Shown here: piece after piece, positions 1 through 64,000 of the stretch
Layout of the letters: every line of letters starts with the position of its first letter
Numbering within the stretch: position 1 is the first letter of the stretch
Sequence record: OR352940.1
DNA: 64,000 nt
Strand: one strand, 5' to 3'
Source: Escherichia phage AV110
Made by a program: the position numbers and the translations under genes
The notes under the pieces: model-generated
Databases searched by the model: none
Seen by the model: the letters and a program-made list of their open reading frames with translations, nothing else
Told to the model about the DNA's origin: nothing

Positions 1-35
1 CACGCTCACGTTCGGCCTCTACTACGTTCTGAAGA

Positions 36-335
36 TTATGACTCATATCGTTCCTTATAACTATCAATATAGTCCTGTATGTCGAAAAACGACATTTCAT
101 ATTCTAGGGCGTTAAGAGCCCGTTCTTCAGTATAGTCAGAACCAAAGACGATAGTGATTTCACCGGGCTTCATGTGATTGAAATCGACACTAAAAGGAAT
201 ACGAGAACATACTTCGTCTGCCATATCTACGATAACACTACGACACACTTCTCTGTTAACCTGATAAAGCTCTGCAAGTTCTTCACAACGAATAACAAGT
301 TCAGTGGCAGGATTTTCTTTGATTTTAGTAAGCAT
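36..335 (-). CDS. hypothetical protein (99 aa)
   Basis: ORF at distal end of the motA-downstream minus-strand gene string; no recognisable motif. Confidence 0.45.
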   Translation of the reverse strand: MLTKIKENPATELVIRCEELAELYQVNREVCRSVIVDMADEVCSRIPFSVDFNHMKPGEITIVFGSDYTEERALNALEYEMSFFDIQDYIDSYKERYES

Positions 336-409
336 AGTCTTTACCCTTATGTTTTTGTTTGCGTTTAGATTGAAGTTCTGATTTCTTCTTGTCCTTATGG
401 ACAGAAGCC

Positions 410-637
410 TTATTGAAATCGTGTTTTGCTACAAGATTGTTCATAATGATTTATAACCTCATTTAAACATTTGTCTGTGAAAGAAAACTTTTTAGCCACA
501 GAACATTCGATAATGTGCTCTTTCAAATCTTTAGAGTCAGTATAACCCATCTCAGTAATAAAGTGGCGAATTAAAGCTTTATTCTTATCATTAACAGAAT
601 TAAAATAATCTGCTTTAGAATCAATTATTCTCATCAT
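410..637 (-). CDS. hypothetical protein (75 aa)
   Basis: ORF in packed minus-strand string; 17-nt overlap with upstream ORF end. Confidence 0.4.
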   Translation of the reverse strand: MMRIIDSKADYFNSVNDKNKALIRHFITEMGYTDSKDLKEHIIECSVAKKFSFTDKCLNEVINHYEQSCSKTRFQ

Positions 638-902
638 CTAATTTCCTTAATTGATATTGCAACGAGCCAATAATTTCTTCGTTCATTTTAATATACATGT
701 CGCGCAAGAAAGGTTTTAACCCATCACGAATAATTGCTAACGTATCACCTTTACATAAATTAACCAAATAAGGATGGTCTAAAGCATCCCAACCAGGCTG
801 ATTAGCATACATACCATAATTTTCTTCCATCATAGCATTCAGGCGTTTGATATGATTAATGTGGGCTTCAATAGCATCAATCTGGAGTTGTTTAAGATTC
901 AT
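621..902 (-). CDS. hypothetical protein (93 aa)
   Basis: ORF whose start abuts stop of upstream ORF (translational coupling); T4 arn/asiA neighbourhood by synteny, not recognised by sequence. Confidence 0.45.
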   Translation of the reverse strand: MNLKQLQIDAIEAHINHIKRLNAMMEENYGMYANQPGWDALDHPYLVNLCKGDTLAIIRDGLKPFLRDMYIKMNEEIIGSLQYQLRKLDDENN

Positions 903-1363
903 TAGTAAAGGTCCTCAGAGTAAAGTTCTTTTTCATTACCACCACGTTCAATACGTACTTGTCCAGCGTAAGTTGCAATAATCATTGCTTCTTCACGTGT
1001 CCAATAATTACTATATTGGTCAATAAACCCTTGGTCATCATCACAAACTTGTTGAGTAACTAATTGAGGTTTAACTACATCTAAAACTTCTGCCATATCT
1101 TTAGAATAATGACGAGCACCTGGAATAATAAGAGTTCGTCCATCTTTTAATTTAAAACGGTTGGCTGCGCAGACAATTCGTCGTTGATACTTTTGGTTTT
1201 CATCCCAATACAGAGTCTGCCAACAGATTTCAGGAACTTCATCTAAAACATTTTGTTCTGTATATTCACCACCGTAAGAAGCTAATTTAGCAGCCAGACT
1301 TTCCGGAGTCTCACGCGACAAAGCTTTATCTAACAGAGCTAAACGTTCTTTAAAAGTTTTCAT
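902..1363 (-). CDS. hypothetical protein (153 aa)
   Basis: ORF with ATGA start/stop overlap to upstream gene. Confidence 0.5.
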
Positions 1364-1689
1364 TTAAACCATCCTTTAATACGTTGCCAAATAGATTTTT
1401 GTGCTTGTTTATTAACACCAATTGAACGAATAACCGGTTGTGACTGCTGATATTCTTTATAATCTTCTTTATAGATTTCGTAAGCTGCATCAACAAATGA
1501 ACTGATCGCTGCCATGTAGTTTTTACGAAGGCCAAATGGCGCGTCATTATTTTCACGAATAACCGTATATTGGCCTGCTTTAATCTTTACAATTGTCCCT
1601 AAATAGGCCCCGTGGTACCAAATATCCCATCCTTCCTGAGTAGGTTCTGCACATTTACGAAGTTCGTTAATAATACTCAGCTTATTCAT
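1360..1689 (-). CDS. hypothetical protein (about 109 aa)
   Basis: ATG at 1689 preceded by GAGGAA; track start at 1710 overlaps motA 3' end and is probably an artefact. Confidence 0.5.
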
Positions 1690-1699
1690 TATGTATTCC

Positions 1700-2332
1700 T
1701 CACAGTACATTAGTTACAAGGGTAATGATTTCTTTGGACACATTAGGGAAGTCAATGTAAGTATATTTACCACCGATTTTAATCTTAACATCATTTTCAA
1801 GAGAAGTAAACAGCTTTGATTCAGTTTCTGACATGTTGTATGCAAAGATTCTAAGAGCGCCATCTCGACGAATTTCGATCTGACGAATACCTAGAACTCG
1901 TTTTGCAAATCGAACTTCCAAGTTACTACGGTTTTCACCAATTTCTTTAACTTCAACTTTATCTTTAATATTTTCAAAAACAAAGTTTGCTAGTTCATGC
2001 ATTTCAGGAGTAACTCCACGTGCTTTTCTAGTGTTACGTTTCTGAAGAAGTTCTGGAGCATTTTCTTGAGCAAATAGATCTGCGGCTTTTTGGATAATAT
2101 CCATTGCTTCGCCTGTTGCTACAAGTCCATCACCTGATTTTTCGACTAAACCTTTCTTAATCAATACACCGATGTTAGAGTTAACAACTGATGCATTGTA
2201 TTCTGCTTCCAGAGCTTCACGGACATTGGCAGCAGTGGTGAAGTTGTTCTTAATGATATAAACCATTATTGCAGCAGTTTTTTCATTCAGAGCGTTTTCA
2301 GAAGCTTTGATGATGTAAGTAACTTTAGACAT
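1700..2332 (-). CDS. motA: MotA, activator of middle transcription
   Basis: 210 aa; MSKVTYIIKAS...VVNSNIGVLIKKGLVEKSGDGL matches T4 MotA as recalled; size matches (T4 211 aa); early promoter immediately upstream. Confidence 0.85.
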   Translation of the reverse strand: MSKVTYIIKASENALNEKTAAIMVYIIKNNFTTAANVREALEAEYNASVVNSNIGVLIKKGLVEKSGDGLVATGEAMDIIQKAADLFAQENAPELLQKRNTRKARGVTPEMHELANFVFENIKDKVEVKEIGENRSNLEVRFAKRVLGIRQIEIRRDGALRIFAYNMSETESKLFTSLENDVKIKIGGKYTYIDFPNVSKEIITLVTNVL

Positions 2333-2369
2333 TTTATTTCTCCAAATTAGTATTTGTTTTGATAGGTCT

Positions 2370-2398
2370 ATAATATCATGTTTGAAGCAAAAGTAAAC
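2370..2398 (-). promoter_or_regulatory. early promoter (GTTTAC-17-TATTAT) for motA
   Basis: Minus-strand GTTTAC at 2398-2393, TATTAT at 2375-2370, followed by conserved AGACCTATCAA; the about 60-bp module is duplicated at 2691-2719. Confidence 0.5.
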
Positions 2399-2435
2399 TT
2401 TATTTTGGGCTCTTTTTCAAAAGCCCTGGTAAAAT

Positions 2436-2651
2436 TTACAAACTCATTTCTTTAATAAGGCCAATAAGTTTTGCCTTTTTAGAACGAAGCTTTTCTAAAT
2501 GATATCCGTTTGAACCGCGAACAACTAAAGAATTGATTTCAACTTCTAAGAAATTTAATTCTTCAACAAGTGCTTTACGGGGAGCATTCATACCAGGTTT
2601 AACTTTACCGAAACGAGTAGTTGTGTTTTGGGTTAATTTCATTTTAGACAT
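2436..2651 (-). CDS. hypothetical basic protein (71 aa)
   Basis: ORF starting MSK with same promoter/RBS module as motA (local duplication of about 60 bp). Confidence 0.5.
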   Translation of the reverse strand: MSKMKLTQNTTTRFGKVKPGMNAPRKALVEELNFLEVEINSLVVRGSNGYHLEKLRSKKAKLIGLIKEMSL

Positions 2652-2690
2652 TTTATTTCTCCAATTGGGTTGTTTTGTTTTGATAGGTCT

Positions 2691-2719
2691 ATAATATCAT
2701 GTTTGAAGCACGTGTAAAC
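2691..2719 (-). promoter_or_regulatory. early promoter (GTTTAC-17-TATTAT), duplicate copy
   Basis: Same module as 2370-2398, upstream of ORF 2436..2651. Confidence 0.5.
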
Positions 2720-2743
2720 TGTTTTGTGAGAAAAATGCACAAA

Positions 2744-2759
2744 GGGAGCCGAAGCTCCC
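2744..2759 (-). terminator. hairpin terminator downstream of gene 52
   Basis: GGGAGC-UUCG-GCUCCC then UUUGUGCAUUUUUC on minus-strand RNA. Confidence 0.45.
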
Positions 2760-2835
2760 TAATCATGTTTGACCAACCAATATAGCCAAATCACTAGTGC
2801 AGCTATTGCACTGAGAAATCCTAAGGCTAGGGCAC

Positions 2836-4161
2836 TCAAAGTGCCTCCAAGTCTTTAGTGTACTCTGTCACAACATCAGTAGACTTCCAATACTCATTTT
2901 CTTCTTTCTTAGCTTTAGCTTCTTCGGCTAGTTTACGTGCTTCATCAGAAGTGATATGGAAGATGTTAAGACCTACCAGTTTATCGACATGTTCTTTATA
3001 CATTTCTATTTGTGCTAGCTCTTCAGTCAAAGCTTTACGAGTCTTGCCCTGAATCACAATTTCACCGTTGATAACTTTTTTGATGAAGTGTGCCTTAGCA
3101 AAAGCCAGTTTAAATGCTTTTTCAGATTCAAGGATTTTGTTGTCAATACGTTTCTGAACGTAAGTCTTACGGACTTCAACAAAATCTTTGATTAAGTCCA
3201 CTACGTTATCGTAGACAGCTAATTTACCCTTTTCATTAATCACTGTGATGTTTTGTGAACGACGTTCGATGAGACTAAAATCTTTCATGATTTTTTCATG
3301 ACGTAGCTCTTCATCATCAGGAAGCGAGTACTCTTTACGGAACTTCACCTTAAACCCAAAGCCGTGTTCACCGCAATCATCTTCCCATGAGATTAGACCT
3401 TTGTCTTCCAACGGGTCAAGAACCTTACTCACATACGTTTCACGGTCGAATTTATATGGGATTTCAGTTATCTGCATTTGAGTGCGAGATGTGAACTTAT
3501 ACGTTCCGTGAATCTCATAACGCCCATCAACTTCATGTACTTCACCACGGAATTCCGGGAATTCAACTTTTGGCTTAGTGACATTTTTACCTTGAAGAGC
3601 TTGTAATACAGCCTTTTTTACCGATTTAAAACTATGAGGCAGAATATTTGTTGCGTAACCGGTTGCAATACCAGAGACGCCATTCAAAAGAACCGTCGGA
3701 ATAATAGGAAGATAGAATTTTGGTGGAATGTGTTCTTTATCTTCATGAGCTGGAGCATATTCAGTATCTTTATATACGTTATAGAAATTTTTACTTACAC
3801 GAGCAAAAATATAACGAGATGCTGCAGCTTTTTGGACTGTTCTAGAACCAAAGTTGCCTTGGCCATCTAACAGTGGATAGTTGTTGTTCCATGTGTTAGC
3901 CATCAATGCACCTGCATCTTGTGCAGAAGATTCACCATGGTGATAACCTAAATCTGCAACACCGCCTGCAATTGACGCAAGTTTATGAAATTTTTCTTTA
4001 TTACCACGAGCCAAATCTAACGCGCGATGAACCACAAAACGTTGAACCGGCTTAAATCCATCAATCATGTTTGGGATCGCACGGTTTTCAACGGTGTACA
4101 TCGCATATGCTAAGGCTTCGTTATCAATAATACTTTTTAGATTACGAGAATTCAATTGCAT
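2836..4161 (-). CDS. 52: DNA topoisomerase II medium subunit gp52
   Basis: 441 aa; GyrA/ParC-like N-terminal region (GFKPVQRFVV...); size and position as T4 gene 52. Confidence 0.9.
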   Translation of the reverse strand: MQLNSRNLKSIIDNEALAYAMYTVENRAIPNMIDGFKPVQRFVVHRALDLARGNKEKFHKLASIAGGVADLGYHHGESSAQDAGALMANTWNNNYPLLDGQGNFGSRTVQKAAASRYIFARVSKNFYNVYKDTEYAPAHEDKEHIPPKFYLPIIPTVLLNGVSGIATGYATNILPHSFKSVKKAVLQALQGKNVTKPKVEFPEFRGEVHEVDGRYEIHGTYKFTSRTQMQITEIPYKFDRETYVSKVLDPLEDKGLISWEDDCGEHGFGFKVKFRKEYSLPDDEELRHEKIMKDFSLIERRSQNITVINEKGKLAVYDNVVDLIKDFVEVRKTYVQKRIDNKILESEKAFKLAFAKAHFIKKVINGEIVIQGKTRKALTEELAQIEMYKEHVDKLVGLNIFHITSDEARKLAEEAKAKKEENEYWKSTDVVTEYTKDLEAL

Positions 4162-4165
4162 ATTT

Positions 4166-4306
4166 TCACCATATTAATGAACGAATAACCATTATAACAT
4201 CTGAAATGAAAAGCACTACTTGGATTAGTCCAAACATCACACCGTAGTACAGAACCGTAAGCAACAACAAGAGCCCGAAGGCTCCTGCTAAGATTTTCTT
4301 AATCAT
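4166..4306 (-). CDS. small hydrophobic protein (46 aa)
   Basis: Hand-found ORF MIKKILAGAFGLLLLLTVLYYGV..., stop 5 nt before gene 52 ATG; below track size cut-off; position of T4 ac/stp small membrane genes. Confidence 0.35.
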   Translation of the reverse strand: MIKKILAGAFGLLLLLTVLYYGVMFGLIQVVLFISDVIMVIRSLIW

Positions 4307-4452
4307 TACTCGCCTTTTAACACGTTAAAAAGAGCTAAGACCGCTAAGGTGCCTTGTGATACGGCCTGTTGAAATACCGTTGTTTCGCCTGTAACTAAAG
4401 TGTTAACGAATAAAAACGACCAACACAACAATGCAATAATCCATGATACCAT
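4306..4452 (-). CDS. small hydrophobic protein (48 aa)
   Basis: Hand-found ORF MVSWIIALLCWSFLFV..., TAATG coupling to next small ORF; follows a terminator hairpin. Confidence 0.35.
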   Translation of the reverse strand: MVSWIIALLCWSFLFVNTLVTGETTVFQQAVSQGTLAVLALFNVLKGE

Positions 4453-4477
4453 TTTAATTACCTCAAAAATAAATTAA

Positions 4478-4497
4478 AGGCCTAACTTAATAGGCCT
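4478..4497 (-). terminator. intrinsic terminator downstream of ndd-like gene
   Basis: AGGCCU stem, 8-nt loop, then UUUAAUUUAUUUUUG. Confidence 0.5.
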
Positions 4498-4504
4498 GTA
4501 TAAA

Positions 4505-4951
4505 TTAGTAACTCTGCAGAATGAATTTGAAATTATCAGCCAGAAGACGGTTCATTTCAGTGAGTGTTTGATATTCTGATGTATGGTTGCGAGTGAATGC
4601 CAGAGCCAATTGACCTTTACCATAACCAGTGGTCAGTGGTTTCATGTTCTTAGCTGCAACAAAGATTACATCATATTCAATATTGTTAGTGCCCATGGTA
4701 CGGGCTAGTTGCGAACGGCCTTGACGAATGTGAGAAAGAATTGCATCCAACCCTTGTTTAGAACGTTGACGTCCTACAAAGAATCGTGCTGCTACTTGTC
4801 GCCAATCAGATGAACCTTTAACGAAGAAGTAAAAACCTTCACGAGAACGAAACTCTTTAGAAACTTCAGAACCGTATTCGCCATTACGAACTACTGCAAC
4901 AACTTCACCGCCAACTGCCAGAAGGTCTTTACGAGTTAAATATTTGGACAT
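4505..4951 (-). CDS. putative Ndd-like nucleoid disruption protein
   Basis: 148 aa; size and position (between 52 and rIIB) match T4 ndd; sequence similarity is from memory only. Confidence 0.4.
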
Positions 4952-4996
4952 GCTAATTTCCTCAATTGATTAATGTTTTTTGTAATCCATGAGAGA

Positions 4997-5026
4997 ATTA
5001 TACTCTGCTCTCAAGAGTTTGTACAA
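4997..5026 (-). promoter_or_regulatory. early promoter (TTGTAC-18-TATAAT)
   Basis: Upstream of ORF 4505..4951; near-identical about 35-bp element recurs at 49971-50000. Confidence 0.45.
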
Positions 5027-5028
5027 TT

Positions 5029-5229
5029 TTATTCGGCTATATCAGAACGTTCAAAAAGCTCTTCAACAGTTAAACATTCAGTGTCATCTTCAATAAAGAA
5101 TCGAGTCCAACACGTTGGGGCGATACAGTTATGAGTTTGTCCGGCGATAGAAGCTACACGAATAAGCTGCTGGCCGTTATTCAGAACAAATTTTTCACCA
5201 ATTTCAACATCTTTAAAAAGCTTAGCCAT
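5029..5229 (-). CDS. hypothetical protein (66 aa)
   Basis: ORF with GGAA RBS downstream of early promoter at 5258-5287. Confidence 0.45.
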   Translation of the reverse strand: MAKLFKDVEIGEKFVLNNGQQLIRVASIAGQTHNCIAPTCWTRFFIEDDTECLTVEELFERSDIAE

Positions 5230-5257
5230 TTTGTGTTCCTCATGTTTCAGTAGGACT

Positions 5258-5287
5258 ACTATACCATAATCCTACCTTGTTGTAAAC
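5258..5287 (-). promoter_or_regulatory. early promoter (GTTTAC-18-TATAGT)
   Basis: Upstream of ORF 5029..5229; -10 followed by AGTCCTAC. Confidence 0.45.
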
Positions 5288-5289
5288 AA

Positions 5290-5400
5290 TTAAATTACAT
5301 TAAAATATGTTAAAGCCAACCATGTTCCAGTGAACGAACATGCGATGTAAAACCACGCATCACAAATTGTTCTTAGTACAATAAGAAGTGCATTTTTCAT
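5290..5400 (-). CDS. small hydrophobic protein (36 aa)
   Basis: Hand-found ORF MKNALLIVLRTICDAWFYIACSF... with GAGGT RBS and upstream TTGCTT/TATAAT promoter. Confidence 0.25.
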   Translation of the reverse strand: MKNALLIVLRTICDAWFYIACSFTGTWLALTYFNVI

Positions 5401-5424
5401 AAGTACCTCAACACAATTGAAAAT

Positions 5425-5453
5425 ATTATACAAATCATTGGGATACTAAGCAA
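5425..5453 (-). promoter_or_regulatory. sigma70-like promoter (TTGCTT-17-TATAAT)
   Basis: Upstream of small ORF 5290..5400. Confidence 0.35.
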
Positions 5454-5479
5454 CCATATTCCTATCCACATTTTAGAGC

Positions 5480-5743
5480 TCATATCTCAACTTCCGCGAG
5501 TTCCATATATCCTTTGTTGATAACCTCTTTAAGGTCTTTAGAAAGAATAACACCAAAATGGTCGTTCATATGTCCGTTAACTAAACGAGTTATTTCGGCT
5601 TCAGATGACATATAAGGCACGTCCGAGTCCCAATGAGATAGACCCAAATGGGTATAAATCATCCCTTCGTCATCTGCAGTGTTGTACATTGAAACAAATT
5701 CGCCTGTTACTTTATGTTTTGCGTAGAAAAATTTAAATTTCAT
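5480..5743 (-). CDS. hypothetical protein (87 aa)
   Basis: ORF with AAGAGG RBS just downstream of early promoter at 5770-5799. Confidence 0.5.
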   Translation of the reverse strand: MKFKFFYAKHKVTGEFVSMYNTADDEGMIYTHLGLSHWDSDVPYMSSEAEITRLVNGHMNDHFGVILSKDLKEVINKGYMELAEVEI

Positions 5744-5769
5744 GATGTTATCCTCTTTTAGATAGGACT

Positions 5770-5799
5770 ACTATATCATAGTCCTACTTAGTTGTAAAC
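5770..5799 (-). promoter_or_regulatory. early promoter (GTTTAC-18-TATAGT)
   Basis: Upstream of ORF 5480..5743; -10 flanked by inverted repeat AGGACTA/TAGTCCT. Confidence 0.45.
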
Positions 5800-5811
5800 A
5801 CTTTTATGAAA

Positions 5812-6369
5812 TTAAAGATGAAGATACCACCCGTTGTAGTTGCTCTTGCGGACGATTTTCTTTAGGTCTTCATGGTCTCCCACGAACTTTATAGAATAAG
5901 AGAAGACGTCAGGTGAGGTTTCTTTGACATCTAATATAATAATGCAATCTGCGACTCGATGGTTCAAGAAGGGCCCTATATTGATTCCATTACCACCCGG
6001 ATAATCACCACTGTATCCTGTGGTAACCGAAATCCATTTCGAATCCATCTGATGGGTCTTTACTTCTACGCGTAGACCACAGTACTTAGGATGAGCTAAA
6101 ACGTCCCATGCATACGTGTACGGGTCTTCTACGTCTTCATTACCTTTATTAACATATCCGTCTAGCCAATTTGCTACTACATACTCTGCAAAGACTGCAA
6201 CCTTACAACGTCGAACAACGTCTTCTTTTATTTGACCTGGATCTTGTTTCAACGAGTACCGAGCAGTATCAGCGATCTTAACCTTCATTTCGCTAGTCAA
6301 AAACTCATTCGACAGGATAAATGTCGGAAGACTATTCAGCCTCAACAACCCCAAGTTCGTCTTTACCAT
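5812..6369 (-). CDS. hypothetical protein in denB position (about 185 aa)
   Basis: ATG at 6369 has GAGG RBS and gives 185 aa, the size of T4 endonuclease IV; assignment by synteny only; track start 6432 overlaps upstream ORF. Confidence 0.35.
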   Translation of the reverse strand: MVKTNLGLLRLNSLPTFILSNEFLTSEMKVKIADTARYSLKQDPGQIKEDVVRRCKVAVFAEYVVANWLDGYVNKGNEDVEDPYTYAWDVLAHPKYCGLRVEVKTHQMDSKWISVTTGYSGDYPGGNGINIGPFLNHRVADCIIILDVKETSPDVFSYSIKFVGDHEDLKKIVRKSNYNGWYLHL

Positions 6370-6592
6370 AGATACCTCTGATGTGTAGTTCGCCAAAATA
6401 AATGCGGTCTCCTTCTTCAAGATATTCTGCATCTACCGGTGGGATTTCAATAACAACTTCGTCGCATTCTAACCAGCCGTAGTGTGCATCGCCAGGATGT
6501 TTTACCAATTTAGCACAATAAACTGATTTACACTTATGGTGACCACGAAGATTAGCAATTTTGGATTCTGATACGTCAAATGGATGAATCAT
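6332..6592 (-). CDS. hypothetical protein (86 aa)
   Basis: ORF immediately downstream of rIIB terminator. Confidence 0.4.
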   Translation of the reverse strand: MIHPFDVSESKIANLRGHHKCKSVYCAKLVKHPGDAHYGWLECDEVVIEIPPVDAEYLEEGDRIYFGELHIRGIYGKDELGVVEAE

Positions 6593-6612
6593 AATTACCC
6601 CTAAAGAAAAAA

Positions 6613-6628
6613 GGGGACCGAAGTCCCC
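6613..6628 (-). terminator. intrinsic terminator downstream of rIIB
   Basis: GGGGAC-UUCG-GUCCCC followed by UUUUUUCUUU. Confidence 0.65.
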
Positions 6629-6633
6629 AATTA

Positions 6634-7560
6634 TTATTCTGCAAATAATTCAGTAACGTCTGAAATTACTTCATAACGACATGTACGCATCTTAGCATCG
6701 CCATAGTCAACCGGGATGGATACAACATCACGTGGATGAACTTTAACCTTAACAACTTTATCTGAGCTAGAACCAAAGTGACGAATATATGATTTAGCGC
6801 AAACATGTAGACCACGGGAGCAGGTTTGTGTATCATCATCGTTAACACGAGTACGAGGCATTGAAACAACTTTACCTGGTGAGTTATCAAATGTACCGCT
6901 ATAACAATCTAAATAGTCTTTACGAACTACTTTCCACGCGTAGAAATGCCCATCTTCAGTGATTTCAATATCATTTGCAACCAAGAAGTCGAATAAACGT
7001 TGTACAGCTTTTTCGCTCGGGTTTTCTAACAGGTTTTCAAGGAACGGTAGATAGAATTTAAAGTCTTCGCCTTTTTCCATTGAATCAATAATACGGTTAA
7101 CCAGCCCTGAACGAATCTCTATACCTTGATAAAATAAACTACCACCTTCAATAACAACATTACCGTCAACAAACTTACTAATAGCTTTCTTGATGTTAAT
7201 AAGTTCGACAGCTTTACTAAGGTTTCCTGCGACCAGATTAGCTTTAATTTCTTCAAAATTTGCATGACTTGATGGAGTCGCATTGTATGCTACGCGTCCT
7301 TCAATAATTGAAATAAATTTAGATGACGCGTTCCATACGATTTCAGGACGATGGCCGCCGATAATAGGTTCATCATTTTCTGGAACTTCTTCAACTTTCG
7401 AAGTCTCATCTTCGGCTTTAAAATTCTTAACAATCTTACGAAGAGTATCTGTTGAAATGTCGAAGTAATCAGCAATTTCCCGACGGGTCCATTGACCTGA
7501 TTCAACCAGTCTGTAAGCTTCTAACTGTTCTTCTTTGGACAAGCATTTGATATTGTACAT
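6634..7560 (-). CDS. rIIB: rIIB
   Basis: 308 aa directly downstream of rIIA; size and position as T4 rIIB (312 aa). Confidence 0.85.
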   Translation of the reverse strand: MYNIKCLSKEEQLEAYRLVESGQWTRREIADYFDISTDTLRKIVKNFKAEDETSKVEEVPENDEPIIGGHRPEIVWNASSKFISIIEGRVAYNATPSSHANFEEIKANLVAGNLSKAVELINIKKAISKFVDGNVVIEGGSLFYQGIEIRSGLVNRIIDSMEKGEDFKFYLPFLENLLENPSEKAVQRLFDFLVANDIEITEDGHFYAWKVVRKDYLDCYSGTFDNSPGKVVSMPRTRVNDDDTQTCSRGLHVCAKSYIRHFGSSSDKVVKVKVHPRDVVSIPVDYGDAKMRTCRYEVISDVTELFAE

Positions 7561-7569
7561 AATGTTTCC

Positions 7570-9783
7570 TTATTTGGCCGCTTCCACGGCCTTCATGAAT
7601 TTAACGATTTGAGCGACCTGTTCTTTGGAAAGAGTACCACGTCGTCCCATGTAGTCTGACACAATATGATAATTGGTTTCGAATTCAATAACCATTTTAT
7701 CATCATTATCGTAAGCATTATCTTTAAGCTTATCGAAAATTTTAGCACACAATTCTAACTTCTTATTCAGGTCTGTATTAGTAGCACCTGCGAATCGATT
7801 CCATCCCCAACGATTATTTACTGTTGAGAGTTTTGCAAAGTCTTTACTGATTTCTTTGTTCTTAGAGCTAAAATACTTACTAAGGAAGTTAAGCTCTTCA
7901 TTACGAGTAATATGATTCAAATAAGGCTGTGCTCTACGACTTGGTGATACATACTCATCATAATCTACTTTATCGATTAGCGTAATATAGTCGTTAATTG
8001 ATTTTTCGAACAAGCATTCTACTTCACCAAGTTTACGAACTTTCTTAGCAATCTGTGGACGGACTACAGTGAACTCTTTAATACCTGACAAATCAGCAAT
8101 ACGGGTCAAGAAATTGGAGTCATAGTTCAACCAACCTTTATCTGAGTCAAGACATTCAGCATTAGAACGATTACGAACTATAGCATAACCTTGGATTTCA
8201 TCTGCTTCACTTGCCGGAATAAAGAGGTCTTCTGATACCCAAACGTCATTTTCATTCTTAAAGAATCGATGAGCACTTGGCGATTTAGGACGAGGCTCAT
8301 TAGTCCGTTTCCTGACTTCAATCCATGGCTTAACGATTTGTAAAAGCTCTGAAGTCTTGTACATGTTAATGTTGTCGCCATCAAAGATAACTTTAAGGCG
8401 TTCCAGAAGTTTCATTGCATCTTCGTCTGTAGGGTCAACGAATAGTACACTTTTACCAAAACCGCGTGGAACTTTACCAGTTAATTTAACCTCGTCTTTA
8501 GACATTTCAATTGAATTAAGAGCTCGCATTAATGGAACGCGGCCCTTAACGTCGTCAATAACAATTTCAACATTTTTAATGTTAATGCCAATCAGACTGT
8601 TAATTGAAATGGTTGCCGTTGAGCTACCGCTTTCACGAATACGACGAAGACGAGGGGATTCAACGATATCGTATACGACACCAAGATTACACCACTCAGG
8701 CCCCATTTTAAAACGTTTGTACAACTCAGAATAAGTTAGTTGTTCTTTAGAGTATTTCAGTGATTCAATATTAGACCCGGCCTTTTCCATGTATTTACGA
8801 GCGGTATAGCCAAGAGAATCAATTTCACGGAACACATGACGTGGGTATTTACAATCAATCCATTTCTTAGAATCTTCAGCAAATAATTTTGCATCAATTT
8901 CTGCAACACGTTTATGGATATTTGCTACTGTACGTTTATCAAATGACAATGCTTCACGAGACGGGGCTACATCTAGTTCACCCATAGGGAATTTAATATA
9001 AGCTGTAGTGCATCGTGTCATCATCCATGTTTGTTCTTTAATAACACTTCCGATTGGATATACAATACCACCGTAAACAGCCATGATATTACCGCGTTCA
9101 CCCCATGGAGCTTCCTTGGCCAAATATACATCGTCAAATTCAGGGAAGTATTTAATATCTTTAACACCACGAACTTCTGCAATATCACCTAGAGGACGCA
9201 TAACATATGCAATTTCGGATGCGAACTTTTCAAAATCTTCTGGGTTAACAGGCACAACTACTTCAACGCCGGTCCGGTCATCAGGACCCATCTTATCTAC
9301 AAAGGTCGGCTTAATTTGTGGACCCGTGTCATCTTGGTAGATTACGTAACCACGAACTTCACCGTTGTGATAAGACGTAAGGTTAAACGTATCGGTATAT
9401 GCTAGTGGAGCTTTAGAACCGAGTCCGAATCCACCAATGAAATCGTTACTCGATGTTTTAGTTGAAGCAAAATATGAGTTATAGATTCCTGGCTCTTCGT
9501 CATTACCTCGAATGGTGAAATCACTCATACCAGGACCAAAGTCTCGAACTACAAAACGTGGGTCTAAACGACCTGGAGCCTGAACAATAAACTTATCAGT
9601 GCAACCATTAAGAATTTGTCCATCGATACAGTTTGTGATTAATTCACGTACACAAGCCAATTCTTTGTTTGTATAAAGGTCATTAGACAAAATCTTATAA
9701 ACTTTGCTATTGCCTTGAATAGTAAATGCTGTGCTTTTACCACCAGAACCAATAATCGTTTCTTTAGCCGTTTCAATAATCAT
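7570..9783 (-). CDS. rIIA: rIIA
   Basis: 737 aa; N-terminal GHKL-ATPase-like region (ELITNCIDG...DFGPGM); size and position as T4 rIIA. Confidence 0.9.
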   Translation of the reverse strand: MIIETAKETIIGSGGKSTAFTIQGNSKVYKILSNDLYTNKELACVRELITNCIDGQILNGCTDKFIVQAPGRLDPRFVVRDFGPGMSDFTIRGNDEEPGIYNSYFASTKTSSNDFIGGFGLGSKAPLAYTDTFNLTSYHNGEVRGYVIYQDDTGPQIKPTFVDKMGPDDRTGVEVVVPVNPEDFEKFASEIAYVMRPLGDIAEVRGVKDIKYFPEFDDVYLAKEAPWGERGNIMAVYGGIVYPIGSVIKEQTWMMTRCTTAYIKFPMGELDVAPSREALSFDKRTVANIHKRVAEIDAKLFAEDSKKWIDCKYPRHVFREIDSLGYTARKYMEKAGSNIESLKYSKEQLTYSELYKRFKMGPEWCNLGVVYDIVESPRLRRIRESGSSTATISINSLIGINIKNVEIVIDDVKGRVPLMRALNSIEMSKDEVKLTGKVPRGFGKSVLFVDPTDEDAMKLLERLKVIFDGDNINMYKTSELLQIVKPWIEVRKRTNEPRPKSPSAHRFFKNENDVWVSEDLFIPASEADEIQGYAIVRNRSNAECLDSDKGWLNYDSNFLTRIADLSGIKEFTVVRPQIAKKVRKLGEVECLFEKSINDYITLIDKVDYDEYVSPSRRAQPYLNHITRNEELNFLSKYFSSKNKEISKDFAKLSTVNNRWGWNRFAGATNTDLNKKLELCAKIFDKLKDNAYDNDDKMVIEFETNYHIVSDYMGRRGTLSKEQVAQIVKFMKAVEAAK

Positions 9784-9795
9784 ATTTTTCTCTCA

Positions 9796-9996
9796 TCACA
9801 AGTTACGTTTAAAAATTTCTGCCACTTCAAGAAGTTCTTCTTTAGTAGCTGTATCGGTTTGTATTTTATATCGAATTTCTTTAAAGCGTTCTTTAAAGGA
9901 CTCTGCTGACTCGATATCAAAAAATCTTTGGATAAGCCGGAATTCCCGGAGCACTGCTTTATCAAAAAGTTCCAAGTCCACGTTATATGTTCTCAT
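9796..9996 (-). CDS. hypothetical protein (66 aa)
   Basis: ORF between glycosyltransferase and rIIA; position of T4 rIIA.1. Confidence 0.45.
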   Translation of the reverse strand: MRTYNVDLELFDKAVLREFRLIQRFFDIESAESFKERFKEIRYKIQTDTATKEELLEVAEIFKRNL

Positions 9997-10088
9997 AATA
10001 TTCTCTTCAGTAGATTCCTAGGGCACTATTACTAAAGACCATATAATCTATCATCTTATGTGTAATAGTGCCTCAGGCTATTCAGGAT

Positions 10089-11189
10089 TTACGCTGTGAA
10101 GATTTTATCCCACATCGCAACAACTGCATCTCGATTATACTTCTTCCATACTGCTTCAGCACGTTTAACTCGAGCTTCGTATGTGTCAGTGAATTCTAAT
10201 ACAGCTTTTGTGTAAAGCGCAACTACTTCTTTCTTAGGAGTAGAGGAATCAATTTCTACACGCACAGTATCTGGGTCATATTCGAATGTCGCGTGCGGAT
10301 AATCCTTAAAAACTAACTGAATCACAGGGACACCTTTAGAGATGGCTTCAATAGAACTATTCTCTACCGTACCTGTGTCAGGACACGTATTAATAAGTGC
10401 TTTAGCTGTTTTAAGACGTTCCATGATTTCACTGTGTGGAGCATCAATAATAACAGGATACTTAGCCGGTGGTGCCCATTTACTAGGACAGTATCCTGCA
10501 CCATTTTCGCCTAGTGCTTTAATCGCTTCAAGAGCAACATCAGTACGACGCATTTTAGTGTCATAACGTTGTGCACTAATAATCAGATCCGTCGCCGGAA
10601 GAACTTCAGGTTTCTCATTCAAACAAATAACCGGATAATCTTCGGCTTCAAACAACGGATTTGCTCGCCAATAATCATAATCAATTTTGTCAGTCAGACC
10701 TGAAGTCATATAACAATATTTGCGTTCAAATTCACGGAAGGCTTTAGTAGGAGCATAACTCTTACCACCATTCTTATGAATTTGAATAGTCTGGTCCCAA
10801 ATTTGAACAATGCCACGAGATACCGGTTCAAATGGTGTTGCCATAAAATTCTTATGAACTTTAGAGAGACCCGCGTCTTTAATTGCCTGAACGGTTAGTT
10901 TGGTCGGTTCCATTGTAACAACGAAATCATACTCATTAATGCCGGCTAGTTCAACAATCTTACGAGCCATAGTATAACTCATACCTAGACTGAATTTAGT
11001 CAGATGACCAACAGGATGATGATTAACTTTCCAATCACCAAATGTGTCATTATCAAAACCGATATAATCAATATCAGCACCGATGGACACAAGATATTTC
11101 AACACATTTAAATGTACTGCTTCAAGACCACCTTGTACACGGTCAGGATTAAATGGGACTGCACGAGATGGGATAAACATAACTTTCAT
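10089..11189 (-). CDS. GT-B fold glycosyltransferase, candidate DNA hmC glycosyl/arabinosyl-transferase
   Basis: 366 aa; GT4-like N-terminus MKVMFIPSRAVPF...GGLEAVHLNVLKYL and C-terminal E...EAISKGVPVIQ donor-binding pattern; third gene from rIIA, where T4 has gene 60/mobA. Confidence 0.6.
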   Translation of the reverse strand: MKVMFIPSRAVPFNPDRVQGGLEAVHLNVLKYLVSIGADIDYIGFDNDTFGDWKVNHHPVGHLTKFSLGMSYTMARKIVELAGINEYDFVVTMEPTKLTVQAIKDAGLSKVHKNFMATPFEPVSRGIVQIWDQTIQIHKNGGKSYAPTKAFREFERKYCYMTSGLTDKIDYDYWRANPLFEAEDYPVICLNEKPEVLPATDLIISAQRYDTKMRRTDVALEAIKALGENGAGYCPSKWAPPAKYPVIIDAPHSEIMERLKTAKALINTCPDTGTVENSSIEAISKGVPVIQLVFKDYPHATFEYDPDTVRVEIDSSTPKKEVVALYTKAVLEFTDTYEARVKRAEAVWKKYNRDAVVAMWDKIFTA

Positions 11190-11215
11190 AATTAAGCCTT
11201 ATTAAAATTAAAATG

Positions 11216-11233
11216 AAGCTCCCGAAGGAGCTT
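11216..11233 (-). terminator. hairpin after gene 39 (attenuator/terminator-like)
   Basis: AAGCUCC-UUCG-GGAGCUU overlapping gene 39 stop, followed by interrupted U-tract. Confidence 0.35.
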
Positions 11234-13049
11234 AGGACATCCATTCTTTACGAAGTTCTGAATCATCACCCATCAACATTTCAAAGAGTTCTTTCCAATT
11301 TTCAGGAAGTTTAACTACGTCGTACACAGGGTTCTGAATCATTTCACGATATTCTGACTTTTCAAGGGAGCCTAATCCCTTGATGTATCGAATACTATGC
11401 TTAGGCAGTGTATCTTTAACTTCTTCATACTCAGCTACAGTATAAAACCATTTTTGAGTTTTGCCAATTTGTGCAATAATTACAGGCGTTTTAACAAAGC
11501 GAATACGTCCTTGTTCAAACAATTCAGGCCAATTACTAAAGAAAGCAAGCAAAGCCGGATAGATACTTCCAAGACCGTCGTGATCTGCATCGGTCATAAT
11601 TGCAATATTACGATAGTTCGTATTCTCTGCCTTTTCACCAAGAATAAGACCTGTGATAGCACAGATATCGAAGAGCTCTTTGTTCTTCATCATATCAGCA
11701 TATGACATACCCCAGCTATTCATCACCTTACCACGTAATGGGAATCCGCCGTGTAGTTCACGGTCACGAACATCAATGAGATAACCAATTGCCGAATCAC
11801 CTTCTGTTAAAAACAATGTCGTATCTGCATCTTTACCACATTGGTTAGCTTTAATATGCTTATGAACCTTAGCTTTAGTTGCCTTTTTAGCTGCTTTAGT
11901 TTCTGCAGCCTTTTCTGCTGCCAATTTACGAGCTAATGCTGCTTCAACAATAGGCATAATCAAGGCTTCGTTTTTAAGAAGTGCCTGAGCAATTTTCTTA
12001 GCATCTAATTGGATATGATTACGAATATCACCATACGTTGACGTTAAACGTTCTTTAGTCTGAGAATCAAAACGCATGTTGCTCATGTCTCTAATAAACA
12101 TCAACATTGTGAGGCATTCTTTAACACGAGCTTTAGTGACTTCAATACCCTTATATTTCTTTTTAATACCCGGTAAAAGATGTTCGCAGATATCATCCAT
12201 TACACATTCAACATGATGACCGCCATTTTTAGTATGGATGTTATTCACATAAGTTAAATGACGGAAGCCATCTGGTGATGTTGTGAATGCTATAGAGACT
12301 TTATCATTTTCTTGAATGATGTTATCTTCACCAAATTGTTTAGCAAATCGTTTAAAATTACCATCAACCTTTTTACCATTAAATGTGAACTTGATATCAG
12401 GATAAACGACTGCCAATGTTTGAAGTCGGTCTAAAGTAATATCTAAATAAATTTGAGATAAATTATGCTCTTCAAATGAAGAGAAATCAGGAGTGAAGAT
12501 TACTTTAGTGCCTTTACCTTTAGATTTCTTAGAAGACCATGATTTGTTTTCCATTCCGTTTGAACAGTTAACAGTGATTTCATTTTCGCCATCTGACGTG
12601 ATGCCTGTAAACAACGTAGAGAAGATATTAGTTAAACTACTCCCGACGCCGTTCATACCACCAGTCTTGCGTTCAGAGTCATCACCAAAGTTACCACCGG
12701 CCTTTGGAATAGTCCAGGCTGCTACAGGCCCAGGAATTTGTTCATCTGTTTGGTCAGTAACTAAACCTTGAGGAATACCACGTCCGTTATCTTCCACCGA
12801 AACTTGATTATTTTTAATTTGCACATCAATTTTATTTGCAAACTTAAATGATGTACGAATAGCTTCATCAACCGAGTTGTCAATAATCTCATCGATTAAT
12901 TTAACCAGACCAGGAACATATTCAACTTGTTGATATTTACCAAACAAAAAACGCTCATGTGCTTCTTTAGCAGAAGAACCAATATACATACCACTACGTT
13001 TCTTAATATGTTCTACATCTGACAATACCTTAATTTCATTTTTAATCAT
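11232..13049 (-). CDS. 39: DNA topoisomerase II large subunit gp39 (uninterrupted 39+60 form)
   Basis: 605 aa; GyrB-like GHKL ATPase (GMYIGS, DNGRGIP, GG.NGVGSS) and TOPRIM (LFLTEGDSA); fused form as in T2/T6. Confidence 0.9.
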   Translation of the reverse strand: MIKNEIKVLSDVEHIKKRSGMYIGSSAKEAHERFLFGKYQQVEYVPGLVKLIDEIIDNSVDEAIRTSFKFANKIDVQIKNNQVSVEDNGRGIPQGLVTDQTDEQIPGPVAAWTIPKAGGNFGDDSERKTGGMNGVGSSLTNIFSTLFTGITSDGENEITVNCSNGMENKSWSSKKSKGKGTKVIFTPDFSSFEEHNLSQIYLDITLDRLQTLAVVYPDIKFTFNGKKVDGNFKRFAKQFGEDNIIQENDKVSIAFTTSPDGFRHLTYVNNIHTKNGGHHVECVMDDICEHLLPGIKKKYKGIEVTKARVKECLTMLMFIRDMSNMRFDSQTKERLTSTYGDIRNHIQLDAKKIAQALLKNEALIMPIVEAALARKLAAEKAAETKAAKKATKAKVHKHIKANQCGKDADTTLFLTEGDSAIGYLIDVRDRELHGGFPLRGKVMNSWGMSYADMMKNKELFDICAITGLILGEKAENTNYRNIAIMTDADHDGLGSIYPALLAFFSNWPELFEQGRIRFVKTPVIIAQIGKTQKWFYTVAEYEEVKDTLPKHSIRYIKGLGSLEKSEYREMIQNPVYDVVKLPENWKELFEMLMGDDSELRKEWMS

Positions 13050-13071
13050 GTTGTCTCCTCGTTATGAAGGT

Positions 13072-13098
13072 ATTCTATCATCCGAAATCTAAAGCAAA
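13072..13098 (-). promoter_or_regulatory. middle promoter (MotA box TTTGCTTTA, 12 bp, -10 TAGAAT) for gene 39
   Basis: MotA-box consensus centred about -30 with sigma70 -10 at correct spacing, upstream of gene 39; motA is present in the window. Confidence 0.5.
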
Positions 13099-13114
13099 AA
13101 GGGCCGAAGCCCTT
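13099..13114 (-). terminator. hairpin terminator upstream of gene 39 promoter
   Basis: AAGGGC-UUCG-GCCCUU then UUUGCUUU; overlaps MotA box. Confidence 0.45.
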
Positions 13115-13535
13115 ATTTAAATTTAATTTTCTGAAGTGCATCAATTGCAGCCAAACGCCCTTGTTCACTTTTAACTGTAATGACCACATCGCCTGATACG
13201 ATCACCGAACCATCAACAAATTCTATAGAGCCTTTTTTGAAATCGACAACTGTATCTGGTTCCGGAACTTCTTCAAAGAATTTAAATTCTGCACCATAAA
13301 TCAGAATATCACCTTGCATACTAATGATTGAACGTCCAGGTCCATCGGTTTCAGCGGCAATCATTGAAACACCATAACCAATCATCTCTTCTACAATAAA
13401 ATCTCTTGATAATAAAACTGTATGCAGAGTAGTGTTAAGACGTTTACCAGTCGTATTAAGAATTCTCAAGAAATTATCTTCCTGTCCTTTGATAATACGA
13501 TATTTCTTACCAACTTCAAAACCTTTAAAAGCCAT
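13113..13535 (-). CDS. hypothetical protein (140 aa)
   Basis: ORF downstream of gene 39; followed by UUCG hairpin terminator. Confidence 0.5.
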   Translation of the reverse strand: MAFKGFEVGKKYRIIKGQEDNFLRILNTTGKRLNTTLHTVLLSRDFIVEEMIGYGVSMIAAETDGPGRSIISMQGDILIYGAEFKFFEEVPEPDTVVDFKKGSIEFVDGSVIVSGDVVITVKSEQGRLAAIDALQKIKFK

Positions 13536-13537
13536 AA

Positions 13538-13717
13538 TTAACCCTTCTTAAGTAAGTCGTAAAAACCACCGTTCACATGTTTAGGAGCAGAAACCCGACG
13601 AGTAGACAGACGATGACATTCAGGGCAAACATCGTTTTCTCGTTCAGAAATTCTTTTAATTTTTTCATATTCATGACCACAATCTTCAGATTGACATTTA
13701 TAGTCGTATAACGGCAT
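13538..13717 (-). CDS. FmdB-like zinc-ribbon protein (59 aa)
   Basis: Hand-found [21 protein letters not shown]...CPEC (two CxxC pairs), TAATG-coupled to upstream ORF; below track cut-off. Confidence 0.5.
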   Translation of the reverse strand: MPLYDYKCQSEDCGHEYEKIKRISERENDVCPECHRLSTRRVSAPKHVNGGFYDLLKKG

Positions 13718-14130
13718 TATTGTTCCTTAAAGTGAGCTTTCAACATTTGATACAAAGACCATGCCTGGTCGTTATTTTTGATAGTAATCGTCATCACCGG
13801 AAATTCAGACAATTCATCAAGTTCTCCAGAGTCTTGCTCTTCAGACGCTTGATATGGATTTCCAACTTCGTCAAAGAACTCTGCTTCATTCGTGGAGAGC
13901 CAGATAAAGTTTTCATCAAGGATATCACCACCTGTCGCGTATCCAACCATGCCAGTAGATGTCACAATTTTAGTAGGACGATCAAGATGGTCAACATCTA
14001 ATACTTTAAATGGTTCCACGCCAAGACGTCGTGCATAAATCCCATTATCGGTGTGGTCCTTAATAAACTCTTCTTGGGCACGTTTATCTTTAAATTGGTA
14101 CCATGAGTTAACGCGGAATTTATTAGCCAT
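13717..14130 (-). CDS. hypothetical acidic protein (about 137 aa)
   Basis: Start taken at Met-7 (MANKF...) coupled to upstream stop; track lists 13717..14148. Confidence 0.5.
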
Positions 14131-14357
14131 TAGTAAGTTTCCTTCCAATAAGTTGTACCGTTTTCAGTGATTTCACGGAAGATACCGTAGATAGGCATTT
14201 CATCACCGAGTTTTTCGTAAACGTAAACCACTTCGGTGTAGCATAAAAATCCGGTCCAGTTTTTCTGTACAACAACTAAATCAGGATTAAACAGAACATC
14301 TTCAAACTCATCGATGTTTGAATCAGTAGTTACGTTTTTAATGATTTGACGTTTCAT
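14130..14357 (-). CDS. hypothetical protein (about 75 aa)
   Basis: ATG at 14357 with AGAGGAG RBS; track start 14402 lies inside the promoter. Confidence 0.45.
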
Positions 14358-14385
14358 AATATTCTCCTCTTGTTTTGATAGGTCT

Positions 14386-14414
14386 ATAGTATCATAGACC
14401 ACAGTTGTTGTACA
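14386..14414 (-). promoter_or_regulatory. early-type promoter (TGTACA-17-TACTAT)
   Basis: Upstream of ORF 14130..14357; -10 flanked by GGTCTAT/ATAGACC inverted repeat. Confidence 0.4.
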
Positions 14415-14939
14415 TCATTTTAGCAAAATAAAATCAACTTGTTCTGCCAATGAACGTCTGAACATTAATTGACAACTTCCGAGGATGAAATCAGGTGCTT
14501 CATAGACCGCGATGTAGTATCCTTTAGCTTTCAAGAGTTCAACATCCACCTGGTCATCAAACCATGCATAAACCGCGTCAACACTTTCAAATCCAAAATA
14601 GAACCCTTGAGCCCAATCTTCACTCAATTCAAATGTGTGCTCAATTCTATGGTATCTTAAGATATTTTGTTCAAGGAGTTTGTCTTCATTTACTGTAGGA
14701 CGATTAGGGACATTATAGTTGTCGCCGTGATGGTAGAAGTTACCTGAGAGTATTCCATGCTTATCAAGGAACTCCCATGTTTCTTCAGAGTTGTCGGTGC
14801 CCGACCAACCGTATGGCGAGCGAGGTTCTTTATTCCAAGAGGTTTCCCAAATTCTGACGGCTTTACCATCTTCGATAGCAATTCCTGGTAATGATTCACG
14901 TTGAGTACAAAAACTACGTTCTACGCGATAAACTAACAT
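14415..14939 (-). CDS. hypothetical protein (174 aa)
   Basis: ORF with GGAG RBS downstream of early promoter 14966-14994. Confidence 0.5.
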   Translation of the reverse strand: MLVYRVERSFCTQRESLPGIAIEDGKAVRIWETSWNKEPRSPYGWSGTDNSEETWEFLDKHGILSGNFYHHGDNYNVPNRPTVNEDKLLEQNILRYHRIEHTFELSEDWAQGFYFGFESVDAVYAWFDDQVDVELLKAKGYYIAVYEAPDFILGSCQLMFRRSLAEQVDFILLK

Positions 14940-14965
14940 ATTATTCTCCTCTGGTTGATAGGTCT

Positions 14966-14994
14966 ATAATATCAAAACCGGAGGAGAAGTAAAC
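14966..14994 (-). promoter_or_regulatory. early promoter (GTTTAC-17-TATTAT)
   Basis: Upstream of ORF 14415..14939; followed by AGACCTATCAA. Confidence 0.5.
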
Positions 14995-14998
14995 AACT

Positions 14999-15418
14999 TT
15001 ATGCAAAAGATGCTGGACAATATTTTTTGATTTGGAACTCAGGAACTACCATGAACTGTCCAGCGAAAACGATGTTATAAAGCTTAACACCATCTTCTAC
15101 CCATTGGTCCGAAATAAAGCCAGCAACTTGATTCGTTTTCCATGGAGACCCGTCAGTTGCAGCAGCAATAGTAAATTTGTGGTCTTTTACAACTAAAACA
15201 GACCTGCACAGTTTCCATTTGAACGCACGTTCTTCTGGCTCAATGAATTGGCTTTTAACGTAACCAATGTTACCATCTGCGTCACGAACTTTAACTTCGT
15301 TACGTCCAAAAACCGGATCACTCACAGAAAGAACTTCAACCAACTTCCCGGCAACTTTAGAGCGAGAAGCATCCGATACGTGTACATAATCACCAATAGA
15401 GAGATTTGCAATATTCAT
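14999..15418 (-). CDS. paralogous family protein, member A (139 aa)
   Basis: Shares C-terminal motif ISDQWVEDGxKLYNIVFxGxFxVV and N-terminal SxASRSKxAGxLVEV with adjacent ORF 15428..15883. Confidence 0.6.
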   Translation of the reverse strand: MNIANLSIGDYVHVSDASRSKVAGKLVEVLSVSDPVFGRNEVKVRDADGNIGYVKSQFIEPEERAFKWKLCRSVLVVKDHKFTIAAATDGSPWKTNQVAGFISDQWVEDGVKLYNIVFAGQFMVVPEFQIKKYCPASFA

Positions 15419-15427
15419 AATAATTCC

Positions 15428-15883
15428 TTAAGCTTTACGAGGAGACACATAGCGAGTGATTTCAGATTCTTTAACAACTCGGAAGTCACCTAAGAATACG
15501 ATATTGTATAACTTTTCACCATCTTCAACCCATTGGTCACTAATGAAGCCACACATAGTATCAGTTTTGCTTGGATAACCGTATTCATCGATGAAGTCAA
15601 ATTCTTTATCAGTCTGGAATTCAACACCTTTATAAAGAGCCCATTTGAACTGTACATTAGGTTCAGTAGAAGCAAAATGAGCGCTCACATGAGTTTCCAA
15701 GAATTTAGGACTTACGTAAGCGTACTGAGTATCCTGACGTCCAAAACTAGGAATGATTCGAACTTTAACTTCTTTAATACGTCCCATGCCATTTGTGCGA
15801 AGTCCGACAACTTCAACCAGACGACCTGCGGCTTTAGAACGGGATGCAGTTGATACACGCTTAATTTCACCAATAGTAATCAT
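15428..15883 (-). CDS. paralogous family protein, member B (about 152 aa)
   Basis: Paralogue of 14999..15418; start taken at MITIGEIK (ATG 15883) because track start lies within promoter -35. Confidence 0.6.
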   Translation of the reverse strand: MITIGEIKRVSTASRSKAAGRLVEVVGLRTNGMGRIKEVKVRIIPSFGRQDTQYAYVSPKFLETHVSAHFASTEPNVQFKWALYKGVEFQTDKEFDFIDEYGYPSKTDTMCGFISDQWVEDGEKLYNIVFLGDFRVVKESEITRYVSPRKA

Positions 15884-15913
15884 AATTTTTCTCTCTTTGT
15901 TTAAGTTGAATTC

Positions 15914-15943
15914 ATTATACTCCAACCATCCTTGGTTGTACAA
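15914..15943 (-). promoter_or_regulatory. early-type promoter (TTGTAC-18-TATAAT)
   Basis: Upstream of paralogue B; spacer AACCAAGGATGGTTGGAG shared with 16471-16500 and 58281-58309. Confidence 0.45.
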
Positions 15944-15945
15944 CA

Positions 15946-16440
15946 TTAATTTAGAATATTAACCACAGCACTACGTGGAACTACACTAAAATCACCTGCA
16001 TGAACAACGTTCAGAAGTTCAACACCGTCTTCAATCCACTGGTCAGTTACCCAGCCACTTACCGGTCCTGCGAACGGACGTCGAATTGAAACAGCTTTAC
16101 ACAACAAATCAGTAGGCTCAATAGGCTTAATCAGAGTACCGTACATACAAGCGATATCCATATCAATACAGATGTCTTTAACGGGTTCTACTTCTTCAAT
16201 CAACAGTTCAAAGTCGGTGCTTGGAAGGGCGGTAGTAGAAATTGTACCATATGAATTTTTAATTTCTAAGAATAACCAAGGGCCTTCAGCTTGTTTGATG
16301 AAGTTAACAATAGTAAAACTATTACCTTGAGTGGCACCTAAAATTTCACAAAACTTTTCATAAGCTCGCACTGAAGCACCGTACCAGTTGATTTGTTTTT
16401 CGTCTTTCAGGATGTAAGTAGCCGTAGTATTGATATTCAT
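15946..16440 (-). CDS. paralogous family protein, member C (164 aa)
   Basis: More divergent copy with same C-terminal motif (VTDQWIEDGVELLNVVHAGDFSVV); own early promoter; position of T4 dexA.1/dexA.2/motB. Confidence 0.55.
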   Translation of the reverse strand: MNINTTATYILKDEKQINWYGASVRAYEKFCEILGATQGNSFTIVNFIKQAEGPWLFLEIKNSYGTISTTALPSTDFELLIEEVEPVKDICIDMDIACMYGTLIKPIEPTDLLCKAVSIRRPFAGPVSGWVTDQWIEDGVELLNVVHAGDFSVVPRSAVVNILN

Positions 16441-16470
16441 AATGTTTTCCTGTTTGGTTAAGATAGAAAG

Positions 16471-16500
16471 ATTATACTCCAGCCATCCTTGGTTGTAAAC
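16471..16500 (-). promoter_or_regulatory. early promoter (GTTTAC-18-TATAAT)
   Basis: Upstream of paralogue C; spacer AACCAAGGATGGCTGGAG. Confidence 0.5.
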
Positions 16501-16505
16501 TGATT

Positions 16506-17183
16506 TTATCGCTGTTTTACACTTAACGGGTCAGGATTCTCAGGGACATCTTCAAGGCCAAGCGCATAACGCTGAGCATATTTTAACATCAAAATATCTT
16601 TAGCACAATCATGAATACTATCATGGGCAACGAATCCTTTTAGCGTACCCATCGGTAATGGACACATACTTAATCCTCGTGTCAACGAGTAAGCTTCGAT
16701 TGCCGTACGAATATCGCGTTGAGCCCAGAATTTAACCGGTTCTAATTTATCAGTATCAATATCTGGTTCAAGAACACCTTCATCACGATAGAGGTCACGA
16801 ATCAAATCGACCAAGATTGGGAAGTCAAAGCTCATACCACGGCACCACATCTGTGATTTCCATTGGTCAACTTTATTATCTCGGCAATAGTCTAAAAAGA
16901 TTTTAATGCCTTCAAGCGTAGTGACATCATCTTCAGACGGAGCCAGGTTTTTACGCGCTTCAGCCGATTGTTCTTTCCACCATTTCATAGTGGATTTAGC
17001 GAAAACTCGCTTCCCTTTCTGAGAAGCTAAATTAAATTTAATTCGCTTACCTCGTTGAACAAGTTCTTCAAATGATTCAACAACTTCAGGGTCGGAATTA
17101 TATGCAATAACCGCAAGGTCAATAACAGCCGCTTTTGATGTATTGCCGAATGTTTCAAAATCTATAATAACATCAGTGCTCAT
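16506..17183 (-). CDS. dexA: exonuclease A (DexA), DnaQ-like 3'-5' exonuclease
   Basis: 225 aa; exo I motif VIIDFETFG near N-terminus; size and position as T4 dexA. Confidence 0.8.
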   Translation of the reverse strand: MSTDVIIDFETFGNTSKAAVIDLAVIAYNSDPEVVESFEELVQRGKRIKFNLASQKGKRVFAKSTMKWWKEQSAEARKNLAPSEDDVTTLEGIKIFLDYCRDNKVDQWKSQMWCRGMSFDFPILVDLIRDLYRDEGVLEPDIDTDKLEPVKFWAQRDIRTAIEAYSLTRGLSMCPLPMGTLKGFVAHDSIHDCAKDILMLKYAQRYALGLEDVPENPDPLSVKQR

Positions 17184-17192
17184 AATTTTCTC

Positions 17193-18506
17193 TCAAATAA
17201 AATGGACGTCAAACCGTCCACGAGTTGTGCCGACATACAATAACTGTTTAGCTAATTCTGAATCGGCATAATGGATACACGGTGTATAAACAAAGGCAGT
17301 GTCAACAGACATACCCTGGGCCTTATGGAAGGTTGATACAGGTAGTGCCTTCACCTTAGTGAACATACGTTTAGCATCCCAGAATTCGCTCCATGGGGCT
17401 TTACCACCTTTATTCCAGAATTTATATGTTTCTGCTGTCTTAGCCAAAAACAAATTGAATTTATAAAGCTCTTCTTCAGAAGAAATAACCTTTATATCTT
17501 CGCGGATGTATTCTTCATCATCCCCATATGTTTCTACTGTAAGATTCCAGTATCGTATCATATATTCGCCTGAAACACCACGTGCTTTAACGAATGTAGA
17601 CGTTTCTACAGCATCTCGAATACGAACGAATTGCCCGTTATTGAAAAGCATTTCGGTCATATTTTTACCATCTAGCTTATATGTCTTAGTAAATGGCTCT
17701 TGTAGAACAATGACTTCGTCTTTAATAAATGGTTTTTCTGTTTCAAGAAGTTTTCGGCGAATAATTGAATTTAACTTGTCCACCGACTTATTTGTGAATG
17801 CCATCATTCGATTTTCGAAAAGGTCTTCAGGAGTTTTAACGACGTTAAAATAGTTCATCATATACGATTTAAGGTCTGTATATCCATGAACACCGTGTCC
17901 ATCAACTACTTTATCGTAAATCCATTTGCCATTACGAATATCAGTCGCAACATCAATAATTGGTGCATTGCTACGTTTAACTTCTGTAAGGTTGCATTGC
18001 ACGAAGTCTTTGTGAGTGAAGAAAGGACTTAGATACGCAGTTGATTCGCCTGGGTCTACCGGACGAATCTGGCATCGGTCGCCGATTCCAATTACTGTAC
18101 ACCATTTAGGGATACTAGCTAACATTATTTTAAACAGAGAACGGTCGCACATTGACGCTTCATCAAATAACAGTACACGACACAAGGCTAAGTCGGGAAC
18201 CTTTTTCTGTTCAAACAATACGTTTTCTTCGTATGTAGTTGGGTTGATTTTAAGAATGCTATGAATAGTCGATGCTTCTTGACCCGCAAGTTTGCTTAGA
18301 ACCTTTTTAGCAGCATGTGTAGGGGCTGCTAAAATAATACCTGATTCTCCTGAAGAAATAAGAGCTTCAACAATAAATCTAGTAAGGGTTGTTTTACCTG
18401 TACCAGCCGGTCCATTAATAGTTACATGATGTTTCTTTTCTTTAATAGCTTCCATAACAACGTTGAAGGCGTTTTTCTGGCCTTCAGTCAAATCATCAAA
18501 TGTCAT
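17193..18506 (-). CDS. dda: Dda DNA helicase (SF1)
   Basis: 437 aa; Walker A GPAGTGKTT, helicase motifs; size and position as T4 dda (439 aa). Confidence 0.9.
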   Translation of the reverse strand: MTFDDLTEGQKNAFNVVMEAIKEKKHHVTINGPAGTGKTTLTRFIVEALISSGESGIILAAPTHAAKKVLSKLAGQEASTIHSILKINPTTYEENVLFEQKKVPDLALCRVLLFDEASMCDRSLFKIMLASIPKWCTVIGIGDRCQIRPVDPGESTAYLSPFFTHKDFVQCNLTEVKRSNAPIIDVATDIRNGKWIYDKVVDGHGVHGYTDLKSYMMNYFNVVKTPEDLFENRMMAFTNKSVDKLNSIIRRKLLETEKPFIKDEVIVLQEPFTKTYKLDGKNMTEMLFNNGQFVRIRDAVETSTFVKARGVSGEYMIRYWNLTVETYGDDEEYIREDIKVISSEEELYKFNLFLAKTAETYKFWNKGGKAPWSEFWDAKRMFTKVKALPVSTFHKAQGMSVDTAFVYTPCIHYADSELAKQLLYVGTTRGRFDVHFI

Positions 18507-18814
18507 CGTAAAGTCCCTGCAATTGGAATACTAACAATACGGCCTGTGTCCAGGATTCGTTGATACAATCTTTGCGTCTCCGCATCTAGTTTAACGTGTT
18601 TCATTTCAAGCTTATTAAACCAGAACTTACGCGGAGTTTCGACCATTCTTAGAACTCCCATTTTTAAATCTGTTTTATACTGTGTTTTCAAAGTATCGAA
18701 AACTTTATCTGCAATATCCTTTCTAAAAAATACTGCAGGACGATGCTCATCAAGTGGAACCGGGACAGTAAATCCTTCCATATCTCGATAAACTATTGCA
18801 TATACATAAACCAT
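18503..18814 (-). CDS. hypothetical protein (103 aa)
   Basis: ORF overlapping dda start by 4 nt; position of T4 dda.1. Confidence 0.5.
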   Translation of the reverse strand: MVYVYAIVYRDMEGFTVPVPLDEHRPAVFFRKDIADKVFDTLKTQYKTDLKMGVLRMVETPRKFWFNKLEMKHVKLDAETQRLYQRILDTGRIVSIPIAGTLR

Positions 18815-18816
18815 AA

Positions 18817-19563
18817 TTAACCTTTAATCAGTTGGAATAATGATGCGCTAAGTGGTAAGCCACGTTTCAATTTTAATTTACCAATGAAACCAATCTTTTC
18901 AAAACGTTGCAGACCTTGGATAACTTTATCATATGTATCGAAAAGCGATTCAGCATCAGTTAATTTAGTTTTAGTTTTCCAGTCAGAGCCTTTAAGAAGA
19001 ACGTTGAGTTTAGTAAGTTCATGGCCTTCTGCTTGATGTGAGCCATTAATACGTGCTTTCAAAGCAACAATTCTAAGTTTAGATTCGTTAGATAAAGGTT
19101 GATTTTTCATCATGTTCGCCATATGCTTAACACGATTTTCACGTTTTGCTCGGATTTTTAAAATAGTATCATAAACATTTTTAATTTGGGCCCATTTCTT
19201 CTCGTCGAGATTAAGTTTCTCTACTTTACGGGCAGAAGGATTAGCGATACGTCTTGCAATGGCATCACGTTTCACAATAAGTTCTTCTAATGTTAAATCA
19301 GAACGAGCCGTGTTATATTTTTTCTTAACTGGGATAACATTGCCTTTAATGTAGCCTATATCATTATTAAAACGTTCTAAGGATAATTTCTCACCTTCAA
19401 CAGAGTTATTGAAAGATTCACCTGAGTAAGCGCAGACCTTTTGATCAAGAATGTTTTTAAGGTAATTAAAGTCTAAGTTAAAATCCTTAGAGCGTCTCTT
19501 CGCAGAAGCTCTGGTGTGGTCAAGACGACGATTGATTTTGTTAATTTTATTATTTGATAACAT
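18817..19563 (-). CDS. basic protein in srd position (248 aa)
   Basis: Lys/Arg-rich; position between dda.1 and modA matches T4 srd; not verified by sequence. Confidence 0.4.
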   Translation of the reverse strand: MLSNNKINKINRRLDHTRASAKRRSKDFNLDFNYLKNILDQKVCAYSGESFNNSVEGEKLSLERFNNDIGYIKGNVIPVKKKYNTARSDLTLEELIVKRDAIARRIANPSARKVEKLNLDEKKWAQIKNVYDTILKIRAKRENRVKHMANMMKNQPLSNESKLRIVALKARINGSHQAEGHELTKLNVLLKGSDWKTKTKLTDAESLFDTYDKVIQGLQRFEKIGFIGKLKLKRGLPLSASLFQLIKG

Positions 19564-19613
19564 AATATTTTCCTCTGTCTTACGGACGTTAAGGTCATTT
19601 AGCTGATAAGCTT

Positions 19614-19642
19614 ATAATATCATGCCCTCAGGTAGTGTACAC
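19614..19642 (-). promoter_or_regulatory. early-type promoter (GTGTAC-17-TATTAT)
   Basis: Upstream of srd-position gene, heading the srd-dda-dexA string. Confidence 0.4.
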
Positions 19643-19716
19643 TCTTTTTTCATAAAATGCTTTAATTTTTTATGTGTTATAATGGTTCTGAGTTCCATCC
19701 GGTTATTCCAATTCAG

Positions 19717-20325
19717 TCAGTAACTGACAATAGACAGATTCCAGATTGTATAACGTCCATCTTGAATAATAGAATCTACACGCAGTGTAGTCCCTATAGG
19801 GAGCATAAATTCACATTCGTCAGATATAAGTCTAGCATTAGACCGTCTTGTCGCTTCAGGGAAAGCTCCATTGAACTCACAAGATGGCGCAGCCAGAATC
19901 ATGTTAAGCATATGTTCACGGAAGTTGAAAGCAAATGGTGCATCTTTGATGCAGAACATATTAAATGTTCCGTAAAAATTATACGAAGCAAAGTTACGTG
20001 CTACACCGAACACTGGGCTGAAGCTCATTACTCTGTCAAATTTAATAATACTACCAATGCCTTTATCATCGAGTGTAGCCATAGTTTTCTTAGAGATTCC
20101 ACGATACATTGTCTCAGGAACAGAAGACGTCCAATTTCTACGAACGATTGAACTTAACTCCTGTTGAATACAGTCTGGCTTGTTTTCCATACACTGCCAA
20201 AGGATGCTTTGTTCATTATCGTTGAATTGACTATCAATTTCGTACTGCAATACATCTTGATATTCGGGGTTTTGAGCACGACGAACCATTTCTTCAATTT
20301 CACACTCGTTATACGGCATAAACAT
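19717..20325 (-). CDS. modA: ADP-ribosyltransferase, ModA-like
   Basis: 202 aa; R-S-ExE triad candidates (YRG, FSPVFG, ECEF); paralogue of next gene; position as T4 modA. Confidence 0.55.
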   Translation of the reverse strand: MFMPYNECEIEEMVRRAQNPEYQDVLQYEIDSQFNDNEQSILWQCMENKPDCIQQELSSIVRRNWTSSVPETMYRGISKKTMATLDDKGIGSIIKFDRVMSFSPVFGVARNFASYNFYGTFNMFCIKDAPFAFNFREHMLNMILAAPSCEFNGAFPEATRRSNARLISDECEFMLPIGTTLRVDSIIQDGRYTIWNLSIVSY

Positions 20326-20353
20326 TTAGGTTTCTCCTGTGGTTGATAAAGGT

Positions 20354-20382
20354 ATAGTATCATCATCGGAAGAGTTTGTACA
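20354..20382 (-). promoter_or_regulatory. early-type promoter (TGTACA-17-TACTAT)
   Basis: Upstream of ModA-like gene. Confidence 0.4.
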
Positions 20383-20964
20383 CTAAAAATTCAACATTTT
20401 CAAATGAATGATTTTGTATAATCGAGATAAAGGGTCATATTCTAAGTCTTCAATTTCCACAATCTCAAATCTAGAGATACCTGAGACCATGTACTCTTGT
20501 TCAGATTCAATCATATCTAGGACATCGATACGAGTTTCTTCCATAACATGCTTAGGGTTCTTTCCGGCGAGTACAATGTTAACCATGTTTTGGTAGTAAT
20601 CAAAAATGAATGGAGCATTCCTGAGACTAAGAATAGTGTACGTCTGATATTCCCATCTCCCAGAGAATTGACGAGCTGTACTGAAATCAGTTGTGAACGA
20701 TGTTACTCGTCCAGGAGACCAATGGCATCCAACAGAAAGAAGAGAAAGACGTTCTACTTCTTCTGGAGTTACACCACGGTAGAGTTCTACTGGTACTGTA
20801 GAAGTCATATGCTTACGAACAAGATGGTCTAATTCATAGTGGAAATCCGGGTCTTCCTTAGAATCGGTGCAAGCCCAGAGAATGTTTTGTTCTTGGCGGG
20901 TGAATTTGCTATCAATCAGATTTGTTAGGTATTCACGTTCTTGAAGTTCAGATTGACATGTCAT
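20383..20964 (-). CDS. modB: ADP-ribosyltransferase, ModB-like
   Basis: 193 aa; YRG, FTTDFSTA, EQEY motifs; N-terminal EQNILWAC shared with ModA-like neighbour. Confidence 0.55.
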   Translation of the reverse strand: MTCQSELQEREYLTNLIDSKFTRQEQNILWACTDSKEDPDFHYELDHLVRKHMTSTVPVELYRGVTPEEVERLSLLSVGCHWSPGRVTSFTTDFSTARQFSGRWEYQTYTILSLRNAPFIFDYYQNMVNIVLAGKNPKHVMEETRIDVLDMIESEQEYMVSGISRFEIVEIEDLEYDPLSRLYKIIHLKMLNF

Positions 20965-20991
20965 GATAGACCTCCATTTAAAGATAAGCCT

Positions 20992-21022
20992 ATCATAACA
21001 CGAGAGGAGGGAATGTAAACTA
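20992..21022 (-). promoter_or_regulatory. possible early promoter (GTTTAC-19-TATGAT)
   Basis: Upstream of ModB-like gene; spacing slightly long. Confidence 0.3.
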
Positions 21023-21180
21023 CTTTTTAAGCTTTCCTACTAAAAGTCCGTCAGGACCAGGTTGTTCTAACATGAATAAGGATGCTTTAAAAAGCAATGT
21101 CAACCCTTTCACCATTCGATACCATGTCTCAAAGTCTTTTTCCTTGATTTCTAGTAAGAATTTCTCTTTAAATTTCTCTT

Positions 21181-21369
21181 TCATTTCCAAGGACTCCATG
21201 GTGGAGGGTCATCATAATAAGAGGCAAGGTCTTTCAGGGCTTCAACAGGTAAACTAAAGCCGTGTCGTTGTATAATACTATCTAGTTCATCGACAAGTTC
21301 ACTACAATGCACTTTAGGAGCCTTGACTTCAGGCTCGTCAAACATACTCATAAGGTCCATATTATTCAC
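21181..21369 (-). CDS. hypothetical protein (62 aa)
   Basis: ORF with stop/start overlap to upstream ORF. Confidence 0.4.
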   Translation of the reverse strand: MNNMDLMSMFDEPEVKAPKVHCSELVDELDSIIQRHGFSLPVEALKDLASYYDDPPPWSPWK

Positions 21370-21826
21370 CTAAATAAAAACTAGGCTGCTCGGAGAATGT
21401 TTCTAGCGCTACACCTTTTGCCTTAAAAAAATTCCAAATAGCTCGTTGCAAATGGATTAAATCTGCTAATGATGTAATAAAGTATTTTTTGGCAAAATAC
21501 TTATGGTCTCGCTTTTCAAACAAGTCTAAACGCTTTTCAGGATTCACATAAACAGCATTTTCTGTAGATTCGTACCCTAAATCCTTTATGCCTTCTTCAA
21601 GACTAAACGGAGAATTTTTAGAATGAGTAATAGCTCCAACTCGCTCTACACGAATTTTGTAACCTTTAGGAATCTGCAATTTGCAGAATTCTTCTACGAT
21701 ATATTGCGGATTATTTAGACTTTTGTTAATGAGAATAGCTATTTCTAGTGGGGTCTTATCTTCTACTGGTATATGTTTAAACGACTTGGCTTCAAGCAAA
21801 TACATTTTAAATAACATAGCATCCAT
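21362..21826 (-). CDS. hypothetical protein (154 aa)
   Basis: ORF, coding-like composition, coupled to neighbours. Confidence 0.5.
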   Translation of the reverse strand: MDAMLFKMYLLEAKSFKHIPVEDKTPLEIAILINKSLNNPQYIVEEFCKLQIPKGYKIRVERVGAITHSKNSPFSLEEGIKDLGYESTENAVYVNPEKRLDLFEKRDHKYFAKKYFITSLADLIHLQRAIWNFFKAKGVALETFSEQPSFYLGE

Positions 21827-22032
21827 TATAATTTCCTCGATGGTTCACCCATATAAAGTTTTACAATACGTTCGCCTTCATCTTCGACGAGCTTTTCTTC
21901 ATGTTTCTGGAATTCTTTAGCCATATTCTCTTCAAGAACATCCAGCCAATCTTCTGGACCGACACCATCGTCCCAGCTTTTAAACCATTTAACTATCTTG
22001 TTCATTCGCAGCTCCCTGAGCTTGAACCACAA
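21826..22032 (-). CDS. hypothetical protein (68 aa)
   Basis: ORF coupled to neighbours. Confidence 0.4.
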   Translation of the reverse strand: MWFKLRELRMNKIVKWFKSWDDGVGPEDWLDVLEENMAKEFQKHEEKLVEDEGERIVKLYMGEPSRKL

Positions 22033-22325
22033 TCAGAATAACTTGACCCGGAATCACCAGGCCAAGACGATACGTATGAATGATTATAACTTGAAGAGCT
22101 TGAAGCGTTAACCTGTTTTGTTTTTGGTCGAATAACTTCTTCCATCATGCCGTCACCAATGTATTCCCAACTTTTTTCGTGTGTATCAGGAATAGGCATC
22201 ATACCTTCGCCTGGTTTAACAGCAAACAACTTCTTCAGCATCGTAAGCATTAATTGTTCCTCGAACAAAACGAACACCACCGTCATCCCAACGGATTTCG
22301 GCATTAAATTTGACGTCTTCACCAT
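22002..22325 (-). CDS. hypothetical protein, start uncertain
   Basis: Ser/Gly/Cys-rich C-terminus; 5' part overlaps next ORF in another frame, true start probably internal (MMPIPD, near 22202). Confidence 0.3.
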   Translation of the reverse strand: MVKTSNLMPKSVGMTVVFVLFEEQLMLTMLKKLFAVKPGEGMMPIPDTHEKSWEYIGDGMMEEVIRPKTKQVNASSSSSYNHSYVSSWPGDSGSSYSDCGSSSGSCE

Positions 22326-22443
22326 CCATCATGAATGAGTGTACGACTACATCATCATAATATCCAAGGCCGTACTTTAATGAAACTTCTTGAGCAATCA
22401 AAGCACCTAATGTGTTATTAGGTTTAATCCAACGATTTAACAT
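22216..22443 (-). CDS. hypothetical protein (about 76 aa)
   Basis: ATG at 22443 preceded by AGGAG; track start 22512 lies in promoter/terminator region. Confidence 0.4.
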   Translation of the reverse strand: MLNRWIKPNNTLGALIAQEVSLKYGLGYYDDVVVHSFMMDGEDVKFNAEIRWDDGGVRFVRGTINAYDAEEVVCC

Positions 22444-22471
22444 ATTGTTCTCCTCTTGAGTAAGTAAGAAT

Positions 22472-22501
22472 ATCTTAACACAGTTTTTAGTGGTTGTAAA
22501 C
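22472..22501 (-). promoter_or_regulatory. early promoter (GTTTAC-18-TAAGAT)
   Basis: Follows soc terminator; tgTTAAGAT element shared with 51399-51428. Confidence 0.4.
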
Positions 22502-22516
22502 TGTAGAAACAAAAAA

Positions 22517-22536
22517 AGGAATCCCGAAGGATTCCT
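22517..22536 (-). terminator. intrinsic terminator downstream of soc
   Basis: AGGAAUCC-UUCG-GGAUUCCU followed by UUUUUUUGUU. Confidence 0.65.
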
Positions 22537-22544
22537 TAAATTAT

Positions 22545-22781
22545 TTAACCACTTACTGGTGTAGGGGTAAACATTGCAGCGTTCTTAGTTTTCCAGTCAG
22601 CTGCATCAGAAACTACAGTAGAATAAGCTGCCTTTTCTGATGGAAAGATTTGGTAATGAGAATCTGCAATCCGATGTTCGTTTGAATAAATCTCAAACGG
22701 CACAGAAACTTCCATACCTTTAACTTCTTTACCTTCACCAGCAGGATGCGTAAAGGTTTTGATGTTTACATAACCACCCAT
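22545..22781 (-). CDS. soc: small outer capsid protein Soc
   Basis: 78 aa; GYVNIKTF...HYQIFPSEKAAYSTV matches T4 Soc as recalled; late promoter TATAAATA about 32 nt upstream; UUCG terminator downstream. Confidence 0.8.
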   Translation of the reverse strand: MGGYVNIKTFTHPAGEGKEVKGMEVSVPFEIYSNEHRIADSHYQIFPSEKAAYSTVVSDAADWKTKNAAMFTPTPVSG

Positions 22782-22783
22782 AA

Positions 22784-23122
22784 TTAACTCCTTTGTTGTT
22801 TAATTACAGGTGTATTTATAATGAATTTCTTCGGGACAATAAAATATCCGAATTTAGCTAATATAACAACATCACCGTTAATTATTACCGGAGAATAATC
22901 ATCTGGAGTATTAAATTTCCAGTGGAGTCTAGTATTATATCCATCAGAGCCGAATGCTTTATTAGCCGGTCTCCCGGCTTTTTGCCATGCATAAAAATCA
23001 AGTTTCATTTGCAACCCAATCAACCATATGTAGATGGTCTGATAATTGACTAACATGCTGAAGCTGATTAGACAGGAGCTTACAAATAAGCTCACTGTTA
23101 TCATTTTTAAATAGTTGGTCAA
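22784..23122 (-). CDS. hypothetical protein, start uncertain
   Basis: N-terminal third looks non-genic; C-terminal part may be a short protein starting near 23008. Confidence 0.35.
   Translation of the reverse strand: MTNYLKMITVSLFVSSCLISFSMLVNYQTIYIWLIGLQMKLDFYAWQKAGRPANKAFGSDGYNTRLHWKFNTPDDYSPVIINGDVVILAKFGYFIVPKKFIINTPVIKQQRS
22813..22820 (-). promoter_or_regulatory. late promoter TATAAATA for soc
   Basis: Exact T4 late consensus on minus strand about 32 nt upstream of soc ATG; soc is a late capsid gene. Confidence 0.6.
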
Positions 23123-23170
23123 TACGTTTCTTATGAGCTTTCTTAAGCTGACGTTTATTTAAACAAGCCA

Positions 23171-23692
23171 TTAATAACCTCGGTCTTGACGAGCAAAGTT
23201 TTCAGCATTCTTCAGATAATACAGTTTAAAGATTTCTTCAGCAGAAAGACCCAGACCTTGGAACATGTTCAGAACGAAGTGCAGAATATCAATCATTTCG
23301 AATTTAATTTCGAGCTGGTCTTCAGGAGACAGTTCATCAATACGACGATTACGATATTCAGCATGTTGTGCTTTCCATGGCTTCCACACAGAGCTAGCGG
23401 CTTTTTCACCATTGCTCATACCACCAAGTGAAGTCAGCAGTTCACGGAATTCATCATCAATATAATCTTTCTGATTACGCAGCCAATCAACAACATCGCC
23501 TGCAGTGGCCAATTCATCAGGATGTTTGTTATGTTCAGGCTTGTCATTTGCCAGGCGAACCTGTAAAGATTTCTGCATATCAAGCATTACCTGCAGTGGG
23601 TCTTTATCTTCGTGAATCAGAGCATTAAAATAAGCTTCTTCCGCTTTATCAACACCAGAAATAAGTTGTGAACATTCGTTAAAGTGTGCCAT
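23171..23692 (-). CDS. 56: dCTP pyrophosphatase gp56 (MazG-like)
   Basis: 173 aa from MAHFNEC (ATG 23692, AGGA RBS); MazG-type helical NTP-PPase, size as T4 gp56; track start uses an upstream TTG. Confidence 0.85.
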   Translation of the reverse strand: MAHFNECSQLISGVDKAEEAYFNALIHEDKDPLQVMLDMQKSLQVRLANDKPEHNKHPDELATAGDVVDWLRNQKDYIDDEFRELLTSLGGMSNGEKAASSVWKPWKAQHAEYRNRRIDELSPEDQLEIKFEMIDILHFVLNMFQGLGLSAEEIFKLYYLKNAENFARQDRGY

Positions 23693-23780
23693 TATTTTTC
23701 CTTTCAATTCAGTATAAGAGAGTTAATTCTAACATTAATTTTATAAAGCGTAATAAATAATAGGTAACTAAGGAGATATT

Positions 23781-23978
23781 ATGTTTAAACTTCCATCGTT
23801 AATCAACGCTATTAAAGGCAATAAAAAGAAAACTGCTATCGCTGCAATAGTTGTAGGTGGCATTATTTCATGGAACTTCGGGATTGCACCATTGTTAGTT
23901 GCCCATGGTATTATAGTTCCTTCTGTTCCATTGGATACTGTAGTTGATTTGGCCTTTGCTATTATAGGGCTTGTTTAA
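23781..23978 (+). CDS. small membrane protein (65 aa), plus strand
   Basis: Strong RBS AAGGAGATATTATG; two hydrophobic segments; convergent with gene 61; one of very few credible plus-strand genes. Confidence 0.45.
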   Translation: MFKLPSLINAIKGNKKKTAIAAIVVGGIISWNFGIAPLLVAHGIIVPSVPLDTVVDLAFAIIGLV

Positions 23979-24997
23979 ATCTTCGAATAACGAGATAATC
24001 TCATTTTAGCATGCAACCCACTTGAAATATTCTGTTTCATATATTCTAAAATTTCTTGTGGTGTTGCATTTTCTTTCATTACCATATCATTCACATCCTT
24101 TGAACTCCATGGAGCTCTATCCCAGAACATGACACGTTCGCCTGCATCAACTAATCGCTTCATGCGAGCTATAGTATCCGGATGCCTAGGTTCATTATCC
24201 ATTACCCATACCCGACGTTCTTTAAATGGTACCACATCTAAATCTATCGAGCCGCCTGTAATAGCGATTGCATTGGGTATGAATAAACTATCAATAGGGC
24301 CTTCCATTACCCAGACGTCTCCTTCCTTAACACGTTCAACACCATAAATTTTTGTTGCAGACTCAAACGCTTTAATAGTGATATATTTCTGAGGAGCATC
24401 TTTACGAAGTGCACGTCCTTGGAATGACTCGGCCTTCCCATCTTTATTAAAAATAGGAATCACTAAACGTGGTTCGGGGATCTCTTTCTTATACGTACCA
24501 GGTTGAATCTTGTTGACCAATTTGGGCCATTCTAATGTGAACCATAATCTGTTCCACGATTCTTTAGGAATACATCTAGACTTAACATATTTCACAATAG
24601 GATGCTCTTCAGGCAACTTGTCCAGACGAGAACAAGACGGCAAAGAATTTATAGTCTTTTTCTCTGGCTCCGGCTTAGCTTCAGGAACCTTTTCAATCTT
24701 TGGTTCCATTCTAGCTTTTTCTTTACGAACTTCCATTAGATACTCGCGATAAAGCTCTTCATCATACTCTTTTAAGTATCCGGAAATTGTATTGTGGTAT
24801 TGACAGTTATAGCAATGCACATTACCAGGAGTACCGCCATAATACCAACCGCGGGCTTTCATTGCATCTGTCTGAGAGTCGCCACAAACTGGACAACGAA
24901 ACGTTAATTTAAATGTGCTTGAATTATTGATTTGTCTAAAACGAGGGAGGTGAGAAAACGCACGATAAGCAAATTCATTATCTATCCATTCAGCCAT
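23975..24997 (-). CDS. 61: DNA primase gp61
   Basis: 340 aa; WIDNEFAYRA...FRCPVCGDS zinc ribbon and TOPRIM-like core matching T4 gp61 as recalled. Confidence 0.9.
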   Translation of the reverse strand: MAEWIDNEFAYRAFSHLPRFRQINNSSTFKLTFRCPVCGDSQTDAMKARGWYYGGTPGNVHCYNCQYHNTISGYLKEYDEELYREYLMEVRKEKARMEPKIEKVPEAKPEPEKKTINSLPSCSRLDKLPEEHPIVKYVKSRCIPKESWNRLWFTLEWPKLVNKIQPGTYKKEIPEPRLVIPIFNKDGKAESFQGRALRKDAPQKYITIKAFESATKIYGVERVKEGDVWVMEGPIDSLFIPNAIAITGGSIDLDVVPFKERRVWVMDNEPRHPDTIARMKRLVDAGERVMFWDRAPWSSKDVNDMVMKENATPQEILEYMKQNISSGLHAKMRLSRYSKI

Positions 24998-25002
24998 AGT
25001 AT

Positions 25003-25022
25003 TCTCCAGAGGCCTTAAATTA
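25003..25022 (-). promoter_or_regulatory. RNA hairpin immediately upstream of gene 61 RBS
   Basis: GGCCUUA...UAAGGCC stem followed by CUGGAG and AUG of gene 61. Confidence 0.35.
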
Positions 25023-25036
25023 ATAAGGCCATCTTA

Positions 25037-25531
25037 TCACAACTTATTAATATTTACTTTAATTCGCTTTCTTTTCTTGGAAGGAATTTGTTCGGGACCT
25101 TTATTTACAATTGCACCTGTAGTAGTTCCTGATGCAATAGCTTGAGGATTGCCGTCTGAATCACCAGCAACCATATCCTCAAATAAAGGGAGTTCTTTAA
25201 ATATTTCTTTCTGTTGTTCTTCCGTAATGTTATAGCGTGAAGCTACAGCACTCCAGGCAGACATCATTGAGGCCATTCCATTAAGACCTGGAACAGTGCT
25301 CATCATTCGCTTCATTGAACGAACTGAAGCATGAAAAGGTGTATAAGCCGCTTTCTCTTCAGGAGTGGAAGGACGTTTAAGAACACTTCCACGTTCATCG
25401 ATGATTTTGGCTTCGTATGCTTTCCATTCGGTAAAAGGTTTTTGCATTAGTCGAATAAACTTATATGCATAAACAGAATCTATTGCAGTGTTAATAATAC
25501 CCATAGGTACCTCCTGAGTATATTTAATCAA
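25037..25531 (-). CDS. hypothetical protein (164 aa)
   Basis: ORF in position of T4 61.1; basic C-terminus KKRKRIK. Confidence 0.5.
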   Translation of the reverse strand: MIKYTQEVPMGIINTAIDSVYAYKFIRLMQKPFTEWKAYEAKIIDERGSVLKRPSTPEEKAAYTPFHASVRSMKRMMSTVPGLNGMASMMSAWSAVASRYNITEEQQKEIFKELPLFEDMVAGDSDGNPQAIASGTTTGAIVNKGPEQIPSKKRKRIKVNINKL

Positions 25532-25721
25532 TTACAAAGATTGCTTTGTCACCATTTATATCTGTGACTTCATATGTAGTGCCTTCATACTGTGGAATAT
25601 TCCAAATTACACCATCATTAGCTTTTACGCTAATATGGCATTGGTGTTTTGAAACAACTTCATAATCTTCAAAACTTGTAAAAACACTAATTTTAGAACC
25701 AGTGCAAATTGCAGTAGTCAT
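25524..25721 (-). CDS. hypothetical protein (65 aa)
   Basis: Short ORF coupled to neighbours. Confidence 0.4.
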   Translation of the reverse strand: MTTAICTGSKISVFTSFEDYEVVSKHQCHISVKANDGVIWNIPQYEGTTYEVTDINGDKAIFVID

Positions 25722-25722
25722 T

Positions 25723-26382
25723 TTAACCTCGATTCATAAATGCATTAAATATTTGGTCATCAACAGAAATTTCTAATTCGACTTCAATTGCTTCAGCTTT
25801 TTCTTCAGGTGGTAATTCGTATCCACACACTACAATTTTTTCATCGATATCAAAATATACAGAAGCAATACGATTAATGTTATTTTCAGTTAAGTCCAAA
25901 TCAACATCAACATCTTTTTGGCCTACACTTAGAGGATAACTAATACGGGTTATTTTATTATCTTTAACAAAGAGTCCACCAACATACTCTGTACTACGTT
26001 TGAAGTTTACACGTTTCCGAATTGAAAGATATGATGCATCTTTACCGTGAGCTCGGCTCATAGGACATAATGAATAGCTAGAATAAGAGATGTCAAATCC
26101 TACACCTTCAATATGAGCCAACGTGTCATGATTAAACCAATTATAATCATATGCCAAATCCATTATATTGTAATATGTGAAAGGCACTGGATTAACATCA
26201 TATGTTGTACCTTTAAAATCTGCCCAGGCAACGATTTCGTTATCTTTAACAATTACAAAAATTACACCAATATGATATCCACGATTGTTTTCATCAGGCG
26301 TTATATTATAACATTGTGCATCAGGAAATTTACCGTATTTAAACGGTGGATTTTTGTGCATATAATAAATCATATTATTCAC
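25723..26382 (-). CDS. hypothetical protein in 61.2 position (219 aa)
   Basis: Position corresponds to T4 61.2, which I recall (not verified) as the anti-DarT factor adfA locus. Confidence 0.5.
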   Translation of the reverse strand: MNNMIYYMHKNPPFKYGKFPDAQCYNITPDENNRGYHIGVIFVIVKDNEIVAWADFKGTTYDVNPVPFTYYNIMDLAYDYNWFNHDTLAHIEGVGFDISYSSYSLCPMSRAHGKDASYLSIRKRVNFKRSTEYVGGLFVKDNKITRISYPLSVGQKDVDVDLDLTENNINRIASVYFDIDEKIVVCGYELPPEEKAEAIEVELEISVDDQIFNAFMNRG

Positions 26383-26668
26383 CTGTGATTTCGGTTACGA
26401 TATCTTTGTTATCGAAATTAGGGTCACAATACAAAACATAGTTGTACTGCATGGTACCACCAGACTTAAGTTGTTCAACAACTTTATTAACCATATTAGG
26501 ACGGTCTCGTTTAGTGATGTTCATGATATCAGAGAAGATTTGTTGTTCAACATCTTCTTGATTTGCAGTCATTGACCACTCACAGAGGTCTTTATCATAA
26601 CCTGCCGTAACTGGAGCCGGTGCACATGATACTGCAAGTAAGATTGCTGCCAATGATAACTTTTTCAT
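26375..26668 (-). CDS. sp: periplasmic protein Sp (spackle)-like
   Basis: 97 aa; signal peptide MKKLSLAAILLAVSCAPAPVTA; size and position as T4 sp (61.3); own early promoter. Confidence 0.55.
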   Translation of the reverse strand: MKKLSLAAILLAVSCAPAPVTAGYDKDLCEWSMTANQEDVEQQIFSDIMNITKRDRPNMVNKVVEQLKSGGTMQYNYVLYCDPNFDNKDIVTEITGE

Positions 26669-26697
26669 TTTAACTCCTTAGTTGATTTGATAGGACT

Positions 26698-26727
26698 ACT
26701 ATACTATAGTCCATCTATAATGTAAAC
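26698..26727 (-). promoter_or_regulatory. early promoter (GTTTAC-18-TATAGT) for sp
   Basis: Upstream of sp-like gene. Confidence 0.45.
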
Positions 26728-26731
26728 AAGT

Positions 26732-26980
26732 TTATTCTTTTTCGCGAATAATAATTACTTGTTGAGGCTGCTGAGCAGATTTCTTTTCGGCAACGATAGA
26801 CCAAATTAAAGTTCCAATCCAACCAACCATCGTCCAGTTAAAGAGTAAAGATACAAAGAAGATTGCTGTTGTGCTTTTTGTGCCACGAATAAGTGCGATT
26901 ACCCAAGGCAACATGTAAATGATGATTGAACCAATACCTGCGATTAAAACTGCTACTGAACTAGCTACGAATAATTCCAT
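26732..26980 (-). CDS. small inner-membrane protein, superinfection-immunity (Imm)-like
   Basis: 82 aa, two TM segments; pattern YMLPWVIALIRG...VGWIGTLIWS resembles the superinfection-immunity family; own promoter. Confidence 0.5.
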   Translation of the reverse strand: MELFVASSVAVLIAGIGSIIIYMLPWVIALIRGTKSTTAIFFVSLLFNWTMVGWIGTLIWSIVAEKKSAQQPQQVIIIREKE

Positions 26981-27008
26981 GTTAATTTCCTCTTGATTTG
27001 TTATGTTT

Positions 27009-27038
27009 ATAGTATCTTGTTTTAACTTTGGTGTAAAC
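27009..27038 (-). promoter_or_regulatory. early promoter (GTTTAC-18-TACTAT)
   Basis: Upstream of Imm-like membrane gene. Confidence 0.45.
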
Positions 27039-27041
27039 CAA

Positions 27042-27410
27042 TTAATTAAATTTGTTTAAACGTTCAATACACTGGACGTAGTTATTCGCGATTTGTTTCT
27101 GGGTAGGCTCTTTACCAGTTGTTTCAACATAGCGAATGAATGCGATTTCAGTAGCCTGTAGACAATGTTCTTTAACGCGTTGTTCTTTTGTCAATGCTAC
27201 AGTATCAGAATCACGATAACGTTGAGCATGAGCATCAGCTTGAATCATTCGATTACCTACAGTAACCGGGTCTTCCACTTCAACTTTAGGTTGCTCATAT
27301 TGTTTAACATTCGGATTGTAAATCAGTTGGCCGACGTTATTAGGAATAAAGCCATGGGCGCCACATCCGGTTAATCCAAATACCATTGCTAAAGCGATTA
27401 ATTTTTTCAT
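27042..27410 (-). CDS. lipoprotein (122 aa)
   Basis: Signal peptide with lipobox MVFGLTGC; own early promoter and GGAA RBS. Confidence 0.55.
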   Translation of the reverse strand: MKKLIALAMVFGLTGCGAHGFIPNNVGQLIYNPNVKQYEQPKVEVEDPVTVGNRMIQADAHAQRYRDSDTVALTKEQRVKEHCLQATEIAFIRYVETTGKEPTQKQIANNYVQCIERLNKFN

Positions 27411-27437
27411 TTCAATTTCCTCTGTAGTTGATAGAAA

Positions 27438-27467
27438 GATAGTAACACAGTATGTGGTGCTTGTAAA
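27438..27467 (-). promoter_or_regulatory. early promoter (GTTTAC-18-TACTAT)
   Basis: Upstream of lipoprotein gene. Confidence 0.45.
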
Positions 27468-27481
27468 CAGCTATTTTAAAA

Positions 27482-27691
27482 TTATCGAAAATCTGCTTCG
27501 AAAACTTTCTCGTCATTAACAAATGCTTTAACTAATGCTTTGTTCACTTCAGCAAGTTGTACCGCAACCCACTCGATTTCTTCACGGTCACCTGATAACA
27601 TGATATCTTTAGTGAACATCTCACCGCTTTTAAACCAACCGATAAAAGTAACTTTAGTTAATTTGCTCATATTTCCTCGCAAAATGCCCAT
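27482..27691 (-). CDS. hypothetical protein (about 62-69 aa)
   Basis: Position near T4 dmd (61.5); assignment not supported by sequence. Confidence 0.4.
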   Translation of the reverse strand: MGILRGNMSKLTKVTFIGWFKSGEMFTKDIMLSGDREEIEWVAVQLAEVNKALVKAFVNDEKVFEADFR

Positions 27692-27909
27692 TCAGCGTGA
27701 TAAACTGTAGCGCCTTTAGTATCATTCATTTGAACTACATCTACCGGAGAAATTACTCGATAGAGACGTGGTTCACCTCCATAAGAGTGTGCTGCTCGTC
27801 CTGCATAAATCTTTGCTAAACCGATATCTTCAGTAAAGAATACACGATCCAAGTTTTTCTTACGTCCAGTTTCAGACAGAACTCCTGTTTCTTCAGGAGG
27901 ACAAAGCAT
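27667..27909 (-). CDS. hypothetical protein (80 aa)
   Basis: No RBS at listed ATG; a 14-codon mini-ORF with good RBS lies just upstream in another frame. Confidence 0.35.
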   Translation of the reverse strand: MLCPPEETGVLSETGRKKNLDRVFFTEDIGLAKIYAGRAAHSYGGEPRLYRVISPVDVVQMNDTKGATVYHAEWAFCEEI

Positions 27910-27999
27910 GTTTTCGATGTTAGCTGAACTACTTGAACCGTTTAAATTCTGCTTTACAATCGATGGTTTTCATTTTGTTCTCCAGTAGTTGATAGGTCT

Positions 28000-28028
28000 A
28001 TAATAACACAACTACTGGAGAAGTAAAC
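28000..28028 (-). promoter_or_regulatory. early promoter (GTTTAC-17-TATTAT)
   Basis: Family-1 element with AGACCTATCAA. Confidence 0.45.
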
Positions 28029-28402
28029 TAAAAACGTAATTTAGATACATCTGCGTTGATTTCGTTTTGGTTTGCGTCGTATGCAATTAAACGAACTGCT
28101 TTAGATGGGTCATTCAATGCATAGAAATGATGGAACATTGCTCGAACGATATCACCATTTACGAGTTCTACCTGGATAGGAGAACCTTTTTCGAGTTGGA
28201 AATGTTCATAAGCTTTGATGGTTCGTAGATAATCAAGTTTTTGATTTCCGGCTCCAACAATTTGTACGATACGTTTGCCCGTGTTTTCCATACGAGATAC
28301 AATAGTTTTAGGAGCAAGAATAACGTAGGTTGCCAGCGGAGAAACTACTTCAACAGTTGTGTTTTCGGTGATTGCAGTAAAAATTGCTTGAGACATATTC
28401 AT
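28028..28402 (-). CDS. hypothetical protein (124 aa)
   Basis: AAGAGGAAA RBS; early promoter GTTTAC-18-TATGAT upstream. Confidence 0.5.
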   Translation of the reverse strand: MNMSQAIFTAITENTTVEVVSPLATYVILAPKTIVSRMENTGKRIVQIVGAGNQKLDYLRTIKAYEHFQLEKGSPIQVELVNGDIVRAMFHHFYALNDPSKAVRLIAYDANQNEINADVSKLRF

Positions 28403-28431
28403 AATGTTTTCCTCTTGGTTTGTGTAAGTAC

Positions 28432-28461
28432 ATCATATCATGCCTAGAGGAAGATGTAAAC
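28432..28461 (-). promoter_or_regulatory. early promoter (GTTTAC-18-TATGAT)
   Basis: Immediately after gp41 terminator hairpin, upstream of ORF 28028..28402. Confidence 0.45.
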
Positions 28462-28467
28462 CCCGAA

Positions 28468-28485
28468 AGGAGACCGAAGTCTCCT
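28468..28485 (-). terminator. hairpin terminator downstream of gene 41
   Basis: AGGAGAC-UUCG-GUCUCCU directly after gp41 stop; weak U-tract. Confidence 0.4.
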
Positions 28486-28490
28486 TTTTA

Positions 28491-29933
28491 TTAAAATTTT
28501 AACTCATTGGCTAAGCTATCTAGGTCAGCACGTGTTGCTTTGGCTTTACCTACGCGTTCCGTACGATTCACCTCTGCCTGACGCATCTGAGCACCTGCGT
28601 TTTCATTTACTGTGTTAGGTGTGTTCATGCCTTCTTGCTCAATCTCAACCCATTTCTGATTGCCTTTACGTACACCCATCAGGAATTTATTCCACTTATT
28701 CTTATCACCATATCGTGATTTGATTTGTTTGATAAGTTGTTGTTCAGCTTGTGCAAGTTCTTCGGTTTCAATTACAGCCAACATGAAATCTGCCGTTGCT
28801 GGTAAACCTGCTGATTCTGCGATATCACTCATGTTCATGTCTGAAGCATCCCATGCTGCACGTCCTACTTGAGCTGCAGTCCATAGAACTGTTTCAGATT
28901 CTACTGCTAATGCACGAAGTTCTTCTGCGATAGCTTTAACTAATGTGTAGCTATTTTCAGTGTAAACTCTGATACGACAAGACCCACAAATACCTAAGTA
29001 ATCAACCATGATTACAGATGGCACAAAGTTCTTCTTAAGTTTTAACTCATTAAGCAATGCACGGAATGTATTAGCATTAGCTCCGCCAGTAGGATACTGT
29101 TTAACTACTAAACGTCCTAATGTTGTTTTTGAACGCCATTTTTCCATCTTGGCTTTATATTCAGCATAAGATACGTTACCATCATCGATATCATCGAGTG
29201 ATACGTCAAGCATGTTTGCATCTATACGCTTAGCACAAACTTCTTCAGCCATTTCCATGGAAATATAAAGAACATTATGCCCTGTTTGAAGATAATCTGC
29301 AGCAAGTGAACAAAGGCCTAAAGATTTACCGACGTTAACACCAGCCATTAAAACGTTTAGTGTACCGGTTTCAGCACCACCTTTAGTGATTTTATTCAAA
29401 ATGTTTAATTTGAACGGGACCTTACGTGCTTTGTTCAGATAAGAAAGCCAGCGTGCTTCATAGTCTTCCATCCAGTCATGTCCAACATAACTATCAAACG
29501 AAATTGAAAGTGCTTGACGCATAATATCAGGAATAGCTCCTACGTCAGGCATTTTCTTGTTACGTTGTTCTGGAGGTAGTTCAGCATTAGACTGAATCTC
29601 AATGATTTTGGATGTAGCATTATACATCGCTTTTTGCTGGACATATTTCTCAGTTTCTTTAACCAACCATTCATGGTCTTCAGGAGTATCAGCCAATTTT
29701 TCAATTAGGTCTGAAGTTCCTTTATATTCGGCTTCAGTTAAAGAACTGTTATCTAAAGCCACCTTTAACGCATTGATAGATGGCATTGCATTATATTCGT
29801 TAACGTGGCTCTTTATAATTTTAAAGACATTTTTTGCCGGTCCACGCTCAAAATACTCAGAATCCATATAAGGCCAGACCTTAGAAAAATAAGCCTGGTC
29901 GTATACTAGATGAGACAAAATAATTTCTACCAC
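28491..29933 (-). CDS. 41: replicative DNA helicase gp41 (DnaB-like)
   Basis: 480 aa; Walker A GVNVGKS and RecA-like core; size and position as T4 gp41 (475 aa). Confidence 0.9.
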   Translation of the reverse strand: MVEIILSHLVYDQAYFSKVWPYMDSEYFERGPAKNVFKIIKSHVNEYNAMPSINALKVALDNSSLTEAEYKGTSDLIEKLADTPEDHEWLVKETEKYVQQKAMYNATSKIIEIQSNAELPPEQRNKKMPDVGAIPDIMRQALSISFDSYVGHDWMEDYEARWLSYLNKARKVPFKLNILNKITKGGAETGTLNVLMAGVNVGKSLGLCSLAADYLQTGHNVLYISMEMAEEVCAKRIDANMLDVSLDDIDDGNVSYAEYKAKMEKWRSKTTLGRLVVKQYPTGGANANTFRALLNELKLKKNFVPSVIMVDYLGICGSCRIRVYTENSYTLVKAIAEELRALAVESETVLWTAAQVGRAAWDASDMNMSDIAESAGLPATADFMLAVIETEELAQAEQQLIKQIKSRYGDKNKWNKFLMGVRKGNQKWVEIEQEGMNTPNTVNENAGAQMRQAEVNRTERVGKAKATRADLDSLANELKF

Positions 29934-29942
29934 GATAACTCC

Positions 29943-30305
29943 TTAAAAGAATTTAAATTTTTTCTTGGTTCGTTCATTAAAAGCTTGTTGTACTTGCATT
30001 GTAACACATTTTTCAACATGTGGTGCAAGTTCTGCTTTTCTGTCCTGGTCAAGAACTGCAAAGTCCATTACGATTTTACCATCAACCCAGTCTAGTTTTG
30101 TAATATAGACTATATGATGGGAACCGTCTTCAAGTGTAATCAGAATCTCTTGAATGACATTTTCCATTGCTGAACGGACAATTTTAAGAGATTCATTAAA
30201 CACTCGTTCTTTGCGAATGTCTTCCCCTTCCGAAGAAGGGGATTCATCAACGATTTCTAGATTTAAATCATCGAGATTATTCATCGAAATCTTCCATTTC
30301 GTCAA
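29943..30305 (-). CDS. 40: gp40-position protein (head assembly chaperone in T4)
   Basis: Short acidic ORF between uvsX and 41 as in T4; alternative start at 30284; by synteny only. Confidence 0.45.
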   Translation of the reverse strand: MTKWKISMNNLDDLNLEIVDESPSSEGEDIRKERVFNESLKIVRSAMENVIQEILITLEDGSHHIVYITKLDWVDGKIVMDFAVLDQDRKAELAPHVEKCVTMQVQQAFNERTKKKFKFF

Positions 30306-31449
30306 GGTCGTTTTCTATATCTGCTGCAGATGGAGCATCAGAAGTTTTAACCGGAACTTTAGTTGTTGCTTTGCAATTAATAAGGTCGTTAACAGCGTCA
30401 TCAACTTCTTTAATAGAAGAGATAGCACCTAGTTTATATTTAGTTTCAATTGCATCTCGGAAAGGTTTGTGTTTAAACAACGGTCCCCAGAATTCTACAC
30501 AATCAGTAGCTTTAGCACGCCATGATTTTTCTTCACGAATCATTTCGCCTGTTTCTTCGTCAAGGAATTCACGAGCATACCACCCGGCTTTAGGCTTAAC
30601 TACAAAACCAATTTCAGTTGCCATTTCTAACAAGCCACTGAATGGGTCAATACCGCCATCAAAATTAACCGTGATCGGGAAAGTAGATTTCTCTTTAACT
30701 GTACGAGATTTTTCTGCTTTCAACGTGAAGTCATAACCGGTCAATTCAGTGCCATCTTTAACCTGACGTTTAGAGATAAAGAATACAGTGTTAGCCGAGT
30801 AAAGAATACCTGTACCGCCACCCATAATCTCTTTAGGATACAATCCGCCAATTTCCATTGCTGTATGGTTGATTGCAACACATGGAATATCTTTAATAGT
30901 CAGATAAGGAGTCACAATACGGAAAAGAGATTTAAGTGCCTTAGCACGAGACATATCACCTACAACTTTCTCGTTCAATGCATCTTCAGTTTCTTTCTTA
31001 GATGCAGTATTACCGATTGAATCGATAAAGATAATAACTTTATCACCCCGTTCAATCGCGGCAAGCTGATTAGTCATATCAACTTTAAGTTGTTCGACGG
31101 ATTGAATCGGAGTATGAACTACACGGTCTAAATCAACACCCATTGAACGAAAATAAGATTCTGAAGCACCGAATTCTGAGTCATAAAACAAACAGATTGC
31201 ATCTTTATATTTCTTCATATACGCTGCGACCATAGTTAGTCCAAACAACGTTTTAAAGTGTTTAGAAGGAGCAGCAAAAATAGTTAAGCCTGATTGCAAC
31301 CCTGCATTCAGTGCACCACCTAATGCGATATTCAACATCGGAATACGAGTAGGGACTTCATCACGATTATTAAACAGCTTAGACTTAGTCAAGTCTGCAG
31401 TCATTTTAGAAGTAGAAGCTTTAATCAGACGAGATTTTAAATCAGACAT
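30277..31449 (-). CDS. uvsX: UvsX recombinase (RecA-like)
   Basis: 390 aa; MSDLKSRLIKASTSK..., Walker A and acidic C-terminus DLDEMEDFDE matching T4 UvsX. Confidence 0.9.
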   Translation of the reverse strand: MSDLKSRLIKASTSKMTADLTKSKLFNNRDEVPTRIPMLNIALGGALNAGLQSGLTIFAAPSKHFKTLFGLTMVAAYMKKYKDAICLFYDSEFGASESYFRSMGVDLDRVVHTPIQSVEQLKVDMTNQLAAIERGDKVIIFIDSIGNTASKKETEDALNEKVVGDMSRAKALKSLFRIVTPYLTIKDIPCVAINHTAMEIGGLYPKEIMGGGTGILYSANTVFFISKRQVKDGTELTGYDFTLKAEKSRTVKEKSTFPITVNFDGGIDPFSGLLEMATEIGFVVKPKAGWYAREFLDEETGEMIREEKSWRAKATDCVEFWGPLFKHKPFRDAIETKYKLGAISSIKEVDDAVNDLINCKATTKVPVKTSDAPSAADIENDLDEMEDFDE

Positions 31450-31547
31450 TGTATTTTTCCATAGGCATCATTATATTTTACTCATGTTTAAAAGATAAGA
31501 TGATTATATACTAAGGGTTATACAGCATTTAAAACTTTAAATGGCTC

Positions 31548-32096
31548 TTAACGAGCCCATTTGATGATTTCTGTAATCAAACCATTACGTTCGCTTGCAT
31601 TAAATCCTATAACTTTGTTAGCACCATCATGATTAAGTAATTGATATGTTTGGATTTTGTTATGAATTGCAAACTCTTCAAAATGTGAAATGACTGTATT
31701 AAAACCGAATGAAGACAAAGTAATAAGGTCGTCTTCAAAACTTTCAGTCATTTCGTTACGTGTTAAAATAATTGTGAACACATCATGGTTTTGGCAAAGA
31801 CGAACATAATCCTGTTCATAAACGTCAAGAACCGAGTCAGCATCTTGTCGAATACGTCCATAAACCCAGTTACTAATATATCCACGGTCTAACAGATAAA
31901 TCTTAGTAGGGTCTAAATAATTCAACATCGTTTCGAAACAGCCAACTTCATTTCGAGACTTAACATCGAAACGCCCATCAACTGTTCGTTTAGGGAAATC
32001 AATCTTTACATATCTTTCACTAATTTCCATTATGTCATTAATGAAAGTTGTTTTACCAGCATTATCCGGGCCATCTACTAAAATAATTTTAGCCAT
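31548..32096 (-). CDS. P-loop kinase-like protein (182 aa)
   Basis: Walker A ILVDGPDNAGKTT at N-terminus, small-kinase size; no T4 counterpart at this position. Confidence 0.5.
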   Translation of the reverse strand: MAKIILVDGPDNAGKTTFINDIMEISERYVKIDFPKRTVDGRFDVKSRNEVGCFETMLNYLDPTKIYLLDRGYISNWVYGRIRQDADSVLDVYEQDYVRLCQNHDVFTIILTRNEMTESFEDDLITLSSFGFNTVISHFEEFAIHNKIQTYQLLNHDGANKVIGFNASERNGLITEIIKWAR

Positions 32097-32097
32097 T

Positions 32098-32997
32098 TTA
32101 TTCCTCGATTACGACATCTTCATATTTAGGTATATTATACGGCGAAGAAATTAAAGCATTAAAGTAGATGAACTCACCAAGACCTGGATGGAATACTTCT
32201 TCAGGATTTTCGAAATATTGAATTTTCGGACGCCCTTTAAGAATTTGATAGTACTCTGTTTTAGTTGGTTTAAAAATTCGAATCAGCGCTTCTTCAGGAT
32301 ACTTATTTCTGTCGAAGCTATTATTTGGATCGGTTATATAAAGCGGTTGGCCTAATTGAATTGCACATTCAACCACTTGTTCAAAACGATAGCACGGGTC
32401 ACTAATTCGAAATGGATGAAAAATACCATCTAGATAAATAGGAGCCAAATCACCTACAAGACGCTGCATGATGGAAGGACGTATAACTTTCTGCGTTACG
32501 ATAATCTTATTACCATCTGCACCTGCGTTAACCAGCACTTCTTTTTGACGTTCATTCAACACAGTAGTTTGAAGTGAACGATTAACCGACAACATATCAG
32601 TTTTTAAGAATTCATCAATATAAAAACGTGGTTTATTAGGGTCTGCAGTGATATTGAAATTGAATTCCACATCAAAAGCGCCGTCATATCCAGTGATATC
32701 TGTGATTAGAAAATCACAGTCATAATAAGCAATTAATGAATCAACCACAAATCCATTTTCAGACCAGAAATATTTACGAGTGTTATACGCGTTATCTTTA
32801 TACCATAATGGAACAAACTTAAATTCTGGAAAAAGACGTTCGCATTCTTTAATATCAGATGCATTACGTGGATATGTAATCACATCACCCGGATTAGCAC
32901 GGTGCAAATGAAGTTGGAAGTTGCCATCCTTAAGGATAGCATACTGTCCAGTTTCATAAGACCGCATACTCAAGATTGGTACGCGGAAAATAGCCAT
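32098..32997 (-). CDS. protein at beta-glucosyltransferase position (299 aa), possible glycosyltransferase
   Basis: Occupies the slot between 42 and uvsX where T4 has beta-gt (351 aa); no confident motif. Confidence 0.4.
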   Translation of the reverse strand: MAIFRVPILSMRSYETGQYAILKDGNFQLHLHRANPGDVITYPRNASDIKECERLFPEFKFVPLWYKDNAYNTRKYFWSENGFVVDSLIAYYDCDFLITDITGYDGAFDVEFNFNITADPNKPRFYIDEFLKTDMLSVNRSLQTTVLNERQKEVLVNAGADGNKIIVTQKVIRPSIMQRLVGDLAPIYLDGIFHPFRISDPCYRFEQVVECAIQLGQPLYITDPNNSFDRNKYPEEALIRIFKPTKTEYYQILKGRPKIQYFENPEEVFHPGLGEFIYFNALISSPYNIPKYEDVVIEE

Positions 32998-33713
32998 TAG
33001 TCAAGGAATCCTTTAACATAATCAAAATCACGTTCAAACACATGGGCACTTACCATGGTATGAGTATAATCACCAACTTCTACACCGCATTCGTTAGCGA
33101 TATAATGAAGTAATTTTCCTTGGAGATAAAAATCCAACTGCATAACAACAGCACAGTTCTGAGAACGCATATGACAGTGGGTATAAAGCTTACCATCACG
33201 AATATAATAAGTCACTGAGTCAGTACATGGATATTCAAGTGTTTCGTCTGAATCAAGCAAAGCCTGATCAGAACTTTCTAGAATTTGGAACACAACTCTT
33301 CGGGAGTTAGGCTTCTCTTTAAGTTCTTTTAGAAGAGCTGGTAATTGAGCCGCAATGCGAGGACCATAGAAAGTGTTGAAGTTCGCCGGCAAAACATCTG
33401 ATTTTGGTTTAGAAATAAATTTAGCGACATTAGGATATGTCTTAAACGCTTCTTCTGCGTTGGTACCACCAGAAATCATAAACTTCCAGAAGTCTTCGGC
33501 ATATTCATAAGAGATGCGGTTAATACGTGGGTCGGTCATTTTGAATGATGATGGAGTGTCAACAACTACTGTCATAGACCCAATTTCATTACAACGTCCA
33601 ATACGAGAATCAGTTACGAATTCCGGGTTTTCTAAAATTTCACGATTGACTGCTTTAAATGCGGTTTGAAAATCTGCGGCTTTGATATATTTCATTGTGT
33701 TATGTTTTCCCAT
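32997..33713 (-). CDS. 42: dCMP hydroxymethylase gp42 (thymidylate-synthase fold)
   Basis: 238 aa; TS-like core with catalytic Cys context (LEYPCTDSVTYY...HCHMRSQN); size/position as T4 gene 42. Confidence 0.65.
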   Translation of the reverse strand: MGKHNTMKYIKAADFQTAFKAVNREILENPEFVTDSRIGRCNEIGSMTVVVDTPSSFKMTDPRINRISYEYAEDFWKFMISGGTNAEEAFKTYPNVAKFISKPKSDVLPANFNTFYGPRIAAQLPALLKELKEKPNSRRVVFQILESSDQALLDSDETLEYPCTDSVTYYIRDGKLYTHCHMRSQNCAVVMQLDFYLQGKLLHYIANECGVEVGDYTHTMVSAHVFERDFDYVKGFLD

Positions 33714-33755
33714 GTTTACCTCAATACAATTTATTATATACTCAATTCGTAAAGC

Positions 33756-33995
33756 TTATTTGAATTTCTTGACAATGTTGACATAACGTAAAGCTTCAGC
33801 ATCGATACTTCCAAGAACACTATGAAGAAATGCATCAGCGTAGTATTCCAATTGAACAGGTTCTTTAATCACTTTAGCCGCTTTAGTTTCAAACAGGCCC
33901 ATCAGGGCCTTTTTAAGAATTTGTTCATTAGTGTTCAGATTCATAGTCAAAATCTCTTCATTAAGTTGGTGGTTAAAAGTTTTTCTAGAAATCAT
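33756..33995 (-). CDS. hypothetical protein (79 aa)
   Basis: ORF with ATGA overlap to upstream enzyme gene. Confidence 0.45.
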   Translation of the reverse strand: MISRKTFNHQLNEEILTMNLNTNEQILKKALMGLFETKAAKVIKEPVQLEYYADAFLHSVLGSIDAEALRYVNIVKKFK

Positions 33996-35152
33996 TCCGG
34001 GTACCTCAAAGCGTCATCAGAGTTAGTTATATCAATAATAGATATAGAGTTTTCTGCTAACCCGTTTTTAGATAATTGACGTTTATAATATCTTTCACAA
34101 TATGTACACGTCGTCCCGCAGATTTCATTAGCACAATCGAAATCTGGATGTCTGAACCACCTTTTTTCTAAAAAGCCATCTAACAAAGAGGTTTCAATAT
34201 TTACTGTATGTGAAAACTCAGTTTCGTTTTCAAGAGTGAAAATAGTCTCTAAAGGCTTCCACAGTTCTAACAAATTACCTTCAAACTTTTCAGAAGCGTA
34301 TGCTTCAAGAACTTTCAAAATGTAGTCTGTGCTACCTGTACGTCCTGAAACTTTGAATTGAGTGATACCAATATCATTATAAAGTTTCAAATCTTGAGGA
34401 CGAACAAAACGAGTTCTCAACCAGTTAAATGGGTCTGTATCACGAGCTTTAATACAGTGCTGCATAGGATATCCGTTTAAGGATTTAGCATCATCAGCTG
34501 TAACATCAGTACTATGGAAAATATAGCAAGAGTCACGATAGCTACAATGTGTTGTATACCCTTTACCAGCATTAGAACAGAACTCATTTACAAGAACTTC
34601 AAATATTATATTGTTCTTATTGCAAAACTCTGCTGCACGCTTCAGGAAAGAAACTGAACGGTTCTTATGAATTCCACAGCAGACCTTTTTGATATTATAT
34701 TGGTCATGCAAGTATTTGATTTGAGTTACAGCATCGACATGTAGAATTGTTGAAACTTCAATCTCAATGTCTTTATTGACTTCACGAACAATTTCCATAA
34801 CAACAGGGTTAGCGATAGTAATACGCCATACGCCTATTGACCAAAGATACTGAACATAATCCTGAATAGCTTTCTTCTTCCACTCAACTAGTTCTCTTTT
34901 TGAACCAGGATTTATCGTGTTGAGTGTATAGTTAAAGCAAATACCTAATTCGTTACAACGTTTAACGTAATCTTCTAACATCTTTTTGTCAACGTCAGGA
35001 AGCCTAAAATCAGGTCTGGCTGCTACAAAAGCCATTTCTCTTGTAGAGCCATATACTTCGTTTATCAAGCTATTAGGATAGGTTTTATTGAGCTCTACGA
35101 TTTTATCAAGAAGAGCTAAATCAAAATTTGTTCCGATTTTAAAAGTATTCAT
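33992..35152 (-). CDS. Cys-rich enzyme of unknown function (386 aa), possible Fe-S protein
   Basis: Several Cys clusters including C-x4-C-x3-C-x2-C near C-terminus (DCANEICGTTCTYCERY); embedded in the sugar-nucleotide cluster. Confidence 0.5.
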   Translation of the reverse strand: MNTFKIGTNFDLALLDKIVELNKTYPNSLINEVYGSTREMAFVAARPDFRLPDVDKKMLEDYVKRCNELGICFNYTLNTINPGSKRELVEWKKKAIQDYVQYLWSIGVWRITIANPVVMEIVREVNKDIEIEVSTILHVDAVTQIKYLHDQYNIKKVCCGIHKNRSVSFLKRAAEFCNKNNIIFEVLVNEFCSNAGKGYTTHCSYRDSCYIFHSTDVTADDAKSLNGYPMQHCIKARDTDPFNWLRTRFVRPQDLKLYNDIGITQFKVSGRTGSTDYILKVLEAYASEKFEGNLLELWKPLETIFTLENETEFSHTVNIETSLLDGFLEKRWFRHPDFDCANEICGTTCTYCERYYKRQLSKNGLAENSISIIDITNSDDALRYPE

Positions 35153-35211
35153 TTTTTTTGCATCTCACGTTAATTGATGCGATGGTTTTTTTGCAGGTCT
35201 TACTTAAATTA

Positions 35212-35613
35212 TTATAGATTCGGTTTATACGATTTAAATGTTTCGAATTCGCCTTTATTCATAAGAGCTTTGAATTCGTCAGGACGCATAGCTTTGTCGT
35301 CGATAATCCAATCATATACTGGTTTATGTGTTAGCAAATTATGGTACTTCAAGCCAATGTTTGCCAAGTTCTGAATCAGACTTGGGAGAATGTCAATTGC
35401 TATACGACCAGGACCTACTGACTTCATACCGCGAGCAGTGTAAAGCGTTATTGTATGCCCTGCATCATACAGAGCATTAATGGCAGACACCATTTCGACG
35501 TCCGGTTTGAAGTTCACATAATCACGATTGTTATTCCACTCTGTTATACAATCATCGACATCAAAACAAAGATTAAGCATGTTTTCTACACGGTGCATTA
35601 GATTCGTTCCCAT
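35212..35613 (-). CDS. HAD-superfamily phosphatase-like protein
   Basis: Motif I LCFDVDDCIT, motif II ITLYTAR, motif III K...DD; start may be Met-6 (TAATG-coupled at about 35598). Confidence 0.55.
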   Translation of the reverse strand: MGTNLMHRVENMLNLCFDVDDCITEWNNNRDYVNFKPDVEMVSAINALYDAGHTITLYTARGMKSVGPGRIAIDILPSLIQNLANIGLKYHNLLTHKPVYDWIIDDKAMRPDEFKALMNKGEFETFKSYKPNL

Positions 35614-37283
35614 TGATGAGTGATATCGCCACCGATTGGACGATAAGAAACACCAGTTTCTTTATCAGTTAGTACCCATTTACCAGGATTTTTTGTAATC
35701 AGAGTAGCCGTTACAGGTTCTGCTACGTCATAACTAATAGAGCCGTCCTGAAGTACACGGCCCATGTTACGTAATTGCTTAGTCAGAAGTTCCATACCTT
35801 TATAATATGCGGCTACCGCTTTAAGTGGATTATTCTTGAAATAACCACCTAATGCAATCCAGATAATTGCTACAGCCAAATGATGATATTCATTAAACGA
35901 ACTCAGCTTTCCATATTTGTAAACTAATGGATTGATGTTAATAGTCACATTACAAGTTGTTTCATCAATAGTAAACTGTCCCCAGGTCGGATTAGCGTTG
36001 AATTCATCATAACCTGAAACAGCGTAAAGCACTTTAGCTTCGTCGTACAATTTCGGCCCGTAAATCTTGGTTTCGCCAAAATATCCACGAGGGTCGATAA
36101 ACTTGACTTCGCCGTTATCAGTAATCATAGTATTACTGAAGTTCGGGTCACCATGAATAACAGAGTACTGTCCCTGAGAACGGTTATGATAACGAATAAG
36201 GTGTTCTAAAGCTTGTTTCAGCATTGGCTTCAGACGTCCAATCTTAGTGTAGTTCACATGTGTGATTTTACCAAATGAATCAATCAATGGTTGAATGCTT
36301 TCACAACGATCAATAACTTTCGTATAGAATTCTTTAGTGAAATCACGACGAACAGTTTCAGGACTTACAAAATAAGTGTCTGCGCTGAATTTCAGTGCAT
36401 CTAAAATTGCATCAATAATTTGTGGACGAGCAAGACTTGATTTTGATTTAATATATTCAAATGCCGGCTTACCTTTAATGCGTTCCATTTCAAAGTTATT
36501 TTCATTAACAGAAACTAACTGAGGAACTGAATCTGATTTCACTTTCAAATACCACGAAATCTCATCTTTCTGAAGAGCTCGACCCTGTTCGGTTAATGCG
36601 AATTTAGTTACAGTTTCTTCGCCAATTTCAACTGCATTAAAACTACGGTTCAGTTCACGAACTTCATGGGCCTTTTCAAGTTTAGGCATATCACCAAGGT
36701 CGATGATATTCATAAGCTCTGATTTATTGAATGCGCCGCTGTAAAGGAATTCTACGAAATCACGTCCTTTGCAGTATTCATGAATTTCCTCATCGGTAGA
36801 ACCCATATAGAATTCCCAGTCTTTGAACTGATAAATTCCTACAACATTACCGCCTGTTTCACCTACATTAGTGATATTTTCACCATCGAAATTATACCGA
36901 CATTCATCACCCTTAACATAGATTGCGTTAACATTCCAAGACCAAGAACCAAAATCGGGAATAATATCACACCAGTTAACAATTACATTATGGCCGTCTA
37001 AATCTTTGTGTAATTTAGCAAGAGCATAAGCAGAACCATACGCTTCATCAACTGTACGAATAGTCACATTGAACCCTTCTTGCTCACAATAAGCTCGAAC
37101 AGTTTCAGCAAATTTTGAATGAACTACTACAATAATTTCATCTGCGCCAAGGTCAGAATAAATTGTATACAAATTGCTCAGAATAGTGTCTTGCTTATAG
37201 TTAACAAGCACCTTAGGAATATGATGCGTTATTGGATACAAACGAGTTGCCAGTCCAGCACCAAGAATAACAGCTTTTTTCAT
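35598..37283 (-). CDS. bifunctional sugar-1-phosphate nucleotidyltransferase / APH-like sugar kinase
   Basis: 561 aa; N-terminus AVILGAGLATRLYPIT (RmlA/GlmU-type NTase signature); C-terminus VIHGDPNFSNTMI and FIDPRG (aminoglycoside/choline-kinase Brenner and DFG-like motifs). Confidence 0.7.
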   Translation of the reverse strand: MKKAVILGAGLATRLYPITHHIPKVLVNYKQDTILSNLYTIYSDLGADEIIVVVHSKFAETVRAYCEQEGFNVTIRTVDEAYGSAYALAKLHKDLDGHNVIVNWCDIIPDFGSWSWNVNAIYVKGDECRYNFDGENITNVGETGGNVVGIYQFKDWEFYMGSTDEEIHEYCKGRDFVEFLYSGAFNKSELMNIIDLGDMPKLEKAHEVRELNRSFNAVEIGEETVTKFALTEQGRALQKDEISWYLKVKSDSVPQLVSVNENNFEMERIKGKPAFEYIKSKSSLARPQIIDAILDALKFSADTYFVSPETVRRDFTKEFYTKVIDRCESIQPLIDSFGKITHVNYTKIGRLKPMLKQALEHLIRYHNRSQGQYSVIHGDPNFSNTMITDNGEVKFIDPRGYFGETKIYGPKLYDEAKVLYAVSGYDEFNANPTWGQFTIDETTCNVTININPLVYKYGKLSSFNEYHHLAVAIIWIALGGYFKNNPLKAVAAYYKGMELLTKQLRNMGRVLQDGSISYDVAEPVTATLITKNPGKWVLTDKETGVSYRPIGGDITHQWERI

Positions 37284-37324
37284 GTTGAAGTCCTCATTGG
37301 TAAGTAGGAGTATTGTACACTATT

Positions 37325-37468
37325 CTAGTTAAAGCATTCATACTTTGCCTGTAGACCAATCATAATCCATCCAATTACAAGTGTTGGAATCATTACCGGA
37401 GCCGTTAAGCTCCAGTAGATAGTCATGGCAAGCATCAATAGTAAAAGTCCTATTGTTATTGCTTTCAT
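37325..37468 (-). CDS. small membrane protein (47 aa)
   Basis: Hand-found ORF MKAITIGLLLLMLAMTIYWSL..., ATGA-coupled to upstream SIS gene; sits where T4 has imm/imm.1. Confidence 0.35.
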   Translation of the reverse strand: MKAITIGLLLLMLAMTIYWSLTAPVMIPTLVIGWIMIGLQAKYECFN

Positions 37469-38100
37469 TGTTCGCCTCGTAACATGGCACCTAGTGCACC
37501 ACCTGGATGGAACTTAAGGAAGTCATTAGAGGTAAATCCACGTTCAGACGAAAGGTTGATAGCGAACGTATCGATAAGCGCTAACAACAATGTAGTAGAC
37601 ATTGTCGGAGCTAAAGAGTTCTCGTCAACTTCTACCGCGATACCGGTACAGAACGTATAATCAAAAAGAGCTTCGTATTCTTGTGGAATGTCAGGGTTAC
37701 AATGTAACAGAATCTGTTTAACCTGAGGACGAATCATACGAAGATGTTTAGCAACACCTATCATTTCTTCAGTCTTACCAGAACGACTGATGTGAACTAA
37801 TACATCATTAGGTGCAATAAATCCTGCGTCACCATGAGAATAATGCCCAGTGTTCAAGTACATACTTGGGATACCGAGTGAAGCAAAAGTCTCGGAAGCT
37901 TTAGTTGCGATATTAGCGTTCTTACCAACACCTGTAATAATTACTCGGCTTTCATAATTACTAAGTCCCGGGCGTCGAAGAGTTTCTAGAATAGCATTAT
38001 AACGAGCAGGGTTTTGACTAATTACTTTAGCCATAGTGGCAAGAGATGAAGCTTGTTTTACGATTGCGTCAATAGCGATAGTGATTGGTGTAGTTTTCAT
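37465..38100 (-). CDS. SIS-domain sugar-phosphate isomerase, arabinose-5-phosphate isomerase (KdsD/GutQ)-like
   Basis: 211 aa; KdsD-type SIS motifs (TFASLGIPS, HGDAGF, ISRSGKT, LAPTMSTT, GFTSNDF..HPGGALG); lacks CBS domains. Confidence 0.7.
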   Translation of the reverse strand: MKTTPITIAIDAIVKQASSLATMAKVISQNPARYNAILETLRRPGLSNYESRVIITGVGKNANIATKASETFASLGIPSMYLNTGHYSHGDAGFIAPNDVLVHISRSGKTEEMIGVAKHLRMIRPQVKQILLHCNPDIPQEYEALFDYTFCTGIAVEVDENSLAPTMSTTLLLALIDTFAINLSSERGFTSNDFLKFHPGGALGAMLRGEQ

Positions 38101-38140
38101 ATTTCTCTCATTTAATTAGTTGGCCGTCCTTGGCATTATA

Positions 38141-40852
38141 TCAAAAATCAAACATATCGAACAGAGATGCTTTCTTCTCGTAATCGAGTTTAGCTGCTGA
38201 TGTGAATCCTTCAAGTGGTTTAATAAATGTCTTCTCAAGGAGAACAGTGTAGTCCATCCAATGAAGTACGTCGTCTTTAATTAAATCTGTGATTTCAGTA
38301 CCAGAAGGCCATGCGATACATTTATCACCGAATGGGTTTCCTTCACGTAAAGGCAGAACATATACTTTTTCACCTTCTACAACTTGTGGTGCATCAATAT
38401 TACCTTTGATAGCTCGGTTATATGTCAGAATTCCACGAATATGGAACGGGCATTTAGGACCCGGGAATCCACCTACGTCATATTTAGCAATGTTATTCGC
38501 AGAAGATACCGACGCGATGCTAATATAATTCAATTGACGGAATTCTTTTTCAAACTCTTTAAAATATTCTTGTAATGATTCTTCACCTTCTTGAAGCATA
38601 CGACGAATACATTCTTTAAGAGCTTTCTGTACTGCTTTAGGAGTCGAAGATTTCTGAGTCTCTAGACCCATGATTTTGAGTTTAGGCTCAGCGTAACGAG
38701 TGCCTTCCATATCCCACACGTTTAATGCATAACGTTTCTTACCAGTCCAGAATCCACCAATACCTTTAGAACCGAGCGGAGGGCCAGCAATAGCTTCTCG
38801 GTCCATGAACATTAAGTGTTGTTTATTGTTCATGTATTCACACATTTCACGGAAACCTCTATCAATAGCAGGTTCCATACGTTCACGAGCGAACTTATCT
38901 AAGAAGTCTACCCAATGGTTGGTATCACGGAATTTAGATTCACCAACCTTATCGATAATTTTATCGGCAGATACGTAAATAGAGTCTGTATCACCATATA
39001 GAACGAAAGCTTCACCTTCTGTACCACAAACTTCATTCAGATATTCATTAACTTTACGTTCAATCCACTGTAAAGCCATTTGTCCGAATGTTGTGATTGC
39101 AGTAGCATTACGCAAATCATAATAACGGAACCAAACGTTGCCAAGTGCACCATAAAGTGAGTTGATAAGCAATTTACGGTTAATTTGTGCGGTCATACCT
39201 GCAACTTCAGTACGTTGAGCTCTAAACAACATTTCATTAAGAGATTTAGCAGACAACTTTTTAATCTTTTCTTTAATCTCATCACTGAAGTCGAAACGAT
39301 AATCAACATCTAATGGTTCGTCAACAGAAAGATTAGGATTATGCAATGCCTCTTTAATTATTTCACCATTACGTTGAGCTGCAAGCATATAACCTTTATG
39401 TTCTTTACGTTGATTAAAGACCTTAGTGATTTCAGTTGGAACTACACCATCACGGTCTTTATAATACATCATGCCGTTAGGAGAGCAACTGTACACATCT
39501 GAAGGACGTTCAGCGATTGCGTTAATATAATCATGCAATGGAGCTACTTTAAACGTTCCTGCTATTGTTTCCGGGCTAATATTCACTTGGCGAATAATAC
39601 TTGGATACAGAGATGTAAGGTCGAAACTCATTACATATTTGTATCGATTTGGAATAGGTTCCTTAACAAAAGCGCCAGGATAAGGTTGAACCGGGTGAGA
39701 ACGACCTTGTGGAATCACCTTGTTTTGTTCTTTAAGGCTATTAAAAATAATAGCATCCCAAGTTTTAATTGGACTGAACACAGATTGAATCTGAATTTTA
39801 GCATAATAACCCATGTCCAAGCTCAAGTTGATGAACTGACGCTTAGAATCAATTTGCAATACACGATACACGTCGATAATGTTATAAGAAATATATCGTT
39901 GGTGATTGCTTTCACGAAGCTTAGAAATAGGGCCGTCATATTTCAGTTTACCAACGTTCAATTCAAATTCTGAAATGTAATCCAGAGAATACGACGGTTG
40001 ATTGGTAAAAGAGAATTTTTTGTAAAGGTCAATGTAATCAAGAACAGAGATACCGAACAATGTAATGATTTCACGAGAACCATACATGTTTTCGATAACT
40101 TTAACACGAGTTTTACGATGCGGCGATAAACGTTTCGCAGTAGATTCGCCAAAAATATTCTTGATTCGGTTATACACATATGGAATATCAAATGACTCAA
40201 CGTTCCATCCAGTCAAAATGACAGGAGTTTTCTGTTGCCAGAAGTTGAGATATTCCATCAACAATTCTTTTTCGTTATCGAACGGCATATAAATGATTTT
40301 ATCGATAATTTCAGATGGAACTTCATCACCGCCTTGTTCTTGAAGCTTAGCAGCGATTTCAATAGACCATTCTTCTACATTACCATATGGAGAATTCAAT
40401 AGATCAAATACGTAGAACCTGTCGTCAATTGAGTCATAATGGGTGATAGCATCAATCGGATGTTTTGCTTGTGACGGCTCAGGGAACCCGTCCGGAGATG
40501 TTACTTCGATGTCGAAGTTAGCCACACGAATTTTTGTATGGTCGTATTTGATTTCATAGTTATAAGTGTCAGACAAATACGCCAATTTGAAATCGTCCAT
40601 GCCAAGTGCTTCAAGTCCGATATCTTCCATGCGTTTAATCCATTGGGAGGCATCACGCATATTAGCGAACAACTTACGAGTACACGGCTTACCGTAGATA
40701 TCGAAATATTTCGTAGCCTGACTTTCCGGACAATGAGCAAACAGTGATGGTTTATATTCTACTTCACGAGTACGTTCACGGCCATTAGAATCGATGTAAC
40801 GTTCAAAAATTGAATCACCAATCTGTTCAACCGTTAAGTAAAATTCTTTCAT
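38141..40852 (-). CDS. 43: DNA polymerase gp43 (family B)
   Basis: 903 aa; exo motifs FDIEV, YNIIDV, pol motifs DLTSLYPSI, YGDTDS; N-terminus matches RB69 gp43 as recalled. Confidence 0.95.
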   Translation of the reverse strand: MKEFYLTVEQIGDSIFERYIDSNGRERTREVEYKPSLFAHCPESQATKYFDIYGKPCTRKLFANMRDASQWIKRMEDIGLEALGMDDFKLAYLSDTYNYEIKYDHTKIRVANFDIEVTSPDGFPEPSQAKHPIDAITHYDSIDDRFYVFDLLNSPYGNVEEWSIEIAAKLQEQGGDEVPSEIIDKIIYMPFDNEKELLMEYLNFWQQKTPVILTGWNVESFDIPYVYNRIKNIFGESTAKRLSPHRKTRVKVIENMYGSREIITLFGISVLDYIDLYKKFSFTNQPSYSLDYISEFELNVGKLKYDGPISKLRESNHQRYISYNIIDVYRVLQIDSKRQFINLSLDMGYYAKIQIQSVFSPIKTWDAIIFNSLKEQNKVIPQGRSHPVQPYPGAFVKEPIPNRYKYVMSFDLTSLYPSIIRQVNISPETIAGTFKVAPLHDYINAIAERPSDVYSCSPNGMMYYKDRDGVVPTEITKVFNQRKEHKGYMLAAQRNGEIIKEALHNPNLSVDEPLDVDYRFDFSDEIKEKIKKLSAKSLNEMLFRAQRTEVAGMTAQINRKLLINSLYGALGNVWFRYYDLRNATAITTFGQMALQWIERKVNEYLNEVCGTEGEAFVLYGDTDSIYVSADKIIDKVGESKFRDTNHWVDFLDKFARERMEPAIDRGFREMCEYMNNKQHLMFMDREAIAGPPLGSKGIGGFWTGKKRYALNVWDMEGTRYAEPKLKIMGLETQKSSTPKAVQKALKECIRRMLQEGEESLQEYFKEFEKEFRQLNYISIASVSSANNIAKYDVGGFPGPKCPFHIRGILTYNRAIKGNIDAPQVVEGEKVYVLPLREGNPFGDKCIAWPSGTEITDLIKDDVLHWMDYTVLLEKTFIKPLEGFTSAAKLDYEKKASLFDMFDF

Positions 40853-40864
40853 TTAATTTCCTTT

Positions 40865-40880
40865 AGACGAGTTATTGTCT
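40865..40880 (-). promoter_or_regulatory. gp43 translational operator hairpin (loop AAUAACUC)
   Basis: mRNA reads AGAC-AAUAACUC-GUCU then AAGGA and AUG of gene 43; the 8-nt loop equals the T4 gp43 operator loop as I recall it. Confidence 0.6.
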
Positions 40881-40911
40881 TTTGTTTGTTGATGAACTTA
40901 TTATACTCCAA

Positions 40912-40929
40912 ATGGGACCGAAGTCCCAT
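40912..40929 (-). terminator. hairpin downstream of regA
   Basis: AUGGGAC-UUCG-GUCCCAU immediately after regA stop, upstream of gene 43 -10-like TATAAT. Confidence 0.4.
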
Positions 40930-40933
40930 TGCT

Positions 40934-41311
40934 TTAATTACCAATTGTATATTTTGCTTTCAAAGTCCAGTCATCTTTCTGTTTAAAAGAGATAACACGG
41001 AAGTTATTAGTCAGGCCAAACAGATCTTCACGAGCAGAGTCTTCAATAACAATCAAGCCCCAGTCTTCAAGCAACTGAGCAATCGAATCACGTCGCTGAT
41101 AGTCTTCACCATCAATATCAACCTGACGTCCGTCCATACGCAGCATTTCTTTAAAGTGGACGATGTAATATTTACCTTGCTTTTGGAGGATATGACAGGA
41201 CTGATAAAGAACTTTATCCTTGTTATTAGCGATGCCCATACGGGTCAGAGTCTCTTTGACTTTCAGAAAATCTTCGGGGTTCTTCAATTTAATTTCGATC
41301 ATTTTTACCAT
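40934..41311 (-). CDS. regA: RegA translational repressor
   Basis: 125 aa; [31 protein letters not shown] matches T4 RegA; position between 62 and 43. Confidence 0.85.
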
Positions 41312-41868
41312 TCCAATGCTAATTTTTTAAATTGTTTTTGTTCTTTCACATTTTTTGTAACTTCTTTGAGAAACTCATCAGTGACCATGGCCTTCAGTTC
41401 TTTAAGGACTATTGGCAACTTGTTATTTTTTTCAAGGAGCCGCTTATACTCGGTAGCATCATTCATGTTGATTGTGTAATGTTTCATCAACAGTTTGATA
41501 ACTAGTAACTCTGAAGTGTCTTCGACTAGTTTAGCCCATTTAGAGAATCGTCGGCCACGTGGAATTGCCGCCATCATATAGTTGAAGTGCGCTTCATCAC
41601 TTAATTCAGAACCGACTAAGTTCATCATGTAAACGGCTGGCATACATTCTGGGAACTGGGATAATGAGTTCTCAACCATAAATTTTGAGTAGTCGACCTG
41701 AGCAATTGACATAGATTTCTTTTCATTAATAGCATTAATGATTTTAAAGAATTCATTCTCAGGTTTTTCTTTAAACATGTCAGCACATTTTTGAATCGCA
41801 TCAGCGTCGTTAGACTTCCATGCAATTTGGTGCTCGTTAAGTTGGACGTCATCATCAAATAAGTTCAT
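41305..41868 (-). CDS. 62: clamp loader small subunit gp62
   Basis: 187 aa (same as T4 gp62); overlaps gene 44 stop and regA start as in T4. Confidence 0.8.
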
Positions 41869-41869
41869 A

Positions 41870-42832
41870 TTATTTCCAAGTCAGTTCGCAGGTCAGTTGA
41901 AGAAGCATATACATAACATGTAATTCAATATTACTTGCTAATCCATGAAACTTATTATTTTCGCCTGCAATTTCATAAAGCGAAATAATACTTTTACCTG
42001 GTGCAACTTTGTCATAACACTCAGAAACTAATTTATCGATGAACCATGAATAATCAGCGGCATATTTTGGAGCTAACGCACGAAGCTGTTTGATATCTTT
42101 ATTTTTCATTGCTTCTATGACATCATCTACCGTGCCACGATCATTGGTTACAATCGACAAAATACCTGCATCAAGAACACCTTTAGACGAGTACTGGTCT
42201 AATTGACCAATTGTACGTCGAAAGTCCGGGAAGTTCTTTTTAACCAGAGCTGCAACAACTTTCATATCAGCGATTTCGATATTTTCGTTCTTACAGATTT
42301 CAACCATGCGATGAATCATTTTCTTCATCATTGAGATTTTATCTTCTTCGGTTGGACGTCCGAATTCGATAACTCGACAACGACTACGTAACGGTTCGAT
42401 AATTCCATCGATGTTGTTGGCAGTAATAATAATAGAACAGTTACTAGAGAATTCTTCCATGAATGTACGAAGGTGACGTTGTGATTCAGCGAGGCCACTA
42501 CGGTCAAATTCATCAATAACAATAACTTTAGGCTTGCCTTCCATTGAGACTGAACGAGCGAATGCAGTTAACGGACCACGCACAAAATCAATCTTACAAT
42601 CAGAACCGTTGACGAACATCATTTCGGCATTGATATCATTACATAATGCTTTTGCTACGGTTGTTTTACCGGTACCAGGAGATGGAGAGTGTAAAATAAT
42701 ATGAGGAAGTTTTCCTTTAGATACTAAAGACTTGAATGTTTCATGGTCATACGCAGGCAGAATACATTCGTCAATGGAAGAAGGACGATATTTCTGTTCT
42801 AGAATGTGTTCTTTGGAATTGATAGTAATCAT
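41870..42832 (-). CDS. 44: clamp loader ATPase gp44 (AAA+)
   Basis: 320 aa; Walker [11 protein letters not shown], Walker B VIVIDEFD, sensor and SRC-type arginine-finger region. Confidence 0.9.
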
Positions 42833-42857
42833 GTAATTTTCCTCATTATCATTAAAC

Positions 42858-42875
42858 TGGAGGATTTCTCCTCCA
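42858..42875 (-). promoter_or_regulatory. 45-44 intercistronic RNA hairpin (GAAA tetraloop)
   Basis: UGGAGGA-GAAA-UCCUCCA between gene 45 stop and gene 44 RBS. Confidence 0.4.
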
Positions 42876-42907
42876 TAATCGTATCACAATAAACGTAAAG
42901 CTTTGAC

Positions 42908-43594
42908 TTAGAAGTCGTGAGTAGAATCGGCTTCCATCGCAATAACATAACTTACTTGAGAGCTTTCAAACTTAGCTGCAACTTTATCACCAGCTCCCCA
43001 CAACATTACTTTATAGTTACCTGGCTGGATTTTCATATTAGCCATATTGATTACGAAGTTAAAGTTATTAGAACCGTCATAATCAGTAAGAGTCAAAGAA
43101 TACTTAGGACGAGTTAGTCCGGAATCTTCAACTTTATTATAGCCATTGATAACAATTTTACCATCTTTATTTGTAATAGCAATTGTATCAATCTGAAGTC
43201 CACGTGAAACTCGAAGCAATTGTTGAAGGTCTTCAGCTTTAATTTCAGTAATCACAGAAGCCACTGGGAATTGAATTGGCTTATTAGGAAAAACAATGGT
43301 GCTCTTGTCGGCAGCAGGCCAATAAACTGTGGAACGTGTATCTGCAATTTTAATATTGCCATCAGTATGCATTGAAATTTCGGCATCGTCAGACACTAGA
43401 CTCAAAATGCTTAAGAAGCTATTCAAATCATAAAGTGCTACGTCAAAATCAATTTCATCAGAGATATTTGCTTCCGCATAAGTGGTGCCATTAACTGCAC
43501 GAGTCATAATAAATTTACCTTGACTCAGCAGAATGCCAGAGTTAATAGAGGCAAAGTTTTTCAGAATAGCGATAGTATCTTTAGACAGTTTCAT
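42908..43594 (-). CDS. 45: sliding clamp gp45
   Basis: 228 aa from MKLSKDTIAILKNF (ATG 43594, AGGAA RBS), same length as T4 gp45; C-terminal ALEADSTHDF. Confidence 0.9.
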   Translation of the reverse strand: MKLSKDTIAILKNFASINSGILLSQGKFIMTRAVNGTTYAEANISDEIDFDVALYDLNSFLSILSLVSDDAEISMHTDGNIKIADTRSTVYWPAADKSTIVFPNKPIQFPVASVITEIKAEDLQQLLRVSRGLQIDTIAITNKDGKIVINGYNKVEDSGLTRPKYSLTLTDYDGSNNFNFVINMANMKIQPGNYKVMLWGAGDKVAAKFESSQVSYVIAMEADSTHDF

Positions 43595-43636
43595 TTTATT
43601 TCCTTTCAAGACAATTCAAAGTTTATAACAAATTTA

Positions 43637-44053
43637 TTATGCAGCAACCATCTGCTTTTTAATAGCTTCAGGCAGTGATTCAATATATTCTGGAATTTTA
43701 GAAGCAACAATTTCGCCAGCTGCAATTAGTTGTTCGTCGGCATCAACACAGTAAAAATCTTCAAGGCGTTCAGAACCGTCTTTATCAAGAACGATTTTAG
43801 CACCTGCTTCGATAGAATCTTTATAGTGCTTACGCATCAAATGAATCCACATATCAGACACATCGTTATCAATAAAACCATAAATCATAAAACGAGTTTC
43901 TTGTGGCAAAGATTGGAGTTTTTTAGCACTTGCGTCATCACAATGCAGGACCCATGCTTTACGAACACGATTATGGTTATGCGGGTTAGCGTCAGTACGG
44001 ATAGAAGTAACTTTCAGATCAGCAGCGGTAAAACCTTTAGCAGTAGTAAACAT
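43637..44053 (-). CDS. rpbA: RpbA-position protein (RNA polymerase-binding protein in T4)
   Basis: 138 aa between 46/45.2 and 45 as in T4; by synteny only. Confidence 0.4.
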   Translation of the reverse strand: MFTTAKGFTAADLKVTSIRTDANPHNHNRVRKAWVLHCDDASAKKLQSLPQETRFMIYGFIDNDVSDMWIHLMRKHYKDSIEAGAKIVLDKDGSERLEDFYCVDADEQLIAAGEIVASKIPEYIESLPEAIKKQMVAA

Positions 44054-44065
44054 ATTATTTCTCTC

Positions 44066-44266
44066 TTATTCGTAGAAGTCGGTAACTGTCCATGCGGAAT
44101 TGCGATTAGACATTATTTTATTATACTCATCTTTAAAAGCAGATTTGAGCATTTGTTCAGTAACAATATGTTCTTCACCTGAAAACGTATTGGTCAAAAC
44201 ATATTTTTTAATTTCAGGGACAACGAGAAGATGTTGTCCAGTTGAATACTCCATGTTGTTCTCCAT
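44066..44266 (-). CDS. hypothetical protein (66 aa)
   Basis: Position of T4 45.2; GGAG RBS. Confidence 0.45.
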   Translation of the reverse strand: MENNMEYSTGQHLLVVPEIKKYVLTNTFSGEEHIVTEQMLKSAFKDEYNKIMSNRNSAWTVTDFYE

Positions 44267-44282
44267 TTAATTTGATGTGGTC

Positions 44283-44310
44283 ATTATAACCACATCGTGT
44301 TAAAGCGTTT
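44283..44310 (-). promoter_or_regulatory. possible middle promoter (GCTTTA box, 12 bp, TATAAT)
   Basis: MotA-box-like ACGCTTTA directly after gene 46 stop, TATAAT 12 bp downstream; same module at 59342-59366. Confidence 0.35.
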
Positions 44311-45997
44311 ATGAAACAGTCATTACAGTAAATCGTCCAACTTTGCTCATTTGCAAATGTTGTCCATAACGTTGAGGGTCATGGTCCCTATGAGAAATAA
44401 TGAACACGTTAGTATTTTGTAAACTTCCAAGAATGGTATCTATAGCCTTAACAGCTTCAGAATCAACTGCCCCATCAAAAACCTCATCAAGAATCAGAGT
44501 GTTGATTTTAACACCAGAGACCTTTTCAGCAATATCTCGCCATGTAAACAACAACGCGATATCAATGCGTGCTTTTTCACCTTGACTAAATGAAGCATAA
44601 CTAAAATCTTCACGACCACGTGATTTTATAGATTCATTGAATTCTTCATCAATAGAAAACACGTAATCAGCTTCCATAATTTTAAGATAATGGTTAATCT
44701 GCTTGTTGAACAGAGGCACATATTTTTTAATGATAGCACCTTTAATACCAGAATCTTTTAACATATCTGTGATAATACCACGATGGTATTTTTCAAGAAC
44801 GATATCCGATTTTGTTTTAATGATTTTATCAAGTTCTTTTTGAAGCAAAGCTATCTCATCGGCATGGTCGATAAATTCTGCTGAGGCTTGCTCTATTGCA
44901 GCTTTAACTTTCTTAGCTTTATCAATAGTGGCAATCATTGCTTGTTTCTTGGTACGAATATCAGATGCAAGGTCCTGTTTAGTCTTAACATTAGCTCTAT
45001 ATTCGTCCACTAGGACACTCAGATTATCTCTGTGACATGTAAGTTGCTCGAATGAGTGATTACATTCATGAAGCTTATCGGTAATCTTAGAGACAATAGG
45101 ATCACCCTGGTGCAACTGTGATGCGCAAGTAGGACATGTACCGCCGTCATGATACATCTTAATAACTTTGTTGTATGAGTCAATTTTAGATTTAATCAAG
45201 AATGCTTCTTGTCCTATCTTGTTGAATGCCTCAGTAGGGTCTTCATCAAGAACGATATTAAGTAGTCGCTCATTAGCTTCTTCGATTTCTGCTTTTAATG
45301 AACGAGCTTCTTTGGCTAGGTCGTCATACATATTCTGTAGACGCGCTACATTATCACCAGATAATTTCTTTTGACGTTCGATATTCTCGTTATAAATCTT
45401 AATTTGTTGGATAACACCATCTTTCTTGGCATCGAGAACTTGTCCCTGAGAATTAAGTTCGCGAACTTGAGACTTATTGATTTTATCCATTTCAGCGAGT
45501 GTGCCGACTTCTAAAAGGTCTTCGACAAGTTTTCTACGAGCAGGGGTGCTAAGAGCCATGAAAGGGGTATACCCTGCCGTCCCAAGCACAACGATCTGTT
45601 TAAAAGACGCGTATGACATTCCGATGCTACGTTCAAATTCTTCTTGGAAGTCACGACTGCTGGCAGATTCATCGAGACGAACACCGTCAACGGAGATTTC
45701 GAAAATATTGGGCTTTTGGCCACGTTTAATGAAGTATTTTTTATCATCGAATTCCATCCAAAGCTCAACTAAGAGCTCTTTCTTGTTCGTGCTATTAATG
45801 ATTTGTCCTTTCTTAACATCACGAAATGGTTTACCGAAAAGTCCGAAAGTAATGGCTTCTAACATCGTAGATTTACCACCGCCATTTTTACCGGTGATTA
45901 AGGTCTTTTGGACTTTATCTAATTGGATATCGATAGGATTCCCACCTACCGACATGATGTTTTGATAACGAACACGATTTAATTTAAATGATTTCAT
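44309..45997 (-). CDS. 46: recombination endonuclease subunit gp46 (Rad50/SbcC-like ATPase)
   Basis: 562 aa; Walker A GKNGGGKST, coiled-coil middle with CPTC zinc hook, signature and D-loop region at C-terminus. Confidence 0.9.
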   Translation of the reverse strand: MKSFKLNRVRYQNIMSVGGNPIDIQLDKVQKTLITGKNGGGKSTMLEAITFGLFGKPFRDVKKGQIINSTNKKELLVELWMEFDDKKYFIKRGQKPNIFEISVDGVRLDESASSRDFQEEFERSIGMSYASFKQIVVLGTAGYTPFMALSTPARRKLVEDLLEVGTLAEMDKINKSQVRELNSQGQVLDAKKDGVIQQIKIYNENIERQKKLSGDNVARLQNMYDDLAKEARSLKAEIEEANERLLNIVLDEDPTEAFNKIGQEAFLIKSKIDSYNKVIKMYHDGGTCPTCASQLHQGDPIVSKITDKLHECNHSFEQLTCHRDNLSVLVDEYRANVKTKQDLASDIRTKKQAMIATIDKAKKVKAAIEQASAEFIDHADEIALLQKELDKIIKTKSDIVLEKYHRGIITDMLKDSGIKGAIIKKYVPLFNKQINHYLKIMEADYVFSIDEEFNESIKSRGREDFSYASFSQGEKARIDIALLFTWRDIAEKVSGVKINTLILDEVFDGAVDSEAVKAIDTILGSLQNTNVFIISHRDHDPQRYGQHLQMSKVGRFTVMTVS

Positions 45998-46248
45998 ATG
46001 TATTCTCTTCGAATGAAGTCCTCTACATATTTTAACATGTCATCTCTATCAGCAAAATATTCATCTAGTTCTGCATACATAACAACACCTGGTGCATACT
46101 CACAGGTAACATACATTGTTCCAAAGAAACGAGGAGTTGATTCCTCGTAATTCTCAGTCCATTCAACGATACCAATATAACCGTCACCAATACTAAATTC
46201 ATGACGATGGATTTCATAATCAGTCTTCGTCATTATACGCATCCTCAA
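45994..46248 (-). CDS. hypothetical protein (84 aa)
   Basis: Position of T4 46.1; coupled. Confidence 0.5.
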   Translation of the reverse strand: MRMRIMTKTDYEIHRHEFSIGDGYIGIVEWTENYEESTPRFFGTMYVTCEYAPGVVMYAELDEYFADRDDMLKYVEDFIRREYI

Positions 46249-46477
46249 TACACGCTTCAGCCATTTTAAGAATAGAGCCGGGAGTATCGTTGTCCATTAT
46301 ATTAAAGCTAAATTCAATAGCCCAGTCGGTGCAGACATGAACTGCTTTAACTTCATTGCCTTCAACGCGTAATGGCTCAATCCAATACTTGATGGTGTTC
46401 TCGAATCCATCATCGTCTTTAACGTCTATTTCAACTTCAAGCCCGAGCCCAGCATTGTTAAATTCATCTAAAGTCAT
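46220..46477 (-). CDS. hypothetical protein (85 aa)
   Basis: Position of T4 46.2; coupled. Confidence 0.5.
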   Translation of the reverse strand: MTLDEFNNAGLGLEVEIDVKDDDGFENTIKYWIEPLRVEGNEVKAVHVCTDWAIEFSFNIMDNDTPGSILKMAEACIEDAYNDED

Positions 46478-47493
46478 TGTGTTGCCTCAATATAAAGTTC
46501 GTTGGAATATTTGACCAGCGCTTCTCTGTCTTCGTCTGAGATATCTGGAATCGCGTCAATATATTCTTTAATGATATCTTGAAGTGATTTAATCTCAATT
46601 TCCTGGTCATCATCAGATTCAACACTGTTATCAAATTTAGAAACCATACGAAGAGAGTGAACTACTTTTTCAAGTTCAGATTCAAACTTAGTCAACTCTG
46701 AATCAATTTCTGATACTATAACACGTACGGCTAGATTAGTATAATCAGAATAATTAATTTTGCCTTTAAACGGATAAGTGATTCGTCGATGCCATGTTGT
46801 TTCATTAGGAATAAATTCCATACGTTCAACATCAGTGTCAAATACCCAGAATCCGCGTGGGTCGTTCTCATCGCCTGCAGTAAGGGTCCATGGTGTCCCA
46901 ATATATTTGACGTTAGCAGCTTCAGAGATTGTGTGGAAGTGGCCGGACCAGACTTGTTTATAGGTCTTTAAGAAATCAGGTTCAAGCCCATGAGACTTCA
47001 TTCCTTTATAGAAATAAAAGCCATTTAATTCCCAGTGCCCAACACAATACGCGGCGGAAGAAGTCTTGATGTGCTCTAAGATTTCACCTGTATTTTCTTC
47101 ACACATCCATGGAACGATATCAATCAGACATCCGTCAAAATCTACAGTAGTCGGATGCTCGTAAATAGTAAAGTTTTCAAATTGAGTTAACAATTCAGAA
47201 ACAGTGTTAGGTGTTATTGTATTCTTAAACGCCATGTCATGGTTTCCTATCGTGACATGAACGTGAATGCCTGCTTTAGAAATCATATCAACGATTTCAC
47301 GATTGAATTCCATTGTACGATGTGTTATTGCTTTACGGACGTCAAACCAATCACCGTACTGAATCCAAGTTTTAATCCCGTGTTTCTTAGAGTATTCAAT
47401 TGCTTGTTGAATACCATCACGTTGAATATCTTGAACCCATGGGTCGTCTTGTTTGACTCCGATATGGAAGTCGCCTAAGTGCAAAATTTTCAT
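46474..47493 (-). CDS. 47: recombination endonuclease subunit gp47 (Mre11/SbcD-like)
   Basis: 339 aa; calcineurin-like phosphoesterase motifs (LHLGDFH, GDWFD, GNHD, GHWE, GHFH). Confidence 0.9.
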   Translation of the reverse strand: MKILHLGDFHIGVKQDDPWVQDIQRDGIQQAIEYSKKHGIKTWIQYGDWFDVRKAITHRTMEFNREIVDMISKAGIHVHVTIGNHDMAFKNTITPNTVSELLTQFENFTIYEHPTTVDFDGCLIDIVPWMCEENTGEILEHIKTSSAAYCVGHWELNGFYFYKGMKSHGLEPDFLKTYKQVWSGHFHTISEAANVKYIGTPWTLTAGDENDPRGFWVFDTDVERMEFIPNETTWHRRITYPFKGKINYSDYTNLAVRVIVSEIDSELTKFESELEKVVHSLRMVSKFDNSVESDDDQEIEIKSLQDIIKEYIDAIPDISDEDREALVKYSNELYIEATQ

Positions 47494-47545
47494 ATTATTT
47501 CCTCATTAGTTAATTCATTTTATCATCCGTTTATAAAGCAAAAAA

Positions 47546-47563
47546 GGAACTCCGAAGAGTTCC
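47546..47563 (-). terminator. intrinsic terminator upstream of gene 47
   Basis: GGAACUC-UUCG-GAGUUCC followed by UUUUUUGCUUU. Confidence 0.6.
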
Positions 47564-47736
47564 TATCCACATAGTACACCGTACAGAGGCTCATTTGAAC
47601 TTTTAAATCGAATGGGCTTGTACGTAATAGTTCCTTCGGCAGAAGCTTTATCATAAGACTCTTTAAAACGTCTCATTCTTTCTGCTTTGCCTTTACGGAT
47701 TTTATCGAAATTTTCAGAAGTCGGGATGTTCGTCAT
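47563..47736 (-). CDS. small protein (57 aa)
   Basis: Hand-found ORF with GAGGTG RBS, followed directly by UUCG hairpin terminator; below track cut-off. Confidence 0.35.
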   Translation of the reverse strand: MTNIPTSENFDKIRKGKAERMRRFKESYDKASAEGTITYKPIRFKSSNEPLYGVLCG

Positions 47737-47775
47737 GCATAATCACCTCTCAGAAAATACCTAAACCGATTTCTC

Positions 47776-47997
47776 TCATCGTTTCCACCATTTCTTAACT
47801 TGAAATGAATCGACCCACACGAGTTGTTTTGGGTCTGCCTTTACAATAGGCGGACAAATTTCTGTAATAGAACCGTCGTGATATTCCTTTTCAGAAATTT
47901 TAACACAAAGAGGACCTCCCAATTTAAGGGTGAACCCTGCGTTCAGCTTCAGATGTTTAAACTTTGTTTGAACTAGCGCCATTAATGATGTCCTCAA
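47776..47997 (-). CDS. hypothetical protein (73 aa)
   Basis: Short ORF in the region where T4 carries alpha-gt. Confidence 0.4.
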   Translation of the reverse strand: MRTSLMALVQTKFKHLKLNAGFTLKLGGPLCVKISEKEYHDGSITEICPPIVKADPKQLVWVDSFQVKKWWKR

Positions 47998-48280
47998 TAG
48001 CCTGACGAGTAGTAACCCACTGGATTTTAATTAACTTGTCATTGTATGGTTGTCGTAGAATATCCCGAGATTTCTTAATAGCATATTCGTAAGCTTCGAA
48101 GTTGTTTTGAATTGCTGCTTCTTGAGCATGTGCATAAAGACGGTTTAGTTCAAAACGATTCTTTTTAAGAATCTTTTCGGATTTTTTACGTGCTTCAGCT
48201 TCATTTTTCTTTTGGATTTCTTGTAGCATTTTAGCTACTGCATCTTCTGCTTCTTTATTTTCAATAATCTCGGTAGTCAT
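47957..48280 (-). CDS. hypothetical protein (107 aa)
   Basis: Charged, probably helical. Confidence 0.5.
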   Translation of the reverse strand: MTTEIIENKEAEDAVAKMLQEIQKKNEAEARKKSEKILKKNRFELNRLYAHAQEAAIQNNFEAYEYAIKKSRDILRQPYNDKLIKIQWVTTRQAIEDIINGASSNKV

Positions 48281-48281
48281 A

Positions 48282-48575
48282 TTATCTCATTAAATTAAAA
48301 TAAAAACGTCCGTCCTCTTCAATACAGAACTCGTACTCAACTGGAGTTCCATTTATCGAAAATGACACGTCATGTGGGTTCAAAGGGTCGATGTCAAAAT
48401 TAATTTTAAATTCTCGACCCAACAGTTTTACCAAATAAGGGATTGCTTCGTCAAAAGGTTCTTCTAAGTAGTTAGAGATGTCAATTGTCATCCTCATATA
48501 AAAAATCCAAACTAGGCGAATCGCTAACAACTTCCTTCTTTTCAGCCCCAGGAGCTTTATAAGCGGATTCTTCAT
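48282..48575 (-). CDS. hypothetical protein, start uncertain
   Basis: 5' part overlaps gene 55 3' end in another frame; likely starts at internal Met near 48491-48497. Confidence 0.3.
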
Positions 48576-49038
48576 AATGCGTCATTTTATCGTAGATGTC
48601 TTGAATAAACGTTTCATCTACCAACGCTACCATATCATCGTCATGACTGTCGTAGACATTATGAACGAAGTAACTATATTTCTTTGCAACTTCCTTACGT
48701 TCTTTTTTGATACGTTGGACAAAAGCATTAAAACAAGCTCGAGTTATGTATGCATGTGGGTTATTGTACTTAGTTTCGTCGAAATTATGAAGTCCCTTAA
48801 TAGAGGCTTCAATCCCATCTGCAATCATCTCCTGCTTCCAAGACTGGGTATATCCTGAAAAGTTGAAACGTTTGGACAGGCCTTCGGCGATAAGCATAAT
48901 TGCTAAACCGATAGTATCATTCTGACGAATAATTTTGTTTGGGTCTTTATTATTTAAGAGCTCCTTTTTCCACTCGATTATAGCGGCGAGAAGCTCTTTA
49001 TTATTCACATAGTTATTTTTAGGTTTTTGTTCAGTCAT
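48481..49038 (-). CDS. 55: late sigma factor gp55
   Basis: 185 aa from [17 protein letters not shown] (ATG 49038, AGAGG RBS); matches T4 gp55 in length and sequence as recalled. Confidence 0.85.
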
Positions 49039-49110
49039 AAGTACCTCTTGGCTCAATTCATAGGTCTATTATATCATAATATTTAGAGACCTATCTTAAA
49101 GCACGAGATA

Positions 49111-49380
49111 CTATCGGAGCAAACAATAAGCCTGAAACACTTTTTCCATTAAACGTTTGAACTCATGGATATCGATATAAAGCTCAGTAAGACCGGCATT
49201 ATAAAGAAAATCTAAAAAGTTCTCATGTGTTTCGTTATAGTCGCCTTCGTTTAATTGAGATACATGAGTTTCCCAAAAACCAACACCTTTAACGAATGGA
49301 AAATACGTGACTTTCATGTATTCGTCAACATAAAATTCGCCAAGCTTTTCTTCAGTTATACTGATTCGAGTTAATTTCAT
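49111..49380 (-). CDS. hypothetical protein (89 aa)
   Basis: Position of T4 55.x genes. Confidence 0.5.
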   Translation of the reverse strand: MKLTRISITEEKLGEFYVDEYMKVTYFPFVKGVGFWETHVSQLNEGDYNETHENFLDFLYNAGLTELYIDIHEFKRLMEKVFQAYCLLR

Positions 49381-49604
49381 TCTAGTTCCTTTGCTGCTTC
49401 AAGAGCAGCATCCAGCGAGTCAAATTGGTCAACGAAATCAATATTCAACGCATCGTCAACCGTAGCATATAACCACCATTGTTTGAATTCGTATTCTAGA
49501 ATAAATCCAGGACCTTCAATCTGAGGAAGACCTAGGCTATTTGTACCAACTTCGTAACCAGCTAGATGCAGGTCATTAATCAAAATTTCTGTTAATACGC
49601 TCAT
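49377..49604 (-). CDS. hypothetical protein (75 aa)
   Basis: Acidic; ATGA-coupled. Confidence 0.5.
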   Translation of the reverse strand: MSVLTEILINDLHLAGYEVGTNSLGLPQIEGPGFILEYEFKQWWLYATVDDALNIDFVDQFDSLDAALEAAKELE

Positions 49605-49933
49605 TTTACCGCCTTAACAATTTTCAAGTCAGCGAATTTTTTCTTACGTTGATTTTTCATACGACGGATAGTTTTTTCAGAGATTTCATGTTTCTGATAA
49701 GCTTTAGATTCAACACCAAATGCAGCAACGTCAAATTCAGAAAGAATATATTGTACTAGAATTTCGCGAATAGAATTACGTCCAATTTTCTGGTCGTGTT
49801 TTTGCATGATTTCATAAAGACGGAATTCCCACGCGTCAAGAACTTGAGGAGTAACAATATTGCCGGATTCCAGAAGAGCAACAACTTTATCGAAAGCGAA
49901 AGAATTAACTACGTTTTTGATTTTAGTAGACAT
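49601..49933 (-). CDS. hypothetical protein (about 110 aa)
   Basis: Start taken at MSTKIKNVV (ATG 49933, GGA RBS); track start lies inside the promoter. Confidence 0.5.
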   Translation of the reverse strand: MSTKIKNVVNSFAFDKVVALLESGNIVTPQVLDAWEFRLYEIMQKHDQKIGRNSIREILVQYILSEFDVAAFGVESKAYQKHEISEKTIRRMKNQRKKKFADLKIVKAVK

Positions 49934-49970
49934 ATTATTTTCCTCGGTTATTTTATTATCCAACGAGAGA

Positions 49971-50000
49971 ATTATACTCATCTCTCAAGAGTTTGTATAC
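49971..50000 (-). promoter_or_regulatory. early-type promoter (GTATAC-18-TATAAT)
   Basis: Repeat of the 4997-5026 element. Confidence 0.4.
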
Positions 50001-50239
50001 TATTTTTTAAGCATGAAAAGTAAGTAATTTGTATCACGTGGAGTAATATCAACACCCATATCAAAGATGCCTTTATAGATTGGGTATTTGTTTTCGGTTG
50101 TATCGAAGCTGAAACTATTTCCATCACAACTAACAGTAATAGCATCTGTTAAAATGTCATACTCAATCCTAACAATTGAATCCCCAATTTTAACGTCTAG
50201 GTGTTTTTTGAATTTGATAAAATCTAATTCTTGGGCCAT
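50000..50239 (-). CDS. hypothetical protein (79 aa)
   Basis: GAGGAAAA RBS; promoter with 12-bp inverted repeat upstream. Confidence 0.5.
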   Translation of the reverse strand: MAQELDFIKFKKHLDVKIGDSIVRIEYDILTDAITVSCDGNSFSFDTTENKYPIYKGIFDMGVDITPRDTNYLLFMLKK

Positions 50240-50270
50240 GATATTTTCCTCATTTTAAGACGATAGGAAG

Positions 50271-50299
50271 ATAATAACATGTCTTCCTATCGTTGTACA
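50271..50299 (-). promoter_or_regulatory. early-type promoter (TGTACA-17-TATTAT) inside 12-bp perfect inverted repeat
   Basis: Arms ACGATAGGAAGA / TCTTCCTATCGT (about 50260-50293) bracket the -10. Confidence 0.45.
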
Positions 50300-50302
50300 T
50301 TA

Positions 50303-50515
50303 TTAACCGAACTTTTTAGCGCCTTTCCAGCCTTCGTACATAACTGCGCAAGTCAGTAGTACAGCGTGCTGGCATTCTTTGTATTTGTAAATCCAGAACC
50401 AGCGTAAGAAGTCTTCGTCCTCAACACCGTTGAGTTTCATATTGGCAAAGAATTCGGCCCGTTCTTCACGAAGCTTTTGCGATAACATAGATTCAGGATT
50501 CATTTTGTGTTCCAC
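50303..50515 (-). CDS. hypothetical protein (70 aa)
   Basis: ORF. Confidence 0.45.
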   Translation of the reverse strand: MEHKMNPESMLSQKLREERAEFFANMKLNGVEDEDFLRWFWIYKYKECQHAVLLTCAVMYEGWKGAKKFG

Positions 50516-50634
50516 ACCCCATTTTCATCGATGAACTTAATCCAGTCATTTACAGACCATTTAGTTGTATCACCCTTTGGATTAACATTTAAAGTATATA
50601 ATCCCTGCTTAAAAAGCATTCGTTTGATATTCAT
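50500..50634 (-). CDS. small protein (about 44 aa)
   Basis: Start taken at MNIKRML with GAGGAA RBS; track ORF 50500..50727 overlaps upstream gene. Confidence 0.3.
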   Translation of the reverse strand: MNIKRMLFKQGLYTLNVNPKGDTTKWSVNDWIKFIDENGVWNTK

Positions 50635-50641
50635 AATTTCC

Positions 50642-50935
50642 TCAACTGTAACGATAACATTCGTTAGCTTTACGTTTGGCTTCAGTATGAGAAGTATTAT
50701 AATCATAATCTTCTTTACTGTAAACATCTTTTTTCAACTTACGAACTTCTTTGCGGAGTTGTCGATTCATTTCATTCTTGACTTCAGAATCAACGCCTTT
50801 CATACGTTTCCATTTATCTGAGCGGAAAATGTTTTCAACCATGACTTTGTGGCTAACACCGTCAGGAGCTTTACGCTTACCAAAATAGTCGTAATCGCGA
50901 ACTTTCAAATCTTTACGACGATATGTTTTACCCAT
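50642..50935 (-). CDS. highly basic protein (about 97 aa)
   Basis: Start MGKTYRRKDLK (ATG 50935, GAGG RBS); Lys/Arg-rich throughout, probable nucleic-acid binder. Confidence 0.45.
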   Translation of the reverse strand: MGKTYRRKDLKVRDYDYFGKRKAPDGVSHKVMVENIFRSDKWKRMKGVDSEVKNEMNRQLRKEVRKLKKDVYSKEDYDYNTSHTEAKRKANECYRYS

Positions 50936-50942
50936 AAGTACC

Positions 50943-51191
50943 TCAGAGGTTGATTGATACAATGCGTTTGATAAAATTCACTTCACTTACTGAAAGGTCT
51001 TTAAGACCGATTGATTCTAAACGCTGAGTAAGCGTCAACATTGGGATATAATCCCAATGAGTTTTATTTGCTTGATAAGTACGAACGCCATTAGCAATTT
51101 CAACATACAAATCGGAAATGGTAACGAATACCGGTCGCTCGTTATTTACATTAAGAGATAGAACAACTTTCTTTGAATCTAAACTAATCAT
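50943..51191 (-). CDS. hypothetical protein (82 aa)
   Basis: ORF. Confidence 0.45.
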   Translation of the reverse strand: MISLDSKKVVLSLNVNNERPVFVTISDLYVEIANGVRTYQANKTHWDYIPMLTLTQRLESIGLKDLSVSEVNFIKRIVSINL

Positions 51192-51370
51192 GGCTTAATT
51201 TCCTTCGCAATTGAACAGAAGATACCACGGTCACAAAGCATTTCACCAATTTCTGGATATTTGATTGAACGGTACCAAACATCCAGGTTTGAAACTTTGG
51301 TTATCTGTACTGCATTACCGTTGACAGAATAGTACTGGTCAACCTTAATTTCTTTATCTTCAATTGTCAT
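51188..51370 (-). CDS. hypothetical protein (about 60 aa)
   Basis: Start taken at MTIEDKEIK (ATG 51370, GGA RBS); track start lies in promoter. Confidence 0.4.
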   Translation of the reverse strand: MTIEDKEIKVDQYYSVNGNAVQITKVSNLDVWYRSIKYPEIGEMLCDRGIFCSIAKEIKP

Positions 51371-51398
51371 TTTATTTTCCTCTATAGTAGATGGTTTA

Positions 51399-51428
51399 AT
51401 CTTAACACATTTATTGAGGATGTAAACT
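51399..51428 (-). promoter_or_regulatory. early promoter (GTTTAC-18-TAAGAT)
   Basis: Intergenic, upstream of ORF 51188..51370. Confidence 0.4.
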
Positions 51429-51519
51429 GTTTTATGAAAATATTTTTTGATTTGAGAGGGGCACAAGGAGATAGTGAAGTGAAGATTCCAATGGATTATA
51501 TTAGAAATGAGATAAAGAA

Positions 51520-51538
51520 GACCAGGCGGCACCTGGTC
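51520..51538 (-). terminator. hairpin terminator downstream of NrdH-like gene
   Basis: GACCAGG...CCUGGUC overlapping stop codon, U-rich tail. Confidence 0.4.
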
Positions 51539-52034
51539 AATCTTCTATGATATCAGAGTCATATCCTAATGAAATCAAGGACTTTTTAAACTCTGCAATA
51601 TTCTTTTGTTTCTTATCATTTAAAAATATGACAGGATAACGAATATTAAGTGAAGTGAATCCTGCACGTTTAGCAAGAGATACGATTAAAGGACGGTCAT
51701 ATTCAATCTTACCATTGTTAGTGAGGACTTTATAAAATGTATAAGGAGCATTGAGCTCCTTTAAAAGTTTTGTAACAGTATAACATCCTGGACAACGTCC
51801 AACTTCTTCAGGGATGCCATAAACTTCAATTTTATTCTTTGGGTTCGAGTTTTGTTCCACGAGAAATAATTCCTTGATAAGCCCAGTACGGCGGGTTAAC
51901 AGAATCATCACCAGAATTTTCTTCAGGGAAATAAACCTGAATAACGAATCCGGATTCGTCAAAGGTAAAATACACTGTAGGCAGTTCACCAAGCAATTCG
52001 GAACGAGCGTTAATTTCTTCGAGGTCTTGCTCAC
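51537..52034 (-). CDS. thioredoxin-fold redox protein (NrdH/glutaredoxin-like), start uncertain
   Basis: C-terminal about 100 aa carry KIEVYGIPEEVGRCPGCY redox motif; N-terminal 60 codons overlap the upstream ORF and look non-genic; no ATG at domain start (possible GTG near 51860). Confidence 0.5.
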   Translation of the reverse strand: MSKTSKKLTLVPNCLVNCLQCILPLTNPDSLFRFISLKKILVMILLTRRTGLIKELFLVEQNSNPKNKIEVYGIPEEVGRCPGCYTVTKLLKELNAPYTFYKVLTNNGKIEYDRPLIVSLAKRAGFTSLNIRYPVIFLNDKKQKNIAEFKKSLISLGYDSDIIED

Positions 52035-52143
52035 GTCCAGCCCAAAAACTAGGATTTAAACTACATTCGTAAAAATAATAGTCATTACCAAACATATCAA
52101 AACCCTTCCAACTCTCTACCACGTACCGCTCAAAACTAATCAT
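51832..52143 (-). CDS. hypothetical acidic protein (103 aa)
   Basis: Protein-like composition. Confidence 0.45.
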   Translation of the reverse strand: MISFERYVVESWKGFDMFGNDYYFYECSLNPSFWAGREQDLEEINARSELLGELPTVYFTFDESGFVIQVYFPEENSGDDSVNPPYWAYQGIISRGTKLEPKE

Positions 52144-52145
52144 AA

Positions 52146-52361
52146 TTAAGCCTTTTTATCAAGAACAGAATTCAGTTTATTAGTAATTTTGTCCAAACGT
52201 TCATTGAATTCGCTGGAGGATAAACCCTTTTCCGGAGAAATTAAACTAATCACGAAAAATACACCAGTAAAAGGAATAAGAAAAATAGCTCCAACTGCCA
52301 TAAACAAAAAGAACGTTACAGTTGTAAGAAAATCAGCTAAACCTTTACGAAATTTATACAT
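52146..52361 (-). CDS. small membrane protein (71 aa)
   Basis: Central hydrophobic segment FFLFMAVGAIFLIPFTGVFFVISLI. Confidence 0.45.
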   Translation of the reverse strand: MYKFRKGLADFLTTVTFFLFMAVGAIFLIPFTGVFFVISLISPEKGLSSSEFNERLDKITNKLNSVLDKKA

Positions 52362-52471
52362 ATTTACCCTTAATTAACTAAGCATTGATAAGCATTAAAC
52401 TATATTGCGAATAAAATTCTGGACCAAAATTAAAAATCATATCATTTATAGTATCCATAATGTAATTCAAT

Positions 52472-52942
52472 TTAATCATGTTTCCACACCCCATCGGTAT
52501 TTGACCAAAGTCGCTGGTTATCTGATCCTCGCCACAGTTTTTTGGTCGGAAGATTTTTCTCATACTTCCCATCAATAATAACATCAACATATTTAAGCAT
52601 TTCTAGTTGTTTAATATCTTCAAACTTATATCCTGTCCACAACCAAATGCTTTTATTTGGATAAAGATTTTTTACTGTTTGAACAATGCAATGAATAACA
52701 TCTCGGTTATCAGGATAGAGAGGGTCACCTCCGGTTATAGTCAATCCTTCTATATAATCATTATTCAAACATTCAATTAATTGTTCTAGTGTTTCGCCAG
52801 TGAATGGAATACCATTTCTAGCATTCCATGTTGATTTATTATAACACCCTTCACATTTATGCAAACAACCTGTAACGAAAAGAACGACCCTGCAACCAGG
52901 GCCATTCACAAAATCGCAAGGATAAAATCTATCATAATTCAT
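52472..52942 (-). CDS. nrdG: anaerobic ribonucleotide reductase activating protein NrdG (radical SAM)
   Basis: 156 aa; radical-SAM cysteine cluster CLHKCEGC; overlaps nrdD end as in T4. Confidence 0.85.
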   Translation of the reverse strand: MNYDRFYPCDFVNGPGCRVVLFVTGCLHKCEGCYNKSTWNARNGIPFTGETLEQLIECLNNDYIEGLTITGGDPLYPDNRDVIHCIVQTVKNLYPNKSIWLWTGYKFEDIKQLEMLKYVDVIIDGKYEKNLPTKKLWRGSDNQRLWSNTDGVWKHD

Positions 52943-54756
52943 TGGTGTTTAACCCTATGCATGATTTCTTTATTTTTACCGAGATTAAATCCGCGTTCGT
53001 TCGGATTTCCCAAATAACCACAAGTTCTTCTTATTGTGTTCATCTTTTTAGGATCAGTTTCTCCGCAAACTGAACAAACAAATCCATTTTCAGTAGGAGT
53101 CATTTCATGAGTACTTCCGCATGTAAAACATTTATCTACTGGCATATTAACACCAAAATAATCTAAATGTTGTGCAGCATAATCCCATACAGCCTCAAGT
53201 CCCTTTAAATTGTTTTTCATATCTGGAAGTTCAACATAAGAAATGTGACCGCCTGTCGCAATGAAATGATACGGCGCTTCACGAGAAATCTTTTCAAACG
53301 GAGTAATATTTTCTTCTACTGAAACATGGAAACTATTAGTGTACCAGCCTTTATCTGTAACATCTTTTACACTTCCATATTTTTCTGTGTCGAGTTTACA
53401 AAAGCGATAACAAAGGTTTTCAGCAGGAGTAGAATATAAACTAAAAGCAAATCCGGTTCTTTCAGTCCACTGTTTAAGATGAGCATTCATTTTAGTTAAA
53501 ATTTCTTGTCCAATATCACGACCGACAAGAATATTCAATTCGTGAATACCAATGTATCCCAAAGACACTGAACTTCTACCGTTTTTAAATAACTCAATTA
53601 TATCGTCATCAGGTTTAAGACGAACCCCAAATGCACCTTCTTGGTAAAGAATAGGAGCAACAGTCGCTTTAACTCCTTTTAAGGAACTAATTCTACACAT
53701 CAAAGCTTCAAAACACAGGTCCATTCGTTCGTTAAATAGCTCAACAAATTTCTGTTCATTGAACTGTGTTCCAATATAAGAATCTAACGCAATACGAGGA
53801 AGATTCAGTGTTACAACACCAAGATTATTACGTCCATCAAGAATTTCATTACCAGTCGAATCTTTCCATACGCTCAAGAAACTACGGCAACCCATCGGAG
53901 AAACAGGAACTGAAGAACCGGTAATAGCTTTATTATTCTTAACCGAAATAATGTCAGGATACATTCTTTTGCTTGCACATTCTAACGCAAGTTGTTTAAT
54001 ATCATAGTTCGGATCGTCTTTATAAAGATTAACACCTTCTTCAACGAACATAACAAGCTTAGGGAAAATAGGAGTTATTCCATCACGACCAAGACCTTTA
54101 ATGCGGTTTTTAAGAATTGCCTTCTGAATCATTCGTTCAGTCCAATCGGTTCCCGTACCAAATGTAATTGTTACAAAAGGAGTTTGTCCGTTTGAACTAA
54201 AGAGAGTATTTACTTCATATTCATAAGCTTGGAATGCGTCATAGACATCTTTTTCTGTTTTAGATTGAGCATAATTCAGAATGTCTGGTATTTGCCATTT
54301 TTCTGCATCTTCAACATGTTTAGCGTATGTACGTTTAACATAAGGAGAAAGAACTTTATCGACATTCGCAAATGTAGTTCCGCCATACTGATGTGAAGCA
54401 ACCTGTGCAGTAATTTGTGCCATAATTGCAGTAGCAACGCCAATAGATTTAGGCGTTTCAATTTGAGCATTGCCTAATTTAAATCCATTCTCAAGCATCC
54501 CCTTTAAATCGACTAAACAGCAATTGGTAAACGGAAGAGCAGGAGAATAATCAATATCATGCATGTGAATGATTCCGCTTTCATGCGCATTCATAATAAA
54601 AGACGGGACCATATTTTTGGCAATGTGCTTAGACACAATACCAGCCATAAGGTCCCGTTGAGTTGGAAAAACACGAGAATCTTTATTAGCATTCTCGTTT
54701 AAAAGGTCTTTATTAGTTTTATGAATTAATCCTTCAATTTCTTTTTCAATTTTCAT
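52939..54756 (-). CDS. nrdD: anaerobic ribonucleotide reductase NrdD (glycyl radical enzyme)
   Basis: 605 aa; C-terminal glycyl-radical motif RTCGYLG and Zn-ribbon CFTCGSTHE...CSVCG; uninterrupted (no intron). Confidence 0.9.
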   Translation of the reverse strand: MKIEKEIEGLIHKTNKDLLNENANKDSRVFPTQRDLMAGIVSKHIAKNMVPSFIMNAHESGIIHMHDIDYSPALPFTNCCLVDLKGMLENGFKLGNAQIETPKSIGVATAIMAQITAQVASHQYGGTTFANVDKVLSPYVKRTYAKHVEDAEKWQIPDILNYAQSKTEKDVYDAFQAYEYEVNTLFSSNGQTPFVTITFGTGTDWTERMIQKAILKNRIKGLGRDGITPIFPKLVMFVEEGVNLYKDDPNYDIKQLALECASKRMYPDIISVKNNKAITGSSVPVSPMGCRSFLSVWKDSTGNEILDGRNNLGVVTLNLPRIALDSYIGTQFNEQKFVELFNERMDLCFEALMCRISSLKGVKATVAPILYQEGAFGVRLKPDDDIIELFKNGRSSVSLGYIGIHELNILVGRDIGQEILTKMNAHLKQWTERTGFAFSLYSTPAENLCYRFCKLDTEKYGSVKDVTDKGWYTNSFHVSVEENITPFEKISREAPYHFIATGGHISYVELPDMKNNLKGLEAVWDYAAQHLDYFGVNMPVDKCFTCGSTHEMTPTENGFVCSVCGETDPKKMNTIRRTCGYLGNPNERGFNLGKNKEIMHRVKHQ

Positions 54757-55226
54757 TTTAAACTCTTTCTAAGCTGCTTTTTGAATGAAGCTATTAATTG
54801 TGTTTTAGTATCTGATTCATTATATTCAAATCCTCTTTGAAGCATCTCGGTCATCATTTCCTCTTTACCTAGTCTTGAGAACTCTTTAGTTTTGTCTGGA
54901 ACAAAATTAGGATGGATATTATTATCAGAATAATCTTGTTTCAAATAAGCGAGAAGAGCTTCAAGCCATTCTAGGTAGTCGACATCACGGCCTTTAAGAC
55001 CAGAACGGTTGAACTTATGCTTCATTTGACCTTCTGCTGCGTTGCACAGAGAACAGAGTAATCCACGAACTCTACCGGCTTTTGGCCCGTTTAATTCATG
55101 GTCGTGGTCAAGATGGTTACCTTGAACATCAGGGTCTAATTCACGGTGGCAAATAGGACACTTACCGTTCTGTGCATCATAAAATTTTTGTTTTTCTTCT
55201 TTATATTTTGCGCCTGATAATAACAT
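54753..55226 (-). CDS. 49: endonuclease VII gp49 (Holliday junction resolvase)
   Basis: 157 aa; CPICHREL...HLDHDHELNGPKAG...CSLCNAAEG zinc/HNH-like core matching T4 endo VII; identical C-terminal tail as recalled. Confidence 0.9.
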   Translation of the reverse strand: MLLSGAKYKEEKQKFYDAQNGKCPICHRELDPDVQGNHLDHDHELNGPKAGRVRGLLCSLCNAAEGQMKHKFNRSGLKGRDVDYLEWLEALLAYLKQDYSDNNIHPNFVPDKTKEFSRLGKEEMMTEMLQRGFEYNESDTKTQLIASFKKQLRKSLK

Positions 55227-55231
55227 GATAA

Positions 55232-55256
55232 ACCCTTACCTTAAATAGATAAGGGT
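55232..55256 (-). promoter_or_regulatory. RNA hairpin occluding gene 49 ribosome-binding site
   Basis: 7-bp stem ACCCUUA/UAAGGGU with 11-nt loop; 3' arm contains the AAGGG Shine-Dalgarno 6 nt before the gene 49 AUG. Confidence 0.4.
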
Positions 55257-55261
55257 ATTTA

Positions 55262-55675
55262 TTAACTTAAACGTCTTTCTAAATATTCAATGTATTCTGC
55301 GGCTGCTTGCATCAGGTTACCTTCATAGCCGTCGTTATTTTCTTGTCCGGCTAATTTAGCTAAAGCATAAGAAATACGTTCACCTTCGAATTCGCCAAGT
55401 CCACCATCACAAACTACTTGGTCAATTTCTTCGAGTTCATCTATTGAATGGGATTCCCAGAAGCACCAAAGAGAAGTATCACGGTCATAGATGCAAAGTT
55501 TCTCACCTGTGTTCAACAACACTTCGATAATGCCATGGTCGCCATAACCATCTTCGGTAGTAGTACCAATTACCTTGATGATCGTATCTTTCTTTAATTC
55601 AGGAAACTTGACTTGTAGTTCTTCATCTTCTTTAACAATCTTGAACCATTTACCGCGAGTTTCAGAAATATTCAT
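55262..55675 (-). CDS. hypothetical acidic protein (about 137 aa; pin position)
   Basis: Start taken at MNISETRG; track ORF N-terminus overlaps next ORF; sits where T4 has pin. Confidence 0.4.
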   Translation of the reverse strand: MNISETRGKWFKIVKEDEELQVKFPELKKDTIIKVIGTTTEDGYGDHGIIEVLLNTGEKLCIYDRDTSLWCFWESHSIDELEEIDQVVCDGGLGEFEGERISYALAKLAGQENNDGYEGNLMQAAAEYIEYLERRLS

Positions 55676-55676
55676 A

Positions 55677-55874
55677 TCAATATTCTCTATAAAAGTTACG
55701 ATGAGAACGTTTAGCTTTGCGAAGCTGACGTTTAGTAGGACGAACTGTAAATGGTTGTCCAGAGAAAAAATTCGGATCGGTTTTAATAAGCAAATACCAA
55801 TCATGTTTACCATTTTTTAATAAACGGTACAATAATTTAACTTGCATAATAATCTCTTCCCATTTCCATATCAA
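55677..55874 (-). CDS. hypothetical basic protein (65 aa)
   Basis: ORF; an alternative 55-codon acidic ORF overlaps in another frame. Confidence 0.3.
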   Translation of the reverse strand: MIWKWEEIIMQVKLLYRLLKNGKHDWYLLIKTDPNFFSGQPFTVRPTKRQLRKAKRSHRNFYREY

Positions 55875-55975
55875 TTAATTCATTTATTGAAGGTTCATCA
55901 TAACATGGTTCTTCGTCGTTGTAAACCGTTTTGACGTCTGGCTCGACAGTCTCCCATCGAGCAGAATACCACGGT

Positions 55976-56332
55976 TTAACCCCGGAGTTTATTGAGCTCT
56001 TCATAATCAATCCAGGATTCTAGCCCTGACGGCAGGTCACATTCAATGTTCCACAGAAGCTCTTCAATGGCTTGCAGGCGATTATATTCTTCAACGGTAA
56101 TGGTAACCATTGGTGCAACCGGTTCTGCCTTTTTAACCATCATATCGTTCATCAGGACGTAAAGGTCATCACGAACGACAGTGTCGTTCCAACCCCATGA
56201 TTTGGCTTCGTAAGCTAATGATGAAGGGAGCACATTTAAAACTTCAATAATAGTTGGAGCATCAGGACCAAGTTCATTGGCACAAACTTCGTATACATCT
56301 TGGAAATCTTTAAGATTTAATGAATATGTCAT
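55976..56332 (-). CDS. hypothetical protein (118 aa)
   Basis: ATGA-coupled to nrdC. Confidence 0.5.
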   Translation of the reverse strand: MTYSLNLKDFQDVYEVCANELGPDAPTIIEVLNVLPSSLAYEAKSWGWNDTVVRDDLYVLMNDMMVKKAEPVAPMVTITVEEYNRLQAIEELLWNIECDLPSGLESWIDYEELNKLRG

Positions 56333-56592
56333 TTAAAATATTCTCGTAGTTGGTCAAAGCCACCGATCGAAGTTCCATCAGGAGCAAACACTTGAGGCAT
56401 AGTCAATCCGACTTGTGATTCACGTCCAAGCTTAGTCAGAAGCTCAGCAATTTTTTCTTCATCGAATACACCTTTTTCTGGCATAACATTAATGAATTCG
56501 AACGGCTGTTTCTTAACAGTCAGCAATCGTTTCGCATTATCACAATAAATGCATTTATGAATAGTAGAGTCATACCCGTACACTTTAAACAT
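56329..56592 (-). CDS. nrdC: thioredoxin NrdC
   Basis: 87 aa from MFKVYGYDSTIHKCIYCDNAKRLL (ATG 56592, AAGGAAA RBS), CxxC active site; matches T4 nrdC as recalled. Confidence 0.85.
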   Translation of the reverse strand: MFKVYGYDSTIHKCIYCDNAKRLLTVKKQPFEFINVMPEKGVFDEEKIAELLTKLGRESQVGLTMPQVFAPDGTSIGGFDQLREYFK

Positions 56593-56998
56593 TATTTTTC
56601 CTTTCATCGATTAAATATGCAATGCCAAATACAATACATGTAATAAAACCTGTGATACAGATAGAAACCAACAACACCGTACCAAAGAACCAAATCAAGT
56701 TATCTTTAGTAGTTTGTTTGATATCCATCTCACGAATTTCTATAGCTATCGTATCACCTTTATTCAGAAGCGTATAAAATGATGGAGATACACGCCTGTC
56801 AAAAACTCGTCCTTGCTCATCTTTATAAACTGCAATAAATTCTAATTTAGAATATTTTCCTGTAGATTGACCTGAAATTAATTCCACTACCTCCACAGGA
56901 ATTACTTTAGTTTCCATGTAAGTATTCTGGCTGTTCCAAATGAATGGAATGATGGCAAAAACTAAAGCTGCGATAAAACAACGAAGGCTATATCTCAT
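56585..56998 (-). CDS. membrane protein (137 aa)
   Basis: N- and C-terminal hydrophobic segments; position of T4 nrdC.1. Confidence 0.5.
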   Translation of the reverse strand: MRYSLRCFIAALVFAIIPFIWNSQNTYMETKVIPVEVVELISGQSTGKYSKLEFIAVYKDEQGRVFDRRVSPSFYTLLNKGDTIAIEIREMDIKQTTKDNLIWFFGTVLLVSICITGFITCIVFGIAYLIDERKNNV

Positions 56999-57303
56999 TA
57001 TAATGTTCTCTCAAATTTATGGAAGCATTTACGGCATTTCAATTTCAAGTTATCAGTGGTCCAGTTAACCAGTTGGACTTGGATAGTTCCACATTCCGGG
57101 CATGGATGTTTTGCTGCCGATTTGGCAGCATTTTCACGTCGTTCAACCATTTTCATTATTTCGTTCCATGCCGGAGGAACGAACTCTTCTTCACCGTGGA
57201 TTTTATCTCGCTGAACAAATTCGATCTTTGAACTATCGTCAATAAACTTAACCAAGCCATGATTAGTGCTCATATCAATATCCTCTAAAAGACGTAGTTT
57301 CAT
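56998..57303 (-). CDS. zinc-ribbon protein (101 aa)
   Basis: C-terminal CPEC...CRKC pair. Confidence 0.5.
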   Translation of the reverse strand: MKLRLLEDIDMSTNHGLVKFIDDSSKIEFVQRDKIHGEEEFVPPAWNEIMKMVERRENAAKSAAKHPCPECGTIQVQLVNWTTDNLKLKCRKCFHKFERTL

Positions 57304-58253
57304 TATAACACCTCAATGGCATTTCGTAAACCATCCGCTTTCGCATTCAGAGCTTTTAACGATTTAGTTTGTTCTGCAATCTGGGCTTCGACTTCTTTCA
57401 GACGAGATTTGAGATATTCGCGTTCTTCTCTTAAGTTATCAACTTTTTCTGCTTTAGGCTCTTTAATAGGCTTAGGCTTATACTCGTTAGGGTTCTTCAA
57501 CTTAATTTGAATGCGAGAACTGTATAACATTGAACCATTAGCTTCGGTTTCATCATACATTTCTACCACGTCCATGATTCTTAACATCATGCGAAGTTTA
57601 TAAGACAGCGAACGAACGGTTTTGTTGCGCTTATTAATTTCTTCGGCTTTCATGGTACCGAGATTACGTGAGTAGTAATAAGGAACCTGGATATCAATTG
57701 ATAATGATGCGTTACCATTACCGGTTGGTTTGAATACTGCAGTAACCCAATCTTTAACATGAACTTTATTTGTACGATCATCGCCGCCTGTGAATAATTT
57801 ACGAGAATGTTTAAAAAGCATATTCACTTGGTTATTGAATTCACAAGCAAATTTATCAGCAAATTTAGTTTCAGGAATGGTAGATAACCAATCAGCCAAA
57901 TGAGTCTTTTTAACATCATTAACAATAGTGAATTCAACCAAATCGGTTTTAGATGTCACAGATTTAATAAAGCTCGGCTTCATAAAGTTTTTAATGTTAT
58001 CGCGAGCTACAGTAGAAGATAATAAACGAGAACGTTTAAACCATTGAAGCAACGTCCCTAACGAATGAGAATACGCATTTTGAGTATCTTTACAGATATG
58101 ATTTTCTTGGCCTATGTATGTACCAAAATCGCGAAGAATACCACTTACTACATCTCGGTGTGGAACATCAAATCCTAGTGCACCAGAAGCACGTTGGGCA
58201 TGAACGTTAGCGATAAGACCTGCAAAGTATTCAATGTAATGTGAACGTGTCAT
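57303..58253 (-). CDS. hypothetical protein with C-terminal coiled coil (316 aa)
   Basis: Heptad-like charged C-terminus; early promoter upstream. Confidence 0.5.
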   Translation of the reverse strand: MTRSHYIEYFAGLIANVHAQRASGALGFDVPHRDVVSGILRDFGTYIGQENHICKDTQNAYSHSLGTLLQWFKRSRLLSSTVARDNIKNFMKPSFIKSVTSKTDLVEFTIVNDVKKTHLADWLSTIPETKFADKFACEFNNQVNMLFKHSRKLFTGGDDRTNKVHVKDWVTAVFKPTGNGNASLSIDIQVPYYYSRNLGTMKAEEINKRNKTVRSLSYKLRMMLRIMDVVEMYDETEANGSMLYSSRIQIKLKNPNEYKPKPIKEPKAEKVDNLREEREYLKSRLKEVEAQIAEQTKSLKALNAKADGLRNAIEVL

Positions 58254-58280
58254 AATATTTTCCTCTCGTTAAGATAGATT

Positions 58281-58309
58281 CATTATACTCCAACCATCCT
58301 TGGTTGTAC
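58281..58309 (-). promoter_or_regulatory. early-type promoter (TGTACA-17-TATAAT)
   Basis: Upstream of ORF 57303..58253. Confidence 0.45.
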
Positions 58310-58310
58310 A

Positions 58311-59306
58311 TCATTCCTTAAGAAGTTTTACTACTTGAATAAGATTAGCTCGTTCTGTTTTATTTTTACCATTTAAGCCTGCTAATCGTGAGATTTCATC
58401 GTCGGTCTGTTGAATAGTTACATTAAGTTCGTTAATCAAAGCTTCAAAGTATTTGATTTGCTCAGCATGTTTTGATTCAAATTTCTGAACAGGAATAACG
58501 TCTTGGTTTAGTTCATCAATAAGGTCTTTAAGAGCATCTTCTTGGTTGATATCATATTCAACTTCTTTTATTTCTTCAACGAGCTCGTCTTTATATCTAA
58601 CGTCTTTTAGTCCTGGTGCTGGTCCTGAAATCTCTTCTTTAAGAGTACAAACATACCCAATACGGTATCCAATGCCGTCTCGCTTGATATCAACTTCGTC
58701 GATAAATCCACAATGTTTAAGACCAGAGCCGATTAGGTCAAAATATCCTTGACGTCGTCCTTCAAACGTTACACGAACTACTAAGACAGTTTTGCCACCA
58801 ACCTTTTGAAGCTCACATTTATAAAAGTCTGTTGAACCTGAATAACTTGGATGAGTTTTAAAGTTCATCTGACGATCTAGGCCCATTTGTAAACGTGCTG
58901 TTACGGCCATAAAACGTGTTTGGTTCTCGTTAAGATGAGCAACAATCCATTTCAAAGGCATTTTACACTGTTCACGACCGAACAAATCGGTACGTCCTAG
59001 ATTACGCAGGATGTTGTTAGAGTTAATCATCGACAGAACGTTAAGTTTATTCAGCGCGCTGAAGATTCCATCAGCCATTGATTTTCCATAACCTTTACAC
59101 GCTTTAATAAGTGCTCGCGGCAGATTAGTATAGATTTCAGACGGCATATGAAAATCAAATTTACTAGTCAGTAATTGATGAACTTGGATAGCAATTTGCT
59201 CATAATTAAGTGCTCTGCGATCGTTATGGTCTTTAAACCACACTTTAATCTGTGAAGCACATAAACCGTTAATTTCATGTTTTACCGCATCAGATGTAAT
59301 GCTCAT
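58311..59306 (-). CDS. hypothetical protein with C-terminal coiled coil (331 aa)
   Basis: C-terminal 80 aa acidic coiled coil; MotA-box middle promoter upstream. Confidence 0.5.
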   Translation of the reverse strand: MSITSDAVKHEINGLCASQIKVWFKDHNDRRALNYEQIAIQVHQLLTSKFDFHMPSEIYTNLPRALIKACKGYGKSMADGIFSALNKLNVLSMINSNNILRNLGRTDLFGREQCKMPLKWIVAHLNENQTRFMAVTARLQMGLDRQMNFKTHPSYSGSTDFYKCELQKVGGKTVLVVRVTFEGRRQGYFDLIGSGLKHCGFIDEVDIKRDGIGYRIGYVCTLKEEISGPAPGLKDVRYKDELVEEIKEVEYDINQEDALKDLIDELNQDVIPVQKFESKHAEQIKYFEALINELNVTIQQTDDEISRLAGLNGKNKTERANLIQVVKLLKE

Positions 59307-59341
59307 AACTATTTCCTCAGATTGAATTGGAACTCAAAACC

Positions 59342-59366
59342 ATTATAACCCGTCCTTGGGTAAAGC
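59342..59366 (-). promoter_or_regulatory. possible middle promoter (GCTTTA box, 13 bp, TATAAT)
   Basis: ACGCTTTA box after stop of 59369..59896, upstream of 58311..59306. Confidence 0.35.
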
Positions 59367-59368
59367 GT

Positions 59369-59896
59369 TTATGCGTGAACCGTCTTTAAACGTTCTTCAA
59401 ATTTCCGAAGAGTACTAATACGTTCTGCTTTCTGTTTTGTATAGTTTGCAATACGTTCTGAAGTGAGAGCGTATCGTTCGTTTACTGTTTCTTTCATGAA
59501 GTCAGGGATTTCACGAGAAGCTTTAATTTCATCAAACTTATCGAGTACTGCCTGGTCTTCAGCGATTAAATTTTCATACATCTCGATATCTTTCTTGATA
59601 AACTCGATATCTTCCTGGGTTACTTTGGATAAACGAGATGCTTTATCCTTTTTGTACTGCTCGTTAGTTTCACGAGACCAGAATAATGTACGTTTTTTGT
59701 TAGTGTTTTTGTAGACTTCCGCAATTCCAACTGAATCGATGATAACAATCCAATTCCAGCGAGATTTGAAAATCTGACCTCCGTCTACGGTAATCTCGTT
59801 ACCATAAGCAACGTCATTAAAGAACTTGCTTTGTGCTTCAGATTTAAATTTTCCGTCGTTATAATTTACCAGGTTGAAAATATCTTTAGCGTTCAT
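59369..59896 (-). CDS. hypothetical protein (175 aa)
   Basis: GGAGGT RBS and early promoter upstream. Confidence 0.5.
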   Translation of the reverse strand: MNAKDIFNLVNYNDGKFKSEAQSKFFNDVAYGNEITVDGGQIFKSRWNWIVIIDSVGIAEVYKNTNKKRTLFWSRETNEQYKKDKASRLSKVTQEDIEFIKKDIEMYENLIAEDQAVLDKFDEIKASREIPDFMKETVNERYALTSERIANYTKQKAERISTLRKFEERLKTVHA

Positions 59897-59923
59897 GTTT
59901 TACCTCCAGTAGTTGATAGGTCT

Positions 59924-59952
59924 ATAATAACATAACTATAGACCTTGTAAAC
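59924..59952 (-). promoter_or_regulatory. early promoter (GTTTAC-17-TATTAT)
   Basis: Family-1 element with GGTCTATA/TATAGACC inverted repeat around -10. Confidence 0.5.
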
Positions 59953-59954
59953 AA

Positions 59955-60242
59955 CTAAAAGAAACTTTTTTCGGTATTTTTTCCACTGAACCAAACAGAC
60001 TTCGGGATTTTTTGTAATTTTTCAGATTTAAGTTTCTCTTCCTGTTCTTTCTTATATACACCCTTGTCGTACTGGAGCATCTCTATGGCATTCTTTTGCA
60101 AACGATCTAAGGTAATTAAGGCTTTAGTTTTTCCTTTCAAGGAAGAGTCCTGGCGAACCTCCTCACTATATTGCATCGTAGAACTAACCATACGATGAGC
60201 ATACAGTTCGACTGCGGCTTTATTTTTTTGCATAAAATCCAT
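59955..60242 (-). CDS. hypothetical protein (95 aa)
   Basis: AGAGGA RBS. Confidence 0.45.
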   Translation of the reverse strand: MDFMQKNKAAVELYAHRMVSSTMQYSEEVRQDSSLKGKTKALITLDRLQKNAIEMLQYDKGVYKKEQEEKLKSEKLQKIPKSVWFSGKNTEKSFF

Positions 60243-60379
60243 AACATATCCTCTTTGATTTGTACATCATTATTTTAAATATTTCTATGCCCTCAGTAGG
60301 TTCCTGGTGTCCTTCTTTGAGGTAAGCCATATGATTATTCATCTTTATGGCTTTTGTTACCTCAGAACTTCCTATAAGC

Positions 60380-61381
60380 TTATTTCAGTAAAGTTACTTC
60401 AGAGATTTCCTCCCAACCATCTTTATCAGTTGAAATAAAATCTGCTACATAAAGAGCGGTACGTAATGATACATTGCGAAGACGAGATACATTAGCCTTC
60501 ATCCAGGACAATGCTTTATACGTTTCTGCATCAGTCAGACCACGTTTCTGCATCATGTCAGTAGATAATATTACATCTTCAACTCGAACCATAATCTCTT
60601 CATTAGAGTGTACTCCAAGGTCGAGATACACTGAGCGAGATACTAAAGCTTGAAGGTGTGGAGCAAGTTTCGAACCGCGTTCTAACTCTTTATCGATATC
60701 AACGTTTGTAATGAAAACGATAGTACCTTCAAACTCAAATTCTTTATCAATACCCTTATCATCGAGATAAGATGACGCAGTGCTCCAACAAACTTTGCGT
60801 TTATCTCCAGTATCTAATGCTGCTTTAAGAAGATTCAAGATGTCCATATCTGAGAATACGTCAACGTCATCGATTAAGAGAACGCTGTCTGCATCACGGT
60901 TGAGCCAAAGTTGTTCGTAAAGGCCAATACCAGAGATTTTACCATTAATGCTTTTGTATTTGATGAAACCATTATCATTAGCATTATTAAGTGCTTTATC
61001 CAGAGAATACGTCTTACCAATACCGGCTGCACCTGAAATAATGAGTGAACGAATTTTGCCATCGATAATGCCATTCGTCATCATGTTCATTACTTTAAAG
61101 CGTTTGTTGATACGAGTTTTCATATCTTCAGTGCTTTCAACAACTGCAACTGGTGATGTCTCAACTCCTTCCATTACGATGTCTGATTTGAAGACCCATA
61201 CTCCACGTTCAGAACCATCAATCATAACGAAAATTTTACCGTCACCTAAGTGGGAACATTCAGGATTAAGCTTTGCTGGGAACCAGGTCTTTGTGGCAAC
61301 ATAAGAACCAGAGATTTCGTTATTACGATAGATACCTTTTTTGATTTGAACGTTGAACATTTTATTCTCCAATTTACTCAT
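60380..61381 (-). CDS. P-loop NTPase, AAA-like (333 aa)
   Basis: Walker A ISGAAGIGKTYS, Walker B VLLIDDVD, sensor-like TIVFITN; own promoter. Confidence 0.6.
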   Translation of the reverse strand: MSKLENKMFNVQIKKGIYRNNEISGSYVATKTWFPAKLNPECSHLGDGKIFVMIDGSERGVWVFKSDIVMEGVETSPVAVVESTEDMKTRINKRFKVMNMMTNGIIDGKIRSLIISGAAGIGKTYSLDKALNNANDNGFIKYKSINGKISGIGLYEQLWLNRDADSVLLIDDVDVFSDMDILNLLKAALDTGDKRKVCWSTASSYLDDKGIDKEFEFEGTIVFITNVDIDKELERGSKLAPHLQALVSRSVYLDLGVHSNEEIMVRVEDVILSTDMMQKRGLTDAETYKALSWMKANVSRLRNVSLRTALYVADFISTDKDGWEEISEVTLLK

Positions 61382-61398
61382 TTCGTTTCGATAGGTCT

Positions 61399-61427
61399 AT
61401 AATAACATATCCTAAAAGCATGTACAC
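61399..61427 (-). promoter_or_regulatory. early-type promoter (GTGTAC-17-TATTAT)
   Basis: Family-1 downstream motif AGACCTATCG; upstream of P-loop NTPase gene. Confidence 0.45.
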
Positions 61428-61447
61428 TACTTTTTTAAATATTTTAA

Positions 61448-61463
61448 CCCCCTAAAGGGACCC
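61448..61463 (-). terminator. hairpin terminator downstream of secreted-protein gene
   Basis: GGGACC-UUCG-GGUCCC; weak U-tract. Confidence 0.4.
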
Positions 61464-61477
61464 GAAGGTCCCCACAT

Positions 61478-61759
61478 TTACTTATCGCACTTAGCAACAT
61501 AATTAGGCATATCACAGAATACAGAGCGAGTAACTACTCGGCCCTTTGTCCATGCTTCAGTCGCTTGTCCGGCCGTGCTATTAATATAGCTTGATTTAAT
61601 GTTCTCAATACCTTGAGAATGTGATGCATTTACCGAACCATTGGAAGGCCCAGAAGACTGGTTACCACCAGCTCCTGCACTACCGCTGGCTGCACCCGTG
61701 GTAGCACCAACAGAGAATGTCATCATTACTGCGAATAAACCAATTGCTAATTTTTTCAT
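61478..61759 (-). CDS. secreted Gly/Ser-rich small protein (93 aa)
   Basis: Signal peptide MKKLAIGLFAVMMTFSVGA; low-complexity G/S/A/N region; late promoter TATAAATA about 33 nt upstream; hairpin terminator downstream. Confidence 0.5.
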   Translation of the reverse strand: MKKLAIGLFAVMMTFSVGATTGAASGSAGAGGNQSSGPSNGSVNASHSQGIENIKSSYINSTAGQATEAWTKGRVVTRSVFCDMPNYVAKCDK

Positions 61760-61790
61760 ATTTACCTCAAGTTAAGGGTTATTTATCTAC

Positions 61791-62780
61791 TTATTTATAG
61801 TAAGAATTATGATTTTCGAGATAGACTTGCTCAAGGAAATCATCCCAGAAACTCATATCTACTTTTTGTTGCATACCATTCTTGGCAGCTTGTTCTGACG
61901 CATGTTCAACTTGGTCAACGATATCTTCTAGGAATTCTTGTACAGTTTTAAACGTATGTTTACCAAGCTTAACATCGAGAATAAATGGAGCATCCTGAAG
62001 TGGGTAAACCAGGTCGCCGGTTTTGTAAATTTCTAATAGTTGAAGTCCACCACGACATGCATGACTCAATGCTTTCCAGTCAATACCTTCGTTAGCTTCT
62101 GCCTTACGAGCACGTTCACCGTAGTTCTCTTCCAGTTTAACCAGGATGGCATTGAACTCTTTATTGGTTAACGTATCTTGGAATTTACGGTCTAACAGAT
62201 TATAGAATGTTTGCTTACCTGTTTTCTCGTTTTCGGTTTCAACCCACGAAGCAAATTCACCTACAGGCAGAACATTCTTCATATGTGATAAACGAATTAC
62301 TGCACCATTATCAAAGTATTGTCCCCATTCATTAGAACGTTTAAGGGCTTGACGAAGAACAGCCAGTCGAGAACCCTTGACACCGTATTTAGAAGCTTGC
62401 TTACGGACATACCCTAAATAAGATTTCATGTTAGTGGTATAGAAGCGAGACCTGTTATCTTGAATATACTTCCATACATCAGGCAAATCAGATTTAACTA
62501 CTAGACTTTGCGGAGTGTGAAGCATATCTAATGCGACGGTTTCACCATCCGCAGCTAGTTTAAAGAAATATTTGAGACTATACAATTCATGGTCTACGTC
62601 GTCTTTTGTGTTCTTAGAAGATGTGTTATTCGTGTTCTTGCTCATGTGTTCTTTAACGTTACCGGTCAAAATATCACGAGCATGAGGGATATAAATTTCT
62701 TTAAAATCTACGTCAGATTCAGGAGTAGACGTTCCATAAAGGTGGCTACCAAAGTAGCCTTTCATAATTGTTTTCATCAT
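61791..62780 (-). CDS. Pol-beta-superfamily nucleotidyltransferase-fold protein (329 aa)
   Basis: N-terminal GS-x10-D-x-D signature GYFGSHLYGTSTPESDVDF. Confidence 0.55.
   Translation of the reverse strand: MMKTIMKGYFGSHLYGTSTPESDVDFKEIYIPHARDILTGNVKEHMSKNTNNTSSKNTKDDVDHELYSLKYFFKLAADGETVALDMLHTPQSLVVKSDLPDVWKYIQDNRSRFYTTNMKSYLGYVRKQASKYGVKGSRLAVLRQALKRSNEWGQYFDNGAVIRLSHMKNVLPVGEFASWVETENEKTGKQTFYNLLDRKFQDTLTNKEFNAILVKLEENYGERARKAEANEGIDWKALSHACRGGLQLLEIYKTGDLVYPLQDAPFILDVKLGKHTFKTVQEFLEDIVDQVEHASEQAAKNGMQQKVDMSFWDDFLEQVYLENHNSYYK
61792..61799 (-). promoter_or_regulatory. late promoter TATAAATA
   Basis: Exact late consensus about 33 nt upstream of the secreted-protein gene 61478..61759. Confidence 0.5.
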
Positions 62781-63250
62781 TTAGCCTTATATTCAAGAGT
62801 AGGACAGACTTTTTCTTTACGAGCTTTAAGGTATTCACCTATTAATGATTTCTTACGTTCAATAGGCTCAAGTCCATTTTTAATTCGTTCTTGGTTTTGT
62901 GCAATGAGCTCAACTTCTTTATAATACTTCCGCTCTCTGTATAAGTCGATTAGCCACGGTATGCCTAATACTAAAACTATAGAAATACCAACACATAATG
63001 CAATGAATAAAACACCTACACCAATTGAGGCCGGAACTAATGTCCATAAACTACTAAAGACAAAGAATTTAGTTAAAATTTCCTGGCCAACGATTGTGGC
63101 CGCTGCTAAAATCGCAAATCCAATAATCGAAACAAACAATACCGGGAGAAACGTTTTCCAAAAATAAGCACACAACGTTTTCGGGCGATTCCATGTACTA
63201 TTAAACGCGGTATAAATTTTAAAGTGCCAAGAGTTTTCATTGATAATCAT
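62777..63250 (-). CDS. membrane protein (157 aa)
   Basis: Multiple hydrophobic segments; basic C-terminus. Confidence 0.5.
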   Translation of the reverse strand: MIINENSWHFKIYTAFNSTWNRPKTLCAYFWKTFLPVLFVSIIGFAILAAATIVGQEILTKFFVFSSLWTLVPASIGVGVLFIALCVGISIVLVLGIPWLIDLYRERKYYKEVELIAQNQERIKNGLEPIERKKSLIGEYLKARKEKVCPTLEYKAK

Positions 63251-63259
63251 AATAATTCC

Positions 63260-63802
63260 TTATTTCAAAGTTGGGATAATAGAATCGAGATAAGCTTTAA
63301 GAGCAACTGCCTCATCTTTGTCTAATGTAATGATATGTTGACGAAGGTCATCAATTTGGCGAATAACTACGACATCACCGTCTTCATAAGAAGGATTAAC
63401 GCCTAGGACTGTTGTATAGTCAGGGCGGTCCTGATTTGTAATAAAAGCATTACGGCATTTAGCCCATTGAAGTTTGGCCTTTTTGGCTGTTTCAGATTCC
63501 ATTAATTCTTTCACCTTATTGACAAATGTTTTCCAATTATTAATAGAAAAACATTCGTCTTCAGTTTCGATATTAACCCCACTATAAAGTCCGTGATAAA
63601 AACGAACTTGAAGGTCTTCATCAATGTTAATTACAGATGCATGGCCGGGTGGATTGAGTTTCAAAATCTTGTCCAGTTCCATAGGAAGAATAGTAGCAGC
63701 ATCATCTTCTTGTGTCAGAACATACACATAACCACGTTTTTCGATACATAAATCACCAAACAACTCGGTTGTTTCAATTACAGTTTTCATATTATTCACC
63801 AA
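63260..63802 (-). CDS. hypothetical protein (180 aa)
   Basis: ORF. Confidence 0.5.
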   Translation of the reverse strand: MVNNMKTVIETTELFGDLCIEKRGYVYVLTQEDDAATILPMELDKILKLNPPGHASVINIDEDLQVRFYHGLYSGVNIETEDECFSINNWKTFVNKVKELMESETAKKAKLQWAKCRNAFITNQDRPDYTTVLGVNPSYEDGDVVVIRQIDDLRQHIITLDKDEAVALKAYLDSIIPTLK

Positions 63803-63971
63803 TTAAAGTTTCAACAAAATTCACCAAATCATTCAGACAAGCATCAACCTGTTTTTCATAAAAGTCTTCGTTATCATTTACTGCATGATAAGCTACATCA
63901 TTCAAATCTGAATCGGCTTCACGTAAGTCACGGATAAGGTCCATCAATTTATTAGCTTGTTCACGGGTCAT
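63792..63971 (-). CDS. small acidic protein (59 aa)
   Basis: Hand-found ORF MTREQANKLMDLIRDLREADSDL... at window edge; coordinates +-1. Confidence 0.3.
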   Translation of the reverse strand: MTREQANKLMDLIRDLREADSDLNDVAYHAVNDNEDFYEKQVDACLNDLVNFVETLIGE

Positions 63972-64000
63972 TTTACCATACTCGTTTCAATAAGATTCAC

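Follow-up and report, generated by a model that had tools for sequence, protein, structure and literature searches.

The open reading frame at 61478..61759 (-) of the DNA analysed here (64,000 nt of the genome of Escherichia phage AV110, OR352940.1; referred to below as the window) is, by its substitution pattern, a real gene under purifying selection and, by its distribution among relatives, a genuine accessory cassette in the slot of variable content that separates nrdC.11 from nrdC.10. Its product is a 93-amino-acid precursor that is probably exported to the periplasm, and the predicted transcription signals indicate that a late promoter probably acts in addition to early read-through, rather than the gene being strictly late. 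Overall, the gene is real but, as accessory genes of T4-like coliphages go, ordinary. GenBank OL960576 already has annotations for the coding sequence, the late promoter and a terminator, and the product is entered there as a hypothetical protein.

Gene and genomic context

The coding sequence was delimited by open reading frame call, profile match (phrog_2243) and dN/dS. It starts with ATG, ends with TAA (61478..61480) and carries a Shine–Dalgarno sequence, GAGG, 5 nt 5' of the start codon (61765..61768 (-)) that is invariant in 10 Mosigvirus copies. For the C-terminal domain of the product, dN/dS was 0.17–0.23 between Mosigvirus and the VR7-, 212- and 04086-type orthologues and 0.02–0.05 within groups. 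The 13 copies examined were 85–98 amino acids long, their length differences were confined to the linker, and the frame was always kept. Because of these low ratios (0.02–0.23 in all), the in-frame length variants and the conservation in three genera, the open reading frame is regarded as a real gene, as the original prediction had it.

Approximately 3 kb surrounding the open reading frame is 96–98% identical to many Mosigvirus genomes (RB69-/JS09-like T-even phages of E. coli and Shigella), and by this identity the window belongs to an RB69-like Mosigvirus. All genes in this neighbourhood lie on the minus strand. The upstream gene, at the 3' end of which the promoter motif is located, is the nrdC.11 homologue, an RlaP-type nucleotidyltransferase (61791..62780 (-)); the downstream gene is the nrdC.10 homologue, an AAA-type NTPase with its own early promoter (60380..61381 (-)). 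The longest open reading frame of the nrdC.10 homologue (333 amino acids) begins with MSKLENKMFNVQ (61361..61381 (-)), and in several related records the start is placed at a downstream MFNVQ (981 nt), so that the start annotation is inconsistent among relatives. The start of nrdC.11 is overlapped by 4 nt (ATGA) by the open reading frame of a predicted membrane protein of 157 amino acids (phrog_944, 62777..63250 (-)), an arrangement that suggests translational coupling in the upstream operon.

T-even hyperplastic regions hold hundreds of small orphan genes, few of them with an assigned function. A scan of IMG/VR for relatives of nrdC.11 yielded 25 loci. The gap between nrdC.11 and nrdC.10 is a hyperplastic slot, the contents of which differ by phage or are absent (loci L003–L036). 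Alternatives to the gene were RB69ORF102c, which encodes a 72-amino-acid basic protein (RB69, L005, 14937..15330), an open reading frame of 62 amino acids (VR7ORF100c type) that overlaps nrdC.11 at its end, small membrane proteins with two transmembrane segments, and other ORFans. The border of the slot was usually formed by a GGNCC-TTCG-GGNCC hairpin and an early promoter. The base composition of the gene is not foreign-looking (GC 0.41 vs. 0.36–0.40).

Transcription signals

The exact late-promoter motif that had been reported upstream of the gene was confirmed at 61792..61799 (-), 32 nt 5' of the ATG, where a late promoter is also annotated in OL960576. The motif, TATAAATA, is of the T4 type (gp55) and follows the consensus in PMC1524935; late promoters of this kind have it 5' of a gene, on the coding strand, at positions of approximately -13 to -6, and here an exact copy precedes the gene on its coding strand. 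It spans the final two codons of nrdC.11 (TAT AAA, Tyr-Lys) plus the initial TA of the TAA stop codon. The 64-kb window contains two copies of TATAAATA, whereas dinucleotide-preserving shuffles lead one to expect 6.7 ± 2.6 (each of the 100 shuffles contained two or more). Such a depletion agrees with counter-selection of stray late promoters within the early region. The other copy (22813..22820 (-)) is located 31 nt 5' of a 78-amino-acid soc homologue (phrog_1715; region 22545..22820), and both copies thus stand at promoter distance from a start codon (31–32 nt). soc is a bona fide late head-decoration gene, here embedded among early genes.

In the RB69-type relatives without the gene, nrdC.11 also ends in Tyr-Lys, with a TGA stop codon (TATAAATG), and the hairpin follows directly. 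Junction types were counted by exact 35-mers in the phage collection. The gene-bearing junction with TAA was present in 60 records with leader variant 1 and in 29 with leader variant 2 (89 records, TATAAATAA), and the TGA version of leader variant 1, the commoner one, in 0 records. The gene-less RB69-type junction occurred with TGA in 50 records (TATAAATGA) and with TAA in none. The association between stop codon and gene presence is perfect but confounded by descent, as the gene-bearing junctions may go back to a single insertion event, and it is taken to lend moderate support to a functional late promoter; the restriction of TAA to gene-bearing junctions argues for use of the motif. On the other side, the conserved Tyr-Lys-stop ending of nrdC.11 dictates seven of the eight bases of the promoter in phages with and without the gene.

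Neither the terminator scan nor the annotation revealed a terminator between the upstream genes (mobD.1 homologue, membrane protein and nrdC.11) and the open reading frame, so that early/middle read-through into the latter is to be expected. Going upstream, the first promoter in the annotation is of the middle type and lies slightly beyond the end of the window. In the orthologues from Gaprivervirus VR7, phage 212 and Dhakavirus 04086, TATAAATA is absent, and the sequence TGCTT(C/T)A is followed after 12 nt by TATAGT, TATAAT or TACAAT. A MotA box combined with a -10 element is the middle-promoter arrangement of T4 (consensus in PMC4122927, also quoted in the annotation of OL960576), and the orthologues in VR7-like phages are accordingly predicted to have a MotA-type middle promoter.

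It is conceivable, although we consider it improbable, that TATAAATA is an unused or irrelevant by-product of the Tyr-Lys-stop end of nrdC.11 and that the gene is expressed at early/middle times only; in Mosigvirus it would depend on read-through, and in VR7-like phages on a MotA-type promoter of its own. Many phages without the gene have TATAAAT at the end of nrdC.11, the three VR7-, 212- and 04086-type orthologues have TGCTT(C/T)A-N12-TA(T/C)A(G/A)T instead of TATAAATA, and in the work of Nolan et al. (2006) the late promoters predicted were confined to T4 late-gene orthologues (PMC1524935). These points have to be weighed against the TAA codon in 89 gene-bearing records versus TGA in 50 gene-less ones, and against the depletion of the motif in the window, in which its sole other copy serves a late gene at the same spacing. 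A late promoter acting on top of read-through is the reading preferred here. Novel open reading frames were described as co-expressed with early genes (Nolan et al. 2006, PMC1524935), a generalisation with which the apparently stop-codon-dependent late promoter contrasts.

A hairpin with a UUCG loop and 7 bp, GGGGACC-UUCG-GGUCCC(U), begins 5 nt past the stop codon (61456..61473 (-); centroid energy -12.9 kcal/mol). The z-score of its energy against shuffles was only -1.4, and it is followed only by UUUA, for which reason it was not called by the terminator scan; the VR7-type orthologues have a full U-run after the hairpin. In AV110, the hairpin is a weak intrinsic terminator at best. It is followed by an early-type promoter for nrdC.10, TGTACA-N16-TATTAT with TG (61399..61426 (-)), which is conserved in relatives. 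Composite stem-loop/early-promoter elements, termed PeSL, border shuffled ORFans in the hyperplastic regions of T4-type phages (PMC2839356, PMC4122927) and are defined by a stem-loop rich in G+C with an early promoter of the TTTACW-N17-TAYWAT type immediately behind it, in a hyperplastic region and at the border of a variable open reading frame (PMC4122927). Hairpin and promoter at the present locus have this composition, and gene presence changes to absence at this border. The same PeSL is found immediately 3' of nrdC.11 in RB69, which is without the gene; being one half of a PeSL, the hairpin is thus not gene-specific. The hairpin of the original prediction was recovered, though as a weak terminator at best and without specificity for the gene. 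The proposal of an isolated late transcription unit was abandoned, given the lack of an upstream terminator in scan and annotation, the middle promoters predicted for the orthologues and the assignment of the hairpin to a PeSL.

Export signal, linker and C-terminal domain

Residues 1–19 (MKKLAIGLFAVMMTFSVGA; 61703..61759 (-)) are predicted by rules to form a Sec signal peptide with cleavage at VGA↓TT. The N-terminus consists of MKK, LAIGLFAVMMTF and VGA↓T, and the features of a substrate of SPase I are all found: a positively charged n-region, an h-region within the usual 10–15 residues or so, here a core of 12–14 hydrophobic residues (mean Kyte–Doolittle hydropathy 2.35), and, at -3 and -1, residues that are small. 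Orthologues from three genera share the V-x-A↓T motif while the neighbouring residues change. The signal peptide is followed by a Gly/Ser/Ala-rich linker (residues 20–37, 61649..61702 (-)), the low-complexity stretch of which, TTGAASGSAGAGGNQSSG, is the sole part that varies in length among relatives, with all of the in-frame length differences located in the linker; a search for a tandem repeat behind this variation gave none. Both the signal peptide and the Gly/Ser-rich stretch had been recognised in the original prediction; the former, with canonical n-, h- and c-regions, now stands as a rule-based prediction backed by conservation.

The conserved C-terminal domain (residues 38–93, 61481..61648 (-)) has 40 of its 56 alignment columns invariant and ends with FCDMPNYVAKCDK (Cys-X8-Cys); there are no cysteines before residue 82. 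The 93-amino-acid protein contains no lipobox (L-x-x-C, with cysteine at +1) and no outer-membrane targeting signal. AlphaFold2 gave a pLDDT of 51 with the full-length alignment and of 57.7 for the C-terminal domain, and both models were too poor for fold comparison.

The hydrophobic segment might also remain uncleaved, either anchoring the protein or, in the manner of T4 RI, forming a signal-arrest-release (SAR) domain, with the conserved domain tethered to the inner membrane by the linker; we regard this topology as unlikely. Seven of the 16 residues of the hydrophobic segment are Gly, Ala, Ser or Thr, and the segment runs directly into the G/S/A/T stretch. Its 19-residue hydropathy of 1.64 is near the 1.75 of T4 RI, and a linker of variable length fits a tether better. 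Its hydrophobic core, however, comprises only 12–14 residues, and V-x-A↓T, which obeys the -3/-1 rule, has been kept from genus to genus while its surroundings vary. Export with cleavage is the reading retained below.

Proposed mechanism and function

The explanation that we hold best as a whole, with middling confidence, is that of an accessory cassette the product of which is exported, expressed at early/middle as well as late times, and modulates the cell envelope. The precursor would be exported via the Sec pathway and probably cleaved after Ala19, to give a periplasmic protein of approximately 74 amino acids with a flexible Gly/Ser/Ala tail of variable length and a 56-amino-acid domain, the two cysteines of which (Cys-X8-Cys) probably form a disulfide in the periplasm. 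The gene would be transcribed both as the last one of the upstream early/middle operon and from the gp55-type late promoter that the two final codons of nrdC.11 provide together with its TAA stop. Its product would be present from early/middle times and be kept up late, and transcripts would end or be stabilised at the PeSL stem-loop before nrdC.10. In the envelope of the infected cell, the protein may act as a non-essential modulator that binds a periplasmic partner and influences lysis timing or superinfection control in an RI- or Spackle-like manner; it would not be a component of the virion. The periplasmic factor suggested originally is kept as the best reading.

Our best guess, by analogy, is a factor that works in the envelope as RI or Spackle does, because RI and Spackle are the only well-studied exported T-even proteins of approximately 95 amino acids. 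The analogy concerns the mode of working and not family membership, since homology to both proteins was tested and is absent. As the window encodes its own Spackle and Imm homologues and RB69 has rI, a role of the RI or Spackle type would be additional to theirs or different. To our knowledge, exported T-even proteins are few (RI, Spackle, spanins), and each one that has been studied controls lysis or superinfection, which makes the 93-amino-acid protein a reasonable candidate for a knockout screen. With this gene, an uncharacterised member is added to that short list.

A more specific version is put forward tentatively and as a whole: the protein could be an unrecognised periplasmic effector of T-even phages, the late expression of which was created in Mosigvirus by a single silent TGA→TAA change in the stop codon of nrdC.11, and which, beside RI and Spackle, tunes lysis inhibition or superinfection exclusion or else disarms a defence resident in the envelope. 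If true, this birth of a promoter would be a clean natural example of the retiming of a shuffled ORFan. The overlap of stop codon and promoter offers a simple model for the gain of timing by a shuffled cassette, as the exchange between TAA and TGA is silent for nrdC.11.

Another role in the envelope is rather unlikely, namely inhibition of a host defence located in membrane or periplasm, or masking of a receptor in the manner of T5 Llp, by which progeny are kept from loss on cell debris. Such a role would suit a protein that is predicted to be exported, belongs to the accessory content of a hyperplastic region and is expressed into late times; the protein has neither a lipobox nor an outer-membrane targeting signal, and positive evidence for this role is lacking. 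PADLOC gave no match, which carries little weight because it covers defence proteins and not anti-defence proteins.

The suggestion of a virion-associated factor, here in the form of a strictly late one, has very little left in its favour apart from the late-promoter motif. T4-type virions assemble in the cytoplasm, out of which a Sec signal peptide would direct the protein; in addition, a middle promoter is predicted for the orthologues, no structural-protein family was matched, and the distribution is patchy and accessory.

Homology searches

The profile of phrog_2243, a family without assigned function, was matched over the full length (residues 1–93) with E = 2.9e-37. By tblastn, the gene was found in 102 of approximately 50,000 phage records, all of them Mosigvirus, Gaprivervirus or Dhakavirus. 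An exhaustive HMM profile search of 1.84 billion protein cluster representatives returned only the family's own cluster and no bacterial relative, and a word-indexed protein search only 17 near-identical phage proteins. For the 93-amino-acid protein, NCBIfam and PADLOC gave no match and a sequence profile search of the PDB only noise (best E = 0.42); Rfam gave nothing in the locus. By these searches, phrog_2243 is an orphan family. Matches to AFF4_CHD (E 0.008–0.06) were discarded as low-complexity noise. Two family members are filed in NCBI as Escherichia coli and Shigella sonnei; they are on contigs of approximately 168–170 kb and are thus phage genomes inside bacterial assemblies rather than bacterial homologues. 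In the literature, no paper was found to mention VR7ORF099c or JS09_085, nor was a Mosigvirus transcriptome or virion proteome that includes the gene.

That the phage protein was copied from, or mimics, the periplasmic YbgS of E. coli can hardly be entertained: the Pfam match on which it is based (PF13985, E = 1.3e-4, residues 1–71) reaches 22.6 bits against a gathering threshold of 27 bits, is lost once the signal peptide is removed, is not obtained with the VR7 and 04086 orthologues and has no counterpart in the profile search, in which no bacterial relative appeared, so that membership in YbgS is refuted at the sequence level as an artefact of signal peptide and low complexity.

Comparison with known systems

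The RI antiholin of T4 and RB69, a small exported protein of lysis inhibition, resembles the 93-amino-acid protein, as predicted here, in its size (approximately 95 amino acids), an N-terminal export or SAR segment and a small periplasmic domain with a cysteine pair. It is dispensable, as is presumed for the 93-amino-acid protein, and its gene lies in the same part of the early region. It differs in having no Gly/Ser linker and no detectable homology (hhalign vs. RB69 RI, probability 1.4%; no sequence relationship). In RB69, TATAAATA is found within the 3' end of tk, followed by rI.1 and rI (locus L005, 18420..18760 (-)); tk-rI.1-rI is a close regulatory parallel and a precedent for a late motif embedded in the end of the preceding gene. 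The annotated start of RB69 rI (MLGFF...) looks truncated, as an in-frame ATG with a GGAGG Shine–Dalgarno sequence is located 27 nt upstream; this start gives MALRAIAIVAMLGFF... and restores the full export/SAR segment.

Spackle of T4 (gp61.3), a periplasmic inhibitor of the gp5 tail lysozyme that acts in superinfection exclusion, is comparable in length (97 amino acids), in its cysteines and, going by the predictions made here, in a cleavable signal peptide and periplasmic location (PMC7650644). It is unlike the 93-amino-acid protein in that homology is absent and the phage already has a Spackle of its own. Comparison with the latter by hhalign gave a probability of 1.0%, with no likeness beyond the MKK start of the signal peptide, and the family matched by the 93-amino-acid protein is phrog_2243, not phrog_1586 of Spackle. 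The Spackle homologue of the window (26375..26668, phrog_1586) belongs to a cluster of genes for envelope proteins (26375..27410 (-)), which further comprises a membrane protein of the Imm type for superinfection immunity (26732..26980, phrog_1039) and a predicted lipoprotein of 122 amino acids with an LTGC lipobox (27042..27410, phrog_1754, a family without assigned function).

Receptor-blocking lipoproteins of the T5 Llp/Cor type are small and exported, act on the envelope and contain disulfides, as is predicted or proposed for the 93-amino-acid protein; the latter differs by the absence of a lipobox cysteine and of homology. YbgS of E. coli shares the small size, the export and a Gly/Ser/Asn-rich region, but the match is below the threshold and depends entirely on the signal peptide.

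At the level of the locus, the likeness is to the PeSL-bounded ORFan cassettes (Arbiol et al. 2010; Comeau et al. 2014), which are an already known kind; the AV110 locus, annotated publicly, is otherwise ordinary. As in those cassettes, an orphan open reading frame is bordered by a stem-loop and an early promoter, is present or absent between close relatives, and is replaced by alternative open reading frames in the same slot. The cassettes described are expressed early, whereas the 5' junction of that of AV110 additionally contains a late-promoter motif.
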